A DNA stretch of 64,000 bases from Bacillus subtilis subsp. subtilis str. 168 (GTDB lineage Bacteria > Bacillota > Bacilli > Bacillales > Bacillaceae). The notes under the pieces are model-generated. The model was given only the letters and a program-made list of their open reading frames with translations, had not been told where the DNA came from and did no database searches. The first letter of the stretch is position 1. Each line of letters begins with the position of its first letter. Made by a program: the position numbers and the translations under genes. Positions 1 through 64,000 of the stretch are shown piece after piece. Location of the stretch: NCBI RefSeq assembly GCF_000009045.1, contig NC_000964.3:372001-436000 (forward strand), in the 5' to 3' direction.

Positions 1-127
1 CCGCAGCATATCCTTTTTCAATCGCTTCGTCAGTCCAATCCATTACAGGAGGTGTAGAATCCTTTTGAAATACAGTAAATTGATGATATGAAATCGAAAG
101 TTCTTGCGGCTTCCATGATTTGATCAA
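1..127 (-). CDS. nin: Inhibitor of the NucA nuclease (Nin/ComJ), 5' part only; runs off the window edge
   Basis: Manual translation from TTG at 127 gives MIKSWKPQELSISYHQFTVFQKDSTPPVMDWTDEAIEKGYAA. SD AGGAGG lies just upstream, directly after nucA. Confidence 0.9.
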   Translation of the reverse strand, partial: MIKSWKPQELSISYHQFTVFQKDSTPPVMDWTDEAIEKGYAA

Positions 128-153
128 TGTGCTGTTCCTCCTCTATGTACTGT

Positions 154-603
154 TTACTGAATTGTGAATAAAACCTTTGTGCCGTCTGGGTAATCGGTAA
201 GCCGATGCCCGACCCAAGAGCCTGCTCCGCGGTTGTCAGCGGGAGAAATGTATTCTACAGAAGCTCCCTCACCGCCTTCTTTGCACATGGCCATTGGCCA
301 TTCATCTCTGTCATACCCCTTTTTGGAAGGTACGTCCTTTAATGATTGCTCGCGGCGTTCTTCAGCTCCGTCTCTGTCAATAGTGCACACCTCTGAGTGC
401 CCCTCATTTATCGCATCCTTAATATGCTTGGCAGTTTCGGGATACCGGTCAGATGGGAAGGCCATTGTTTCATCATATTCTTTCGTTTGAGACGTTTTTT
501 GATCAGCTGAGAAAAAGTCTCCTTTTATCAGGCCGACAGCTGCAGCTGCTATGATGACGATGACGAGAAGTATCGTTTTTATGATGTCCGTCGTGATGTT
601 CAC
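154..603 (-). CDS. nucA: Membrane-anchored competence DNA-entry nuclease NucA
   Basis: N-terminal TM helix and a NucA/NucB motif (RDEWPMA...DNRGAG). Start codon uncertain (see findings). Confidence 0.95.
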
Positions 604-626
604 CTCCCGCTTTTAAAACTGACACA

Positions 627-655
627 AGAGTAATCCAGAAAGCATTTGGTGTAAA
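627..655 (-). promoter_or_regulatory. Putative SigA promoter of nucA-nin
   Basis: TTTACA-N17-TACTCT on the minus strand. Confidence 0.55.
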
Positions 656-692
656 GGTTTAAATTTTATGTTTTACGATCAGTTTATTGCAG

Positions 693-727
693 AAATCGTA
701 ATTTTAGCAGATCGAAATATTTGTTTT
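693..727. promoter_or_regulatory. ComK-box-like AT boxes upstream of nucA
   Basis: Two AAAA-N5-ATTT boxes on the minus strand (727-715, 705-693). The consensus is AAAA-N5-TTTT, and nucA is an established ComK target. Confidence 0.5.
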
Positions 728-770
728 CAGCAAAATACGATTGCCAATTTACAATAATGATAGTAAGTCA

Positions 771-2492
771 TCAGCCGTTTTCGGCTTGATTAATCATTTT
801 AAATTGGCTTATGATACCGGTAAGCTCCTCAGCTAATTGAGAAAGTGTTTCAGAAGCTGCGGTAATCTCCTCCATTGCAGCAAATTGCTCCTCTGTTAAT
901 GCAGCCGCTTGCCGGGTATTTTTAGTAGATTCTTTAATGTCGGCCGTATTGGCTGCAAAGGAATCATTTATTTGATGTGCACTGGCTGAAATGTTTGTTA
1001 CAGATGCTGATAAATCACTAATCTCGGCGCTGATTTCACCTGTTGCAGCTGCAATTTCCTTAAATGCATCTCTGGTGCGCTGGATCATGGTGACTCCTTC
1101 TGCAGCTTCTGTTTTCACATGCTCAACAGATCTTGCAGACCGGTTCATATCCTTTTGTATTTCTATGATCAGTTTTGAAATCTGCCCCGCAGACTGTTGA
1201 GACTCTTCTGCTAATTTCCGTACTTCATCAGCAACAACAGCAAAGCCTTTTCCTTGTTCACCGGCTCTGGCAGCTTCAATCGCTGCATTCAGCGCAAGCA
1301 GGTTTGTCTGATCAGCAATTTGGGTGATGACCGATAAAATTTGCTCAATTTGTTTAGAGCGGCCGTCTAACTGGTGTATGATTTCTCCGCTTTTCTGAAT
1401 TGACTGGTGAATCGCATCCATTTGCGCCTGTACATTTGCAATTTCCTTTTGTCCAATGTCTGCTTTTGATTGAGCGAGCTGCCCTTTGTCAGCGATAGCG
1501 GCAGTATTTGCAGAAATATCCCGGATGTCTGCTGAAGCTTGTTTTAATGAGCTTTCACTATTTTCAATTCGGGTGATCTGATCTTGGGCTCCATTTGCAA
1601 TCTGCTGTACAGCTTCTGTGATTTTTTCTGAAGCTTGATTTGTTTCCTCTGCTCCGGCTGAGAGCTGCTGAGAGGCTGACGCAAGCTGAAGGGCTGATTG
1701 TTGTACGGTTTGTATGGTATCGTTCAGCTTCATTCTCATCTTATTATAATAGACGCTTAGTTCTGAAAGCTCGTCACCGGTTTTGTCTGACACCTCTATT
1801 GTCATATCTCCGTTTCCGGCACTTTCAAAGGCGCTTTTTAAAGCGTTCAGCCGCTTGTTGATTTTTCTGGTGAAAACCAAGACAAGGATGACTGATACCA
1901 TAATGACGATAACAAGAACGATAGCGAATTGAGTGAAAAGTGATTGTGTAAGTGATGCTAAAATACTTTGATTAGCTCCGGTATACAGCATGCCGATGAT
2001 GTTCCCATTTTGATCTTTTAACGGCATGTATGCAGTCTGATAAGAAGAACCTGCTACATCTGCTTGTCCGTAAAAACGCTTTCCTTTCTTTAAAACAGCG
2101 GCAATAACTTCAGAAGAAGCCTGGGTGCCGACGGCTCTTTCGCCATTTTTCATGACATTGGTTGCAACACGAGTATCGCCTTGGAAAATGGTAATGGTAT
2201 CACCTGTCTTTTCACCAAGCAGATCAACAATATCTTCATTTCCATTGATTTGTGTTTGCCCTTTATAGAGCTTATTGTTTTTCACCTGCCAGTCGCCTGA
2301 CATGACATCATCAATATAAGTGCTGCTTAAAGCGAGATCACCTTTCGCTTTTTCAGTTGCCATTTGTTTCATGCTTTCTGTAATTTCCTTAAGCATCACA
2401 GTGCCAACTGATGCCGAAAACAAAAGAATCACCACGAAAACGAGGCAAAGAATTTTAGTTCCTAGCTTCATCTTAAATCGTTTTATCAACAT
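771..2492 (-). CDS. tlpC: Methyl-accepting chemotaxis protein TlpC
   Basis: Two TM segments, a Cache-like sensor, a HAMP domain and the MCP signature [32 protein letters not shown]. Confidence 0.95.
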
Positions 2493-2526
2493 AATTCCTC
2501 CCTTTACGATTTGCAGGTCATATTAC

Positions 2527-2554
2527 TTATCGGGTTTTTGGGTTTAAAGTTTTA
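2527..2554 (-). promoter_or_regulatory. SigD-type promoter of tlpC
   Basis: TAAA-N16-CCCGATAA versus the consensus TAAA-N15-GCCGATAT. Confidence 0.65.
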
Positions 2555-2569
2555 TTTTAGAAAAAATAA

Positions 2570-2594
2570 AACCGGCCTGATCTTCAGGCCGGTT
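2570..2594 (-). terminator. Intrinsic terminator of hxlAB
   Basis: Perfect 11-bp stem AACCGGCCTGA-TCT-TCAGGCCGGTT, followed by a T-rich tract on the minus strand. Confidence 0.85.
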
Positions 2595-2602
2595 GTGTGA
2601 TG

Positions 2603-3160
2603 CTATTCAAGGTTTGCGTGGTGAGTGAACATAGTTTCAGAATCGAGACCTTTTTTCTCCATGAGTTTTAAAATCACTGCATCATAGAAGAGCAGCAAAG
2701 TTTGTTCAAATAATGATCCCATTGGCTGAATGGTTTTATAGCTTCCGTTAGACTGGTCTTTAGGGGAACCAGGCATTCTGATGATGAGGTCCGCTTGTTT
2801 TCCGATGCTTGATTCCGGATTGATGGTTAAAGCGGCAACAATTCCGTGTAAGCTTTTTGCTTTTGCTGCGGTATGAATCAAGCTCTTTGTCTCGCCTGAT
2901 CCTGAGCCGATAATAACTAGATCTCCTTCGGCGAGCGGCGGAGTGAGAATCTCACCTACTATATGGGCGTTGAAGCCCATGTGCATCAGTCTCATCGCGA
3001 AGGATTTTGCCATCAGGCCAGACCGCCCCGCACCCGCGGTGAAAATTTGGTGGGATGAAAGAATGTGATCGGCAAGCTGGTCAGCTTCTTCATTAGAAAT
3101 ATAAGCTGCTGAATTGTGTAACTCATTGAGAATTTCCGCTACGTATTCAGTCGTTTTCAT
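2603..3160 (-). CDS. hxlB: 6-phospho-3-hexuloisomerase
   Basis: SIS domain (GAGRSG, GSGSGET); downstream of hxlA. Confidence 0.95.
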   Translation of the reverse strand: MKTTEYVAEILNELHNSAAYISNEEADQLADHILSSHQIFTAGAGRSGLMAKSFAMRLMHMGFNAHIVGEILTPPLAEGDLVIIGSGSGETKSLIHTAAKAKSLHGIVAALTINPESSIGKQADLIIRMPGSPKDQSNGSYKTIQPMGSLFEQTLLLFYDAVILKLMEKKGLDSETMFTHHANLE

Positions 3161-3165
3161 CGGAG

Positions 3166-3798
3166 TTATCCTTGGACAATCAGCTGCTTCATTTTTGAAG
3201 CTGTTTCCGCCTTATCAGCTGCGCTTGTAATTCCGCCCCCGACAATGACAAGGTCAGGCTTTTGCTGGATCACTTCTGGCAGTGTATCAAGTTTGATGCC
3301 GCCCGCGATTGCGGTTTTTGCGTTTTTTACGGTATTTTTGATTGTCGTTAATTCTTCGAAAGAGTTTTTGCCCTCTGCTTGAAGATCATAGCCAGTGTGG
3401 ACGCAGATGTAGTCAACACCGAGTGCGTCAATTTCTTTCGCACGGGATTCGATATCTTTCACGTTAATCATGTCCACTAAGATTTTCTTCTTTTGTTTTT
3501 TGGCTTCTTCTACTGCGCCTTTAATCGTTGCATCGTCTGTAGCCCCTAAAACGGTGATGATGTCAGCGCCTGCTTCCGACGCTTTCATAATTTCGTAGCC
3601 TCCGGCATCCATGATTTTCAGGTCTGCAAGAACCTTCAATTGAGGAAATGCTTCTTTTATTTCTTTAACGGCTCTTAGGCCTTCATTGATGACGACCGGT
3701 GTTCCGATTTCAACTACGTCGATGTATTGTTCTACCTCTTTGACAAGCTCAATGGCTTCCGGGATGTTGACGAGGTCTAATGCAAGCTGTAATTCCAT
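3166..3798 (-). CDS. hxlA: 3-hexulose-6-phosphate synthase (RuMP formaldehyde detoxification)
   Basis: OMP decarboxylase-like barrel (LQLALD, EIGTP, LADLKIMDAG). Confidence 0.95.
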   Translation of the reverse strand: MELQLALDLVNIPEAIELVKEVEQYIDVVEIGTPVVINEGLRAVKEIKEAFPQLKVLADLKIMDAGGYEIMKASEAGADIITVLGATDDATIKGAVEEAKKQKKKILVDMINVKDIESRAKEIDALGVDYICVHTGYDLQAEGKNSFEELTTIKNTVKNAKTAIAGGIKLDTLPEVIQQKPDLVIVGGGITSAADKAETASKMKQLIVQG

Positions 3799-3858
3799 TG
3801 TTGATCCACTCCCTTTTTCGAATTATTGTTCATTCTATAGGTTCCTTCTTTTGTTGAG

Positions 3859-3899
3859 AAGTAGGCACTTTGAAGTCAACAAGTTACTTGGAGGATACT
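3859..3899. promoter_or_regulatory. Candidate HxlR operator region in the hxlA/hxlR divergent spacer
   Basis: AAGT-N4-ACTT inverted repeat (3859-3870) and GTTACT/GATACT direct repeats with 11-bp period (3883-3899). HxlR binding upstream of hxlAB is established; exact limits are inferred. Confidence 0.4.
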
Positions 3900-4031
3900 G
3901 TGAGGAGAGACAATCAGATTTCTTTCGCTTGATTTTATGAGTGAGTATAATGAAAAAAGAGTCTGCAAAAAAGTAAGTAAGTGATGATACGTATCTAACA
4001 TACAAAAAGGTTACTAAGGGGGGGGATTCTA

Positions 4032-4394
4032 TTGAGCCGGATGGACGACAAAAGGTTTAATTGTGAGAAGGAATTAACGCTTGCAGTGATTGGCGGTAAA
4101 TGGAAAATGCTCATTTTATGGCATTTAGGAAAAGAAGGCACAAAACGGTTCAATGAATTAAAAACATTGATTCCTGATATTACGCAGAAGATCCTCGTGA
4201 ATCAGCTGAGAGAGCTTGAGCAGGATATGATTGTTCACAGGGAAGTGTATCCAGTTGTCCCGCCGAAGGTTGAATATTCTCTGACCCCGCACGGAGAAAG
4301 CCTCATGCCTATTCTTGAAGCCATGTATGAGTGGGGGAAAGGCTATATGGAATTGATTGATATCGACAAAAATGTCATGAAAGAATCGTTGTAA
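4032..4394 (+). CDS. hxlR: HxlR (MarR/DUF24 wHTH) activator of hxlAB
   Basis: GGKWK...RFNELK...ITQKIL...PPKVEYSLT HxlR signature; divergent from hxlA. Confidence 0.95.
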
Positions 4395-4422
4395 GACGCT
4401 CTTCGCAAGGGTGTCTTTTTTT
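4393..4422 (+). terminator. Intrinsic terminator of hxlR
   Basis: AAGACGCTCTT-CGC-AAGGGTGTCTT plus a T run. Confidence 0.8.
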
Positions 4423-4559
4423 GCCTTTTTTTCGGTTTTTGCGCGGTACACATAGTCATGTAAAGATTGTAAATTGCATTCAGCAATAAAAAAAGATTGA
4501 ACGCAGCAGTTTGGTTTAAAAATTTTTATTTTTCTGTAAATAATGTTTAGTGGAAATGA

Positions 4560-4575
4560 TTGCGGCATCCCGCAA
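4560..4575. promoter_or_regulatory. ComA box 1 of PsrfA
   Basis: TTGCGG-CATC-CCGCAA, an exact match to the ComA dyad consensus. Confidence 0.9.
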
Positions 4576-4603
4576 AAAATATTGCTGTAAATAAACTGGA
4601 ATC

Positions 4604-4619
4604 TTTCGGCATCCCGCAT
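4604..4619. promoter_or_regulatory. ComA box 2 of PsrfA
   Basis: TTTCGG-CATC-CCGCAT, 44 bp from box 1. Confidence 0.85.
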
Positions 4620-4641
4620 GAAACTTTTCACCCATTTTTCG

Positions 4642-4670
4642 GTGATAAAAACATTTTTTTCATTTAAACT
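4642..4670 (+). promoter_or_regulatory. SigA promoter of the srfA operon
   Basis: GTGATA-N17-TAAACT; the weak -35 fits activator dependence. Implies a leader of about 290 nt. Confidence 0.75.
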
Positions 4671-4967
4671 GAACGGTAGAAAGATAAAAAATATTGAAAA
4701 CAATGAATAAATAGCCAAAATTGGTTTCTTATTAGGGTGGGGTCTTGCGGTCTTTATCCGCTTATGTTAAACGCCGCAATGCTGACTGACGGCAGCCTGC
4801 TTTAATAGCGGCCATCTGTTTTTTGATTGGAAGCACTGCTTTTTAAGTGTAGTACTTTGGGCTATTTCGGCTGTTAGTTCATAAGAATTAAAAGCTGATA
4901 TGGATAAGAAAGAGAAAATGCGTTGCACATGTTCACTGCTTATAAAGATTAGGGGAGGTATGACAAT

Positions 4968-7900
4968 ATGGAAATAACTTTTTACCCTTTAACGGATGCA
5001 CAAAAACGAATTTGGTACACAGAAAAATTTTATCCTCACACGAGCATTTCAAATCTTGCGGGGATTGGTAAGCTGGTTTCAGCTGATGCGATTGATTATG
5101 TGCTTGTTGAGCAGGCGATTCAAGAGTTTATTCGCAGAAATGACGCCATGCGCCTTCGGTTGCGGCTAGATGAAAACGGGGAGCCTGTTCAATATATTAG
5201 CGAGTATCGGCCTGTTGATATAAAACATACTGACACTACTGAAGATCCGAATGCGATAGAGTTTATTTCACAATGGAGCCGGGAGGAAACGAAGAAACCT
5301 TTGCCGCTATACGATTGTGATTTGTTCCGTTTTTCCTTGTTCACCATAAAGGAAAATGAAGTGTGGTTTTACGCAAATGTTCATCACGTGATTTCTGATG
5401 GTATCTCCATGAATATTCTCGGGAATGCGATCATGCACATTTATTTAGAATTAGCCAGCGGCTCAGAGACAAAAGAAGGAATCTCGCATTCATTTATCGA
5501 TCATGTTTTATCTGAACAGGAATATGCTCAATCGAAGCGGTTTGAAAAGGACAAGGCGTTTTGGAACAAACAATTTGAATCGGTGCCTGAACTTGTTTCC
5601 TTGAAACGGAATGCATCCGCAGGGGGAAGTTTAGATGCTGAGAGGTTCTCTAAAGATGTGCCTGAAGCGCTTCATCAGCAGATTCTGTCGTTTTGTGAGG
5701 CGAATAAAGTCAGTGTTCTTTCGGTATTTCAATCGCTGCTCGCCGCCTATTTGTACAGGGTCAGCGGCCAGAATGATGTTGTGACGGGAACATTTATGGG
5801 CAACCGGACAAATGCGAAAGAGAAGCAGATGCTTGGCATGTTTGTTTCTACGGTTCCGCTTCGGACAAACATTGACGGCGGGCAGGCGTTTTCAGAATTT
5901 GTCAAAGACCGGATGAAGGATCTGATGAAGACACTTCGCCACCAAAAGTATCCGTATAATCTCCTAATCAACGATTTGCGTGAAACAAAGAGCTCTCTGA
6001 CCAAGCTGTTCACGGTTTCTCTTGAATATCAAGTGATGCAGTGGCAGAAAGAAGAGGATCTTGCCTTTTTGACTGAGCCGATTTTCAGCGGCAGCGGATT
6101 AAATGATGTCTCAATTCATGTAAAGGATCGATGGGATACTGGGAAACTCACCATAGATTTTGATTACCGCACTGATTTATTTTCACGTGAAGAAATCAAC
6201 ATGATTTGTGAGCGCATGATTACCATGCTGGAGAACGCGTTAACGCATCCAGAACATACAATTGATGAATTAACACTGATTTCTGATGCGGAGAAAGAGA
6301 AGCTGCTTGCGAGGGCCGGCGGTAAATCTGTGAGCTACCGTAAGGACATGACGATACCAGAGCTGTTCCAAGAAAAGGCTGAACTGCTTTCTGATCATCC
6401 AGCGGTTGTATTTGAAGATCGCACATTGTCCTATCGAACGTTACATGAGCAATCTGCACGCATCGCCAATGTGCTGAAACAGAAAGGGGTTGGCCCGGAC
6501 AGTCCTGTCGCGGTTTTGATTGAACGCTCTGAACGGATGATTACAGCTATCATGGGAATTTTAAAAGCCGGCGGAGCCTATGTGCCGATTGATCCGGGTT
6601 TTCCTGCTGAGCGCATTCAATATATTTTGGAGGACTGCGGGGCGGATTTCATCCTGACTGAATCGAAGGTTGCGGCGCCTGAAGCCGATGCTGAGCTGAT
6701 TGACTTAGATCAGGCGATTGAGGAAGGTGCAGAAGAAAGCCTGAATGCAGATGTGAACGCTCGGAACCTTGCCTACATTATTTACACATCGGGAACAACC
6801 GGACGCCCGAAAGGCGTTATGATCGAGCATCGCCAGGTTCATCATTTGGTTGAATCTCTGCAGCAGACGATTTATCAAAGCGGCAGCCAAACCCTGCGGA
6901 TGGCATTGCTTGCGCCGTTCCACTTTGATGCGTCAGTGAAGCAGATCTTCGCGTCGCTTCTTTTGGGCCAAACCCTTTATATCGTACCGAAGAAAACAGT
7001 GACGAACGGGGCCGCCCTTACTGCATATTATCGGAAGAACAGCATTGAGGCGACGGACGGAACACCGGCTCATTTGCAAATGCTGGCAGCAGCAGGCGAT
7101 TTTGAAGGCCTAAAACTGAAGCACATGCTGATCGGAGGAGAAGGCCTGTCATCTGTTGTTGCGGACAAGCTGCTGAAGCTGTTTAAAGAAGCCGGCACAG
7201 CGCCGCGTTTGACTAATGTGTACGGGCCGACTGAAACGTGCGTTGACGCGTCTGTTCATCCGGTTATCCCTGAGAATGCAGTTCAATCAGCGTATGTGCC
7301 GATCGGGAAAGCGCTGGGGAATAACCGCTTATATATTTTGGATCAAAAAGGCCGGCTGCAGCCTGAAGGCGTGGCGGGTGAGCTTTATATCGCGGGAGAC
7401 GGTGTGGGCCGAGGCTATTTACATTTGCCTGAATTAACGGAAGAGAAGTTTTTACAAGATCCATTCGTGCCGGGCGATCGCATGTACCGGACCGGGGACG
7501 TGGTGCGCTGGCTTCCAGATGGAACAATCGAATATTTAGGCAGAGAGGATGACCAGGTCAAAGTCCGCGGATACCGGATTGAGCTTGGGGAAATTGAAGC
7601 CGTGATTCAGCAGGCGCCAGACGTTGCAAAAGCCGTTGTTTTGGCACGCCCTGACGAACAGGGAAATCTTGAGGTTTGCGCATATGTTGTGCAGAAGCCT
7701 GGAAGCGAATTTGCGCCAGCCGGTTTGAGGGAGCATGCGGCCAGACAGCTTCCTGACTATATGGTGCCGGCTTACTTTACAGAAGTGACAGAAATTCCGC
7801 TTACACCAAGCGGCAAAGTCGACCGCCGCAAGCTGTTTGCACTAGAGGTGAAGGCTGTCAGCGGCACTGCCTATACAGCGCCGCGAAATGAGACTGAAAA

Positions 7901-10900
7901 AGCAATCGCAGCCATTTGGCAGGACGTGCTGAACGTTGAGAAGGCGGGGATCTTTGACAATTTCTTTGAAACTGGCGGACATTCATTAAAAGCCATGACC
8001 CTTTTAACAAAGATTCATAAGGAAACAGGCATTGAGATTCCGCTTCAATTTTTGTTTGAGCATCCGACGATTACGGCTCTTGCAGAGGAAGCTGATCACA
8101 GAGAAAGCAAAGCTTTTGCGGTGATTGAACCTGCTGAAAAACAGGAGCATTACCCGCTTTCATTGGCACAGCAGCGAACATATATCGTCAGCCAGTTCGA
8201 GGATGCGGGAGTCGGCTATAACATGCCAGCAGCAGCAATTCTGGAAGGGCCTTTAGATATTCAAAAGCTGGAGCGCGCATTTCAGGGATTAATCCGACGC
8301 CACGAGTCATTGAGAACATCATTTGTTCTTGAAAACAGCACGCCGAGACAGAAAATTCACGATAGCGTTGATTTCAACATCGAAATGATTGAAAGAGGCG
8401 GCCGCTCAGATGAGGCAATTATGGCTTCATTCGTTCGGACATTTGATTTGGCGAAAGCTCCGCTGTTCAGAATCGGTTTGCTGGGGCTTGAAGAGAACCG
8501 TCATATGCTGCTGTTTGACATGCACCATTTGATTTCTGACGGTGTATCCATTGGCATTATGCTGGAGGAGTTAGCACGCATTTATAAAGGCGAACAGCTT
8601 CCTGATCTTCGTCTCCAGTATAAGGACTACGCTGTATGGCAAAGCAGACAGGCTGCTGAAGGGTACAAGAAGGACCAGGCTTATTGGAAGGAAGTCTTTG
8701 CAGGCGAGCTCCCGGTGCTTCAGCTTCTGTCCGATTACCCAAGACCACCTGTTCAAAGCTTTGAAGGGGATCGGGTGTCAATCAAGCTGGATGCGGGGGT
8801 AAAGGATCGCCTCAATCGTTTGGCTGAACAAAACGGCGCCACTTTATATATGGTGATGCTTTCCGCTTACTATACGCTTTTGTCAAAGTATACGGGGCAG
8901 GATGACATCATTGTCGGGACACCGTCAGCGGGCAGAAATCACTCCGATACAGAGGGCATTATCGGGATGTTCGTCAATACGCTTGCGATTCGCAGTGAGG
9001 TGAAGCAGAATGAGACGTTTACCCAATTGATCTCGCGTGTCCGCAAACGGGTGCTGGATGCCTTTTCTCATCAGGACTATCCGTTTGAGTGGCTTGTTGA
9101 AGATTTGAACATCCCGCGTGATGTTAGCAGGCATCCGCTGTTTGACACGATGTTCAGCCTTCAAAACGCGACAGAGGGCATTCCGGCTGTCGGCGATCTT
9201 TCCTTGTCTGTTCAAGAGACCAATTTCAAGATTGCCAAATTTGATTTGACGGTGCAGGCGAGAGAAACCGATGAAGGCATTGAGATTGATGTGGATTACA
9301 GCACAAAGCTGTTTAAACAAAGCACGGCAGACAGGCTGCTTACGCATTTTGCGCGTTTGCTTGAAGATGCTGCGGCTGATCCAGAGAAGCCGATTTCTGA
9401 GTATAAGCTTCTTTCTGAAGAGGAGGCTGCTTCGCAAATTCAGCAGTTTAACCCGGGCAGAACACCTTATCCGAAAGATAAAACAATTGTTCAGCTGTTT
9501 GAGGAGCAAGCGGCGAATACGCCAGACCACACTGCGCTTCAATATGAAGGCGAATCACTCACTTATCGTGAACTGAATGAACGGGCCAATCGTTTAGCCC
9601 GCGGCATTCTTTCTCTTGGAGCTGGCGAAGGCAGAACTGCGGCTGTCTTATGCGAGCGGTCAATGGATATGATTGTGTCGATCTTGGCAGTATTAAAATC
9701 AGGTTCGGCTTATGTTCCGATCGATCCGGAACATCCGATTCAGCGGATGCAGCATTTCTTCCGTGACAGCGGAGCAAAGGTGCTTCTCACTCAGAGGAAA
9801 TTAAAGGCTTTGGCGGAAGAAGCGGAATTTAAGGGCGTTATCGTGCTAGCCGATGAGGAAGAAAGCTATCATGCCGATGCGCGAAATCTCGCACTGCCTC
9901 TTGATTCTGCAGCAATGGCCAACCTGACGTATACTTCCGGAACGACTGGAACACCTAAGGGGAATATCGTGACACATGCCAATATTCTCCGCACGGTGAA
10001 GGAAACGAATTATCTCAGCATTACAGAACAGGATACGATTCTCGGTCTTTCCAATTACGTGTTTGACGCGTTTATGTTCGATATGTTCGGCTCTTTGTTA
10101 AACGGAGCCAAGCTGGTGCTGATACCGAAGGAAACCGTTTTGGACATGGCTCGCCTGTCCCGCGTCATTGAACGGGAGAACATCAGCATTCTCATGATTA
10201 CAACCGCTTTGTTCCACTTGCTTGTGGACTTGAATCCGGCATGCTTGTCAACGCTTCGCAAGATTATGTTTGGCGGGGAACGGGCTTCGGTTGAGCATGT
10301 CAGAAAAGCTTTGCAAACGGTTGGAAAGGGCAAGCTCCTTCATATGTATGGACCGTCTGAAAGCACGGTTTTCGCGACGTATCATCCGGTTGATGAATTG
10401 GAGGAGCACACGCTGTCTGTTCCGATTGGAAAACCGGTCAGCAATACGGAAGTATACATTCTTGACCGTACGGGACACGTGCAGCCTGCCGGGATTGCCG
10501 GAGAGCTTTGCGTCAGCGGCGAAGGACTCGTGAAAGGCTATTACAACCGTCCAGAACTGACTGAGGAGAAATTTGTTCCCCATCCGTTTACATCCGGCGA
10601 ACGCATGTATAAAACGGGAGACCTTGCGAGATGGCTGCCGAATGGCGACATCGAATTTATCGGGCGAATCGACCATCAGGTGAAGATTCGCGGACAGCGC
10701 ATCGAGCTTGGAGAAATCGAACATCAGCTGCAAACCCATGATCGTGTTCAGGAAAGTGTTGTGCTTGCCGTTGATCAAGGAGCGGGAGATAAACTGTTGT
10801 GTGCTTACTATGTCGGAGAAGGAGACATCTCATCACAAGAGATGAGAGAGCATGCTGCGAAGGACTTGCCGGCATATATGGTTCCTGCGGTGTTTATCCA

Positions 10901-13900
10901 AATGGACGAGCTGCCGCTGACAGGGAACGGAAAAATTGACCGGAGAGCGCTGCCGATTCCTGATGCCAACGTTTCAAGAGGTGTTTCATATGTTGCGCCA
11001 CGCAATGGAACGGAACAAAAAGTCGCGGACATTTGGGCACAGGTACTTCAGGCAGAACAAGTCGGCGCTTATGACCACTTCTTTGACATTGGCGGACATT
11101 CATTAGCAGGCATGAAGATGCTTGCCTTGGTTCATCAGGAACTGGGCGTTGAGCTGTCACTCAAGGATCTCTTCCAGTCACCGACGGTTGAGGGCTTGGC
11201 ACAGGTGATTGCCTCTGCTGAAAAAGGGACAGCCGCAAGTATCAGCCCGGCAGAGAAACAAGATACGTATCCTGTTTCTTCACCGCAAAAACGGATGTAC
11301 GTGCTTCAGCAGCTTGAGGATGCGCAAACGAGCTATAACATGCCGGCGGTTCTGCGCCTGACAGGTGAGCTTGATGTTGAAAGGCTTAACAGCGTCATGC
11401 AGCAGTTAATGCAGCGTCATGAAGCCTTGAGAACCACGTTTGAAATAAAAGATGGAGAAACGGTGCAGCGGATCTGGGAAGAGGCTGAGTGCGAGATAGC
11501 CTATTTCGAAGCCCCGGAAGAAGAGACAGAGCGGATCGTTTCTGAGTTTATTAAGCCTTTCAAAATCGACCAACTTCCACTGTTCAGAATAGGGCTTATC
11601 AAGCATTCAGACACTGAGCATGTGCTGCTGTTCGATATGCATCATATTATTTCTGATGGTGCATCTGTCGGTGTGCTGATTGAGGAGCTTTCAAAGCTGT
11701 ACGACGGAGAAACCCTTGAGCCGCTCCGTATTCAATATAAGGATTATGCCGTGTGGCAGCAGCAGTTCATTCAGTCTGAGCTTTACAAGAAGCAAGAAGA
11801 GCATTGGCTGAAGGAGCTGGACGGAGAGCTGCCGGTGCTGACGCTTCCGACTGATTACAGTCGGCCTGCCGTTCAAACATTTGAGGGAGACCGCATTGCA
11901 TTTTCATTAGAAGCAGGCAAAGCTGATGCTCTGCGCAGGCTTGCAAAAGAAACGGATTCCACGCTTTACATGGTGCTTCTGGCTTCATACAGTGCGTTTT
12001 TATCAAAAATTAGCGGGCAAGACGATATCATCGTCGGTTCACCTGTGGCCGGACGATCTCAAGCGGACGTCAGCCGCGTCATCGGAATGTTCGTCAATAC
12101 ATTGGCGCTGCGCACGTATCCGAAGGGTGAAAAGACGTTTGCTGACTATCTTAACGAAGTGAAAGAAACGGCACTCAGCGCTTTTGATGCGCAGGATTAC
12201 CCACTTGAGGATTTGATCGGAAATGTTCAGGTTCAGCGTGACACAAGCAGAAATCCGTTATTCGATGCAGTTTTTTCAATGCAAAATGCGAATATAAAGG
12301 ATTTAACAATGAAAGGGATTCAGCTTGAGCCGCATCCGTTTGAACGGAAAACAGCCAAGTTTGACCTCACGCTGACGGCTGACGAAACCGACGGAGGGCT
12401 TACATTCGTACTCGAATACAATACAGCTCTGTTTAAGCAGGAAACGATTGAACGATGGAAGCAATATTGGATGGAGCTTTTAGATGCAGTTACTGGGAAC
12501 CCGAACCAGCCGCTTTCCAGCCTGTCACTGGTCACCGAGACAGAAAAGCAAGCGCTTCTTGAGGCATGGAAGGGCAAAGCGCTGCCTGTGCCGACAGACA
12601 AAACGGTTCATCAGCTATTCGAAGAGACTGCCCAGCGCCACAAAGACCGCCCGGCTGTCACATACAACGGCCAGTCTTGGACGTACGGCGAGCTGAATGC
12701 GAAGGCAAACCGTCTCGCGCGGATTCTGATGGACTGCGGCATCAGCCCGGATGACCGCGTCGGCGTTCTCACGAAGCCGTCGCTTGAAATGTCCGCCGCG
12801 GTGCTCGGCGTCTTGAAAGCCGGAGCGGCGTTTGTGCCGATTGATCCTGACTATCCGGATCAGCGGATTGAGTATATTTTACAGGACAGCGGCGCGAAGC
12901 TTCTCTTGAAACAGGAAGGCATTTCAGTGCCGGACAGCTATACGGGAGATGTCATTCTTCTCGACGGAAGCCGCACGATTCTAAGCCTGCCGCTTGATGA
13001 AAACGACGAGGAAAATCCAGAAACCGCTGTAACCGCGGAGAACTTGGCGTACATGATTTACACGTCTGGAACGACCGGACAGCCGAAGGGTGTCATGGTC
13101 GAGCACCATGCGCTTGTGAACCTGTGCTTCTGGCACCACGACGCGTTCAGCATGACAGCGGAGGACCGCAGTGCGAAGTACGCGGGCTTTGGGTTCGACG
13201 CTTCCATTTGGGAGATGTTCCCGACCTGGACGATCGGTGCCGAACTTCACGTCATTGAGGAAGCGATCCGCCTCGATATCGTCCGCCTGAACGATTATTT
13301 TGAAACGAACGGCGTAACGATCACGTTCCTGCCGACACAGCTTGCGGAACAGTTCATGGAGCTTGAGAACACATCACTTCGCGTATTGCTTACTGGAGGA
13401 GACAAGCTGAAGCGCGCAGTGAAAAAGCCGTACACACTCGTCAATAACTACGGGCCGACAGAGAATACGGTCGTTGCCACAAGCGCAGAAATCCATCCGG
13501 AGGAAGGCTCGCTTTCCATCGGAAGGGCCATTGCCAATACGAGAGTATACATTCTCGGCGAGGGCAATCAGGTGCAGCCGGAAGGCGTAGCCGGAGAGCT
13601 TTGCGTGGCGGGGCGCGGACTGGCACGCGGCTATCTGAATCGAGAAGACGAAACCGCGAAGCGGTTTGTCGCTGATCCGTTTGTGCCGGGTGAGCGCATG
13701 TACCGCACCGGCGATTTGGTGAAATGGACGGGCGGCGGCATCGAATACATCGGCCGGATCGACCAGCAGGTCAAGGTCCGCGGCTACCGGATCGAGCTCT
13801 CAGAAATTGAAGTCCAGCTCGCCCAGCTTTCTGAGGTGCAGGATGCGGCGGTGACAGCTGTCAAAGATAAAGGCGGCAACACAGCGATCGCGGCGTATGT

Positions 13901-15731
13901 CACACCGGAATCAGCTGACATAGAAGCACTGAAATCAGCACTGAAGGAAACCCTGCCGGATTACATGATCCCGGCGTTCTGGGTGACGCTGAACGAGCTT
14001 CCGGTTACGGCAAACGGCAAAGTGGACCGCAAAGCCTTGCCTGAGCCGGACATCGAAGCGGGAAGCGGAGAATACAAAGCGCCGACGACCGACATGGAAG
14101 AGCTGCTTGCCGGCATCTGGCAGGACGTGCTTGGAATGTCTGAAGTCGGTGTCACCGACAATTTCTTCTCGCTTGGCGGAGATTCCATCAAAGGAATTCA
14201 AATGGCGAGCCGCTTGAACCAGCACGGCTGGAAGCTGGAAATGAAAGATCTCTTCCAGCACCCGACGATCGAAGAGCTCACCCAGTACGTAGAGCGTGCC
14301 GAAGGCAAACAGGCAGACCAAGGCCCGGTGGAGGGCGAAGTCATCCTGACGCCGATCCAGCGCTGGTTCTTTGAAAAGAACTTCACGAACAAGCACCACT
14401 GGAACCAATCTGTGATGCTTCACGCCAAGAAGGGCTTTGATCCTGAACGGGTGGAGAAAACATTGCAGGCGCTGATCGAGCATCATGACGCGCTCCGCAT
14501 GGTCTATCGTGAGGGACAGGAAGACGTCATTCAATACAACAGAGGTCTTGAAGCTGCTTCAGCTCAATTGGAGGTCATCCAGATTGAGGGCCAAGCTGCA
14601 GATTACGAAGACCGAATAGAGAGAGAAGCGGAGCGTTTGCAAAGCAGCATCGACTTGCAGGAAGGCGGCTTGTTAAAAGCAGGCTTGTTCCAAGCGGAAG
14701 ACGGAGATCACTTGCTTCTTGCCATTCACCACTTAGTGGTTGACGGCGTGTCGTGGCGGATTTTACTGGAGGATTTCGCCGCGGTATATACACAGCTTGA
14801 GCAAGGCAATGAACCGGTTCTCCCGCAGAAAACACATTCATTTGCAGAGTATGCAGAGAGATTGCAAGACTTCGCGAACTCCAAAGCCTTTTTGAAAGAA
14901 AAAGAGTATTGGAGACAGCTTGAAGAACAAGCTGTTGCGGCAAAGCTTCCGAAAGACCGCGAATCTGGTGATCAGCGAATGAAACATACAAAGACAATTG
15001 AATTCTCGCTGACTGCTGAAGAGACAGAACAGCTCACCACAAAGGTGCATGAGGCATATCACACAGAAATGAATGATATTTTGCTGACGGCATTCGGATT
15101 GGCAATGAAGGAGTGGACGGGTCAAGATCGAGTAAGTGTTCATTTAGAGGGGCATGGACGTGAAGAAATCATAGAAGACCTGACCATTTCTCGCACAGTC
15201 GGCTGGTTTACAAGTATGTACCCAATGGTGCTCGATATGAAGCATGCGGATGATCTGGGCTACCAGCTGAAGCAAATGAAAGAAGATATCAGACATGTGC
15301 CGAATAAGGGAGTCGGATACGGCATTCTGCGCTATCTGACGGCACCGGAACATAAAGAAGATGTGGCGTTCTCGATTCAGCCGGATGTCAGCTTCAACTA
15401 TTTAGGTCAGTTTGACGAAATGTCGGATGCAGGTTTGTTTACGAGATCAGAGCTGCCATCAGGACAGTCATTAAGCCCTGAAACAGAAAAACCGAATGCG
15501 CTGGATGTTGTCGGATATATCGAAAACGGAAAACTGACGATGTCACTGGCCTATCATTCTCTTGAATTTCATGAAAAAACAGTACAAACATTCAGTGACA
15601 GCTTTAAAGCGCATCTTCTCAGAATCATTGAACATTGCCTATCTCAAGATGGTACGGAACTGACCCCGAGTGATCTTGGTGACGACGATTTGACGCTGGA
15701 TGAGCTGGATAAATTAATGGAAATTTTCTAA
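4968..15731 (+). CDS. srfAA: Surfactin synthetase A: Cstarter-A(Glu)-T, C-A(Leu)-T, C-A(Leu)-T-E, COM
   Basis: 3587 aa with three A domains (YTSGTTG motifs), three T domains (GGHS, GGHS, GGDS), HHxxxDG C/E motifs and a C-terminal TPSD COM donor. Confidence 0.98.
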   Translation: MEITFYPLTDAQKRIWYTEKFYPHTSISNLAGIGKLVSADAIDYVLVEQAIQEFIRRNDAMRLRLRLDENGEPVQYISEYRPVDIKHTDTTEDPNAIEFISQWSREETKKPLPLYDCDLFRFSLFTIKENEVWFYANVHHVISDGISMNILGNAIMHIYLELASGSETKEGISHSFIDHVLSEQEYAQSKRFEKDKAFWNKQFESVPELVSLKRNASAGGSLDAERFSKDVPEALHQQILSFCEANKVSVLSVFQSLLAAYLYRVSGQNDVVTGTFMGNRTNAKEKQMLGMFVSTVPLRTNIDGGQAFSEFVKDRMKDLMKTLRHQKYPYNLLINDLRETKSSLTKLFTVSLEYQVMQWQKEEDLAFLTEPIFSGSGLNDVSIHVKDRWDTGKLTIDFDYRTDLFSREEINMICERMITMLENALTHPEHTIDELTLISDAEKEKLLARAGGKSVSYRKDMTIPELFQEKAELLSDHPAVVFEDRTLSYRTLHEQSARIANVLKQKGVGPDSPVAVLIERSERMITAIMGILKAGGAYVPIDPGFPAERIQYILEDCGADFILTESKVAAPEADAELIDLDQAIEEGAEESLNADVNARNLAYIIYTSGTTGRPKGVMIEHRQVHHLVESLQQTIYQSGSQTLRMALLAPFHFDASVKQIFASLLLGQTLYIVPKKTVTNGAALTAYYRKNSIEATDGTPAHLQMLAAAGDFEGLKLKHMLIGGEGLSSVVADKLLKLFKEAGTAPRLTNVYGPTETCVDASVHPVIPENAVQSAYVPIGKALGNNRLYILDQKGRLQPEGVAGELYIAGDGVGRGYLHLPELTEEKFLQDPFVPGDRMYRTGDVVRWLPDGTIEYLGREDDQVKVRGYRIELGEIEAVIQQAPDVAKAVVLARPDEQGNLEVCAYVVQKPGSEFAPAGLREHAARQLPDYMVPAYFTEVTEIPLTPSGKVDRRKLFALEVKAVSGTAYTAPRNETEKAIAAIWQDVLNVEKAGIFDNFFETGGHSLKAMTLLTKIHKETGIEIPLQFLFEHPTITALAEEADHRESKAFAVIEPAEKQEHYPLSLAQQRTYIVSQFEDAGVGYNMPAAAILEGPLDIQKLERAFQGLIRRHESLRTSFVLENSTPRQKIHDSVDFNIEMIERGGRSDEAIMASFVRTFDLAKAPLFRIGLLGLEENRHMLLFDMHHLISDGVSIGIMLEELARIYKGEQLPDLRLQYKDYAVWQSRQAAEGYKKDQAYWKEVFAGELPVLQLLSDYPRPPVQSFEGDRVSIKLDAGVKDRLNRLAEQNGATLYMVMLSAYYTLLSKYTGQDDIIVGTPSAGRNHSDTEGIIGMFVNTLAIRSEVKQNETFTQLISRVRKRVLDAFSHQDYPFEWLVEDLNIPRDVSRHPLFDTMFSLQNATEGIPAVGDLSLSVQETNFKIAKFDLTVQARETDEGIEIDVDYSTKLFKQSTADRLLTHFARLLEDAAADPEKPISEYKLLSEEEAASQIQQFNPGRTPYPKDKTIVQLFEEQAANTPDHTALQYEGESLTYRELNERANRLARGILSLGAGEGRTAAVLCERSMDMIVSILAVLKSGSAYVPIDPEHPIQRMQHFFRDSGAKVLLTQRKLKALAEEAEFKGVIVLADEEESYHADARNLALPLDSAAMANLTYTSGTTGTPKGNIVTHANILRTVKETNYLSITEQDTILGLSNYVFDAFMFDMFGSLLNGAKLVLIPKETVLDMARLSRVIERENISILMITTALFHLLVDLNPACLSTLRKIMFGGERASVEHVRKALQTVGKGKLLHMYGPSESTVFATYHPVDELEEHTLSVPIGKPVSNTEVYILDRTGHVQPAGIAGELCVSGEGLVKGYYNRPELTEEKFVPHPFTSGERMYKTGDLARWLPNGDIEFIGRIDHQVKIRGQRIELGEIEHQLQTHDRVQESVVLAVDQGAGDKLLCAYYVGEGDISSQEMREHAAKDLPAYMVPAVFIQMDELPLTGNGKIDRRALPIPDANVSRGVSYVAPRNGTEQKVADIWAQVLQAEQVGAYDHFFDIGGHSLAGMKMLALVHQELGVELSLKDLFQSPTVEGLAQVIASAEKGTAASISPAEKQDTYPVSSPQKRMYVLQQLEDAQTSYNMPAVLRLTGELDVERLNSVMQQLMQRHEALRTTFEIKDGETVQRIWEEAECEIAYFEAPEEETERIVSEFIKPFKIDQLPLFRIGLIKHSDTEHVLLFDMHHIISDGASVGVLIEELSKLYDGETLEPLRIQYKDYAVWQQQFIQSELYKKQEEHWLKELDGELPVLTLPTDYSRPAVQTFEGDRIAFSLEAGKADALRRLAKETDSTLYMVLLASYSAFLSKISGQDDIIVGSPVAGRSQADVSRVIGMFVNTLALRTYPKGEKTFADYLNEVKETALSAFDAQDYPLEDLIGNVQVQRDTSRNPLFDAVFSMQNANIKDLTMKGIQLEPHPFERKTAKFDLTLTADETDGGLTFVLEYNTALFKQETIERWKQYWMELLDAVTGNPNQPLSSLSLVTETEKQALLEAWKGKALPVPTDKTVHQLFEETAQRHKDRPAVTYNGQSWTYGELNAKANRLARILMDCGISPDDRVGVLTKPSLEMSAAVLGVLKAGAAFVPIDPDYPDQRIEYILQDSGAKLLLKQEGISVPDSYTGDVILLDGSRTILSLPLDENDEENPETAVTAENLAYMIYTSGTTGQPKGVMVEHHALVNLCFWHHDAFSMTAEDRSAKYAGFGFDASIWEMFPTWTIGAELHVIEEAIRLDIVRLNDYFETNGVTITFLPTQLAEQFMELENTSLRVLLTGGDKLKRAVKKPYTLVNNYGPTENTVVATSAEIHPEEGSLSIGRAIANTRVYILGEGNQVQPEGVAGELCVAGRGLARGYLNREDETAKRFVADPFVPGERMYRTGDLVKWTGGGIEYIGRIDQQVKVRGYRIELSEIEVQLAQLSEVQDAAVTAVKDKGGNTAIAAYVTPESADIEALKSALKETLPDYMIPAFWVTLNELPVTANGKVDRKALPEPDIEAGSGEYKAPTTDMEELLAGIWQDVLGMSEVGVTDNFFSLGGDSIKGIQMASRLNQHGWKLEMKDLFQHPTIEELTQYVERAEGKQADQGPVEGEVILTPIQRWFFEKNFTNKHHWNQSVMLHAKKGFDPERVEKTLQALIEHHDALRMVYREGQEDVIQYNRGLEAASAQLEVIQIEGQAADYEDRIEREAERLQSSIDLQEGGLLKAGLFQAEDGDHLLLAIHHLVVDGVSWRILLEDFAAVYTQLEQGNEPVLPQKTHSFAEYAERLQDFANSKAFLKEKEYWRQLEEQAVAAKLPKDRESGDQRMKHTKTIEFSLTAEETEQLTTKVHEAYHTEMNDILLTAFGLAMKEWTGQDRVSVHLEGHGREEIIEDLTISRTVGWFTSMYPMVLDMKHADDLGYQLKQMKEDIRHVPNKGVGYGILRYLTAPEHKEDVAFSIQPDVSFNYLGQFDEMSDAGLFTRSELPSGQSLSPETEKPNALDVVGYIENGKLTMSLAYHSLEFHEKTVQTFSDSFKAHLLRIIEHCLSQDGTELTPSDLGDDDLTLDELDKLMEIF
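12498..14514 (+). repeat. ~2.0-kb direct repeat, copy 1 (srfAA module 3 A-T and start of E)
   Basis: Near-identical to 23262-25278 with a constant offset of 10,764 bp; about 8 amino-acid differences counted by eye. Confidence 0.95.
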
Positions 15732-15743
15732 TAGAGGTGGCAT

Positions 15744-18700
15744 ATGAGCAAAAAATCGATTCAAAAGGTGTACGCACTGACACCAATGCAGGAGGGAATG
15801 CTGTATCATGCGATGCTTGATCCGCATTCTTCCTCGTACTTCACACAATTAGAGCTTGGGATTCACGGCGCTTTTGATCTTGAAATCTTTGAGAAAAGCG
15901 TCAATGAACTGATTCGGTCATACGATATTCTCCGTACGGTATTTGTGCATCAGCAGCTGCAAAAACCGCGTCAGGTCGTGTTAGCGGAACGCAAAACAAA
16001 AGTGCATTATGAGGATATCAGTCATGCAGACGAAAACCGCCAGAAAGAGCACATTGAGCGTTACAAACAAGACGTTCAGCGCCAAGGCTTTAACCTGGCA
16101 AAAGACATATTGTTCAAGGTAGCGGTTTTCCGCCTTGCTGCAGATCAGCTGTATCTTGTCTGGAGCAATCATCATATTATGATGGACGGCTGGAGCATGG
16201 GCGTCCTCATGAAAAGCCTGTTCCAAAACTATGAAGCGCTCAGAGCAGGCAGGACACCGGCAAACGGTCAGGGCAAGCCTTATTCCGATTACATCAAGTG
16301 GCTTGGAAAACAGGACAATGAAGAAGCGGAGAGCTACTGGAGCGAGCGCTTGGCGGGTTTTGAACAGCCAAGCGTGCTCCCGGGCCGCCTGCCTGTGAAA
16401 AAAGACGAATACGTCAATAAAGAATATTCATTTACATGGGACGAAACACTGGTTGCCCGTATTCAGCAAACCGCAAATCTCCATCAAGTGACAGGGCCTA
16501 ACCTATTTCAGGCCGTTTGGGGCATTGTTCTCAGCAAATACAACTTTACGGATGATGTGATCTTCGGAACGGTCGTCTCGGGACGACCGTCTGAAATCAA
16601 CGGAATCGAAACGATGGCGGGGCTGTTTATCAACACCATTCCAGTGCGGGTGAAAGTTGAACGAGATGCTGCATTCGCTGATATTTTCACAGCTGTTCAG
16701 CAGCATGCAGTAGAGGCAGAGCGTTACGATTACGTGCCGCTCTATGAGATTCAAAAACGCTCAGCTCTTGATGGCAATCTCTTAAACCATCTGGTCGCGT
16801 TTGAAAATTATCCGCTTGATCAAGAGCTTGAAAACGGCAGCATGGAAGACCGCCTCGGGTTTTCGATTAAGGTAGAAAGCGCATTTGAACAAACGAGCTT
16901 CGATTTCAACCTGATTGTGTATCCGGGCAAAACGTGGACCGTCAAAATTAAATATAACGGAGCCGCCTTTGATTCCGCTTTTATCGAACGGACAGCGGAG
17001 CACCTTACCCGCATGATGGAAGCAGCTGTCGATCAGCCGGCCGCTTTTGTGCGTGAGTACGGGCTTGTGGGAGACGAAGAGCAGCGGCAAATTGTCGAGG
17101 TGTTTAACAGCACGAAAGCCGAACTCCCTGAAGGAATGGCTGTTCACCAAGTGTTTGAAGAGCAAGCGAAACGGACGCCGGCGAGCACCGCCGTCGTATA
17201 TGAAGGAACCAAGCTGACGTACCGCGAGCTGAATGCAGCGGCTAACCGTCTGGCGAGAAAGCTTGTCGAACATGGGCTTCAAAAAGGGGAAACAGCAGCG
17301 ATTATGAACGACCGCTCAGTAGAAACCGTTGTCGGCATGCTGGCTGTTTTAAAAGCAGGCGCCGCATATGTGCCGCTTGATCCAGCGCTTCCTGGGGATC
17401 GTCTTCGTTTCATGGCAGAGGACAGCTCCGTTCGAATGGTTTTGATCGGAAATTCTTATACAGGGCAGGCACATCAGCTGCAAGTGCCGGTTCTTACACT
17501 GGACATAGGCTTTGAAGAGAGTGAAGCGGCTGACAATCTCAACCTGCCATCCGCCCCGTCTGATTTGGCGTACATCATGTACACATCCGGTTCAACGGGC
17601 AAACCGAAAGGCGTCATGATCGAACATAAAAGCATTCTGCGCCTCGTCAAAAATGCCGGGTACGTTCCTGTTACTGAAGAAGACCGCATGGCGCAAACGG
17701 GAGCTGTCAGCTTTGATGCCGGAACGTTTGAGGTATTCGGCGCACTGCTGAATGGCGCAGCACTTTATCCGGTCAAAAAAGAGACACTGCTTGATGCGAA
17801 ACAATTTGCTGCATTCCTGCGTGAGCAAAGCATCACAACTATGTGGCTGACATCACCTTTATTCAACCAGCTTGCTGCAAAGGATGCGGGTATGTTCGGC
17901 ACACTGCGCCATTTAATCATCGGCGGAGATGCCCTTGTCCCGCATATTGTCAGCAAAGTAAAACAGGCATCGCCGTCGCTTTCATTGTGGAACGGATACG
18001 GCCCGACAGAAAACACGACGTTTTCAACCAGTTTTCTGATCGACCGCGAGTATGGCGGCTCTATCCCAATCGGGAAGCCGATCGGAAATTCCACTGCCTA
18101 TATTATGGATGAGCAGCAATGCCTGCAGCCAATCGGCGCGCCTGGTGAGCTTTGCGTAGGCGGAATCGGTGTAGCGCGTGGGTATGTCAATCTCCCTGAG
18201 CTGACGGAGAAGCAATTTCTGGAAGACCCGTTCAGACCGGGTGAGAGAATTTACCGCACTGGTGACTTGGCAAGATGGCTGCCGGACGGCAATATCGAAT
18301 TTTTAGGCAGAATCGACAACCAAGTGAAGGTGCGCGGCTTCCGAATTGAGCTTGGCGAAATTGAAACAAAACTGAACATGGCTGAGCATGTGACAGAAGC
18401 CGCGGTGATCATACGCAAGAACAAAGCAGACGAAAATGAAATTTGCGCGTACTTCACGGCGGATCGTGAAGTGGCTGTGAGTGAGCTGAGAAAAACACTG
18501 TCTCAGTCTTTGCCTGACTATATGGTCCCTGCCCACCTGATTCAAATGGACAGCCTGCCGCTCACGCCAAACGGGAAAATCAACAAAAAGGAACTGCCTG
18601 CACCGCAATCAGAAGCCGTGCAGCCGGAATACGCAGCACCAAAAACAGAGAGTGAAAAGAAATTAGCGGAGATCTGGGAAGGAATACTCGGCGTCAAAGC

Positions 18701-21700
18701 AGGCGTTACCGATAACTTCTTTATGATCGGCGGCCATTCTTTGAAAGCGATGATGATGACGGCGAAAATTCAAGAGCATTTTCATAAGGAAGTTCCGATA
18801 AAAGTGCTTTTTGAAAAGCCGACTATTCAAGAACTGGCACTGTATTTGGAAGAGAACGAAAGCAAGGAGGAGCAGACGTTTGAACCGATCAGGCAAGCAT
18901 CTTATCAGCAGCATTATCCTGTATCCCCGGCCCAGCGGAGAATGTATATCCTCAATCAGCTTGGACAAGCAAACACAAGCTACAACGTCCCCGCTGTACT
19001 TCTGCTGGAGGGAGAAGTAGATAAAGACCGGCTTGAAAACGCGATTCAGCAATTAATCAACCGGCACGAAATCCTCCGTACATCGTTTGACATGATCGAC
19101 GGAGAGGTTGTGCAAACCGTTCATAAAAACATATCGTTCCAGCTGGAGGCTGCCAAGGGACGGGAAGAAGACGCGGAAGAGATAATCAAAGCATTTGTTC
19201 AGCCGTTTGAATTAAACCGCGCGCCGCTCGTCCGTTCGAAGCTTGTCCAGCTGGAAGAAAAACGCCACCTGCTGCTCATTGATATGCATCATATTATTAC
19301 TGACGGAAGTTCAACAGGCATTCTAATCGGTGATCTTGCCAAAATATATCAAGGCGCAGATCTGGAACTGCCACAAATTCACTATAAAGATTACGCAGTT
19401 TGGCACAAAGAACAAACTAATTATCAAAAAGATGAGGAATACTGGCTCGATGTCTTTAAAGGCGAACTGCCAATACTGGATCTTCCCGCGGATTTCGAGC
19501 GGCCAGCTGAACGGAGCTTTGCGGGAGAGCGCGTGATGTTTGGGCTTGATAAGCAAATCACGGCTCAAATCAAATCGCTCATGGCAGAAACAGATACGAC
19601 AATGTACATGTTTTTGCTGGCGGCGTTCAATGTACTCCTTTCCAAGTACGCGTCACAGGATGATATCATTGTCGGCTCGCCGACAGCTGGCAGAACACAT
19701 CCTGATCTGCAAGGTGTGCCGGGTATGTTTGTCAACACGGTGGCACTCAGAACGGCACCAGCGGGAGATAAAACCTTCGCGCAATTCCTTGAAGAGGTCA
19801 AAACAGCCAGCCTTCAAGCATTCGAGCACCAGAGCTATCCGCTTGAGGAGCTGATTGAAAAGCTTCCGCTTACAAGGGATACAAGCAGAAGTCCGCTGTT
19901 CAGCGTGATGTTCAACATGCAGAATATGGAGATTCCTTCATTAAGATTAGGAGATTTGAAGATTTCCTCGTATTCCATGCTTCATCATGTTGCGAAATTT
20001 GATCTTTCCTTGGAAGCGGTCGAGCGTGAAGAGGATATCGGCCTAAGCTTTGACTATGCGACTGCCTTGTTTAAGGACGAGACGATCCGCCGCTGGAGCC
20101 GCCACTTTGTCAATATCATCAAAGCGGCCGCGGCTAATCCGAACGTTCGGCTGTCTGATGTAGATCTGCTTTCATCTGCAGAAACGGCTGCTTTGCTAGA
20201 AGAAAGACATATGACTCAAATTACCGAAGCAACCTTTGCAGCACTTTTTGAAAAACAGGCCCAGCAAACACCTGACCATTCTGCGGTGAAGGCTGGCGGA
20301 AATCTGTTGACCTATCGCGAGCTTGATGAACAGGCGAACCAGCTGGCGCATCATCTTCGTGCCCAAGGGGCAGGAAATGAAGACATCGTCGCGATTGTTA
20401 TGGACCGGTCAGCTGAAGTCATGGTATCCATTCTCGGTGTCATGAAGGCGGGGGCAGCTTTCCTTCCGATTGATCCTGATACACCTGAAGAACGAATCCG
20501 TTATTCATTAGAGGACAGCGGAGCAAAATTTGCGGTCGTGAATGAAAGAAACATGACGGCTATTGGGCAATATGAAGGGATAATTGTCAGCCTTGATGAC
20601 GGTAAATGGAGAAATGAAAGCAAGGAGCGCCCATCATCCATTTCCGGGTCTCGCAATCTTGCATACGTCATTTATACGTCCGGTACGACCGGAAAGCCAA
20701 AGGGCGTGCAGATTGAGCATCGTAATCTGACAAACTATGTCTCTTGGTTTAGTGAAGAGGCGGGCCTGACGGAAAATGATAAGACTGTATTGCTTTCATC
20801 TTACGCATTTGACCTTGGCTATACGAGCATGTTCCCTGTACTTCTGGGCGGGGGCGAGCTCCATATCGTCCAGAAGGAAACCTATACGGCGCCGGATGAA
20901 ATAGCGCACTATATCAAGGAGCATGGGATCACTTATATCAAGCTGACACCGTCTCTGTTCCATACAATAGTGAACACCGCCAGTTTTGCAAAAGATGCGA
21001 ACTTTGAATCCTTGCGCTTGATCGTCTTGGGAGGAGAAAAAATCATCCCGACTGATGTTATCGCCTTCCGTAAGATGTATGGACATACCGAATTTATCAA
21101 TCACTACGGCCCGACAGAAGCAACGATCGGCGCCATCGCCGGGCGGGTTGATCTGTATGAGCCGGATGCATTTGCGAAACGCCCGACAATCGGACGCCCG
21201 ATTGCGAATGCCGGTGCGCTTGTCTTAAATGAAGCATTGAAGCTTGTGCCGCCTGGAGCGAGCGGACAGCTCTATATCACGGGACAGGGGCTCGCGAGAG
21301 GGTATCTCAACAGGCCTCAGCTGACAGCCGAGAGATTTGTAGAAAATCCATATTCGCCGGGAAGCCTCATGTACAAAACCGGAGATGTCGTACGAAGACT
21401 TTCTGACGGTACGCTTGCATTTATCGGCCGGGCTGATGATCAGGTGAAAATCCGAGGCTACCGCATTGAGCCGAAAGAAATTGAAACGGTCATGCTCAGC
21501 CTCAGCGGAATTCAAGAAGCGGTTGTACTAGCGGTTTCCGAGGGCGGTCTTCAAGAGCTTTGCGCGTATTATACGTCGGATCAAGATATTGAAAAAGCAG
21601 AGCTCCGGTACCAGCTTTCCCTAACACTGCCGTCTCATATGATTCCTGCTTTCTTTGTGCAGGTTGACGCGATTCCGCTGACGGCAAACGGAAAAACCGA

Positions 21701-24700
21701 CAGAAACGCTCTGCCGAAGCCTAACGCGGCACAATCCGGAGGCAAGGCCTTGGCCGCACCGGAGACAGCGCTTGAAGAAAGTTTATGCCGCATTTGGCAG
21801 AAAACGCTTGGCATAGAAGCCATCGGCATTGATGACAATTTTTTCGATTTAGGCGGCCATTCATTAAAAGGGATGATGCTGATTGCCAACATTCAGGCGG
21901 AATTGGAGAAAAGCGTACCGCTTAAAGCACTGTTCGAGCAGCCGACAGTTCGCCAGCTGGCGGCTTATATGGAGGCGTCTGCTGTTTCAGGCGGCCATCA
22001 AGTACTCAAACCGGCTGACAAGCAGGATATGTATCCATTGTCATCCGCACAGAAACGAATGTACGTGCTCAATCAGCTTGACCGCCAGACGATAAGCTAC
22101 AACATGCCATCTGTTCTTCTAATGGAAGGAGAGCTTGATATTTCGCGCCTGCGCGACTCACTCAATCAGCTTGTGAACCGTCACGAATCATTGCGGACGT
22201 CATTTATGGAAGCTAATGGTGAGCCTGTTCAGCGCATCATTGAGAAGGCGGAGGTTGATCTTCATGTGTTTGAAGCCAAAGAAGACGAAGCGGACCAAAA
22301 GATTAAGGAATTTATCCGGCCATTCGACTTAAACGACGCACCGCTCATTCGCGCAGCTTTGCTTCGAATAGAAGCGAAAAAACATTTGCTGCTTTTAGAT
22401 ATGCATCATATCATCGCAGACGGCGTCTCAAGAGGCATCTTTGTAAAAGAATTGGCGCTGCTTTACAAAGGAGAGCAGCTTCCGGAGCCGACGCTTCATT
22501 ATAAAGATTTCGCCGTTTGGCAAAATGAAGCTGAGCAAAAAGAACGGATGAAGGAGCATGAGGCGTACTGGATGTCAGTTCTTTCAGGCGAGCTGCCAGA
22601 GCTTGATCTCCCGCTCGATTATGCCCGTCCGCCTGTGCAAAGCTTTAAAGGAGATACGATCCGTTTCCGTACGGGAAGTGAGACGGCAAAGGCGGTAGAA
22701 AAACTGCTTGCCGAAACCGGAACGACCTTGCACATGGTGCTCCATGCTGTTTTCCACGTCTTTTTAAGCAAAATTTCCGGACAGCGGGATATCGTCATCG
22801 GCTCCGTTACTGCCGGCCGGACGAATGCTGATGTTCAGGACATGCCGGGAATGTTCGTCAATACACTTGCCCTGAGAATGGAAGCGAAAGAACAGCAAAC
22901 ATTTGCGGAGCTTTTGGAGCTAGCAAAGCAGACGAACCTGTCAGCCCTTGAGCATCAGGAGTATCCGTTTGAAGATCTGGTTAATCAGCTTGATCTCCCT
23001 CGGGATATGAGCCGAAACCCATTGTTTAATGTGATGGTGACGACAGAAAACCCTGATAAAGAACAGCTTACATTGCAAAATCTGAGCATTTCACCTTATG
23101 AGGCTCATCAGGGAACTTCTAAGTTTGATCTGACACTGGGCGGATTTACTGATGAAAATGGCATTGGCTTGCAGCTCGAATATGCGACAGATCTGTTCGC
23201 AAAAGAAACAGCTGAAAAATGGAGCGAATACGTTCTGCGGCTACTAAAGGCTGTTGCGGATAACCCGAACCAGCCGCTTTCCAGTCTGTTACTGGTCACC
23301 GAGACAGAAAAGCAAGCGCTTCTTGAGGCATGGAAGGGCAAAGCGCTGCCTGTGCCGACAGACAAAACGGTTCATCAGCTATTCGAAGAGACTGTCCAGC
23401 GCCACAAAGACCGCCCGGCTGTCACATACAACGGCCAATCTTGGACGTACGGCGAGCTGAACGCGAAGGCAAACCGCCTCGCCCGGATTCTGATGGACTG
23501 CGGCATCAGCCCGGATGACCGCGTCGGCGTTCTCACGAAGCCGTCGCTTGAAATGTCCGCCGCGGTGCTCGGCGTCTTGAAAGCCGGAGCGGCGTTTGTG
23601 CCGATTGATCCTGACTACCCGGATCAGCGGATTGAGTATATTTTACAGGACAGCGGCGCGAAGCTTCTCTTGAAACAGGAAGGCATTTCAGTGCCGGACA
23701 GCTATACGGGAGATGTCATTCTTCTCGACGGAAGCCGCACGATTCTAAGCCTGCCGCTTGATGAAAACGACGAGGGAAATCCAGAAACCGCTGTAACCGC
23801 GGAGAACTTGGCGTACATGATTTACACGTCTGGAACGACCGGACAGCCGAAGGGTGTCATGGTCGAGCACCATGCGCTTGTGAACCTGTGCTTCTGGCAC
23901 CACGACGCGTTCAGCATGACAGCGGAGGACCGCAGTGCGAAGTACGCGGGCTTCGGGTTCGACGCTTCCATTTGGGAGATGTTCCCGACCTGGACGATCG
24001 GCGCTGAACTTCACGTCATTGATGAAGCGATCCGCCTCGATATCGTCCGCCTGAACGATTATTTTGAAACGAACGGCGTAACGATCACGTTCCTGCCGAC
24101 ACAGCTTGCGGAACAGTTCATGGAGCTTGAGAACACATCACTTCGCGTCCTCTTGACCGGAGGAGACAAGCTGAAGCGGGCAGTGAAAAAGCCGTACACA
24201 CTCGTCAACAACTACGGGCCGACAGAAAATACGGTCGTTGCCACAAGCGCAGAAATCCATCCGGAGGAAGGCTCGCTTTCCATCGGACGGGCCATTGCCA
24301 ATACGAGAGTATACATTCTCGGCGAGGGCAATCAGGTGCAGCCGGAAGGCGTAGCCGGAGAGCTTTGCGTGGCGGGGCGCGGACTGGCACGAGGCTATCT
24401 GAATCGAGAAGACGAAACCGCGAAGCGGTTTGTCGCTGATCCGTTTGTGCCGGGTGAACGCATGTACCGCACCGGCGACTTGGTGAAGTGGGTGAACGGC
24501 GGCATCGAATACATCGGCCGGATCGACCAGCAGGTCAAGGTCCGCGGCTACCGGATCGAGCTCTCAGAAATTGAAGTCCAGCTCGCCCAGCTTTCTGAGG
24601 TGCAGGATGCGGCGGTGACAGCTGTCAAAGATAAAGGCGGCAATACAGCGATCGCGGCGTATGTCACACCGGAAACAGCTGACATAGAAGCACTAAAATC

Positions 24701-26495
24701 AACACTAAAGGAAACCCTGCCGGATTACATGATCCCGGCGTTCTGGGTGACGCTGAACGAGCTTCCGGTTACGGCAAACGGCAAAGTCGACCGCAAAGCC
24801 TTGCCTGAGCCGGACATCGAAGCGGGAAGCGGAGAATACAAAGCGCCGACGACCGACATGGAAGAGCTGCTTGCCGGCATCTGGCAGGACGTGCTTGGAA
24901 TGTCTGAAGTCGGTGTCACCGACAATTTCTTCTCGCTTGGCGGAGATTCCATCAAAGGAATTCAAATGGCGAGCCGCTTGAATCAGCACGGCTGGAAGCT
25001 GGAAATGAAAGATCTCTTCCAGCATCCGACGATCGAAGAGCTCACCCAGTACGTAGAGCGTGCCGAAGGCAAACAGGCAGACCAAGGCCCGGTGGAGGGC
25101 GAAGTCATCCTGACGCCGATCCAGCGCTGGTTCTTTGAAAAGAACTTCACGAACAAGCACCACTGGAACCAATCGGTGATGCTTCACGCCAAAAAGGGCT
25201 TTGATCCTGAACGGGTGGAGAAAACATTGCAGGCGCTGATCGAGCATCATGACGCGCTCCGCATGGTCTACCGCGAGGAAAACGGGGACATCGTTCAGGT
25301 GTATAAACCGATCGGTGAGAGCAAGGTCAGCTTCGAAATCGTGGATCTGTACGGCTCCGATGAAGAGATGCTGAGAAGCCAGATTAAGCTTCTCGCGAAC
25401 AAGCTGCAAAGCAGTCTCGATCTGCGAAACGGGCCGCTTTTAAAGGCGGAGCAATATCGCACAGAAGCTGGGGATCACCTGCTCATTGCTGTACACCATC
25501 TCGTGGTCGACGGTGTGTCATGGCGGATTTTGCTTGAAGACTTTGCTTCAGGCTACATGCAGGCTGAGAAAGAAGAGAGCCTTGTCTTCCCGCAAAAAAC
25601 AAACTCCTTCAAGGATTGGGCGGAAGAACTGGCGGCATTCAGCCAATCAGCGCATCTTTTACAGCAGGCTGAATACTGGTCGCAAATTGCCGCTGAACAG
25701 GTTTCTCCTTTACCTAAGGATTGTGAAACAGAGCAGCGGATCGTCAAGGATACATCATCTGTCCTATGTGAATTAACGGCAGAAGACACTAAGCATCTTT
25801 TAACAGATGTTCATCAGCCATATGGAACTGAAATCAACGATATTCTTCTCAGCGCGCTCGGTTTGACAATGAAAGAATGGACAAAGGGGGCCAAAATTGG
25901 CATTAACCTTGAGGGACACGGCCGGGAGGACATTATCCCGAATGTGAATATCTCCAGAACGGTCGGCTGGTTTACGGCACAATACCCTGTTGTGCTCGAC
26001 ATATCTGACGCAGATGCCTCAGCTGTGATCAAAACAGTCAAAGAAAACCTGCGCCGCATTCCGGACAAAGGTGTTGGCTACGGCATTCTTCGTTATTTCA
26101 CAGAAACAGCGGAAACAAAGGGCTTCACACCGGAGATCAGCTTCAACTATTTGGGCCAATTCGACAGTGAAGTCAAAACCGATTTCTTTGAACCGTCCGC
26201 TTTCGATATGGGGCGCCAAGTAAGCGGAGAATCAGAGGCGCTGTACGCATTAAGCTTCAGCGGCATGATCAGAAACGGCCGGTTTGTGCTTTCCTGCTCC
26301 TACAATGAGAAGGAGTTTGAAAGAGCTACAGTCGAGGAGCAAATGGAACGGTTTAAAGAAAACCTCCTGATGCTAATCCGCCATTGCACGGAAAAAGAAG
26401 ACAAGGAATTCACACCAAGCGACTTCAGCGCCGAAGACCTTGAAATGGACGAGATGGGAGATATCTTTGACATGCTTGAGGAGAATTTAAAATAA
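15744..26495 (+). CDS. srfAB: Surfactin synthetase B: C-A(Val)-T, C-A(Asp)-T, C-A(Leu)-T-E, COM
   Basis: 3583 aa with three modules; A-domain signatures FDAGTFEV (Val), FDLGYTS (Asp), FDASIWEM (Leu). Confidence 0.98.
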   Translation: MSKKSIQKVYALTPMQEGMLYHAMLDPHSSSYFTQLELGIHGAFDLEIFEKSVNELIRSYDILRTVFVHQQLQKPRQVVLAERKTKVHYEDISHADENRQKEHIERYKQDVQRQGFNLAKDILFKVAVFRLAADQLYLVWSNHHIMMDGWSMGVLMKSLFQNYEALRAGRTPANGQGKPYSDYIKWLGKQDNEEAESYWSERLAGFEQPSVLPGRLPVKKDEYVNKEYSFTWDETLVARIQQTANLHQVTGPNLFQAVWGIVLSKYNFTDDVIFGTVVSGRPSEINGIETMAGLFINTIPVRVKVERDAAFADIFTAVQQHAVEAERYDYVPLYEIQKRSALDGNLLNHLVAFENYPLDQELENGSMEDRLGFSIKVESAFEQTSFDFNLIVYPGKTWTVKIKYNGAAFDSAFIERTAEHLTRMMEAAVDQPAAFVREYGLVGDEEQRQIVEVFNSTKAELPEGMAVHQVFEEQAKRTPASTAVVYEGTKLTYRELNAAANRLARKLVEHGLQKGETAAIMNDRSVETVVGMLAVLKAGAAYVPLDPALPGDRLRFMAEDSSVRMVLIGNSYTGQAHQLQVPVLTLDIGFEESEAADNLNLPSAPSDLAYIMYTSGSTGKPKGVMIEHKSILRLVKNAGYVPVTEEDRMAQTGAVSFDAGTFEVFGALLNGAALYPVKKETLLDAKQFAAFLREQSITTMWLTSPLFNQLAAKDAGMFGTLRHLIIGGDALVPHIVSKVKQASPSLSLWNGYGPTENTTFSTSFLIDREYGGSIPIGKPIGNSTAYIMDEQQCLQPIGAPGELCVGGIGVARGYVNLPELTEKQFLEDPFRPGERIYRTGDLARWLPDGNIEFLGRIDNQVKVRGFRIELGEIETKLNMAEHVTEAAVIIRKNKADENEICAYFTADREVAVSELRKTLSQSLPDYMVPAHLIQMDSLPLTPNGKINKKELPAPQSEAVQPEYAAPKTESEKKLAEIWEGILGVKAGVTDNFFMIGGHSLKAMMMTAKIQEHFHKEVPIKVLFEKPTIQELALYLEENESKEEQTFEPIRQASYQQHYPVSPAQRRMYILNQLGQANTSYNVPAVLLLEGEVDKDRLENAIQQLINRHEILRTSFDMIDGEVVQTVHKNISFQLEAAKGREEDAEEIIKAFVQPFELNRAPLVRSKLVQLEEKRHLLLIDMHHIITDGSSTGILIGDLAKIYQGADLELPQIHYKDYAVWHKEQTNYQKDEEYWLDVFKGELPILDLPADFERPAERSFAGERVMFGLDKQITAQIKSLMAETDTTMYMFLLAAFNVLLSKYASQDDIIVGSPTAGRTHPDLQGVPGMFVNTVALRTAPAGDKTFAQFLEEVKTASLQAFEHQSYPLEELIEKLPLTRDTSRSPLFSVMFNMQNMEIPSLRLGDLKISSYSMLHHVAKFDLSLEAVEREEDIGLSFDYATALFKDETIRRWSRHFVNIIKAAAANPNVRLSDVDLLSSAETAALLEERHMTQITEATFAALFEKQAQQTPDHSAVKAGGNLLTYRELDEQANQLAHHLRAQGAGNEDIVAIVMDRSAEVMVSILGVMKAGAAFLPIDPDTPEERIRYSLEDSGAKFAVVNERNMTAIGQYEGIIVSLDDGKWRNESKERPSSISGSRNLAYVIYTSGTTGKPKGVQIEHRNLTNYVSWFSEEAGLTENDKTVLLSSYAFDLGYTSMFPVLLGGGELHIVQKETYTAPDEIAHYIKEHGITYIKLTPSLFHTIVNTASFAKDANFESLRLIVLGGEKIIPTDVIAFRKMYGHTEFINHYGPTEATIGAIAGRVDLYEPDAFAKRPTIGRPIANAGALVLNEALKLVPPGASGQLYITGQGLARGYLNRPQLTAERFVENPYSPGSLMYKTGDVVRRLSDGTLAFIGRADDQVKIRGYRIEPKEIETVMLSLSGIQEAVVLAVSEGGLQELCAYYTSDQDIEKAELRYQLSLTLPSHMIPAFFVQVDAIPLTANGKTDRNALPKPNAAQSGGKALAAPETALEESLCRIWQKTLGIEAIGIDDNFFDLGGHSLKGMMLIANIQAELEKSVPLKALFEQPTVRQLAAYMEASAVSGGHQVLKPADKQDMYPLSSAQKRMYVLNQLDRQTISYNMPSVLLMEGELDISRLRDSLNQLVNRHESLRTSFMEANGEPVQRIIEKAEVDLHVFEAKEDEADQKIKEFIRPFDLNDAPLIRAALLRIEAKKHLLLLDMHHIIADGVSRGIFVKELALLYKGEQLPEPTLHYKDFAVWQNEAEQKERMKEHEAYWMSVLSGELPELDLPLDYARPPVQSFKGDTIRFRTGSETAKAVEKLLAETGTTLHMVLHAVFHVFLSKISGQRDIVIGSVTAGRTNADVQDMPGMFVNTLALRMEAKEQQTFAELLELAKQTNLSALEHQEYPFEDLVNQLDLPRDMSRNPLFNVMVTTENPDKEQLTLQNLSISPYEAHQGTSKFDLTLGGFTDENGIGLQLEYATDLFAKETAEKWSEYVLRLLKAVADNPNQPLSSLLLVTETEKQALLEAWKGKALPVPTDKTVHQLFEETVQRHKDRPAVTYNGQSWTYGELNAKANRLARILMDCGISPDDRVGVLTKPSLEMSAAVLGVLKAGAAFVPIDPDYPDQRIEYILQDSGAKLLLKQEGISVPDSYTGDVILLDGSRTILSLPLDENDEGNPETAVTAENLAYMIYTSGTTGQPKGVMVEHHALVNLCFWHHDAFSMTAEDRSAKYAGFGFDASIWEMFPTWTIGAELHVIDEAIRLDIVRLNDYFETNGVTITFLPTQLAEQFMELENTSLRVLLTGGDKLKRAVKKPYTLVNNYGPTENTVVATSAEIHPEEGSLSIGRAIANTRVYILGEGNQVQPEGVAGELCVAGRGLARGYLNREDETAKRFVADPFVPGERMYRTGDLVKWVNGGIEYIGRIDQQVKVRGYRIELSEIEVQLAQLSEVQDAAVTAVKDKGGNTAIAAYVTPETADIEALKSTLKETLPDYMIPAFWVTLNELPVTANGKVDRKALPEPDIEAGSGEYKAPTTDMEELLAGIWQDVLGMSEVGVTDNFFSLGGDSIKGIQMASRLNQHGWKLEMKDLFQHPTIEELTQYVERAEGKQADQGPVEGEVILTPIQRWFFEKNFTNKHHWNQSVMLHAKKGFDPERVEKTLQALIEHHDALRMVYREENGDIVQVYKPIGESKVSFEIVDLYGSDEEMLRSQIKLLANKLQSSLDLRNGPLLKAEQYRTEAGDHLLIAVHHLVVDGVSWRILLEDFASGYMQAEKEESLVFPQKTNSFKDWAEELAAFSQSAHLLQQAEYWSQIAAEQVSPLPKDCETEQRIVKDTSSVLCELTAEDTKHLLTDVHQPYGTEINDILLSALGLTMKEWTKGAKIGINLEGHGREDIIPNVNISRTVGWFTAQYPVVLDISDADASAVIKTVKENLRRIPDKGVGYGILRYFTETAETKGFTPEISFNYLGQFDSEVKTDFFEPSAFDMGRQVSGESEALYALSFSGMIRNGRFVLSCSYNEKEFERATVEEQMERFKENLLMLIRHCTEKEDKEFTPSDFSAEDLEMDEMGDIFDMLEENLK
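18880..19020 (+). CDS. comS: ComS, 46-aa anti-adaptor of MecA/ClpCP, overprinted in the +1 frame of srfAB
   Basis: TTG start with SD AAGGAGG (18864-18870); MNRSGKHLISSIILYPRPSGECISSISLDKQTQATTSPLYFCWREK, including the IILYPR motif. Confidence 0.97.
   Translation: MNRSGKHLISSIILYPRPSGECISSISLDKQTQATTSPLYFCWREK
23262..25278 (+). repeat. ~2.0-kb direct repeat, copy 2 (srfAB module 6 A-T and start of E)
   Basis: Near-identical to 12498-14514. Confidence 0.95.
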
Positions 26496-26531
26496 AACGC
26501 AAGGGAATTACAGAAGGCGGGAGCGAAACAT

Positions 26532-29500
26532 ATGAGTCAATTTAGCAAGGATCAGGTTCAAGATATGTATTACCTATCGCCGATGCAGGAAGGGATGCTT
26601 TTTCATGCCATCCTGAATCCCGGCCAAAGCTTTTACCTTGAACAAATCACGATGAAAGTAAAAGGCAGCTTGAATATCAAATGTCTTGAAGAAAGCATGA
26701 ATGTGATCATGGACCGGTACGATGTATTTCGTACCGTGTTCATTCACGAAAAAGTAAAAAGGCCTGTCCAAGTCGTATTGAAAAAACGGCAGTTCCATAT
26801 AGAAGAAATCGATCTGACACACTTAACGGGCAGCGAGCAAACAGCCAAAATCAATGAGTACAAAGAACAGGATAAGATCAGGGGTTTTGATTTGACGCGG
26901 GATATTCCGATGCGGGCAGCCATTTTCAAGAAAGCTGAAGAAAGCTTTGAATGGGTGTGGAGCTACCACCACATTATTTTGGACGGATGGTGCTTCGGCA
27001 TCGTCGTACAGGATCTATTTAAGGTATACAATGCTCTGCGCGAACAAAAGCCGTACAGCCTGCCGCCCGTCAAACCGTATAAAGACTACATCAAGTGGCT
27101 TGAAAAGCAGGATAAACAAGCATCACTGCGTTACTGGCGCGAATATTTAGAGGGCTTTGAAGGACAAACGACGTTTGCGGAGCAAAGAAAGAAACAAAAG
27201 GACGGCTATGAGCCGAAAGAGCTGCTCTTTTCACTGTCGGAGGCGGAAACAAAGGCCTTTACCGAGCTTGCAAAATCGCAGCATACCACTTTGAGTACGG
27301 CGCTGCAGGCAGTCTGGAGCGTATTGATCAGCCGCTATCAGCAGTCTGGCGATTTGGCCTTCGGTACAGTTGTTTCAGGGCGTCCCGCGGAAATCAAAGG
27401 CGTTGAACATATGGTCGGGCTGTTTATCAACGTTGTCCCGAGACGTGTGAAGCTGTCTGAGGGTATCACATTTAACGGCTTGCTCAAGCGGCTGCAGGAG
27501 CAATCGCTGCAGTCCGAGCCGCATCAATATGTGCCGCTTTATGACATCCAAAGCCAGGCCGATCAGCCGAAACTGATTGACCACATCATTGTTTTTGAGA
27601 ACTATCCGCTTCAGGATGCGAAAAATGAAGAAAGCAGTGAAAACGGCTTTGATATGGTGGATGTTCATGTTTTTGAGAAGTCGAATTATGATCTCAACCT
27701 GATGGCTTCCCCGGGAGATGAGATGCTGATTAAGCTTGCCTATAATGAGAATGTGTTTGATGAGGCGTTTATCCTGCGCTTGAAATCTCAGCTTCTTACA
27801 GCAATTCAGCAGCTCATCCAGAATCCTGATCAGCCTGTCAGCACGATCAACCTCGTTGACGACAGGGAGAGAGAATTTTTGCTAACCGGCTTAAACCCGC
27901 CGGCTCAAGCTCATGAAACAAAGCCTCTGACGTATTGGTTCAAGGAAGCAGTGAACGCCAATCCGGATGCACCGGCGCTTACGTATTCCGGCCAGACCCT
28001 GTCTTATCGCGAATTAGATGAGGAAGCGAACCGCATTGCACGCCGGCTGCAAAAACACGGTGCGGGCAAAGGCTCTGTTGTAGCGCTGTACACGAAGCGC
28101 TCACTTGAACTGGTGATCGGCATTCTCGGTGTATTAAAGGCGGGAGCAGCCTATCTGCCGGTTGATCCGAAGCTGCCAGAGGACCGAATCTCGTATATGC
28201 TGGCTGACAGTGCGGCAGCCTGTCTTCTGACGCATCAGGAGATGAAAGAACAAGCGGCTGAGCTGCCGTATACAGGCACAACGCTCTTCATTGATGATCA
28301 AACACGGTTTGAAGAACAGGCAAGCGATCCTGCAACCGCGATTGATCCTAATGATCCGGCATATATCATGTACACGTCCGGCACAACCGGAAAGCCAAAG
28401 GGCAATATCACCACTCATGCCAATATTCAAGGATTGGTCAAGCATGTAGACTACATGGCATTTTCTGATCAGGATACGTTCTTGTCTGTTTCGAATTACG
28501 CCTTTGATGCATTTACCTTTGATTTCTATGCTTCTATGCTGAATGCGGCACGGCTCATTATCGCAGATGAACATACGCTGCTTGATACAGAACGGCTCAC
28601 AGATCTGATCCTGCAAGAGAATGTCAATGTCATGTTTGCGACAACCGCACTATTTAATCTTCTCACAGATGCGGGAGAGGATTGGATGAAGGGGCTTCGC
28701 TGTATATTATTCGGCGGAGAGCGCGCGTCAGTGCCTCATGTCAGAAAAGCGCTGCGGATCATGGGGCCGGGCAAGCTGATTAACTGCTACGGGCCGACTG
28801 AGGGAACAGTGTTTGCGACAGCTCACGTCGTGCATGATCTGCCGGATTCCATCTCCTCATTGCCGATCGGAAAGCCGATCAGCAATGCCAGTGTTTATAT
28901 TCTGAATGAGCAAAGCCAGCTCCAGCCATTCGGGGCGGTCGGTGAACTGTGCATCAGCGGAATGGGCGTGTCAAAAGGGTATGTAAATCGTGCTGACCTC
29001 ACGAAGGAAAAGTTTATCGAGAACCCGTTCAAGCCGGGAGAAACGCTTTACCGTACAGGGGATTTAGCGCGCTGGCTGCCGGATGGAACGATTGAATACG
29101 CCGGCCGTATTGACGACCAGGTCAAAATACGCGGACACCGGATTGAGCTTGAAGAAATCGAAAAGCAGCTGCAGGAATACCCAGGTGTGAAAGATGCGGT
29201 CGTTGTGGCGGACCGCCATGAGTCTGGCGATGCATCAATCAATGCCTACCTTGTGAACCGAACGCAGCTTTCAGCTGAAGACGTGAAGGCGCACCTGAAA
29301 AAACAGCTTCCTGCTTACATGGTGCCGCAAACCTTTACCTTCTTGGATGAGCTTCCTTTAACGACGAACGGGAAAGTCAATAAACGGCTGCTCCCAAAAC
29401 CTGATCAGGATCAGCTGGCGGAAGAATGGATTGGACCGCGGAACGAGATGGAAGAAACAATCGCACAAATATGGTCTGAGGTTCTCGGCAGAAAGCAAAT

Positions 29501-30359
29501 TGGCATTCATGACGATTTCTTTGCGCTCGGAGGGCATTCCTTGAAGGCCATGACCGCCGCGTCCCGCATCAAGAAAGAGCTCGGGATTGATCTTCCAGTG
29601 AAGCTTTTGTTTGAAGCGCCGACGATCGCCGGCATTTCAGCGTATTTGAAAAACGGGGGCTCTGATGGCTTGCAGGATGTAACGATAATGAATCAGGATC
29701 AGGAGCAGATCATTTTCGCATTTCCGCCGGTTCTGGGCTATGGCCTTATGTACCAAAATCTGTCCAGCCGCTTGCCGTCATACAAGCTATGCGCCTTTGA
29801 TTTTATTGAGGAGGAAGACCGGCTTGACCGCTATGCGGATTTGATCCAGAAGCTGCAGCCGGAAGGGCCTTTAACATTGTTTGGATATTCAGCGGGATGC
29901 AGCCTGGCGTTTGAAGCTGCGAAAAAGCTTGAGGAACAAGGCCGTATTGTTCAGCGGATCATCATGGTGGATTCCTATAAAAAACAAGGTGTCAGTGATC
30001 TGGACGGACGCACGGTTGAAAGTGATGTCGAAGCGTTGATGAATGTCAATCGGGACAATGAAGCGCTCAACAGCGAAGCCGTCAAACACGGCCTCAAGCA
30101 AAAAACACATGCCTTTTACTCATACTACGTCAACCTGATCAGCACAGGCCAGGTGAAAGCAGATATTGATCTGTTGACTTCCGGCGCTGATTTTGACATG
30201 CCGGAATGGCTTGCATCATGGGAAGAAGCTACAACAGGTGTTTACCGTGTGAAAAGAGGCTTCGGAACACACGCAGAAATGCTGCAGGGCGAAACGCTAG
30301 ATAGGAATGCGGAGATTTTGCTCGAATTTCTTAATACACAAACCGTAACGGTTTCATAA
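26532..30359 (+). CDS. srfAC: Surfactin synthetase C: C-A(Leu)-T-TE
   Basis: 1275 aa; T domain GGHS; thioesterase GYSAG. Confidence 0.98.
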   Translation: MSQFSKDQVQDMYYLSPMQEGMLFHAILNPGQSFYLEQITMKVKGSLNIKCLEESMNVIMDRYDVFRTVFIHEKVKRPVQVVLKKRQFHIEEIDLTHLTGSEQTAKINEYKEQDKIRGFDLTRDIPMRAAIFKKAEESFEWVWSYHHIILDGWCFGIVVQDLFKVYNALREQKPYSLPPVKPYKDYIKWLEKQDKQASLRYWREYLEGFEGQTTFAEQRKKQKDGYEPKELLFSLSEAETKAFTELAKSQHTTLSTALQAVWSVLISRYQQSGDLAFGTVVSGRPAEIKGVEHMVGLFINVVPRRVKLSEGITFNGLLKRLQEQSLQSEPHQYVPLYDIQSQADQPKLIDHIIVFENYPLQDAKNEESSENGFDMVDVHVFEKSNYDLNLMASPGDEMLIKLAYNENVFDEAFILRLKSQLLTAIQQLIQNPDQPVSTINLVDDREREFLLTGLNPPAQAHETKPLTYWFKEAVNANPDAPALTYSGQTLSYRELDEEANRIARRLQKHGAGKGSVVALYTKRSLELVIGILGVLKAGAAYLPVDPKLPEDRISYMLADSAAACLLTHQEMKEQAAELPYTGTTLFIDDQTRFEEQASDPATAIDPNDPAYIMYTSGTTGKPKGNITTHANIQGLVKHVDYMAFSDQDTFLSVSNYAFDAFTFDFYASMLNAARLIIADEHTLLDTERLTDLILQENVNVMFATTALFNLLTDAGEDWMKGLRCILFGGERASVPHVRKALRIMGPGKLINCYGPTEGTVFATAHVVHDLPDSISSLPIGKPISNASVYILNEQSQLQPFGAVGELCISGMGVSKGYVNRADLTKEKFIENPFKPGETLYRTGDLARWLPDGTIEYAGRIDDQVKIRGHRIELEEIEKQLQEYPGVKDAVVVADRHESGDASINAYLVNRTQLSAEDVKAHLKKQLPAYMVPQTFTFLDELPLTTNGKVNKRLLPKPDQDQLAEEWIGPRNEMEETIAQIWSEVLGRKQIGIHDDFFALGGHSLKAMTAASRIKKELGIDLPVKLLFEAPTIAGISAYLKNGGSDGLQDVTIMNQDQEQIIFAFPPVLGYGLMYQNLSSRLPSYKLCAFDFIEEEDRLDRYADLIQKLQPEGPLTLFGYSAGCSLAFEAAKKLEEQGRIVQRIIMVDSYKKQGVSDLDGRTVESDVEALMNVNRDNEALNSEAVKHGLKQKTHAFYSYYVNLISTGQVKADIDLLTSGADFDMPEWLASWEEATTGVYRVKRGFGTHAEMLQGETLDRNAEILLEFLNTQTVTVS

Positions 30360-30387
30360 ATGAAGTGATGAAAGGAGGAGACAGCCA

Positions 30388-31116
30388 ATGAGCCAACTCT
30401 TCAAATCATTTGATGCGTCGGAAAAAACACAGCTCATCTGTTTTCCGTTTGCCGGCGGCTATTCGGCGTCGTTTCGCCCTCTCCATGCTTTTTTGCAGGG
30501 GGAGTGCGAGATGCTCGCTGCCGAGCCGCCGGGACACGGCACGAATCAAACGTCAGCCATTGAGGATCTCGAAGAGCTGACGGATTTGTACAAGCAAGAA
30601 CTGAACCTTCGCCCTGATCGGCCGTTTGTGCTGTTCGGACACAGTATGGGCGGAATGATCACCTTCAGGCTGGCGCAAAAGCTTGAGCGTGAAGGCATCT
30701 TTCCGCAGGCGGTTATCATTTCTGCAATCCAGCCGCCTCATATTCAGCGGAAGAAAGTGTCCCACCTGCCTGATGATCAGTTTCTCGATCATATTATCCA
30801 ATTAGGCGGAATGCCCGCAGAGCTTGTTGAAAATAAGGAGGTCATGTCCTTTTTCCTGCCTTCTTTCCGATCAGATTACCGGGCTCTTGAACAATTTGAG
30901 CTTTACGATCTGGCCCAGATCCAGTCGCCTGTTCATGTCTTTAACGGGCTTGATGATAAAAAATGCATACGAGATGCGGAAGGGTGGAAGAAGTGGGCAA
31001 AAGACATCACATTCCATCAATTTGACGGCGGGCACATGTTCCTGCTGTCACAAACGGAAGAAGTCGCAGAACGGATTTTTGCGATCTTGAATCAGCATCC
31101 GATCATTCAACCGTGA
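30388..31116 (+). CDS. srfAD: Type II (editing) thioesterase
   Basis: FPFAGG, GHSMG and GGHMF motifs. Confidence 0.97.
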
Positions 31117-31118
31117 TC

Positions 31119-31152
31119 AAAAGCGGACAGCTTCGGCTGTTCCGCTTTTTTT
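31119..31152 (+). terminator. srfA operon terminator
   Basis: AAAAGCGGACAGC-TTCG-GCTGTTCCGCTTTTTTT. Confidence 0.9.
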
Positions 31153-31155
31153 GTG

Positions 31156-31183
31156 TTGAATGCCAATTTCTGCATGGTATAAT
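31156..31183 (+). promoter_or_regulatory. Putative SigA promoter of ycxA
   Basis: TTGAAT-N16-TATAAT with an extended -10 (TGgTATAAT). Confidence 0.7.
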
Positions 31184-31216
31184 AGTCGAAATACTCAAAT
31201 AAAGGCAGGTCGAAAC

Positions 31217-32443
31217 ATGCGCACGTCTCCCAGGATGAAATGGTTTGTATTGCTGTTTACGTTTGTTTTCGCCATCGGAATGAACTCATTCAGAAATTCC
31301 TTTCAATTTTTTATGCTGCCAATGGCAGACGCCTTCCATGCCGACAGGTCGCTGATTTCGGTTTCTGTCAGCATTTTTATGATCACAACCGGCATCGTCC
31401 AGTTTTTTGTCGGTTTTTTTATCGACCGTTTCAGTGTCAGAAAAATTATGGCGCTGGGAGCTGTTTGCATCAGCGCAAGCTTTTTGGTGCTTCCTTATTC
31501 ACCGAATGTTCATGTGTTTTCCGCCATTTACGGTGTGCTTGGCGGAATCGGGTATTCCTGCGCGGTCGGCGTGACGACCCAGTATTTCATCAGCTGTTGG
31601 TTTGACACACACAAAGGTCTGGCGCTTGCTATTTTGACCAATGCCAACTCTGCGGGCCTGCTGCTTCTCTCGCCCATTTGGGCTGCGGCTCCGTATCATG
31701 CCGGCTGGCAGAGCACCTATACCATTTTGGGAATCGTCATGGCGGCTGTTCTGCTGCCGCTCCTCGTCTTTGGGATGAAGCACCCGCCACATGCGCAAGC
31801 GGAAACTGTGAAAAAATCTTATGATTGGCGAGGGTTTTGGAACGTGATGAAGCAATCCCGCCTCATTCATATCCTGTACTTCGGCGTGTTTACTTGCGGA
31901 TTTACAATGGGAATTATTGATGCTCACCTCGTCCCGATACTGAAGGATGCGCATGTCTCTCATGTCAACGGAATGATGGCCGCGTTCGGGGCATTTATCA
32001 TCATTGGCGGATTATTGGCGGGCTGGCTGTCAGATCTCCTCGGCAGCAGAAGCGTCATGCTATCCATCTTATTTTTCATTCGGCTGCTCAGCCTCATTTG
32101 CCTGCTCATTCCCATTCTCGGAATTCATCACAGCGACCTTTGGTACTTCGGGTTTATCCTGTTATTCGGGCTCAGTTACACAGGCGTGATCCCGCTGACC
32201 GCGGCGTCAATTTCGGAAAGCTATCAAACAGGATTGATCGGATCGCTGTTAGGCATCAATTTCTTTATCCATCAGGTTGCCGGAGCTCTCAGCGTGTATG
32301 CGGGCGGTTTGTTTTTTGACATGACTCATGGTTATTTACTGATTGTCGCTGTGTGCATCGTGTTTGTGGGTTTATCGGCTGTAATAGAGCTGGTGCCGTT
32401 TTTAGATAAACAGAAGGCAAAAGAAACCCACCATTCAATATAA
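31217..32443 (+). CDS. ycxA: MFS transporter (408 aa), proposed surfactin exporter
   Basis: About 12 TM segments with an MFS motif A-like GFFIDRFSVR. Start moved to ATG 31217 because the longer ORF starts inside the promoter. Confidence 0.9.
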   Translation: MRTSPRMKWFVLLFTFVFAIGMNSFRNSFQFFMLPMADAFHADRSLISVSVSIFMITTGIVQFFVGFFIDRFSVRKIMALGAVCISASFLVLPYSPNVHVFSAIYGVLGGIGYSCAVGVTTQYFISCWFDTHKGLALAILTNANSAGLLLLSPIWAAAPYHAGWQSTYTILGIVMAAVLLPLLVFGMKHPPHAQAETVKKSYDWRGFWNVMKQSRLIHILYFGVFTCGFTMGIIDAHLVPILKDAHVSHVNGMMAAFGAFIIIGGLLAGWLSDLLGSRSVMLSILFFIRLLSLICLLIPILGIHHSDLWYFGFILLFGLSYTGVIPLTAASISESYQTGLIGSLLGINFFIHQVAGALSVYAGGLFFDMTHGYLLIVAVCIVFVGLSAVIELVPFLDKQKAKETHHSI

Positions 32444-32474
32444 AAGGATCAGCACTGTCAATGCTGATCCTTTT
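32442..32474. terminator. Bidirectional terminator between ycxA and ycxB, overlapping the last ycxB codons
   Basis: AAAAGGATCAGCA-N7-TGCTGATCCTTTT. Confidence 0.8.
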
Positions 32475-33015
32475 TAAATTTGAGTTTTTTTGTTTCGGTA
32501 TTTTTAAGGATAATCTCCTTGAATCTGTTCATCTCCTCTTCGGAGTGAAAAAAATGTTTGGGGATCGCAATATATTGGCCACTTGATGTATTGACCCTGA
32601 AGATATTTTTATATTCGAAAACAGCTGTAATTTCATCCCAATTGAAAATGAGGTCATATTTTTTAGAACATATACGAATTCCTTCTTGGTTCAGAGTATA
32701 TGTTCTTTTGGATTTCATCCGTTCGTTCTTCTTGTATGCTCTGGAAAACTTCACATATAGAAGAAGGAGGAGCAGCAGTGTAAACAGAACGGACATCACG
32801 ATAATCAACATACTGTTCATAAACAAGTTAAGCGCGTCACTTCCATAAACGATACGGGGCCATCCGTTAATGAAGTTAACTGCAGCAAATATGGCGCAAA
32901 ACAATAGAAAGTAAAAGCATGATATTTTTGCGATTTGATAAAAAAAGATTTCTCTTACATCCTTAAAAGTGATTTCTCCTGGAAGATTGATACTTTCACT
33001 AGCATATTGAATCAT
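32458..33015 (-). CDS. ycxB: Membrane protein of unknown function (YcxB family)
   Basis: Two TM helices plus a soluble C-terminal domain; position matches. Confidence 0.85.
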   Translation of the reverse strand: MIQYASESINLPGEITFKDVREIFFYQIAKISCFYFLLFCAIFAAVNFINGWPRIVYGSDALNLFMNSMLIIVMSVLFTLLLLLLLYVKFSRAYKKNERMKSKRTYTLNQEGIRICSKKYDLIFNWDEITAVFEYKNIFRVNTSSGQYIAIPKHFFHSEEEMNRFKEIILKNTETKKLKFKKDQH

Positions 33016-33068
33016 ACGGTAAACCTACACCTCTAACCATGTTTTTCCTTTTAGTCTAGCATAATTTC

Positions 33069-34007
33069 TCATTTTTTTGCAGGCATACCAGGGCGCTTTG
33101 TTTTTTTCTCCAGATTGATATTGCTCCCCACCACGCCAATCATAATACAAACAGCCCCGGCAAGATGATACCAGGCCAGGCTTTCGTTGAGAATCACAAA
33201 TCCTGCAATCATCGTCACAATGGTAGATACATGATTAAAAGCGCTCATTTTAAACGCCTCAATTCGCGACAGCGTATAGTTAGACAGAAATGAAGTGACA
33301 AGTGAAGACAGCACGCCCAAATACACAATGGCGAGAACGAAGCCGGGCTCCCGGAACGGCAGAAAATAAGTGCCGACTGTTCCCGCCGCTCCGTGACGCA
33401 CAAGGGCGATGGCGTTGAAGACGACAAAGCCGATGGCTGACATGATGTAGGTGAGCTCGGTCAGCTTGAACCGCTGCGTCATTTTTCTGGCAGCAGTATT
33501 GTACATCGCTGAAGACAAAGCGGACAATAGGATCAGCAAAGACCCTTTTAAGCTGGCTGATTCCACGTCAACGCCTTTCATCACAAAAATAAACATGACG
33601 CCGGCAACGGATAAAACCGTGAACCCCTTTTGCGTCCACGTTGGGCGTTCCTTTAAAACATAAGCGGCAAAGACCATCGTGAAAATCGGAATGGCTGCCT
33701 GAATAATTCCCGCTTCAGAGGAGGACGAGTACACAAGGCCGAATGCCTGAAAGCTGAAAAATAACGCGGGATACAGCAGGGCGAGCGGCAAAATGTCAAT
33801 GACGTCCTTTACGCGGATTGATAGCTTTACCCAGCCGAATAAGATCGGTACAGTGGCCGCAGCAAACGCAATGGTGAACCGATGCGCCAAAATATCAAAC
33901 GGCTCTGCTGTTTGCAGTGCGATTTTTACGAATAGAAAGGATAAACCGATAATGAACGAATATAAAATAGCCGCTATATAAGCGGGGGTTTGCTGATGTT
34001 TAACCAT
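33069..34007 (-). CDS. ycxC: EamA/DMT-family permease
   Basis: About 10 TM segments in two EamA repeats. Confidence 0.9.
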   Translation of the reverse strand: MVKHQQTPAYIAAILYSFIIGLSFLFVKIALQTAEPFDILAHRFTIAFAAATVPILFGWVKLSIRVKDVIDILPLALLYPALFFSFQAFGLVYSSSSEAGIIQAAIPIFTMVFAAYVLKERPTWTQKGFTVLSVAGVMFIFVMKGVDVESASLKGSLLILLSALSSAMYNTAARKMTQRFKLTELTYIMSAIGFVVFNAIALVRHGAAGTVGTYFLPFREPGFVLAIVYLGVLSSLVTSFLSNYTLSRIEAFKMSAFNHVSTIVTMIAGFVILNESLAWYHLAGAVCIMIGVVGSNINLEKKTKRPGMPAKK

Positions 34008-34076
34008 AATGGGAAGGGCTCCTTTACCTGAATTGCAGCGCCGGTCGCTCCCTTTATTGTATGGCCGCGGTCAGAA

Positions 34077-34114
34077 CGGTACAATGAGAAAAACAATGAA
34101 CTGTACCGGTACAA
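34077..34114. promoter_or_regulatory. Candidate YcxD operator
   Basis: CGGTACAA repeated at 34077 and 34107, plus the perfect palindrome TGTACCGGTACA (34102-34113). Confidence 0.5.
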
Positions 34115-34130
34115 AACAGGGGGAGAAGGC

Positions 34131-35465
34131 ATGGAGAAATATATGAGTCTATTAACGAGGATAGAGGAGATGATGCAAAGCACCTCATATCAAGAAGGAG
34201 ACAGGCTTCCATCTATCCGTCAGCTGTCCGCCCGCTACCAAGTCAGCAAAAGCACAGTGATCCGCGCGCTGCAGGAGCTGGAAAAGCGCCACCTTATCTA
34301 TTCTGTTCCGAAAAGCGGCTATTATATTGTGAAAAAGTCAGGGAAATCAAAAAGCGGGCAGCCTGGCCCCATCGACTTTGCCACATCTGCGCCGGATCCC
34401 GATGTGTTTCCGTATCTTGATTTTCAGCACTGCATCAACAAAGCGATTGATACATACAAAAACGATTTGTTTATTTATGGGACGCCAAAGGGGCTTCCAT
34501 CACTCATCCGCGTACTCCGAAAGCTCTTGGCCACTCAACAGGTATTTGCGGATGAACGGCATATTTTCATTACATCAGGTGTCCAGCAGGCGTTATCCTT
34601 GCTTTGTGCCATGCCGTTCCCAAATGGGAAAGAGAAGATCGCCATTGAACAGCCGGGCTACCATTTGATGGTCGAACAGCTTGAGACACTTGGGATTCCC
34701 GCCATCGGGGTGAAACGAACGGAAGAAGGGCTTGATATAGCCAAGGTTGAGCGGTTATTTCAAACAGAATCGATTAAATTTTTTTATACGATGCCGCGCT
34801 TCCATAACCCGCTTGGGTGCTCATTGTCAGAGCGTGATAAACAGGAGCTTGTGAGACTGGCAGAAGCGTATGATGTCTATCTCGTTGAGGATGATTACCT
34901 CGGTGATCTGGAGGAAAATAAAAAGGCAGATCCGCTGTACGCATATGATCTGTCCTCACATGTCATCTATTTGAAAAGCTTCTCGAAAATGATGTTCCCC
35001 GGCCTCCGCGTGGGGGCGGCTGTTTTGCCCGAAGCGCTGACTGACACGTTCTATGCGTACAAAAAGCTGAACGACATCGACTGTTCGATGATTTCTCAAG
35101 CGGCATTGGAGATTTACCTGAAAAGCGGTATGTACGGCAGGCATAAGGAGAAAATCAGAGATTCTTATAAAGAGCGGTCGCTGAGGCTACATCAAGCCAT
35201 TCGAACTCACAGGCAGCTGGGAAGCGGACGCTTTACGTTCTCCAGCGGGCAGGCACCCTGTATGCACACCCATCTGGTGCTTCCTCAGGATCTGCCCGCC
35301 TCAAGAGTGATTCATAGACTGGAAAAACAAGGGGTTCTCCTTGAGGCGATAGACCGTCATTATTTATCAGATTATCCGAAAGAAAATCTATTAAAAATCA
35401 ATATTTCCAATGTGAAAACGGAAGATATTGAGCGCGGTGTCAAGCTGTTGATGAGCCATTTATAA
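34131..35465 (+). CDS. ycxD: MocR/GabR-type regulator (GntR wHTH plus PLP-dependent aminotransferase-like domain)
   Basis: LPSIRQLS...VSKSTV wHTH; SFSK with the PLP lysine, followed by PGLRVG. Confidence 0.92.
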   Translation: MEKYMSLLTRIEEMMQSTSYQEGDRLPSIRQLSARYQVSKSTVIRALQELEKRHLIYSVPKSGYYIVKKSGKSKSGQPGPIDFATSAPDPDVFPYLDFQHCINKAIDTYKNDLFIYGTPKGLPSLIRVLRKLLATQQVFADERHIFITSGVQQALSLLCAMPFPNGKEKIAIEQPGYHLMVEQLETLGIPAIGVKRTEEGLDIAKVERLFQTESIKFFYTMPRFHNPLGCSLSERDKQELVRLAEAYDVYLVEDDYLGDLEENKKADPLYAYDLSSHVIYLKSFSKMMFPGLRVGAAVLPEALTDTFYAYKKLNDIDCSMISQAALEIYLKSGMYGRHKEKIRDSYKERSLRLHQAIRTHRQLGSGRFTFSSGQAPCMHTHLVLPQDLPASRVIHRLEKQGVLLEAIDRHYLSDYPKENLLKINISNVKTEDIERGVKLLMSHL

Positions 35466-36135
35466 AAGCTCTTCGTACGAGACCATTGTGATATCCTCGG
35501 GGAAATCAGGGTGTACGGCGCATACAGCCATTTTGTAGCCGGGATCGACCTCATACGTTTTGATATAGCATGGGGAATGGCTGTCCGGAAGCTCAATGGA
35601 TACTTGTCCGTCCTGGTGCAGGCGCACTGAAAAGGAATCAAGCGGAAGCGATAAGCCTTTGCCTTCCTTGTTTGATAAAGCTTTCTTTCATTGACCATAG
35701 ATGATAAAAATAGTCTGTCTGCTCGTCCTTGTCTTTTGCTAAAAGGTCGCTGTACTCTGTTTTTGAAAAGAAGCGCTTGGCGATCTCAAGGCTGATCGGT
35801 TTCGTTTTTTCGATATCTATGCCGATCGGCTGTGAATCAAACGCGCAAATGACCCAGCGTCCGGAGTGAGAAATGTTGAAATGAGCGTCGGGAAGATCAG
35901 GGATGCACGGCTTCCCGTATTCCTGCGTGCTAAAGCGGATATCGGATTTGTCCAACTGATACTGCCTGCTTATGACTGAGCGAACGAGCACATCTCCCAG
36001 CAGGGTGCGGTGAGCATCTTCTTTATGATAAAATCTCCGGCATTTCTCCCGTTTTTCAGGTGATATGAAAGACATGAACCGTTCATTTTCTTCCTGTGAA
36101 AGCGGGCGGTCCATATAAATTCCGTAAATCTTCAT
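35460..36135 (-). pseudogene. sfp: 4'-phosphopantetheinyl transferase Sfp, frameshifted (sfp0 allele)
   Basis: The ORF ends after 165 aa (KESFIKQ|GRQRLIASA*). Removing one A at 35668/35669 restores EGKGLSLPLDSFSVRLHQDGQ...MVSYEELL*, a 224-aa protein (676 nt = 675+1). Confidence 0.97.
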
Positions 36136-36239
36136 TCTAGATCCTCCGTCTGCAAAAGATTGTCAAAACCATCCTATCATACTTCCACAAGACTCATATA
36201 GAGGAGAAAATAAAAAAACAAAGCCAAGGCGGCTTTGTT

Positions 36240-36887
36240 TTAGTGTACAGGCGGAGATGCTTTCACTGCGGCTGTCCGCCTTGCCACAGCATAATTCAGC
36301 AACTGGATTGACTGGGGCAATGAAAAACGCAAAATAAGTCCGGTGAGGATGGCGGTCAAAATGGTGCCAAAACCGATCGGTCCGCCCATGCCCCATGCCG
36401 CAAACAAAATGGTTAATTCCATGCCGTTCCGCACCCATTGCACATTCCAGCCGGTTTTTTCTGTAATCAGCATCATCAGTGAATCACGCGGCCCCGCGCC
36501 AAGGCCTGCTGATACATAAACACCGACGCCGTAACCAATCAGCACCACGCCTAGAGAGAAGACGATGATCGAGCCTGTGTAGGTCGAGAGGGCAGGCAGA
36601 ATGAAATTGAAAAAATCTATAAATACACCAATGAGCACCATATTCAGGAGGGCACCAATTTTCGGCCAAGCTCTCGTAAACAATGACGTGAATCCGACGA
36701 TGAGCGCTCCAATAATGATGGACCACTGGCCGACGGTAAGCCCGAAGTGCTGAAACAGGCTGTAATGAAATGCATCCCACGGACTAATGCCGAGTGCTTT
36801 TCCTTCTATCGTCAGGGATACACCAAAAGCCAAAATGATCAAACCGGCAAAATAAAATGTCCAGCGCAGAACAAGTTCTTGCTTCAC
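36240..36887 (-). CDS. yczE: Integral membrane protein (YczE/YitT-like)
   Basis: Hydrophobic 215 aa with GISPWD and GAGPRD motifs; directly upstream of sfp. Confidence 0.88.
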   Translation of the reverse strand: MKQELVLRWTFYFAGLIILAFGVSLTIEGKALGISPWDAFHYSLFQHFGLTVGQWSIIIGALIVGFTSLFTRAWPKIGALLNMVLIGVFIDFFNFILPALSTYTGSIIVFSLGVVLIGYGVGVYVSAGLGAGPRDSLMMLITEKTGWNVQWVRNGMELTILFAAWGMGGPIGFGTILTAILTGLILRFSLPQSIQLLNYAVARRTAAVKASPPVH

Positions 36888-36972
36888 GTGAGGTCCCTTC
36901 TTTCGTAAAAATCAGTCGATTGTCATTGTAGCACATCTGACAGAAGGGCGGAATAGGCGAAAGGGGCTCAAC

Positions 36973-37004
36973 AAAAAAACAGGGCCGCCGGAGGCGCCCT
37001 GTTT
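36973..37004 (-). terminator. Terminator hairpin at the left edge of the intergenic element (minus-strand U7 tract)
   Basis: Minus strand reads AAACAGGGCGCC-TCC-GGCGGCCCTGTTTTTTT. Confidence 0.75.
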
Positions 37005-37188
37005 CAGCGTGTTGGCAAACCCTTGCATTCGTTGTCAGGCCTGTGCTTCGGTGCTCACGAATTTAACATTAGCTGTGCTCCAATGCTCGCCCTTCCTAGA
37101 CTTCAAAGGTTTTCAATCACGCTGAAAATCACAAAATCCTAAAACGAATATCGTTTTAGGATTTTGTCAATAATCTGAAACAGGGCGC
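36994..37188. repeat. ~195-bp non-coding palindromic element (MITE/REP-like; probably the multicopy B. subtilis intergenic repeat)
   Basis: Perfect 14-bp terminal inverted repeats (36994-37007 / 37175-37188), inner imperfect ~23-bp inverted repeats (about 37002-37024 / 37105-37127) and a perfect 17-bp hairpin (37131-37167). Multicopy status is recollection only. Confidence 0.65.
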
Positions 37189-37207
37189 TGACGCTCTGTT
37201 TTTCTTA

Positions 37208-37951
37208 TTACAGCGGGTTCAAAATCCGGTTTAAGAACCGCTGTGTCCGTTCTTCTTTTGGTGCGGAGAAAATTTGCTCCGGCGGTCCCTGCTCCACGAT
37301 AACGCCGCCGTCGATGAAGATGACTTCATCCGCAACCTCCTGCGCGAACTTGATTTCGTGGGTCACGACGACCATGGTCCAGCCTTCATTGGCCAAGTCC
37401 TTGATAACCTTCAGCACCTCTCCGACAAGCTCGGGATCAAGCGCTGAGGTCGGTTCGTCAAACAGCATGAGCTCAGGCTGTATCGCCAGTGCGCGGGCGA
37501 TGCCGACGCGCTGCTGCTGGCCGCCGGAAAGCTGGAACGGATATAAATCCATTTTGTCCTTCAATCCGACTTTATCAAGAAGCTGAATCGCTTCTTTTCT
37601 GACTTCCTCTTTGTTCCGTTTTTGCACCTGAACAGGGCCCTCCATCACGTTTTCGAGGGCTGTGCGGTGCGGGAACAGGTGATACGCCTGAAACACCATT
37701 CCGGATTTTCGGCGAAGCTTTAGGATATCCGCCTGTTTCACCTTTTTGGAGAAATCGATGGAGAAATCATCAAATGCAAGCTCTCCGCGATTCGGGATCT
37801 CCAGAGCGTTCAGGCAGCGGAGCAGCGTCGTTTTCCCTGAACCTGAAGGCCCAAGTATGGCGATGACTTTTCCTTTTTCAATCTTCATATCTATCTTTTT
37901 TAAAATTTCATTTTCACCGAATGATTTGTTTAATCCTTTAACGGTAAGCAT
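37208..37951 (-). CDS. tcyC: Cystine ABC transporter ATPase (247 aa)
   Basis: Walker A GPSGSGKT, signature [15 protein letters not shown]. Start reset to ATG 37951 after SD AAGGAGG. Confidence 0.93.
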
Positions 37952-37964
37952 ACTCGGAACCTCC

Positions 37965-38669
37965 TTATTTGGCCACGTAGCGGTCAAGACGCCGTTCGAT
38001 GACATGCTGGACGAGTGAGAGCAGGAAGCAGATAATCCAATAAATAAAGGCTGCTTCAATATAGATCACTAAAATTTGATCAAGATTCCGCGCGCCGATT
38101 TCCTGGGCTTTTCTGAACAGCTCAGCGACCAGAATTTGAGAGGCGAGGGATGTATCTTTAATCAGGCTGATAAAGGTATTGGATAATGGCGGGATCGACA
38201 CACGAAACGCCTGCGGCAAAATGACGCGGAACAGCGTTTTTTGATGTGTCATGCCAATTGTGTAGCCGGCTTCCCATTGCCCTTTCGGCACGGATAAAAT
38301 AGATGCCCGAATGATTTCAGATGCATAGGCGCCGACGTTTAATGAAAAGGCGATAACTGCGCTTGGAAATGGATCTAATGTGACGTTAAAGGCCGGGAAC
38401 AGATAGAAAATGATGAACAATTGAACGAGAAGAGGAGTGCCGCGTATTGCGGATACGTATACGCTGAACACCCATCTCAAAGGTCTCACTTTCGACATTC
38501 TGGCAAGCGCCGTAATCAGCGCCAGGATCATTCCGAATATAAAGGAAAGAATCGTAAGGGGAATCGTATAGTAGATTCCCCCTGAAAGTATCGGCCAGAA
38601 TGACTGCTGCACCAGATCCCACGGGATCGCCGTGCCAAGCGTCAATGCCGGCAGATTATTTAGAAACAT
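37965..38669 (-). CDS. tcyB: Cystine ABC transporter permease
   Basis: RGTPLLVQL and GQWEAG (EAA-like) motifs of polar amino-acid permeases. Confidence 0.93.
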
Positions 38670-39462
38670 CTTCGCCGAACCATTTTTTAGAAATTTTAGA
38701 AAGAGTCCCGTCCTCTTTCATTTCTTTTAATGCTTTGTTGACTTGATCAACAACCTCGCCGCTTCCTTTACGGAACGTGAAATATGTTGACTGAGGCTCA
38801 CCTGTTTCAAACGCGATTTTCACGTTTTTATTGCCAGATGTTTTTAAGTAGTTCAATACGGCAAGCTTATCGTTGTATGTCATATCGACGCGGCCTTGCT
38901 GGATCATTTGAAGGGCCTGCGCCATGCCTTCAACGCCTTCTACTTTAGCGCCGGCATTTGTAGCTAATTTGTTGTAGTTGCTTGTCAGTGATTGAGCTGA
39001 CGTTTTTCCTTTTACATCTGCTTCAGACTTAATATCGTTGTTGTCTTTTTTCGTTACGACAACGGCTCTTGATGTTGTGTATTTATCTGAGAAATCATAT
39101 TTGTCTTCACGATCTGTTTTTCCGACTTGGTTGGCAACAACGTCAAACCGTTTGGAATTCAGGCCGGCAAACATACTGTCCCATTGTGTTTCCTTAAAGT
39201 CGACTTTAAGCCCGAGGCGTTTTGCGACTTCTGTGATAACTTCGACATCATAGCCAGTCAGTTTATCAGTGTCTTTGTCGTGGTAAGTGAACGGCTCATA
39301 TGTTCCTTCCGTTCCGACTGTGAGCACACCTTTTTTCTTAATTGAAGCCCAAAGATCGCCATCTTTGGCATTATCTTTTGACTGATTGTCATTTCCTGCT
39401 CCGCAAGCTGCAAGAGCTGCAATACTTACGACCATGAATAAAGCCAATAATGCTTTTTTCAT
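38656..39462 (-). CDS. tcyA: Cystine-binding lipoprotein (268 aa)
   Basis: Lipobox LAAC; SBP family 3 motif GTEGTYEPF; start set at MKKALL. Confidence 0.93.
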   Translation of the reverse strand: MKKALLALFMVVSIAALAACGAGNDNQSKDNAKDGDLWASIKKKGVLTVGTEGTYEPFTYHDKDTDKLTGYDVEVITEVAKRLGLKVDFKETQWDSMFAGLNSKRFDVVANQVGKTDREDKYDFSDKYTTSRAVVVTKKDNNDIKSEADVKGKTSAQSLTSNYNKLATNAGAKVEGVEGMAQALQMIQQGRVDMTYNDKLAVLNYLKTSGNKNVKIAFETGEPQSTYFTFRKGSGEVVDQVNKALKEMKEDGTLSKISKKWFGEDVSK

Positions 39463-39577
39463 CTTATTCCCCACTTTTCTGGTTGATTTTATTGAAATAA
39501 AAAATTAGCTTACAAATCTAAAGGATAACTTTTTTTTAGTATGAGTCAAGTATTTGGTTTTCATAAGACAAAATCTT

Positions 39578-40450
39578 TTAAAATAAATCCAAAAATTGCT
39601 GTGCCGGTTTAGGCAAATAACTGTCCGTTCTCCACATGACAGCCGGTGTCATAATGAAGGGATTATTTTCGATATGGACGGTGTGAACGTGATTTCTCAT
39701 ATGAACGGGAATCATTGTGACAGGCAAAATAGACGCGCCGAATCCGGATGACACGAGGCTGAGCAAAGTTGCAGAGTCGTGGCATTCACAAACAATGCGC
39801 GGCTCCAGGTTCAAACGATGAAATTCATTCATGACCTGATTATAGACGCCTTTTCCGTTGACAGGCCGCAGCAGGATCAGCGGAAATGAAGGAATGTCCA
39901 CCATCTTAATGGTGTCTCCGCACGGATATCCGGCTTCATCTGAAAGCACGAGCACACATGGAATGTCATCAAGCTGCTTGAATTGTACTGTGTCACTTTT
40001 GATCAGTGTTGTCGTGACCGCCGCATCGATTTGCCGGCTTTCCAGCAGTTCCAACAGTGTCGCGGGTTCATTTTCCCAAATATTAAAGGTGAGATGGGGG
40101 TATCTCTCTTTGATCTGTGTTACTTTTTCAAGCATCAGAGCCGCGCAATAAATCGTTGATCCCACGGCAAGTGTACCGGCTACTTCCTCCTTCAGCTCCT
40201 GTACCTCAATGACTGCATCTTCAAACCTATGCAGAATCTCTTTTGCTCTTTTTAGAAAAACAGCTCCTTCATATGTAAGAGTCATTTGTTTTTTCTTGTT
40301 ACGGTCAAACAGAACAACACCAAGTTCGTCCTCCAGCTGTTTGAGCTGCCTGCTTAAAGGCGGCTGCGCCATGTGAAGCTTTTTGGCTGCGGACGTAATT
40401 TTCTGTTCTTGGGCAATGGTAATGAAGTATCGAAGCTGGCGAATATCCAA
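39578..40450 (-). CDS. bsdA: LysR-type activator of the bsd operon (290 aa)
   Basis: LTTR HTH (ITSAAKKLHMAQPPLSRQLKQLE); TTG start at 40450 after SD AAGGAGG. Confidence 0.92.
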   Translation of the reverse strand: MDIRQLRYFITIAQEQKITSAAKKLHMAQPPLSRQLKQLEDELGVVLFDRNKKKQMTLTYEGAVFLKRAKEILHRFEDAVIEVQELKEEVAGTLAVGSTIYCAALMLEKVTQIKERYPHLTFNIWENEPATLLELLESRQIDAAVTTTLIKSDTVQFKQLDDIPCVLVLSDEAGYPCGDTIKMVDIPSFPLILLRPVNGKGVYNQVMNEFHRLNLEPRIVCECHDSATLLSLVSSGFGASILPVTMIPVHMRNHVHTVHIENNPFIMTPAVMWRTDSYLPKPAQQFLDLF

Positions 40451-40469
40451 AAGAAAGCGCCTCCTTATC

Positions 40470-40484
40470 ATACCTTTTAGGTAT
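40470..40484. promoter_or_regulatory. LTTR (BsdA) recognition box
   Basis: ATACC-TTTTA-GGTAT dyad containing T-N11-A (40471/40483) in the divergent spacer. Confidence 0.65.
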
Positions 40485-40539
40485 TAATTATAGATTTAAT
40501 AGATATTTTTCATATGGATATATCAGGAGTATGATTGAA

Positions 40540-41154
40540 ATGAAAGCAGAATTCAAGCGTAAAGGAGGGGGCAAAGTGAAACTCGTTGTCGGAATGACAG
40601 GGGCAACAGGGGCCATTTTCGGGGTCAGGCTGCTGCAGTGGCTGAAGGCCGCCGGAGTGGAAACCCATCTCGTTGTGTCTCCTTGGGCAAACGTCACGAT
40701 CAAACACGAAACAGGCTATACGTTACAAGAAGTAGAACAACTGGCCACATACACTTACTCACATAAGGATCAGGCGGCAGCCATTTCAAGCGGGTCGTTT
40801 GATACCGATGGAATGATTGTTGCGCCGTGCAGCATGAAATCTCTCGCAAGCATTCGCACAGGAATGGCGGATAATCTGCTGACACGTGCGGCGGATGTCA
40901 TGCTCAAGGAGAGAAAAAAACTCGTCCTCTTAACGAGAGAGACGCCTTTGAACCAAATTCATCTCGAAAATATGCTAGCGCTTACGAAAATGGGCACCAT
41001 CATTCTTCCTCCGATGCCGGCATTTTATAATCGGCCGAGAAGCTTAGAGGAAATGGTTGACCATATTGTTTTTAGAACGTTGGACCAATTCGGCATTCGG
41101 CTTCCTGAAGCGAAGCGCTGGAATGGGATTGAAAAACAAAAAGGAGGAGCTTGA
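40540..41154 (+). CDS. bsdB: UbiX-family flavin prenyltransferase (true start may be GTG 40576)
   Basis: GMTGATG, APCSMKSLA and RETPL UbiX motifs. Confidence 0.93.
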   Translation: MKAEFKRKGGGKVKLVVGMTGATGAIFGVRLLQWLKAAGVETHLVVSPWANVTIKHETGYTLQEVEQLATYTYSHKDQAAAISSGSFDTDGMIVAPCSMKSLASIRTGMADNLLTRAADVMLKERKKLVLLTRETPLNQIHLENMLALTKMGTIILPPMPAFYNRPRSLEEMVDHIVFRTLDQFGIRLPEAKRWNGIEKQKGGA

Positions 41155-41156
41155 TC

Positions 41157-42578
41157 ATGGCTTATCAAGATTTCAGAGAATTTCTCGCTGCCCTTGAAAA
41201 AGAAGGACAGCTGCTTACAGTGAATGAAGAGGTAAAGCCGGAACCGGATTTAGGGGCCTCCGCACGGGCAGCCAGCAATCTTGGCGATAAAAGCCCTGCG
41301 CTCTTATTTAACAACATTTACGGCTATCATAACGCGCGAATTGCGATGAATGTCATCGGCTCTTGGCCAAACCATGCCATGATGCTGGGCATGCCGAAAG
41401 ACACACCGGTAAAAGAACAGTTTTTTGAATTCGCAAAGCGTTATGACCAGTTTCCGATGCCGGTCAAACGTGAGGAAACAGCGCCATTTCATGAAAATGA
41501 AATCACAGAAGATATCAATTTGTTCGATATACTGCCTCTTTTCAGAATTAACCAGGGTGATGGAGGCTACTATTTAGACAAAGCATGTGTCATTTCCCGT
41601 GATCTTGAGGACCCTGACAACTTCGGCAAACAAAATGTCGGCATTTACAGAATGCAAGTCAAAGGAAAAGACCGCCTTGGCATTCAGCCTGTCCCGCAGC
41701 ACGATATTGCAATCCATCTGCGCCAAGCTGAAGAACGCGGCATCAACCTTCCGGTCACTATTGCGCTCGGCTGTGAGCCGGTCATTACAACGGCGGCATC
41801 GACTCCGCTTCTCTATGATCAATCAGAATACGAAATGGCAGGTGCGATTCAAGGCGAACCATATCGCATCGTCAAATCAAAGCTGTCTGATCTTGATGTT
41901 CCGTGGGGCGCTGAAGTGGTGCTTGAAGGTGAGATTATTGCCGGAGAGCGCGAATATGAAGGGCCGTTCGGTGAATTCACAGGCCATTATTCCGGCGGAC
42001 GCAGCATGCCGATTATCAAAATTAAACGCGTCTATCACAGAAACAATCCGATCTTTGAACATTTATACTTAGGCATGCCTTGGACAGAATGCGATTACAT
42101 GATCGGCATTAACACATGCGTGCCGCTTTATCAGCAGTTAAAAGAAGCGTATCCGAACGAAATTGTGGCAGTGAACGCCATGTACACACACGGTTTAATC
42201 GCGATTGTTTCCACAAAAACCCGCTATGGCGGATTTGCGAAAGCGGTCGGCATGCGCGCACTCACAACGCCGCACGGACTCGGCTACTGCAAAATGGTCA
42301 TAGTCGTTGATGAGGATGTCGATCCATTCAACCTTCCGCAGGTCATGTGGGCGCTTTCGACCAAAATGCATCCGAAACATGATGCGGTCATCATTCCGGA
42401 CTTATCTGTCCTGCCGCTTGATCCGGGATCCAATCCATCAGGAATCACTCACAAAATGATTCTCGACGCCACTACACCGGTTGCGCCGGAAACAAGAGGC
42501 CATTATTCACAGCCGCTTGATTCTCCGCTAACAACGAAAGAATGGGAACAAAAACTAATGGACTTAATGAATAAATAA
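41157..42578 (+). CDS. bsdC: UbiD-family prFMN-dependent phenolic acid decarboxylase (473 aa)
   Basis: NVGIYRMQ and EGPFGEFTGHY UbiD motifs. Confidence 0.95.
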   Translation: MAYQDFREFLAALEKEGQLLTVNEEVKPEPDLGASARAASNLGDKSPALLFNNIYGYHNARIAMNVIGSWPNHAMMLGMPKDTPVKEQFFEFAKRYDQFPMPVKREETAPFHENEITEDINLFDILPLFRINQGDGGYYLDKACVISRDLEDPDNFGKQNVGIYRMQVKGKDRLGIQPVPQHDIAIHLRQAEERGINLPVTIALGCEPVITTAASTPLLYDQSEYEMAGAIQGEPYRIVKSKLSDLDVPWGAEVVLEGEIIAGEREYEGPFGEFTGHYSGGRSMPIIKIKRVYHRNNPIFEHLYLGMPWTECDYMIGINTCVPLYQQLKEAYPNEIVAVNAMYTHGLIAIVSTKTRYGGFAKAVGMRALTTPHGLGYCKMVIVVDEDVDPFNLPQVMWALSTKMHPKHDAVIIPDLSVLPLDPGSNPSGITHKMILDATTPVAPETRGHYSQPLDSPLTTKEWEQKLMDLMNK

Positions 42579-42594
42579 GGAAAGGATGTTCGAA

Positions 42595-42822
42595 ATGCAT
42601 ACATGTCCTCGATGCGACTCAAAAAAGGGAGAAGTCATGAGCAAATCGCCTGTAGAAGGCGCATGGGAAGTTTATCAGTGCCAAACATGCTTTTTTACAT
42701 GGAGATCCTGTGAACCGGAAAGCATTACAAATCCCGAAAAATACAATCCAGCGTTTAAAATTGATCCAAAGGAAACAGAAACAGCAATTGAAGTTCCGGC
42801 GGTGCCGGAACGAAAGGCTTGA
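42595..42822 (+). CDS. bsdD: Small decarboxylase subunit D (75 aa)
   Basis: MHTCPRC...CQTCFFTWRS, VdcD/BsdD family. Confidence 0.9.
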   Translation: MHTCPRCDSKKGEVMSKSPVEGAWEVYQCQTCFFTWRSCEPESITNPEKYNPAFKIDPKETETAIEVPAVPERKA

Positions 42823-43283
42823 TCCGCGTGAACTGTATGTCAGACCGTCTCTTTGAGCTGCTTGACGGGAGCTGCCTGAATGAGAAGCAGCATGAGGCCT
42901 TCGTTCTGCAAACAGTATCAGAGGATGGCTGGCCGCATGCCGCTATGATCAGTGCAGGTGAAATCATCGCGCTGAGCCGAACTGATATCCGAATCGCTCT
43001 GTGGAAAAACACAATGACTTCGGCCAACATCCTTCGCACAGGAAAAGCACAGTTCACGGCGTGGTGGAAGGGAGCGGCCTATTATGTAAAGCTTGAATGC
43101 GCGCCTTTACCGCCTTTGAAAGATGCCGAATATGAAAGAGACCGTTTTTCCTGCCGCATCGTTTCAGTGAAAGAGGACGTTGCGAAATACGCTGATTTGA
43201 CTTCAGGTGTCCGTATACAGCTTCACAGCCCTGAAGAGGTGCTGAGCAGATGGAAAAAGACCCTGGAAGATTTAAAACGGTAA
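42819..43283 (+). CDS. yclD: Putative flavin-binding split-barrel (PNPOx-like) protein
   Basis: LQTVSEDGWPHAAMIS...ALWKNTMTSANI pattern resembles PNPOx-like proteins; overlaps the bsdD stop (TTGA). An in-frame GTG at 42828 is an alternative start. Confidence 0.8.
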   Translation: MIRVNCMSDRLFELLDGSCLNEKQHEAFVLQTVSEDGWPHAAMISAGEIIALSRTDIRIALWKNTMTSANILRTGKAQFTAWWKGAAYYVKLECAPLPPLKDAEYERDRFSCRIVSVKEDVAKYADLTSGVRIQLHSPEEVLSRWKKTLEDLKR

Positions 43284-43290
43284 TATCGAT

Positions 43291-43319
43291 AGCCTGACGC
43301 CATGCGTCAGGCTTTTTTT
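43291..43319 (+). terminator. Terminator of bsdBCD-yclD
   Basis: AGCCTGACGC-CAT-GCGTCAGGCT plus a T run. Confidence 0.88.
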
Positions 43320-43349
43320 ATATAATGAAAACAAAAGGGGGCGTGAGAA

Positions 43350-44195
43350 ATGGAACGTGCGGGGATCTGTCACTCGGACGGCTTTGATTTAGCTTATCGA
43401 ATTGAGGGCGAGGGCGCACCCATCCTTGTGATCGGGAGTGCGGTTTACTATCCGCGCCTTTTTTCCTCAGATATCAAACAGAAATATCAATGGGTCTTTG
43501 TCGACCATAGGGGATTTGCTAAGCCTAAGCGGGAGCTTCGTGCGGAGGATTCGAGGCTTGATGCTGTCTTGGCTGATATCGAAAGGATGAGAACATTTCT
43601 TCAGCTTGAGGATGTTACTATCCTGGGACATTCCGGGCACGCTTTTATGGCTTTAGAGTATGCCAGGACATATCCCAAACAAGTTCGGAAGGTGGCGCTC
43701 TTTAATACTGCGCCTGATAACAGTGAAGAAAGACAGCGAAAAAGCGAATCATTTTTCATGGAAACAGCCAGTCTTGAGAGAAAGAAACGCTTTGAAAAAG
43801 ACATCGAGAATTTGCCGCAGGACATCGACAAAGATCCTGAAAGGCGCTTTGTGCACATGTGTATTCGCGCTGAAGCGAAAAGCTTTTATCAAGAGCGGCC
43901 GCATGCTGCTGCCTTATGGGACGGTGTATTCACGAATATGCCGATCATTGATGAATTATGGGGCAATACATTTGCCCGGATTGATCTTCTTCAGCGGTTA
44001 GCTGATGTTCGTATGCCGGTGTATATCGGATTAGGGAGATATGATTATTTGGTTGCGCCCGTTTCGCTATGGGATGCTGTTGACGGTTTATATCCCCATG
44101 TTGATAAGGTTATTTTTGAAAAGAGCGGCCATCAGCCGATGCTGGAAGAACCGGAAGCCTTTGATCAAAGCTTCAGGAAATGGCTTGATCAATAA
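43350..44195 (+). CDS. yclE: Alpha/beta hydrolase of unknown substrate
   Basis: GHSGH nucleophile elbow, GRYD acid and SGHQP His. Confidence 0.88.
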   Translation: MERAGICHSDGFDLAYRIEGEGAPILVIGSAVYYPRLFSSDIKQKYQWVFVDHRGFAKPKRELRAEDSRLDAVLADIERMRTFLQLEDVTILGHSGHAFMALEYARTYPKQVRKVALFNTAPDNSEERQRKSESFFMETASLERKKRFEKDIENLPQDIDKDPERRFVHMCIRAEAKSFYQERPHAAALWDGVFTNMPIIDELWGNTFARIDLLQRLADVRMPVYIGLGRYDYLVAPVSLWDAVDGLYPHVDKVIFEKSGHQPMLEEPEAFDQSFRKWLDQ

Positions 44196-44230
44196 AAAAC
44201 AGCCCGCAGATCAACATCCGCGGGCTGTTT
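44194..44230. terminator. Bidirectional terminator yclE/dtpT
   Basis: AAACAGCCCGC...GCGGGCTGTTT stem. Confidence 0.8.
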
Positions 44231-44234
44231 CTGA

Positions 44235-45713
44235 TTATAAGACCCCTTTCATCGCGCGTTTGATCACCGGCGAGAGCAGCAGGAGAATGCCGCCAAGAAC
44301 GATAGAAATCAAACCGATGGTGCCGAAGTACATTGTTTCAGGAATTTTATCAAACAATCCGGCTACTTGGGCATTGATCGCTTGGGCTGCTGCGTTCGTC
44401 AGAAACCACATACTCATTGTCTGTGCAGAGAAGGCAGCTGGTGCCAGTTTCGTTGTCACGGATAAACCGACTGGAGACAGGCACAGCTCTCCAAGCACGA
44501 CAAGCAGGAAGCTGAGAACGAGCCAAAGCGGGCTTACGAGTGCTTCTTTTCCTTGCATAGCAGGGAATACCATAATGATAAATGACAATCCGGCTAAAAT
44601 AATTCCGATTGAGAATTTAACTGGTGTAGACGGCTGACGTTTGCCAAGCTTCATCCAGAGCCATGCGAATATTGGCGCAAAAATGACAACAAACAATGGA
44701 TTTAATGATTGGAACCATGATGACTGAAGTTCGAATCCGCCCAATGAAAGTCTTATGCGTTCATCAGCGTATACCGCAAGAATGGTCGCTCCCTGTTCCT
44801 GAATGGCCCAGAACATGACAGCACCGATAAACAAAGGAACGTAAGCGGCAAGACGGGATTTTTCTGTTTTGTCCGCTTTTTTGCTTGTAAACATGATGAT
44901 GAAATAAATCACAGGAATCAAAATACCGAGAATACTTACAAGGTCAATGAAACGTTTGATCGTCAGCACGCCTGTTTGTACAGAGATAATCACTGCGATC
45001 GCCACAATGATAACACCGATTCCGGTGCCAATTGCAGATTTTTTAGACAGCGGATTCGGCACATTGGAACCTGCAAGCCCGAGGTTTTTCTTTCTTGTCA
45101 AAGCAAATACGATAAGTCCGAGAAGCATTCCGACCGCGGCAGCTCCGAATCCGAGATGATAGTTGTACTTCTGTCCGAGTGTTCCGACAATTAACGGCGC
45201 GAGTAAACCACCGAGGTTAATCCCCATGTAGAAAATACTGAAACCTGAGTCGCGGCGCGGGTCTTCTTTCGTGTAAAGATCCCCAACTACGCTTGAAACG
45301 TTTGGTTTTAATAAGCCTGTTCCGACAATGATAAGCACCATACTGATATAGAATGCTATCGAACTGCCCGGATAGGCGAGTGCAATGTGGCCGAACATAA
45401 TGAATATGCCGCCGTAAAACACGGTGTTTGCGGTACCGAATACCCGGTCAGCGAGCCATCCGCCAATAATGGTGGACATGTATACGAGTGATCCGTAAAT
45501 CGACATAATGGCAACCGCAGTGCCCTTGTCAAAGCCGAGCCCTCCGTTTACCGTCTCTGTATACAAATAGTAAAGTAAGATTGCTCTCATTCCATAGTAA
45601 GAGAAACGCTCCCAAAATTCGGTGAAAAATAGTGTAAATAGTCCTCGCGGGTGACCAAAGAACCCTTTTTGCGGGACGCTTTTAATGATACTTTCGTTAT
45701 CAATCGAAGCCAT
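44235..45713 (-). CDS. dtpT: POT/PTR-family di/tripeptide-H+ symporter (492 aa)
   Basis: EFWERFSYYGM, FYMGINLG and ELCLSPVG POT motifs; start set at MASID by SD spacing. Confidence 0.93.
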   Translation of the reverse strand: MASIDNESIIKSVPQKGFFGHPRGLFTLFFTEFWERFSYYGMRAILLYYLYTETVNGGLGFDKGTAVAIMSIYGSLVYMSTIIGGWLADRVFGTANTVFYGGIFIMFGHIALAYPGSSIAFYISMVLIIVGTGLLKPNVSSVVGDLYTKEDPRRDSGFSIFYMGINLGGLLAPLIVGTLGQKYNYHLGFGAAAVGMLLGLIVFALTRKKNLGLAGSNVPNPLSKKSAIGTGIGVIIVAIAVIISVQTGVLTIKRFIDLVSILGILIPVIYFIIMFTSKKADKTEKSRLAAYVPLFIGAVMFWAIQEQGATILAVYADERIRLSLGGFELQSSWFQSLNPLFVVIFAPIFAWLWMKLGKRQPSTPVKFSIGIILAGLSFIIMVFPAMQGKEALVSPLWLVLSFLLVVLGELCLSPVGLSVTTKLAPAAFSAQTMSMWFLTNAAAQAINAQVAGLFDKIPETMYFGTIGLISIVLGGILLLLSPVIKRAMKGVL

Positions 45714-45992
45714 GTCAGCCAAACCCTTTCTAAAAAAAGTGTATTATAAAAATCATATTCTTATATAATACTTGTGTCAATATAATTTATACTCATTTCA
45801 AATAGTTCCATATTGGAAAAATTATAAATACCTAAAAATAGTGATTTCCTCCTAATTTTTAAACTTTTTATCGTGAGATTTTCTTACACAACTATTCCTT
45901 TATATTTTTTTAATAAAATTTTAGAGAAATGTACAAGCAGATCGGGCCTTTGTGAGTAACATGATAGTAATCATAGAGAAGGAGGCTCGCAA

Positions 45993-47747
45993 TTGGCTGA
46001 ATTCATATTAAATGCAGCGGATTTCGGTGTTCCTAGAGATGGTAAAACGGATTCGACAGAACGGATTAATCAGTGCCTCAGTACAGCTGTTTCGAAAGGC
46101 TATCATACTGTCTGGTTTCCAAAGGGAACATATTTAATAGACGCAACGCTTGGCGGAGATCTTAATCAGAGGTTTCGAAACGCGGGGATCATTGTTCCCG
46201 GCAACCTTGAGATTATGATGGACCCCGAATGTATCATGAAAGTGATACCGAATAGTTCGTGGGGTTATTCCGCATTTTATGTAGGCAAGCAAGAGAATAT
46301 AACTATTTCCGGAGGACAAATTATCGGCGAACGGGATGAGCATACGTATGCCTCGGCGGGGATAAGGTCAACCCATGAATGGGGCTTTGGCATATGTATT
46401 GAAGGATGCTCGAATGTTGTCATTGATGATGTGAAAATTTCCGATTTTACCGGCGATGGGATCATAGTCAGCCCAAGGGGATTAAAGACCAATCAAGATT
46501 ATCGAACGTCAGAGCAAATTATCATCCGCCGCTGTGAGGTTCGGCGGTCGAGGAGAAATAACATTTCCATTACCGGATGTGACATGGTCACGGTGGAGGA
46601 ATGCTTGATTGAAGATGCCGGAACGGGGAATGGAACAGCGCCGAAATTCGGAATTGACATTGAAGGATATGGCGAAGGTGACGTTGATTATGAGGAACCG
46701 ATTAATGTATCAATTCGCAATAACCACTTTGTTGGAAACGTTTCAAGTTCTGTGACCAATTTTAACGGGTATGGCATTTTAATAGAAGGAAATCACTCAG
46801 ACAATACAATCAGCTACGGATATGGGACGCAAACAGTGATCAAGGGCAATATTCTGAGACGCCCTGAAGACGCGGCGGCTGCGCCAAGAGTCGGGATAAC
46901 CGGACTCGGTGTATCACAAGGAAAAGAGACCAGTGATGCAGTGATCGCTGGCAACCTCATTACCGGATTTTCAACTGGAATTGATGTCAGGGGAAAGAGC
47001 GTTCTTGTGACGAACAACAAAATCAGCAACTTTGAAAACACAGGGATATTGGTTTATCAGTCCTCCGACGTAAAGGTAGACGGAAACCAAATTCAAAACG
47101 GACTGTCTGAAACAAGGCGCAGCATCGGTCTTCGCGCAGTGCTGTCAGATGACATCGCATTTCTGAATAACTGTCTCATTCAAGTCGTTGACGGTGTGAA
47201 CGTTTCCGGCGGAAATATGATCATTAAAGATAATCTCCTGAGAAAATTCAGCCGGGGCATTTGGATTGCTCAAGGGAACGCGGTGATTGAAGGGAATACA
47301 CTGAATCCTGACGCGTTTGAAGCAGTGCCGGAATCATATTCTGTTTCCGTCACAAACAATGCCGGCGCCATCATCAAAAACAATACATTTAAAGAGTTCA
47401 AAAATTACCCCATTTATTGCTCCACAAGTGCAAAAACCTCAATTATCGGCAACCACTTAGAGCGATCCCCGCTTTTGGTCACCATCTATATCAGCGCAGG
47501 TGTGCATGAGATTTTTGATAATACCATTTCAGTCAACAGAACAGCCGGGAATCCGATTGTGATTTATCTCAATGGCTCTGCAGGCTCTATCATCTCTGGA
47601 AACACCATCAATAACCTCTCCGCGGGCACTGCGACAGCTATTCAAACAAACACGTCAACCAATTCCAAAATCATCGGCAACCGCATTTTTAAAGGGACCA
47701 TCAACAAACACAGCAGTGATACAATAGACGGCAATATGATTGTCTGA
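45993..47747 (+). CDS. yclG: Right-handed parallel beta-helix (pectin-lyase-like) protein, no signal peptide
   Basis: N-terminal DFGVPRDGKTDST...FPKGTYLI motif and repeated I-x-G-N rungs. Confidence 0.85.
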   Translation: MAEFILNAADFGVPRDGKTDSTERINQCLSTAVSKGYHTVWFPKGTYLIDATLGGDLNQRFRNAGIIVPGNLEIMMDPECIMKVIPNSSWGYSAFYVGKQENITISGGQIIGERDEHTYASAGIRSTHEWGFGICIEGCSNVVIDDVKISDFTGDGIIVSPRGLKTNQDYRTSEQIIIRRCEVRRSRRNNISITGCDMVTVEECLIEDAGTGNGTAPKFGIDIEGYGEGDVDYEEPINVSIRNNHFVGNVSSSVTNFNGYGILIEGNHSDNTISYGYGTQTVIKGNILRRPEDAAAAPRVGITGLGVSQGKETSDAVIAGNLITGFSTGIDVRGKSVLVTNNKISNFENTGILVYQSSDVKVDGNQIQNGLSETRRSIGLRAVLSDDIAFLNNCLIQVVDGVNVSGGNMIIKDNLLRKFSRGIWIAQGNAVIEGNTLNPDAFEAVPESYSVSVTNNAGAIIKNNTFKEFKNYPIYCSTSAKTSIIGNHLERSPLLVTIYISAGVHEIFDNTISVNRTAGNPIVIYLNGSAGSIISGNTINNLSAGTATAIQTNTSTNSKIIGNRIFKGTINKHSSDTIDGNMIV

Positions 47748-47762
47748 AAAAAGCGCCCCCCT

Positions 47763-47984
47763 TTAGGGGTTCTTTTTTTTCGATTTATAGATCACGTACA
47801 TTTCTCTCACAAGTACTAACACAAAAAATAAAAGCACGACCCATTCCGCAAATGTTGTCATCTTAAAGCTGGACATATTGTTATAAACGGCTTTTGTTAA
47901 ACTGAACCCTTGAAGCATGTCCATCAACACAGAAATAGCTAATAAACAAATTAATATGAATCCGGTCACGCCCAATATCTTCAT
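47763..47984 (-). CDS. yczF: Small two-TM protein of unknown function
   Basis: 73 aa hydrophobic; SD GGAGG upstream. Confidence 0.8.
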   Translation of the reverse strand: MKILGVTGFILICLLAISVLMDMLQGFSLTKAVYNNMSSFKMTTFAEWVVLLFFVLVLVREMYVIYKSKKKNP

Positions 47985-48004
47985 GCTTCATCATCCTCCG
48001 CTTT

Positions 48005-48034
48005 TAGTGTCTATCTTTGGCGGAGAAGTTATAC
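48005..48034 (-). promoter_or_regulatory. Forespore (SigG/SigF-like) promoter candidate for yczF
   Basis: GTATA-N18-GACACTA. Confidence 0.45.
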
Positions 48035-48050
48035 CGCATCTAACCCTAAT

Positions 48051-48079
48051 GCATAATCTCAATTTTAAAAGGAAGAATA
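48051..48079 (+). promoter_or_regulatory. SigG-like promoter of gerK
   Basis: GCATA-N17-AAGAATA; ger receptor operons are SigG targets. Confidence 0.55.
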
Positions 48080-48109
48080 TGAGAAAACGACAAGGAAAGG
48101 TATTTGTGT

Positions 48110-49744
48110 ATGCCTTTATTTTCTAAGCGAAAGAACAATACCGATTCAAAAGACAAGCAGAATACAGACGAAAGGAATCAGGAACAGCAGCAAGAAAAAG
48201 AAAGGCCGGTTCTCATTTCTCCAAGTTTAGCAAAGAATATAGCGGAAACGAAAAAGGAAGTCGGAAGCAGCTCTGACGTCATCATTCGCGAGATTAAAAT
48301 CGGGGAGCAGGATCATGTCCACCTAGCTGTTATCTATATTTCTGGGCTGGTCGATAATAACACGATCCATGAGTCGTTAATTGACCCATTGGTACAGGAT
48401 GAGTCTATCCAGAATACTCATGCGATCCAGCAAATTCTTGAAAAAACGCTCCCGCTGGGCGGGGTGAAAGCGGAAAAGAGCTGGGACAAGCTTTTTTCCG
48501 AGTTAATGCTTGGCAATGCGCTCATTTTTGCTGATGGCCATGATGAAGCTTTGATTTGCAGCACTCAAGGGGGAGAGCAGCGCTCCATCCAAGAGCCGAG
48601 CACCCAGGTGTCATTCCGCGGCCCGCGCCAAGGGTTTACAGAGTCTCTGCAAACCAATATTTCCATGATCCGGCGATACATTAAAAATCCGAATTTATGG
48701 GTTGAAAAAATGAAAAAAGGTTCTGTTACGAATACGGATATCGCTCTCATGTACATTCAAGGAATATGTGATGAAAAGGTGCTGAAGGAAGTGAAACAGC
48801 GCCTGGAAAAAATAGATATTGACAGTATTTTGGAATCTGGATATATTGAGCAGCTGATTGAAGATGAAACCTTTACGACGTTTCCGACTATGTATCATAC
48901 AGAACGCCCTGATGTTGTAGCGGGTAATCTGTTAGAAGGAAGATTCGCGATTATTGTGGACGGAACACCGTTTGTGCTTATTGCCCCAGCCTTATTTGTC
49001 CAGTTTTTTCAGTCTGTTGAGGATTATTATTCGCGTTTTGACATTGCGACAAGCATAAGAATTCTTCGTGTTTTAGTCTTTTTCATTTCGCTTGTGGCAC
49101 CAGCTGTATACGTGGCAGCCACGACGTTTCATCAAGAAATGATACCGACTCAGCTGTTAGTGGTCATTGCGGCCCAGCGGGAAATTGTCCCGTTTCCGGC
49201 TGTTGTGGAGGCGCTGACGATGGAGGTTGCTTTTGAGATTCTGAGGGAAGCGGGAGTCAGGCTGCCCCGGGTTGTCGGCTCGGCAGTGTCAATCGTAGGC
49301 GCGCTCGTAATCGGCCAGGCTGCCGTACAGGCTGGTATCGTCTCTCCGGCAATGGTGATTATCGTGGCACTCACCGCGATTGCGAGCTTCGCAACACCGG
49401 CGTTTGCAATGGCGATTTCAGCCCGGCTTATTCGGTTTATCTTTATTATTGCCTCAGCTGTTATGGGTTTTTACGGGCTGATTTTAGGGATCATTATGAT
49501 GTTTGTCCACTTATGCAGTCTTCGTTCATTCGGCGTTCCATATATGTCGCCGCTTGCACCTTTTTCTTCACAAGGCGTAAAGGACGCGCTTTTCCGGGTT
49601 CCGTGGTGGGCCGATGAAAAAAGGCCGGAATCGGTCAGCAAGGAAGATAAGGTGCGGCAGGGGAAAGATCAACGCCCAGAGCCGGCCGCTTCACGAGGAA
49701 TGGTGAACAAAGATTTGGAAGAAGGGGATCAGAATGGTACGTAA
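48110..49744 (+). CDS. gerKA: Germinant receptor subunit A (544 aa)
   Basis: GerA family motifs (RGPRQGFTESL, EILREAGVRLP, PFGVPY-like); start set at ATG 48110. Confidence 0.95.
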   Translation: MPLFSKRKNNTDSKDKQNTDERNQEQQQEKERPVLISPSLAKNIAETKKEVGSSSDVIIREIKIGEQDHVHLAVIYISGLVDNNTIHESLIDPLVQDESIQNTHAIQQILEKTLPLGGVKAEKSWDKLFSELMLGNALIFADGHDEALICSTQGGEQRSIQEPSTQVSFRGPRQGFTESLQTNISMIRRYIKNPNLWVEKMKKGSVTNTDIALMYIQGICDEKVLKEVKQRLEKIDIDSILESGYIEQLIEDETFTTFPTMYHTERPDVVAGNLLEGRFAIIVDGTPFVLIAPALFVQFFQSVEDYYSRFDIATSIRILRVLVFFISLVAPAVYVAATTFHQEMIPTQLLVVIAAQREIVPFPAVVEALTMEVAFEILREAGVRLPRVVGSAVSIVGALVIGQAAVQAGIVSPAMVIIVALTAIASFATPAFAMAISARLIRFIFIIASAVMGFYGLILGIIMMFVHLCSLRSFGVPYMSPLAPFSSQGVKDALFRVPWWADEKRPESVSKEDKVRQGKDQRPEPAASRGMVNKDLEEGDQNGT

Positions 49745-50957
49745 ATGTCTATTAGCCGTTCTCATGCTTTTGAGCGTCATTGTGCTGCCCGGCTGCTGGG
49801 ATAAGCGGGAGCTGACGGATCTTGCGATTATCTCGGCGATTGGCATCGATCGGACAAACGACAGCAACTACGTGCTGCATCTTCAAATTATCAATCCAGG
49901 AAATGTTGCCGGCGGCCTTCAGGGAGGCGGTGCTGGAGACAGGCCGCCTGTATCTGTCTATTCGATTGAAGGTAACAATATAACGGAAGCACTCAGAAAA
50001 GCCTCCATGAAGGTATCACGGCGGCTTTATTTTGCCCATACCAATCTAGTCGTGATCAATGAAAAGCTGGCAAAAGAAGAAGGTTTGGATTTTGTATTAG
50101 ATAATCTTGACCGGGACACAGAATTCAGGACAACAGCAACATTCGTCGTTGCCCATAAAACAAAAGCAGAAAATATTGTGAAAATCTTGACGCCGATTGA
50201 TAAAATTCCGTCAAATAAAGTCAATAAAACACTCGATTTCACGGAGGCACAATACGGGCGGGTGGTCAAAATCAATATTCAGGACGTTTTGAAAACACTT
50301 GCCGCCAACACTATGGCACCGGTCATCCCCGGATATATGATGATTGGTGACGATAAAAAAGGAGTCAGCATGGAAAACACGCAGGCGACTGACCCGAAAG
50401 CCATTCTTCAGGCAGATGGTTTGGCGGTTTTTGATAAGGCAGGATATTTAAAGTATTGGCTGGAAGATGATGAAAGCGTGGGGGCAGTCTGGCTTATGAA
50501 TAAGATCCAGCATACGTTTATTAATGCTGACTGGGGCAAGACGAAGGATGCGGTCAGCTTGCAGGTTACCCATCAAGATACAAAGCTGGTACCGAAAATG
50601 CGGAACGGACGCCCGTACATCCATGTGAAAGTGTCGGTTGAAGGTATTATAGATGCTGTCAAATACCCTTTCCAATTGTCTGATCCCAAGGTGCTGGCCG
50701 CTATTGAAAAAGCGCTCAACAAAGAGCTTGAAAAGGAAATCAGCCATACTGTGAAAAAGATTAAGAAGAATAAAATAGATTTTATCGGTTTTGGTGACAC
50801 GATATATAGAAAGTATCCGGAGCAGTGGGAGAAAATGAAGGACACTTGGGACAAAGAATATTTGCCGGAACTGCCCATCGATGTGAAGGCCGAGACGTAT
50901 ATCAGAAGGACGGGATTGCGAAACAATCCGATCAAACACCAGTTTAAAGATGATTAG
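49734..50957 (+). CDS. gerKC: Germinant receptor lipoprotein subunit C
   Basis: Lipobox LPGC followed by WDKREL. Confidence 0.95.
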   Translation: MVRKCLLAVLMLLSVIVLPGCWDKRELTDLAIISAIGIDRTNDSNYVLHLQIINPGNVAGGLQGGGAGDRPPVSVYSIEGNNITEALRKASMKVSRRLYFAHTNLVVINEKLAKEEGLDFVLDNLDRDTEFRTTATFVVAHKTKAENIVKILTPIDKIPSNKVNKTLDFTEAQYGRVVKINIQDVLKTLAANTMAPVIPGYMMIGDDKKGVSMENTQATDPKAILQADGLAVFDKAGYLKYWLEDDESVGAVWLMNKIQHTFINADWGKTKDAVSLQVTHQDTKLVPKMRNGRPYIHVKVSVEGIIDAVKYPFQLSDPKVLAAIEKALNKELEKEISHTVKKIKKNKIDFIGFGDTIYRKYPEQWEKMKDTWDKEYLPELPIDVKAETYIRRTGLRNNPIKHQFKDD

Positions 50958-50981
50958 GTCTGAAGAAAGGGGAAGTGACAG

Positions 50982-52103
50982 ATGGAAAAAGCCAGAATAA
51001 GCATAAGGCAGTTGTTTGTCATGATTATCATTTTTGAACTGGGCAGCTCCTTATTGATTACACCGGGATCAATGGCGGGCAGGGATGCTTGGATAGCAGT
51101 TTTATTAGGCTGTGCGATCGGACTGTTTCTTTTCTATTTGTATCAAGGCATTTATCAATGTTATCCGAATTCTTCTCCGAAAGAATATATGGATGATATG
51201 CTGGGAACCAAGCTGAGCTGGCTGTTTTCATTTCTCTATATCTTGTACTTTGCCTATATTGCCGCAAGGGTGCTGCGTGACTTTGGAGAAATGCTGCTGA
51301 CGTTTGCTTATCATGATACACCTATCATTATTGTAAATGCTTTATTAATGGTAGTAAGCATATATGCCGTAAGAAAAGGAATTGAAGTACTCGCACGCGC
51401 GGCCGAACTTCTTTTCGGGGCCATGTATTTACTGGGCGCGATCGGCCTTGTGCTGATTATTGTCTCAGGGACTATAGACCCGCACAATTTAAAGCCGGTT
51501 TTGGCAAACGGCATTTCTCCTGTCCTTCACTCTGTTTTCACACAGACCATGTACGTTCCATTTGGTGAAGTTGTTTTATTTGTGATGATTTTCCCTAACC
51601 TGAATGACAGAAAAGATGTGAAAAAAATGGGGATGATCGCCATGGCTATTAGCGGATTGATTGTGGCGCTCACCGTGGCGATTAATATTAGCGTGCTTGA
51701 TGTTGATCTTACACTCAGATCCCAGTTTCCGCTTTTAAGCACGATCCAGACAATCAAGGTCGAAGAATTTTTAGACCGGCTCGATGTCTTTTTTATGCTG
51801 GCGCTGATCATCGGCGGCTTCTTTAAGGTCAGCCTCTACTTATATGCCACTGTGGTTGGGACATCTACGCTCTTTAAGGAAAAGAACCCCTCTCAATTGG
51901 CTTATCCGATGGGATTGGGCATCTTAATCCTTTCTATAACGATCGCGACTAACTTTTCGGAGCACTTGAATGAAGGCCTGAACGTGGTGCCGCTGTATAT
52001 TCATTTGCCTTTTCAATTATTGTTTCCGCTCTTTCTGTTTATTGTGGCCGTTTGGAAAAAGAAACGAAGAGAGAAGTCAAAAGGGGAGGAAGCAAAAAAA
52101 TGA
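50982..52103 (+). CDS. gerKB: Germinant receptor subunit B (APC-like)
   Basis: About 10 TM segments with AGRDAW and FLDRLD GerAB-family motifs. Confidence 0.95.
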   Translation: MEKARISIRQLFVMIIIFELGSSLLITPGSMAGRDAWIAVLLGCAIGLFLFYLYQGIYQCYPNSSPKEYMDDMLGTKLSWLFSFLYILYFAYIAARVLRDFGEMLLTFAYHDTPIIIVNALLMVVSIYAVRKGIEVLARAAELLFGAMYLLGAIGLVLIIVSGTIDPHNLKPVLANGISPVLHSVFTQTMYVPFGEVVLFVMIFPNLNDRKDVKKMGMIAMAISGLIVALTVAINISVLDVDLTLRSQFPLLSTIQTIKVEEFLDRLDVFFMLALIIGGFFKVSLYLYATVVGTSTLFKEKNPSQLAYPMGLGILILSITIATNFSEHLNEGLNVVPLYIHLPFQLLFPLFLFIVAVWKKKRREKSKGEEAKK

Positions 52104-52104
52104 T

Positions 52105-52139
52105 AAAAAGAGCGGGGGGATGCGGCCGCCGCTCTTTTT
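52105..52139. terminator. Bidirectional terminator gerK/yclH
   Basis: AAAAAGAGCGG...CCGCTCTTTTT. Confidence 0.8.
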
Positions 52140-52207
52140 ATGTTCACTTCTATATAAAAGGGGGATATAGGGTGCGCCCCTGTCTGCACTGGCAGAGGCG
52201 CGTTTTG

Positions 52208-52888
52208 TTATACGACTGCGACGTTTTCCTTCACAGTAAAACTTCCTCTTGAAAGTCTGATATTGATGTCTGACACTTTTGCAATTTGTTCATCGTGCGT
52301 CACCATAATGACGCATTTATCTTCCTTGTGCGCCAGATCCTGAAAGAGCCGTACGATCTCTTTTGATGTGTCCTCATCAAGGTTTCCGGTCGGTTCATCG
52401 GCTACGATAAGATCCGTGTCACAGCAGAAAGCCCTTGTAATTGATACCCGCTGCTGCTGTCCGCCGCTCAGTGTGAGCACTTTTTGCCGGGCTTGTTTTT
52501 CGTTGATGCCAACCTTCTGCAGCATGTCAAGCGCATATGATTCTTTGTTCTTTTCTTTAGAACCTGTGATTTCCATAGCGGTTGTGACGTTCTGCAAAGC
52601 CGTCATATACGGGAGCAGGTTGTACGCCTGAAAGACGATTGATACATATTGATTTCTGAAATTGGTTAAGCCGATTTTAGAAACCGCTTTTCCGTCGTAA
52701 AGGATGTTTCCTTCTTTTGGTGCGTCAAGTCCGCCTGCCAGAGACAGGAAAGTGGTTTTCCCCGTCCCTGATGTTCCGACGATTGTGTAGAATTTTCCTT
52801 TTTGAAAGCTGATGTTAATATCCTGAAACAATGGCTGGCTTTTGTTTTTATACCAGTAGCCGACTTGTTGAAATTGTAATAAGCTCAT
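52208..52888 (-). CDS. yclH: ABC transporter ATPase (LolD/MacB-like)
   Basis: GTSGTGKT, LSGGQQQ, ADEPTGNLD. Confidence 0.92.
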   Translation of the reverse strand: MSLLQFQQVGYWYKNKSQPLFQDINISFQKGKFYTIVGTSGTGKTTFLSLAGGLDAPKEGNILYDGKAVSKIGLTNFRNQYVSIVFQAYNLLPYMTALQNVTTAMEITGSKEKNKESYALDMLQKVGINEKQARQKVLTLSGGQQQRVSITRAFCCDTDLIVADEPTGNLDEDTSKEIVRLFQDLAHKEDKCVIMVTHDEQIAKVSDINIRLSRGSFTVKENVAVV

Positions 52889-52903
52889 AGGTTCCGCCTC
52901 TTT

Positions 52904-54364
52904 CTATTCCTGTTTTGTCAATATCGTTTTCGGATGAAGCCGCAGTACTGAAATTGACGGCAGCAATGTTGCAATGATTGCGATTAGGATGCCGATCCCG
53001 CCAAGTATAAGCATGTCGTTCATAGAAACCGCGACGTTCAGTGAATCGATAACGTCCACGTTGGATGAACTGTGGCCGAACATTTTGCCGCCCATGCCGC
53101 CACCGCCGCCGGGCATTTGTCCGCTTGCGGTTTGCGTTGAATCGGTTGATGAACTGATTTGCTGGGATAAAAGCTGATTTCCAAGCTGATTCGCGACGAG
53201 ATTTCCCGTCACAGATGCAAGGCCGATAGCGATAACGGCCACAATCAGAATCTCAGTCAAGAACTGTCCAATCAATTTCCATCGTTTTTCACCGATGGCC
53301 ATTAACACGCCCATTTCGTATTTGCGCTCCCTGATTGACATCATGACAATCAGGCCAAGAATGACGGCGCCTGCCACTGATACAAGATACACCACGTTTT
53401 TAGAGAAAGAAGCCACATTTTCAATCGGTCCGACCATTTGCTGGTAAAGCTGATCGTTTGTATTCAGTGTGTACGTATCAAAGTCAATTGATGTTTTCTT
53501 CGCTGCTTTTACGAAAGTATCCATATTTTTCGCGTCGTCCATATAGTAAACAGCTGAGTCAATCGTATTTTTATAGTCGTCGCCTTTCAATGCCGCTGTT
53601 GCTGTGTAAGGCGTATAAAGCTTGTTATAAGGATTTAAGAAAGAGAAATTTTGGGCTTGGTCATCACCTGAAGATGTTGTTTTATAAATACCGACGATCT
53701 TCAGTTTTACTGTTGTATCCTCATCCGTTGCTGATTCAATTGTGATCGAATCGCCAACGCTTAAATCATTTTCTTCCGCTAATGTTTCGTTGATCACTGT
53801 TACTTTTTTGCCGACATCTGATTTTGTAATCGCGCGTCCGTCTGTGATTTTTGAATCTCCGTCAGAGAAATCATCGACTAACGCTGTGCTGATGACACCT
53901 TCAATAGAAAGATCAGCTTGAACCATTTGCGGTCCGCCTTGTCCTCCGCCTTGACTGTTTTTAGCGTTTGAGCTTGAACTGCTGGAGCTGGAATCACTTG
54001 AACTAGAGCTTTCAATCGCATCAAAGTTTCCCGCGTTGGCTGAAGCTGATGTGGTGTAATTGTAGCTCTTCACATGATCAAGCGCTGCAAGCTTATTCGC
54101 ATCAGACACTTTGATCGGTGTGGATTCGAAGCTGCGCTTTTCACCGCTGTCCTGCTGTTTTTCCATTTGCTTTTGGCGGTCAACCTGAAGTGTCACGCTT
54201 CCACCGAGTTCCTGTCTGGCCAGTTCGCTTGACTTTTGTGCTGCCGACTGGATGGCGAGGCCTGATAGAACAAAGACACATATGACTGTAAACACAAATA
54301 ATTGCAATAACGTTTTTCCCTTTTTAGCCTTCATATTCCAAAAGGCCCGTTTGATAAAGTTCAT
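52904..54364 (-). CDS. yclI: FtsX/MacB-type ABC permease with a large extracellular domain
   Basis: 1+3 TM topology, RERKYEMGVLMAIG FtsX motif, Ser- and Gly-rich low-complexity inserts. Confidence 0.9.
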   Translation of the reverse strand: MNFIKRAFWNMKAKKGKTLLQLFVFTVICVFVLSGLAIQSAAQKSSELARQELGGSVTLQVDRQKQMEKQQDSGEKRSFESTPIKVSDANKLAALDHVKSYNYTTSASANAGNFDAIESSSSSDSSSSSSSSNAKNSQGGGQGGPQMVQADLSIEGVISTALVDDFSDGDSKITDGRAITKSDVGKKVTVINETLAEENDLSVGDSITIESATDEDTTVKLKIVGIYKTTSSGDDQAQNFSFLNPYNKLYTPYTATAALKGDDYKNTIDSAVYYMDDAKNMDTFVKAAKKTSIDFDTYTLNTNDQLYQQMVGPIENVASFSKNVVYLVSVAGAVILGLIVMMSIRERKYEMGVLMAIGEKRWKLIGQFLTEILIVAVIAIGLASVTGNLVANQLGNQLLSQQISSSTDSTQTASGQMPGGGGGMGGKMFGHSSSNVDVIDSLNVAVSMNDMLILGGIGILIAIIATLLPSISVLRLHPKTILTKQE

Positions 54365-54445
54365 TTATGTTCCTCCGTATAGGTATTTTTATTGATAAGA
54401 CCGCCTCTGGGGCGCGTCCCCTTGCTGATAAATTAATAGTAGTCC

Positions 54446-54467
54446 AAAGGTATGAAAAAAATATGAA
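54446..54467. promoter_or_regulatory. YclJ (OmpR-type) direct-repeat binding site
   Basis: AAAGGTATGAA/AAAAATATGAA with 11-bp period (TTCATA repeats on the minus strand) in the yclI/yclJ divergent spacer. Confidence 0.7.
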
Positions 54468-54576
54468 CAATCTATTTCTAGTTGATGAAATAAAAACTAA
54501 CAATTGTGAAACGCAAAACCTTCTGTTTAAAATGGTGCTATTATATAAAAAAGCATCAAAACAACCGGAGGATATA

Positions 54577-55260
54577 ATGAAAATATTAATGATAGAAGAT
54601 AATGTTAGTGTATGTACGATGACGGAGATGTTCTTTTTTAAAGAAGGTTTTGAAGCCGAATTCGTTCATGACGGGTTAGAAGGGTACCAGCGTTTTACGG
54701 AAGAAAATTGGGATCTAATCATTTTGGATATCATGCTTCCATCTATGGACGGCGTGACCATCTGCAGAAAAATAAGAGAGACAAGCACGGTGCCGATTAT
54801 CATGCTGACTGCCAAAGACACTGAATCAGATCAGGTCATCGGTTTTGAGATGGGGGCGGACGATTATGTCACAAAGCCGTTCAGCCCGCTGACATTGGTT
54901 GCCCGCATCAAAGCCGTCATCAGAAGATATAAGGCGACAGGCAAAGCGGTTATTGATGAAGATATGATTGAAACGGAATGCTTTACCATTAATAAGAAGA
55001 CGAGAGAAGTATTATTAAACGGAGAGCCTGTAGAAAATCTCACGCCGAAGGAATTCGATCTGCTTTATTACCTTGTCCAAAATCCGCGGCAGGTGTTCTC
55101 CAGAGAACAGCTGCTTGAGCAGGTATGGGGCTATCAATTTTATGGAGATGAGCGAACGGTTGACGTTCATATCAAACGGCTGCGGAAAAAGCTTGCCAGC
55201 GAGGACAAGCCTTTCCTGTATACTGTGTGGGGAGTAGGGTATAAATTTGATGAAGATTAA
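54577..55260 (+). CDS. yclJ: OmpR-family response regulator (227 aa)
   Basis: IEDN...LDIMLP...KPF receiver and wHTH; start ATG 54577 after GGAGG. Confidence 0.94.
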   Translation: MKILMIEDNVSVCTMTEMFFFKEGFEAEFVHDGLEGYQRFTEENWDLIILDIMLPSMDGVTICRKIRETSTVPIIMLTAKDTESDQVIGFEMGADDYVTKPFSPLTLVARIKAVIRRYKATGKAVIDEDMIETECFTINKKTREVLLNGEPVENLTPKEFDLLYYLVQNPRQVFSREQLLEQVWGYQFYGDERTVDVHIKRLRKKLASEDKPFLYTVWGVGYKFDED

Positions 55261-56668
55261 ATATTTATATCAGCTGCTGCTAAGCCATATCAGCATTTTG
55301 ATTTTAGCGTTTGTCATTATCATTTCTCTGTTTTCCCACTTTGTGAAGGAATTTGCCTATCAGAACAAAGTAGAGGAATTGACGTCATATGCGGTGCAGA
55401 TTGCAAATGAATTCCAATCCGGCCAGGTGGACATGCGCAGGCTCTATCCTTATCAGGACATTTTAAGCACAAGAAAGACGCAATTTATCATCTTTAATGA
55501 AGAGCAGCAGCCTTATTTTCTTCCTGAAGGCTTTCATCACCCACCAAGGGAACAGCTGAAGAAATCAGAATGGAATAAGCTGAAAAAAGGGCAGACTGTC
55601 ACGATCAGGGCAGATGGCCGTTTTGATGATGAAGTGTCCCTTGTGGCGCAGCCTATATTTGTTCAGAACGAATTTAAAGGCGCCGTTCTGCTGATTTCTC
55701 CGATCAGCGGTGTTGAACAGATGGTCAATCAGGTCAACCTCTATATGTTTTACGCTGTGATCAGCACGCTTGTGATTACGATTCTTGTGAGCTGGCTTCT
55801 GTCCAAATTCCATGTCAAGCGGATTCAAAAGCTGAGAGAAGCGACAGATAAAGTGGCTTCCGGCGATTATGACATCCATTTGGAAAACAGCTACGGGGAC
55901 GAAATCGGCGTACTGGCGTCTGACTTTAATATCATGGCGAAAAAACTAAAGCAGTCAAGGGATGAAATCGAGCGCCTTGAGAAGCGGAGAAGGCAGTTTA
56001 TCGCTGACGTGTCACATGAATTAAAAACACCGCTGACGACGATCAACGGTTTGGTTGAAGGGTTGAACAGCCATACGATTCCTGAGGATAAAAAGGATAA
56101 ATGCTTCTCGCTGATCAGTGAGGAAACGAAGCGCATGCTGCGGCTCGTAAAAGAAAATCTGGATTATGAAAAAATCAGATCCCAGCAAATTACCTTGAAC
56201 AAGCTAGACGTTCCTCTGATCGAGGTGTTTGAAATCGTGAAAGAGCACTTGCAGCAGCAGGCGGAAGAAAAACAAAACAAGCTGATGATCCAAGTAGAGG
56301 ATCACGTCATCGTACATGCCGATTATGACCGGTTCATTCAAATTCTCGTCAACATTACGAAAAACAGCATCCAATTTACGCAAAACGGTGACATTTGGCT
56401 GCGCGGAATGGAAGGTTATAAAGAGACGATTATTGAAATTGAAGACACGGGTATCGGCATTCCAAAAGAGGATATTGAGCATATTTGGGAGCGATTCTAT
56501 AAAGCAGATATTTCAAGAACGAACACAGCATACGGTGAATACGGACTCGGTCTCTCGATCGTCAGGCAGCTCGTTGAAATGCACCAGGGCACAGTAGAAA
56601 TCAAGAGTGAAGAAGGGAAAGGCACAAAGTTCATCATCCGCCTTCCTTTAACGGCAAAACAGCAATAG
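55247..56668 (+). CDS. yclK: Sensor histidine kinase
   Basis: Two TM segments, HAMP, H-box SHELKTPL, N/G boxes; start TTG 55247 or ATG 55250. Confidence 0.94.
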   Translation: MMKIKYLYQLLLSHISILILAFVIIISLFSHFVKEFAYQNKVEELTSYAVQIANEFQSGQVDMRRLYPYQDILSTRKTQFIIFNEEQQPYFLPEGFHHPPREQLKKSEWNKLKKGQTVTIRADGRFDDEVSLVAQPIFVQNEFKGAVLLISPISGVEQMVNQVNLYMFYAVISTLVITILVSWLLSKFHVKRIQKLREATDKVASGDYDIHLENSYGDEIGVLASDFNIMAKKLKQSRDEIERLEKRRRQFIADVSHELKTPLTTINGLVEGLNSHTIPEDKKDKCFSLISEETKRMLRLVKENLDYEKIRSQQITLNKLDVPLIEVFEIVKEHLQQQAEEKQNKLMIQVEDHVIVHADYDRFIQILVNITKNSIQFTQNGDIWLRGMEGYKETIIEIEDTGIGIPKEDIEHIWERFYKADISRTNTAYGEYGLGLSIVRQLVEMHQGTVEIKSEEGKGTKFIIRLPLTAKQQ

Positions 56669-56673
56669 CATAC

Positions 56674-56708
56674 AGGGCGGCGCATCAACTGATGCATCCG
56701 CCTTTTTT
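56674..56708 (+). terminator. Terminator of yclJK
   Basis: GGCGG-CGCATCA-AC-TGATGCA-TCCGCC plus T6. Confidence 0.75.
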
Positions 56709-56726
56709 GCACACCGCTTCGGTTTA

Positions 56727-56793
56727 TTGCGTGCTCCCGAAAACAAAGATTGCGTGTTTTTCGGGTTGGGACGGCCTATAAACATGATAAAAT
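56727..56793 (+). promoter_or_regulatory. ComA box and SigA promoter of rapC
   Basis: TTGCGT-GCTC-CCGAAA (56727-56742), an extra TTGCGT half-site (56750) and TTGGGA-N16-TAAAAT with an extended TG. Confidence 0.7.
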
Positions 56794-56830
56794 ATGACAT
56801 AAACAGTTTTTGATGGGAGAGGGTGAAGGA

Positions 56831-57979
56831 ATGAAGAGTGGGGTAATTCCTTCTTCAGCGGTCGGTCAAAAAATTAACGAGTGGTACAGATATATCCGGA
56901 CATTCAGCGTGCCGGATGCCGAAGTGTTAAAAGCTGAAATCCAGCAGGAACTGAAACACATGCAGCATGATTCCAACTTGCTGCTTTATTATTCACTAAT
57001 GGAATTCCGGCACCAGCTTATGCTGGATTATCTTGAGCCGTTAGAGAAATTAAATATCGAAGACCAGCCAAGCCTGTCTGAATTATCAAGAAACATTGAC
57101 AGCAACCAGGCAGATCTCAAAGGGCTGCTCGACTATTACGTGAATTTTTTTCGCGGGATGTATGAATTTGATAAGCGGGAATTTATTTCTGCCATTACAT
57201 ACTATAAACAGGCGGAGAAAAAGCTCTCCTTTGTCGCAGACCATATTGAACGGGCTGAATTCTATTTTAAAATCGCGGAAGCTTATTATTATATGAAGCA
57301 AACGTATTTTTCATTGATTAATATAAAAAACGCCTATGAAATTTACGTGGAGCAGGAAACCTATAATGTGAGAATCATTCAGTGCCATTTCGTCTTCGGG
57401 GTCAACCTGATGGATGAAAGAAATTTCGAACAAGCCGCACGCCATTTCAAATTGGCGCTCAACATGGCCCAAGCAGAACAAAAAGCCCAGCTGGTTGGAA
57501 GAGCATACTACAATCTCGGGTTATGCTATTACAATCAAGACCTTCTAGACCCTGCCATTGATTACTTTGAAAAAGCGGTCTCCACATTTGAAAGCAGCAG
57601 GATCGTCAATTCTCTCCCGCAAGCCTATTTTTTAATCACCCTGATTTATTATAAACAGGGAAAACATGATAAAGCTTCGGAATATCACAAGCGGGGCTAT
57701 GAATATGCTAAAGAAACAGACGATGCAGACTATGCCGTAAAATTCGAGTTTTTGCAATCCCTATATCTGGATCAGCCCAATGAAGAAGGAATCGAACGAT
57801 GTTTCCAGTACTTAAAAAATAAAAATATGTACGCTGATATAGAGGATTTAGCCCTAGAAGTAGCAAAATATTACTATGAACAGAAATGGTTTAAACTGTC
57901 TGCTTCCTACTTTCTACAAGTTGAAGAGGCAAGAAAACAAATACAAAGGAGTGAAGGTTTGTATGAAATTGAAATCTAA
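56831..57979 (+). CDS. rapC: Rap-family TPR regulator RapC, an anti-activator of ComA (382 aa)
   Basis: Rap N-terminus (VGQKINEWY...LLLYYSLMEFRHQLM) plus TPRs; followed by phrC. Confidence 0.95.
   Translation: MKSGVIPSSAVGQKINEWYRYIRTFSVPDAEVLKAEIQQELKHMQHDSNLLLYYSLMEFRHQLMLDYLEPLEKLNIEDQPSLSELSRNIDSNQADLKGLLDYYVNFFRGMYEFDKREFISAITYYKQAEKKLSFVADHIERAEFYFKIAEAYYYMKQTYFSLINIKNAYEIYVEQETYNVRIIQCHFVFGVNLMDERNFEQAARHFKLALNMAQAEQKAQLVGRAYYNLGLCYYNQDLLDPAIDYFEKAVSTFESSRIVNSLPQAYFLITLIYYKQGKHDKASEYHKRGYEYAKETDDADYAVKFEFLQSLYLDQPNEEGIERCFQYLKNKNMYADIEDLALEVAKYYYEQKWFKLSASYFLQVEEARKQIQRSEGLYEIEI
57841..57869 (+). promoter_or_regulatory. SigH-like internal promoter of phrC
   Basis: AGAGGATTT...GCAAAAT inside the rapC 3' end. 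Confidence 0.5.
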
Positions 57980-58085
57980 GTTGTTTGTTATTTGTTTGGC
58001 CGCAGCCGCGATTTTTACAGCGGCTGGCGTTTCTGCTAATGCGGAAGCACTCGACTTTCATGTGACAGAAAGAGGAATGACGTAA
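57963..58085 (+). CDS. phrC: PhrC precursor of CSF pentapeptide ERGMT (40 aa)
   Basis: MKLKSKLFVICLAAAAIFTAAGVSANAEALDFHVTERGMT; overlaps the rapC end. Confidence 0.97.
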   Translation: MKLKSKLFVICLAAAAIFTAAGVSANAEALDFHVTERGMT

Positions 58086-58090
58086 GAACA

Positions 58091-58121
58091 AGCCCCTTCT
58101 CATTAGCGAGAAGGGGTTTTT
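58091..58121 (+). terminator. Terminator of rapC-phrC
   Basis: AGCCCCTTCTC-N6-GAGAAGGGGTT plus T. Confidence 0.85.
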
Positions 58122-58134
58122 CTTTTCAAAAAAA

Positions 58135-58159
58135 CACCGCAAGACATAGTCTTGCGGTG
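58135..58159 (-). terminator. Terminator of yczN-yczM
   Basis: Perfect CACCGCAAGAC-ATA-GTCTTGCGGTG with a minus-strand T run. Confidence 0.8.
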
Positions 58160-58184
58160 CCGCCTTCATGGAGATTACGTTTAT

Positions 58185-58274
58185 TTAGTAGCCTCCTACA
58201 AATGCAGTTCCCACAATGATCAAGAGGATAAATAACACAACAATCAAAGCGAAAGAAGTTCCGTAACCTGACAT
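58185..58274 (-). CDS. yczM: 29-aa single-TM peptide, YjcZ/SscA (tiny TM Bacillus) family
   Basis: Manual translation [29 protein letters not shown] with SD AAGGAGGTG; absent from the ORF track. Confidence 0.88.
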   Translation of the reverse strand: MSGYGTSFALIVVLFILLIIVGTAFVGGY

Positions 58275-58355
58275 TTTGTGCACCTCCTTGCGAGATTGCT
58301 TCAGCAAATGCTGCAAAACTGTGGCGGACAGGGTCCCGCAGAGACGGTCAGCAGC

Positions 58356-58469
58356 TTAGAAGCCGCCAACAAACGCAGTCCCTACGATAATTAATAGAAT
58401 AAACAATACAACGATTAAAGCGAAAGAACTGATGCCGCCGTAACCGCCGCCGTTAGAGTATCCTGACAT
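58356..58469 (-). CDS. yczN: 37-aa single-TM peptide, paralog of yczM
   Basis: [37 protein letters not shown] with SD GGGAGGTG. Confidence 0.88.
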
Positions 58470-58582
58470 AAGGTTTCACCTCCCTATGAAGGATACTATA
58501 AGATATGCTGAACCGATCCATTTGGCAGGGATAATAGTGGACAAGAGAAAAAATGAAGAATTCGGCTATATGAAGGTGATAT

Positions 58583-58614
58583 AAAAAAATAGCGGGCGCT
58601 GCCGCCCGCTATTT
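58583..58614 (-). terminator. Terminator of thrD
   Basis: AAATAGCGGGCG-N4-CGCCCGCTATTT with T7 on the minus strand. Confidence 0.85.
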
Positions 58615-58622
58615 ATGTACGA

Positions 58623-59987
58623 TTAAGAGATCAGCACGCCCGCGAAAAATTCCTGGTATAACGCTTGAACGGCTTTTCTTTCTTCGGCTTCTTTTACGCC
58701 AAACATCATGCTCACTTCAGAAGACCCCTGATTGATCATTTCGATATTCACCTGTGCCTCTGATAATGCTTTGGCGGCTCTTGCCGTTGTACCGACATTG
58801 TGGCGCATCGCTTCCCCTACAACCATAATCAGGGCGAGATGATGCTCGACGATGACTTCATCGGCATGCAAATCCTCTTCGATCCGTTTGATGACGCTGC
58901 GTTCAGTGGCGGCATCCATTTGCCCCTGCCGTAAAATGATTGTCATGTCATCGATTCCCGATGGAACATGCTCATACGTCAAACCATGCTCCTCCAGGAT
59001 TTGAAGGGCTCTGCGGCCAAAACCGATTTCTCTGTTCATGAGATACTTGCTGATATAAATGCTGCAAAAACCGGTGTCGCTGGCAATGCCGACGACAGGC
59101 CCGTTTGTGTTATCCCGCTTGCTGACGACGCGGGTGCCTTCGGCTGAGGGGTTGTTCGTATTTTTGATCTGAACAGGAATCCCCGCTCTGAATGCCGGAA
59201 TGAGCGCTTCATCATGAAACACTGAAAAACCCGCGTAGGACAGCTCCCGCATCTCTCTATATGTCAGCTCGCTGATTTCCTTTGGATTCTCAACGAAGGA
59301 CGGATTGACAGAATACACAGCGTCTACGTCTGTAAAGTTTTCGTACAAATCGGCTTGTAGTCCGTTGGCAAGAATCGAACCGGTAATATCAGAACCGCTC
59401 CGTGAGAATGTGATCACATCGCCATCCTTGCTGAATCCGAAAAAACCGGGAAAAATGATGAGTCCGTCACGTTCCCGAAGACGATAGAGGTTTTGATAGG
59501 ATTCAGGAAGAACTTGCGCGTTGCCGGGTTCATTTGTCACAAAGAGGCCGGCATCCTTCGGGTTTACATATTCCGCTTTGACGCCTTTATAACGGAAGTA
59601 AGCGGCGATCAGTTTGGCATTGTTATCCTCTCCGCTGGCCTTGACTGCGTCAAGGTATTGTTCGGGATTGCTTTTGTCTCCTTCTAAAAGCGTAAACAGA
59701 TCATCTCTGATTTTTTCGATAATGCTTTGCCCCAGCTGAAGCTCATTGGCGATGAGAGCGTACCGTTCCACAACAGCTTCCGCCAGTTCAGGTGCGCTGC
59801 CTGTTGCCAAATATTGTTCTGCACATGCGATTAAGAGATCAGTCACTTTCGTATCCTCGGCATAGTGTTTTCCCGGAGCTGAAACGACTACAGCTTTCCG
59901 TGCCGGATCTGAGGTAACGATGTGAAACACCTTGTCAAGCTGGGCGCCTGAAGCAAGTGAGCTGCCTCCGAATTTAACGACCTTCAT
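58623..59987 (-). CDS. thrD: Aspartokinase III
   Basis: KFGGSS, VVVSAPG and FSRSGSD motifs plus ACT domains. Confidence 0.93.
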   Translation of the reverse strand: MKVVKFGGSSLASGAQLDKVFHIVTSDPARKAVVVSAPGKHYAEDTKVTDLLIACAEQYLATGSAPELAEAVVERYALIANELQLGQSIIEKIRDDLFTLLEGDKSNPEQYLDAVKASGEDNNAKLIAAYFRYKGVKAEYVNPKDAGLFVTNEPGNAQVLPESYQNLYRLRERDGLIIFPGFFGFSKDGDVITFSRSGSDITGSILANGLQADLYENFTDVDAVYSVNPSFVENPKEISELTYREMRELSYAGFSVFHDEALIPAFRAGIPVQIKNTNNPSAEGTRVVSKRDNTNGPVVGIASDTGFCSIYISKYLMNREIGFGRRALQILEEHGLTYEHVPSGIDDMTIILRQGQMDAATERSVIKRIEEDLHADEVIVEHHLALIMVVGEAMRHNVGTTARAAKALSEAQVNIEMINQGSSEVSMMFGVKEAEERKAVQALYQEFFAGVLIS

Positions 59988-60033
59988 GTTTACATCTCCT
60001 AATGTTTAAAATTTTCACACAAATTTAGTATTT

Positions 60034-60062
60034 ATTATCTCTCTTTCAGTACTGTAAATCAA
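60034..60062 (-). promoter_or_regulatory. SigA promoter of thrD
   Basis: TTGATT-N17-GATAAT. Confidence 0.6.
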
Positions 60063-60242
60063 GGGGGAATTTCTTTCTCAGGAGAACATTTGTATTTTTC
60101 ACGAGGAATAATGTTAGGTTTGCTGACCGTATGCCTGCGTTATAAAGATAAATATGGTAAACAGCCTAACGTTTTGGGATGGAAAATGGTTAGAATGATT
60201 AGTAAAATTGATAAATGACTAGGTTAATATTTTTAAAGAATA

Positions 60243-60270
60243 TTGACTAACCCTATAAAAATGGTAATAT
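60243..60270 (+). promoter_or_regulatory. SigA promoter of yclNOPQ
   Basis: TTGACT-N16-TAATAT with an extended TG. Confidence 0.65.
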
Positions 60271-60275
60271 GTAAA

Positions 60276-60295
60276 TGATAATGATAATCAATTAC
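60276..60295. promoter_or_regulatory. Fur box
   Basis: GATAATGATAATCAATTAC, 16/19 match to GATAATGATAATCATTATC, just downstream of the -10. Confidence 0.85.
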
Positions 60296-60371
60296 TATAT
60301 GGCCATATTGTTTTGAGTCCTTGCGGAGTAGGAGATACGTTCTTTTTGCTGTAAGGATGTAAGGAGGCAGC

Positions 60372-61322
60372 ATGAAGCTACGTTACTTATTTATTCTACT
60401 TATCATATTAGCAGTCACATCTGTATTTATCGGTGTAGAAGATCTGTCGCCGCTTGATCTCTTCGATTTAAGCAAACAAGAGGCGTCAACGCTGTTTGCA
60501 AGCCGTTTGCCGCGATTGATCAGCATTGTCATTGCGGGATTAAGCATGAGCATCTGCGGTTTGATTATGCAGCAGATCAGCAGAAATAAATTCGTGTCAC
60601 CGACGACGGCGGGCACGATGGATTGGGCGAGGCTCGGCATTTTAATTTCCTTGCTGCTGTTTACATCCGCCAGTCCTTTAATCAAAATGCTGGTCGCGTT
60701 TGTCTTTGCCCTTGCAGGAAATTTTCTGTTTATGAAAATCCTTGAAAGAATCAAGTTTAACGACACCATCTTTATTCCGCTTGTCGGTTTAATGCTCGGG
60801 AATATCGTCAGTTCAATCGCGACATTTATCGCATATAAATATGACTTGATCCAGAATGTGTCATCATGGCTGCAGGGAGACTTCTCTTTAGTCGTGAAAG
60901 GAAGATACGAGCTTCTTTATCTGAGTATTCCGCTCGTCATCATTGCCTATGTGTATGCGGATAAATTCACATTGGCCGGTATGGGTGAAAGCTTTTCTGT
61001 CAACCTCGGCCTCAAGTATAAACGGGTTGTGAACATCGGGCTCATTATCGTGTCCCTGATCACGTCTCTTGTCATTTTGACTGTCGGTATGCTGCCGTTT
61101 CTCGGTTTAATCATCCCGAATATTGTATCGATTTACAGAGGAGACAATCTGAAGAGCAGCCTGCCGCATACTGTGCTGTTGGGAGCGGTTTTTGTGCTGT
61201 TTTGCGATATACTGGGCAGAATCATTATCTTCCCTTATGAAATCTCGATTGGCCTGATGGTCGGAATCATCGGCAGCGGCATTTTCCTGTTTATGCTGTT
61301 AAGGAGAAAAGCCTATGCGTAA
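60372..61322 (+). CDS. yclN: Fe-siderophore (petrobactin) ABC permease
   Basis: FecCD family (SRLPRL, QQISRNKFVSPTTAG). Confidence 0.92.
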   Translation: MKLRYLFILLIILAVTSVFIGVEDLSPLDLFDLSKQEASTLFASRLPRLISIVIAGLSMSICGLIMQQISRNKFVSPTTAGTMDWARLGILISLLLFTSASPLIKMLVAFVFALAGNFLFMKILERIKFNDTIFIPLVGLMLGNIVSSIATFIAYKYDLIQNVSSWLQGDFSLVVKGRYELLYLSIPLVIIAYVYADKFTLAGMGESFSVNLGLKYKRVVNIGLIIVSLITSLVILTVGMLPFLGLIIPNIVSIYRGDNLKSSLPHTVLLGAVFVLFCDILGRIIIFPYEISIGLMVGIIGSGIFLFMLLRRKAYA

Positions 61323-62262
61323 CCAGATGAAAATAGCTTTGCTCGTTGGTTTAGCCATTGTATGTATTGGCTTGTTTTTGTTTTATGACTTAGGCAATTG
61401 GGATTACACCCTGCCGAGACGAATCAAAAAAGTCGCTGCCATTGTGCTGACTGGGGGAGCGATTGCGTTTTCGACCATGATCTTTCAAACGATTACGAAC
61501 AACCGCATCCTGACGCCGAGCATTTTGGGCCTTGATTCTCTCTACATGCTGATTCAGACTGGCATTATCTTTTTGTTCGGTTCTGCGAATATGGTCATCA
61601 TGAATAAAAACATCAACTTTATCATCTCTGTTCTGCTGATGATCCTGTTTTCTCTTGTTTTGTATCAGATCATGTTCAAGGGTGAGGGGAGAAATATCTT
61701 TTTCCTTCTGCTTATCGGAATCGTGTTTGGCACGCTGTTCAGCAGCCTGTCTTCTTTTATGCAGATGCTGATTGATCCGAACGAGTTCCAAGTTGTGCAG
61801 GACAAGATGTTTGCCAGCTTTAACAATATCAATACGGATTTGTTATGGCTCGCGTTCATCATCTTCCTGCTGACAGGCGTTTATGTCTGGCGTTTTACAA
61901 AATTTTTCGATGTGCTGTCGCTCGGACGCGAGCACGCCGTGAATTTGGGCATTGACTACGACAAAGTGGTGAAGCAGATGCTGATCGTGGTTGCGATTTT
62001 GGTTTCTGTTTCAACAGCGCTAGTCGGGCCGATTATGTTTTTAGGCCTTCTGGTCGTCAACCTGGCGAGAGAATTCCTGAAAACATATAAGCATTCATAC
62101 TTAATCGCAGGCTCCGTTTTCATCAGCATCATTGCGCTGGTCGGAGGGCAGTTTGTGGTTGAGAAAGTGTTTACCTTCTCAACGACGCTGAGCGTCATTA
62201 TTAATTTTGCCGGCGGGATTTATTTTATCTACTTGCTGTTAAAGGAGAATAAATCATGGTAG
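61315..62262 (+). CDS. yclO: Fe-siderophore ABC permease
   Basis: FecCD family (FQTITNNRILTPSILG). Confidence 0.92.
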   Translation: MRNQMKIALLVGLAIVCIGLFLFYDLGNWDYTLPRRIKKVAAIVLTGGAIAFSTMIFQTITNNRILTPSILGLDSLYMLIQTGIIFLFGSANMVIMNKNINFIISVLLMILFSLVLYQIMFKGEGRNIFFLLLIGIVFGTLFSSLSSFMQMLIDPNEFQVVQDKMFASFNNINTDLLWLAFIIFLLTGVYVWRFTKFFDVLSLGREHAVNLGIDYDKVVKQMLIVVAILVSVSTALVGPIMFLGLLVVNLAREFLKTYKHSYLIAGSVFISIIALVGGQFVVEKVFTFSTTLSVIINFAGGIYFIYLLLKENKSW

Positions 62263-63014
62263 AGGTCAGAAATGTAAGCAAACAATATGGCGGGAAAGTT
62301 GTTCTTGAAGAGACGTCAGTCACGATTCAAAAGGGCAAAATCACCTCGTTTATCGGTCCTAACGGCGCCGGCAAAAGTACGCTGCTGTCTATCATGAGCC
62401 GCCTGATCAAAAAGGATTCCGGCGAGATTTACATAGACGGACAAGAGATTGGAGCATGTGACAGCAAAGAGCTTGCCAAGAAAATGAGCATTTTGAAGCA
62501 GGCGAACCAAATCAATATCAGGCTCACGATCAAAGACCTCGTCAGTTTTGGCAGGTTTCCGTACTCACAGGGCCGGCTGACAGAGGAAGACTGGGTTCAT
62601 ATCAACCAGGCGCTTAGCTATATGAAGCTGGAAGACATTCAAGACAAATACTTGGATCAGCTGAGCGGCGGACAGTGCCAAAGGGCATTTATCGCCATGG
62701 TCATTGCCCAGGACACAGATTATATCTTTCTGGATGAACCGCTGAACAATCTGGATATGAAACACTCAGTTGAAATTATGAAACTGCTGAAACGGCTGGT
62801 AGAGGAGCTTGGAAAAACGATCGTGATCGTCATTCACGATATCAATTTTGCTTCAGTCTATTCTGACTATATCGTCGCTTTGAAAAACGGCCGAATCGTT
62901 AAAGAAGGACCGCCTGAAGAAATGATAGAAACATCAGTGCTTGAGGAAATCTACGATATGACCATCCCGATTCAGACGATTGATAATCAAAGAATAGGTG
63001 TTTATTTTTCTTAA
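62256..63014 (+). CDS. yclP: Fe-siderophore ABC ATPase
   Basis: GPNGAGKST, LSGGQ, LDEPLNNLD. Confidence 0.93.
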   Translation: MVEVRNVSKQYGGKVVLEETSVTIQKGKITSFIGPNGAGKSTLLSIMSRLIKKDSGEIYIDGQEIGACDSKELAKKMSILKQANQINIRLTIKDLVSFGRFPYSQGRLTEEDWVHINQALSYMKLEDIQDKYLDQLSGGQCQRAFIAMVIAQDTDYIFLDEPLNNLDMKHSVEIMKLLKRLVEELGKTIVIVIHDINFASVYSDYIVALKNGRIVKEGPPEEMIETSVLEEIYDMTIPIQTIDNQRIGVYFS

Positions 63015-63035
63015 TATATAGAAGAGGTGAGGAGC

Positions 63036-63989
63036 ATGAAAAAGTTCGCGTTACTATTCATCGCTTTGGTCACTGCCGTTGTCATTTCTGCATGCGGAAA
63101 CCAAAGCACAAGCAGCAAAGGTTCTGATACAAAGAAAGAACAAATCACAGTGAAACACCAGCTCGACAAAAACGGCACAAAAGTACCGAAGAACCCTAAA
63201 AAAGTTGTCGTATTTGACTTTGGAAGCTTAGATACATTAGATAAACTAGGACTTGATGATATAGTAGCGGGCCTGCCGAAACAAGTCCTTCCTAAATATC
63301 TGTCCAAATTCAAGGATGACAAATACGCTGATGTCGGCAGCTTAAAAGAGCCAGACTTCGACAAAGTGGCAGAATTAGATCCTGATCTGATCATTATTTC
63401 AGCAAGACAATCTGAGTCTTACAAAGAATTCTCTAAAATTGCGCCGACGATTTACCTTGGTGTAGATACAGCGAAGTACATGGAATCATTTAAATCAGAC
63501 GCTGAAACAATCGGTAAAATCTTTGATAAAGAAGACAAAGTGAAAGATGAGCTCGCAAACATTGATCACTCAATCGCAGATGTAAAGAAAACCGCTGAAA
63601 AGCTTAACAAAAACGGTCTCGTCATCATGGCGAACGATGGAAAAATCAGCGCGTTCGGCCCTAAATCAAGATACGGCCTGATCCATGACGTATTCGGCGT
63701 GGCTCCGGCTGATCAAAACATCAAAGCGTCTACGCACGGACAAAGTGTTTCTTACGAGTACATTTCAAAAACAAACCCTGATTACTTGTTTGTTATTGAC
63801 CGCGGTACAGCAATCGGAGAAACATCATCTACAAAACAAGTCGTGGAAAACGATTATGTGAAAAACGTAAACGCAGTGAAAAATGGTCATGTCATCTACC
63901 TTGATTCTGCTACTTGGTATTTATCAGGAGGCGGACTTGAGTCTATGACGCAAATGATTAAAGAAGTGAAAGACGGTTTAGAAAAGTAA
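63036..63989 (+). CDS. yclQ: Petrobactin-binding lipoprotein (317 aa)
   Basis: Lipobox ISAC; class III SBP (EPDFDKVAELDPDLII); start ATG 63036. Confidence 0.93.
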   Translation: MKKFALLFIALVTAVVISACGNQSTSSKGSDTKKEQITVKHQLDKNGTKVPKNPKKVVVFDFGSLDTLDKLGLDDIVAGLPKQVLPKYLSKFKDDKYADVGSLKEPDFDKVAELDPDLIIISARQSESYKEFSKIAPTIYLGVDTAKYMESFKSDAETIGKIFDKEDKVKDELANIDHSIADVKKTAEKLNKNGLVIMANDGKISAFGPKSRYGLIHDVFGVAPADQNIKASTHGQSVSYEYISKTNPDYLFVIDRGTAIGETSSTKQVVENDYVKNVNAVKNGHVIYLDSATWYLSGGGLESMTQMIKEVKDGLEK

Positions 63990-64000
63990 AACCAAAAAGA

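Follow-up and report, generated by a model that had tools for sequence, protein, structure and literature searches.

The window analysed here is a stretch of 64,000 nucleotides, corresponding to positions 372001–436000 of the single 4,215,606-bp contig of Bacillus subtilis 168. It includes a spacer of 320 bp between two ORFs on the minus strand (coordinates are those of the window unless genome positions are indicated). The 283-aa ORF at 37208–38059 (minus strand), which we take to be tcyC following the first-pass annotation, has orthologues in all 49 genomes of the genus. Its stop codon abuts the element described here, and its terminator is the insertion target. The 215-aa ORF at 36240–36887 (minus strand), named yczE in the same annotation, lies downstream on the same strand, and its 5' region is untouched by the insertion. 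A 173-bp element occupies the nucleotides 37005–37177 (plus strand). It starts with CAG, ends with CTG, and is located between two copies of the tcyC terminator hairpin. In more than 60 copies, the flanking direct repeats stop at these boundaries of the family alignment, and the segment between them is missing from the empty-site alleles.

The outermost feature on the left is an A-tract (36973–36979), which reads U7 on the minus strand, the transcribed strand of tcyC. The same A-run precedes the single hairpin in relatives with an empty site. The left copy of the target-site duplication (36977–37004, 28 bp) represents the tcyC terminator hairpin in its original form. Its sequence, loop included, differs at one loop base only from the single hairpin of the empty-site alleles L051 and L058, and it folds at −18.3 kcal/mol on the plus strand (z −3.3). 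The right copy (37178–37201, 24 bp) has the same outer stem, with a remodelled loop and a total length 4 nt below that of the left copy. It folds at −14.4 kcal/mol on the plus strand (z −4.6) and is flagged as terminator-like on this strand by a terminator scan. The T-tract of the original terminator (37199–37203) adjoins the hairpin without a break in the empty-site alleles. Both flanking hairpins have the GC-rich stem-loop and U-tract of putative intrinsic (rho-independent) terminators.

On the minus strand, the hairpin distal to tcyC folds at −19.5 kcal/mol and is followed by U7, while the proximal one folds at −9.4 kcal/mol and is followed only by UUUC. A tcyC transcript would meet the weakened proximal hairpin, pass through the element in the antisense direction, and end at the original hairpin with U7. 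Under this model the element is probably a part of a longer tcyC 3' end.

All symmetries described in the first-pass annotation (14-bp arms, an inner imperfect repeat, a 17-bp hairpin, and the flanking hairpins) are present in the spacer. The perfect 14-bp arms are at 36994–37007 and 37175–37188, and they can be extended to 26 nt at 85% complementarity. They had been described as terminal inverted repeats. The arms do exist, but they are composite: only three bases (CAG and CTG) come from the element, and the other 11 bases are the arm of the duplicated target hairpin. The terminal inverted repeats of the element itself are around 19 bp in length and imperfect. The left one (37005–37023, plus strand) begins with CAGCGTGTTGGCAAA, and the right one (37159–37177, plus strand) begins, as the reverse complement, with CAGATTATTGACAAA. 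The family consensus is CAGCGTGTCGACAAA for the left end and CAGATTGTTGACAAAAT (reverse complement) for the right end. These repeats are kept across 32 aligned copies, as is characteristic of MITEs.

The interior of the element has two further symmetries. A repeat search finds an imperfect inverted repeat of 29 nt (79%) at 37002–37030 and 37099–37127. The latter (plus strand) is an inner inverted copy of the left end, and together with the former it closes a core stem of about 125 nt. Next to the core, a subterminal AT-rich 17-bp hairpin (37131–37167, plus strand) with perfect arms at 37131–37147 and 37151–37167 extends into the inner portion of the right terminal repeat. Its folding z-score is −10.6 against shuffled controls. 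When the entire 173-nt element is folded as DNA, z is −5.3, and none of 200 shuffles folds equally well. No ORF of at least 40 aa in the ORF list falls within 37005–37177, in agreement with the earlier statement that the element is non-coding. The small size and the lack of any coding capacity are also typical of MITEs.

A search of the whole B. subtilis 168 genome finds 10 copies and one 56-nt fragment, which bears out the number of about ten copies given in the first-pass annotation. The copies are at the genome positions 318953, 409001 (the window copy), 514776, 687858, 736143, 737370, 3107022, 3236249, 3926487, and 4141502, and all of them are intergenic. There are two size classes. The copies at 318953 and 514776 constitute a long subfamily with extra ~52 nt in the middle, and the window copy belongs to the short subfamily without this insert. 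In an alignment of the ten copies with their flanks, homology begins at CAG (37005) and stops at CTG (37177). Each copy is flanked by two GC-rich hairpins, whose stems are alike on the left and right sides of one copy and unlike between copies.

Several copies have particularities. The fragment at 3774327–3774382 (minus strand) is a left end whose terminus CAGCGTGTCGACAAA is intact, with nothing recognisable beyond it. At 736143–737549, two inverted copies bracket a 303-aa ORF (736436–737347). A composite transposon was considered here and is ruled out, since the flanking hairpins of the two copies differ, which indicates separate insertions. The right part of the copy at 736143 has diverged, and its subterminal hairpin is retained via compensatory changes.

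Of the 48 other species in the genus, 41 have the family. A single genome can contain up to about 100 first-look candidates, and more than 150 copies in the genus are among the matches listed. At the sensitivity of a DNA search, it is found in none of 42 genomes from five other genera of the family. A phage collection gives no matches to the element. In a plasmid collection, four records match, without useful annotation; two of them are labelled Stutzerimonas and one Klebsiella, and these are probably mislabelled Bacillus DNA.

Orthologous tcyC-yczE spacers were taken from genomes of the genus for comparison. The locus is occupied in five species: this genome and four sister species have the element together with a second hairpin. 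In seven species (L051, L053, L055, L058, and L062–L064) the site is empty, and a single bidirectional terminator is present as an A-run, a hairpin, and a T-run. The spacer upstream of the hairpin is nearly identical between occupied and empty alleles, with a few substitutions or 1-nt indels. The reciprocal situation is seen at nine loci of relatives, which correspond to eight sites here. They contain the element with a duplicated hairpin, and this genome has only a single hairpin. The element has thus been inserted, and the empty-site alleles with a single terminator that the first-pass annotation called for are present both at this locus and elsewhere.

Occupancy does not follow the similarity of tcyC. 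The closest relatives, at 95–97% identity, are empty, whereas others at 93–95% are occupied. This counts against the insertion model, as loss or recombination must be invoked. The pattern suggests either that recombination between the two hairpin copies removed the element precisely or that alleles were exchanged through transformation.

Other sequence changes are seen in the spacers of relatives. In L057 (G005), the element has lost around 12 bp and with them most of its right terminal repeat, and the 17-bp hairpin is joined almost directly to the right target hairpin. This deletion of the right terminal repeat implies that the copy is immobilised. In L061 (1141–1501) and L059, representing the spacer in G014 and G043, a different insertion of 240–310 bp is located between the tcyC stop codon and the same hairpin. 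It contains a short minus-strand ORF starting with MKKLIIS and has its own second terminator. The surroundings of the tcyC terminator hairpin have received insertions more than once. In L052 (G037), the same spacer has about 1.2 kb of extra DNA between yczE and tcyC, and the sequence next to the tcyC stop codon weakly matches a part of the element in reverse orientation.

The direct repeats flanking the copies are locus-specific whole hairpins. Their length, over the copies measured, is 19–31 bp with a median of 24. The duplication always comprises the stem-loop with one to four A's before it and one to four T's after it. In 30 copies from other species, the flanking hairpins are mostly perfect direct repeats, including their loops; examples are the duplications of 27 bp in L025, 31 bp in L027, and 23 bp in L028. 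The duplicates have 0–1 mismatches in many copies of relatives, versus 3–7 in this genome. As the loops differ in all copies here, templated copying of the stems without the loops was considered, and it was dropped because copies with perfectly duplicated loops are seen in relatives. At the tcyC locus, the difference between the two hairpins is a remodelling of the loop beyond simple point divergence, and this counts against the insertion model. The remodelled loop of the right copy is common to all five occupied species, which indicates that the loop change is old.

Partner insertion sequences (ISs) are present in the genus. In a close relative whose tcyC is 95% identical (L103), there is an IS of 1510 bp with a 493-aa ORF. 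The family consensus ends of the small element are identical to the ends of this IS1182-family IS at 15 of 15 positions on the left and 16 of 17 on the right. The IS has a hairpin just inside its right end, as the small element does, and is flanked by a perfect 24-bp palindromic duplication. Two other IS lineages, one represented by L081 and L087 and the other by eight further copies (L080, L082, L091, L092, L094, and L096–L098), have CAGnnTGTnGAnAAA ends in common and are located between duplicated hairpins of 16–31 bp. A hairpin analogous to the 17-bp one adjoins the right end inside the partner ISs, and all MITE and IS copies examined abut hairpins.

The transposase of L081 is assigned to the IS1182 family by NCBIfam NF033551 (476.8 bits against a cut-off of 270), and it contains the Pfam domains DUF772 (PF05598) and DDE_Tnp_1_6 (PF13751). 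The latter is matched in 41 of 49 genomes of the genus. B. subtilis 168 has no IS1182-type transposase, as neither a PF13751 match nor a match to the L081 transposase is found in its genome. The copies in this genome are therefore stranded.

A tandem arrangement is seen at L098 (213–1999; G018:C1, about 1970857–1972643). Here, a small element in the reverse orientation and a full IS1182-type IS occupy one terminator, along with three copies of one hairpin of around 19–21 bp. The three hairpin copies imply two successive insertions into the same target, one by each element. No homology between MITE and IS is detected past the terminal 15–18 bp, and the 125-nt core has no detectable IS origin. 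Derivation of the core from the interior of an IS was considered and rejected, since the similarity stops at the ends. This limited homology counts against the mobilisation model.

Based on these observations, the segment 37005–37177 is very probably a MITE mobilised in trans by the IS1182-family DDE transposases of the genus, which would target terminator hairpins and duplicate them whole. The matching ends and the identical target behaviour point to an IS1182-type enzyme. The proposal of the first-pass annotation that the element entered a terminator and rebuilt one on each side is borne out by the empty sites, the whole-hairpin duplications, and the transposase partner with matching ends. 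The same evidence agrees with its description as a MITE-like element and one copy of the old ~190-bp repeat.

The insertion can be envisaged as follows. The target recognised would be the palindrome of an intrinsic terminator, namely an A-tract, a GC stem-loop, and a T-tract, rather than a nucleotide sequence. Two strand transfers would take place at the two feet of the stem, each reaching one to four bases into the adjoining A or T tract. The entire hairpin would then be copied by gap repair, which leaves the element between two complete hairpins. The length of the duplication (19–31 bp) would be set by the size of the hairpin, with no fixed spacing, and its tracking of hairpin size implies that the target is read as a structure. 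The simplest account is that capture takes place while the target is extruded as a hairpin or cruciform, in which the two feet are side by side. Entry into the bidirectional terminator after tcyC probably took place in an ancestor that this genome has in common with four sister species. The transposase has probably been lost from this genome, and its ten copies are immobile fossils with flanking duplicates that are starting to diverge.

The conservation of the core needs another consideration. The mean column identity of the 125-nt core is 84% across groups whose tcyC DNA identity is only around 76–78%. This is beyond the expectation for a passive hitch-hiker, and counts against a simple MITE. 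Compensatory double changes are seen in 10 of 49 predicted pairs in 32 copies, seven of them in the 17-bp hairpin. In the core stem, the outer pairs are invariant in the 32 copies, and three pairs of the central stem show compensatory changes. The covariation may serve transposition, as similar end hairpins exist in the ISs, or an RNA role.

These data could also be explained if the element were, alone or in addition, a functional structured RNA or ssDNA module under selection, for which mobility would be the means of spread only. It might stabilise a 3' UTR, serve as a processing site, or act as a small RNA. We regard this as unlikely, although the many invariant core columns across distant species groups and the covariation just described are in its favour. 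The long subfamily, represented by the copies at 318953 and 514776, carries a match to the Bacillaceae-1 RNA motif (Rfam RF01690). The full match in the long copies scores 59.9 bits against the gathering score of 35, and it corresponds to the ~52-nt insert (L008:1429–1495, around 514832, and L010:1429–1495, around 319012). Judged from this position inside the element, at least some instances of the orphan Bacillaceae-1 motif appear to be transposon cargo. The window copy, however, has no RF01690 match in 36700–37500 at E up to 1. An Rfam search of this copy returns only sub-threshold chance matches (rliH at 21.7 bits versus 100, and two others), none of them near a gathering score.

Contigs assembled from an RNA library (Logan) cover the locus, which would fit an expressed element. 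Such contigs are uninformative on transcription, ends, and strand, however, and three raw-read RNA runs contained zero B. subtilis reads. Relative to the neighbouring gene, 25 copies are sense and 20 antisense. This even ratio implies that no one RNA strand is consistently expressed from host promoters, and no promoter-like site is seen inside the element. Hairpins adjoin the ends of the partner ISs too, so the covariation may be explained by transposition. The structural RNA suggested in the first-pass annotation finds backing in the covarying stems but not in Rfam, as no family matches the window copy, and this neither establishes nor removes an RNA role.

The orientation of the copies is related to replication. 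For this comparison, genomes starting at dnaA were used, the terminus was set near 0.48 of the length, and copies close to the terminus were left out. Nine of 10 copies in this genome are co-oriented with replication. In five subtilis/licheniformis-type genomes the counts are 30 of 38, 11 of 14, 12 of 15, 10 of 15, and 4 of 7. Two pumilus-type genomes, with the best 40 candidates each, show 28 of 37 and 28 of 34. The total is around 132 of 170 (about 78%), where the loci are partly orthologous and the counts were merged by hand. Eight copies, among them the window copy, adjoin a gene transcribed opposite to replication, and seven of these copies are nevertheless oriented with replication. Orientation dictated by the neighbouring gene is ruled out by these cases and by the sense/antisense ratio of 25:20. 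Around 19 of 33 transposase genes are oriented with replication, showing no clear bias.

It can be speculated that insertion is coupled to the replication fork, with the transposase capturing terminator hairpins extruded on one template strand and joining the unlike ends in a fixed polarity, and that the core is a functional module. Such coupling would account for the orientation of about 78% of copies with replication, independent of how the adjacent gene is transcribed. The core would then serve transposition or RNA rather than being filler, and the family would represent a structure-reading, fork-coupled DDE transposon whose duplication length is set by the fold of the target. We consider this a real but doubtful possibility.

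The same bias could arise if the element were an array of binding sites for a protein that organises the chromosome or takes part in replication, with selection acting on its orientation to replication. The co-direction of around 78% of the 170 copies irrespective of gene direction fits such an array. Yet the copy number ranges from 0 to about 100 between close species, the insertions are polymorphic, and the stems covary rather than keep their sequence. We know of no candidate binding protein for the element either, and a binding array is very improbable.

The first-pass annotation also considered a REPIN-like element, which would be moved by a RAYT/Y1 (HUH) transposase acting on single-stranded hairpins. 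The hairpin-rich architecture is in its favour, as is the replication-linked orientation bias, which resembles IS200/IS605-type behaviour. However, the Y1 transposase domain (PF01797) has no match in this genome, while control genomes do match, and the matching ends belong to a DDE element of the IS1182 family. HUH enzymes are not known to make long target duplications. A REPIN-like origin thus deserves hardly any credence.

A non-mobile origin, by two adjacent terminators with chance palindromes or by local tandem duplication of a terminator, could only appeal to the differing loops of the two hairpins at this locus, which make the duplication not self-evident, and it is already refuted by the clean empty sites at this and eight other loci, the more than 150 copies listed in the genus, and the perfect duplications elsewhere. 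The first-pass annotation had tied such an origin to a single copy, no empty sites, and no covariation; multiple copies, empty sites, and covariation are all found.

The MITE dependent on IS1182-type enzymes offers an explanation for an old observation. B. subtilis 168 is usually called free of insertion sequences, and its ten 190-bp repeats have been unexplained since the genome paper. The 1997 genome paper by Kunst and colleagues reportedly described a 190-bp element repeated 10 times, possibly a structural RNA. That repeat and the element described here agree in copy number, two size classes, intergenic location, and orientation to replication. It was known as a repeat only; its ends are now delimited, its target duplications and empty sites recognised, and a transposase partner matched to it. 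A literature search on the 190-bp repeat or on links between MITEs and terminators in B. subtilis found nothing relevant in the paper collection searched. If the copies are stranded MITEs, the 190-bp repeats are given an origin. Caution is also advisable in annotation: duplicated terminators, "conserved 3' UTRs", and some Bacillaceae-1 matches in the genus would be transposon cargo. B. subtilis is tractable enough to test both the duplication length, which varies with the target structure, and the link between orientation and replication.

Intrinsic terminators are known as targets of another type of mobile element. Bacterial group IIC introns home to the 3' side of intrinsic terminator stem-loops, a safe haven in which genes are spared. 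They are retroelements with a ribozyme and a reverse transcriptase, and make no target duplication. The target is thus the same kind of stem-loop, but neither ribozyme nor reverse transcriptase is present in the element described here. The Bacillus family suggests that a DDE transposon is able to use terminator hairpins as safe havens as well. As the hairpin is rebuilt on both sides, the genes on either side keep a terminator.

The Bacillaceae-1 RNA motif (RF01690; Weinberg et al. 2010, PMC2864571) is located inside the long subfamily of the element; in contrast, the window copy, belonging to the short subfamily, has no match. Bacterial MITEs of known families include Correia/NEMIS in Neisseria, bcr1 in the Bacillus cereus group, and RUP in pneumococcus (reviewed in PMC3184786). 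Like the present element, these are short repeats that lack genes, occur in many copies, and end in inverted repeats. Their insertions are polymorphic between relatives, and they have folded structures with occasional compensatory changes. Their duplications are short and fixed (TA, or 5 bp for bcr1), whereas those of the present family vary between 19 and 31 bp and correspond to a complete terminator hairpin. The data support an assignment to MITEs, a kind already known, with dependence on an IS1182-family transposase and a structure-directed target.

The closest system is IS1272 and related ISs of the IS1182 family (Wan et al. 2017, PMC5678879; Siguier et al. 2015, as cited there). The targets of IS1272 are stem-loops or inverted repeats that vary in sequence and size and usually lie directly behind genes (PMC5678879). 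The transposase family of the partner ISs (NF033551), the stem-loop target, and terminal repeats able to form stem-loops are the same. The Bacillus element differs in being a 173-bp gene-less derivative, with only 15–18 terminal bases in common with the IS. In the model for IS1272, the stem-loop is deleted if its 3' feet are attacked, whereas an attack on the 5' feet (pathway b) would duplicate all of it (PMC5678879). IS1272 is reported to replace the stem-loop with no duplication, whereas the Bacillus elements duplicate the whole stem-loop throughout, as in the hypothetical pathway b. The family therefore provides more than 60 natural cases of whole-stem-loop duplication, which is a hypothetical pathway for IS1272.
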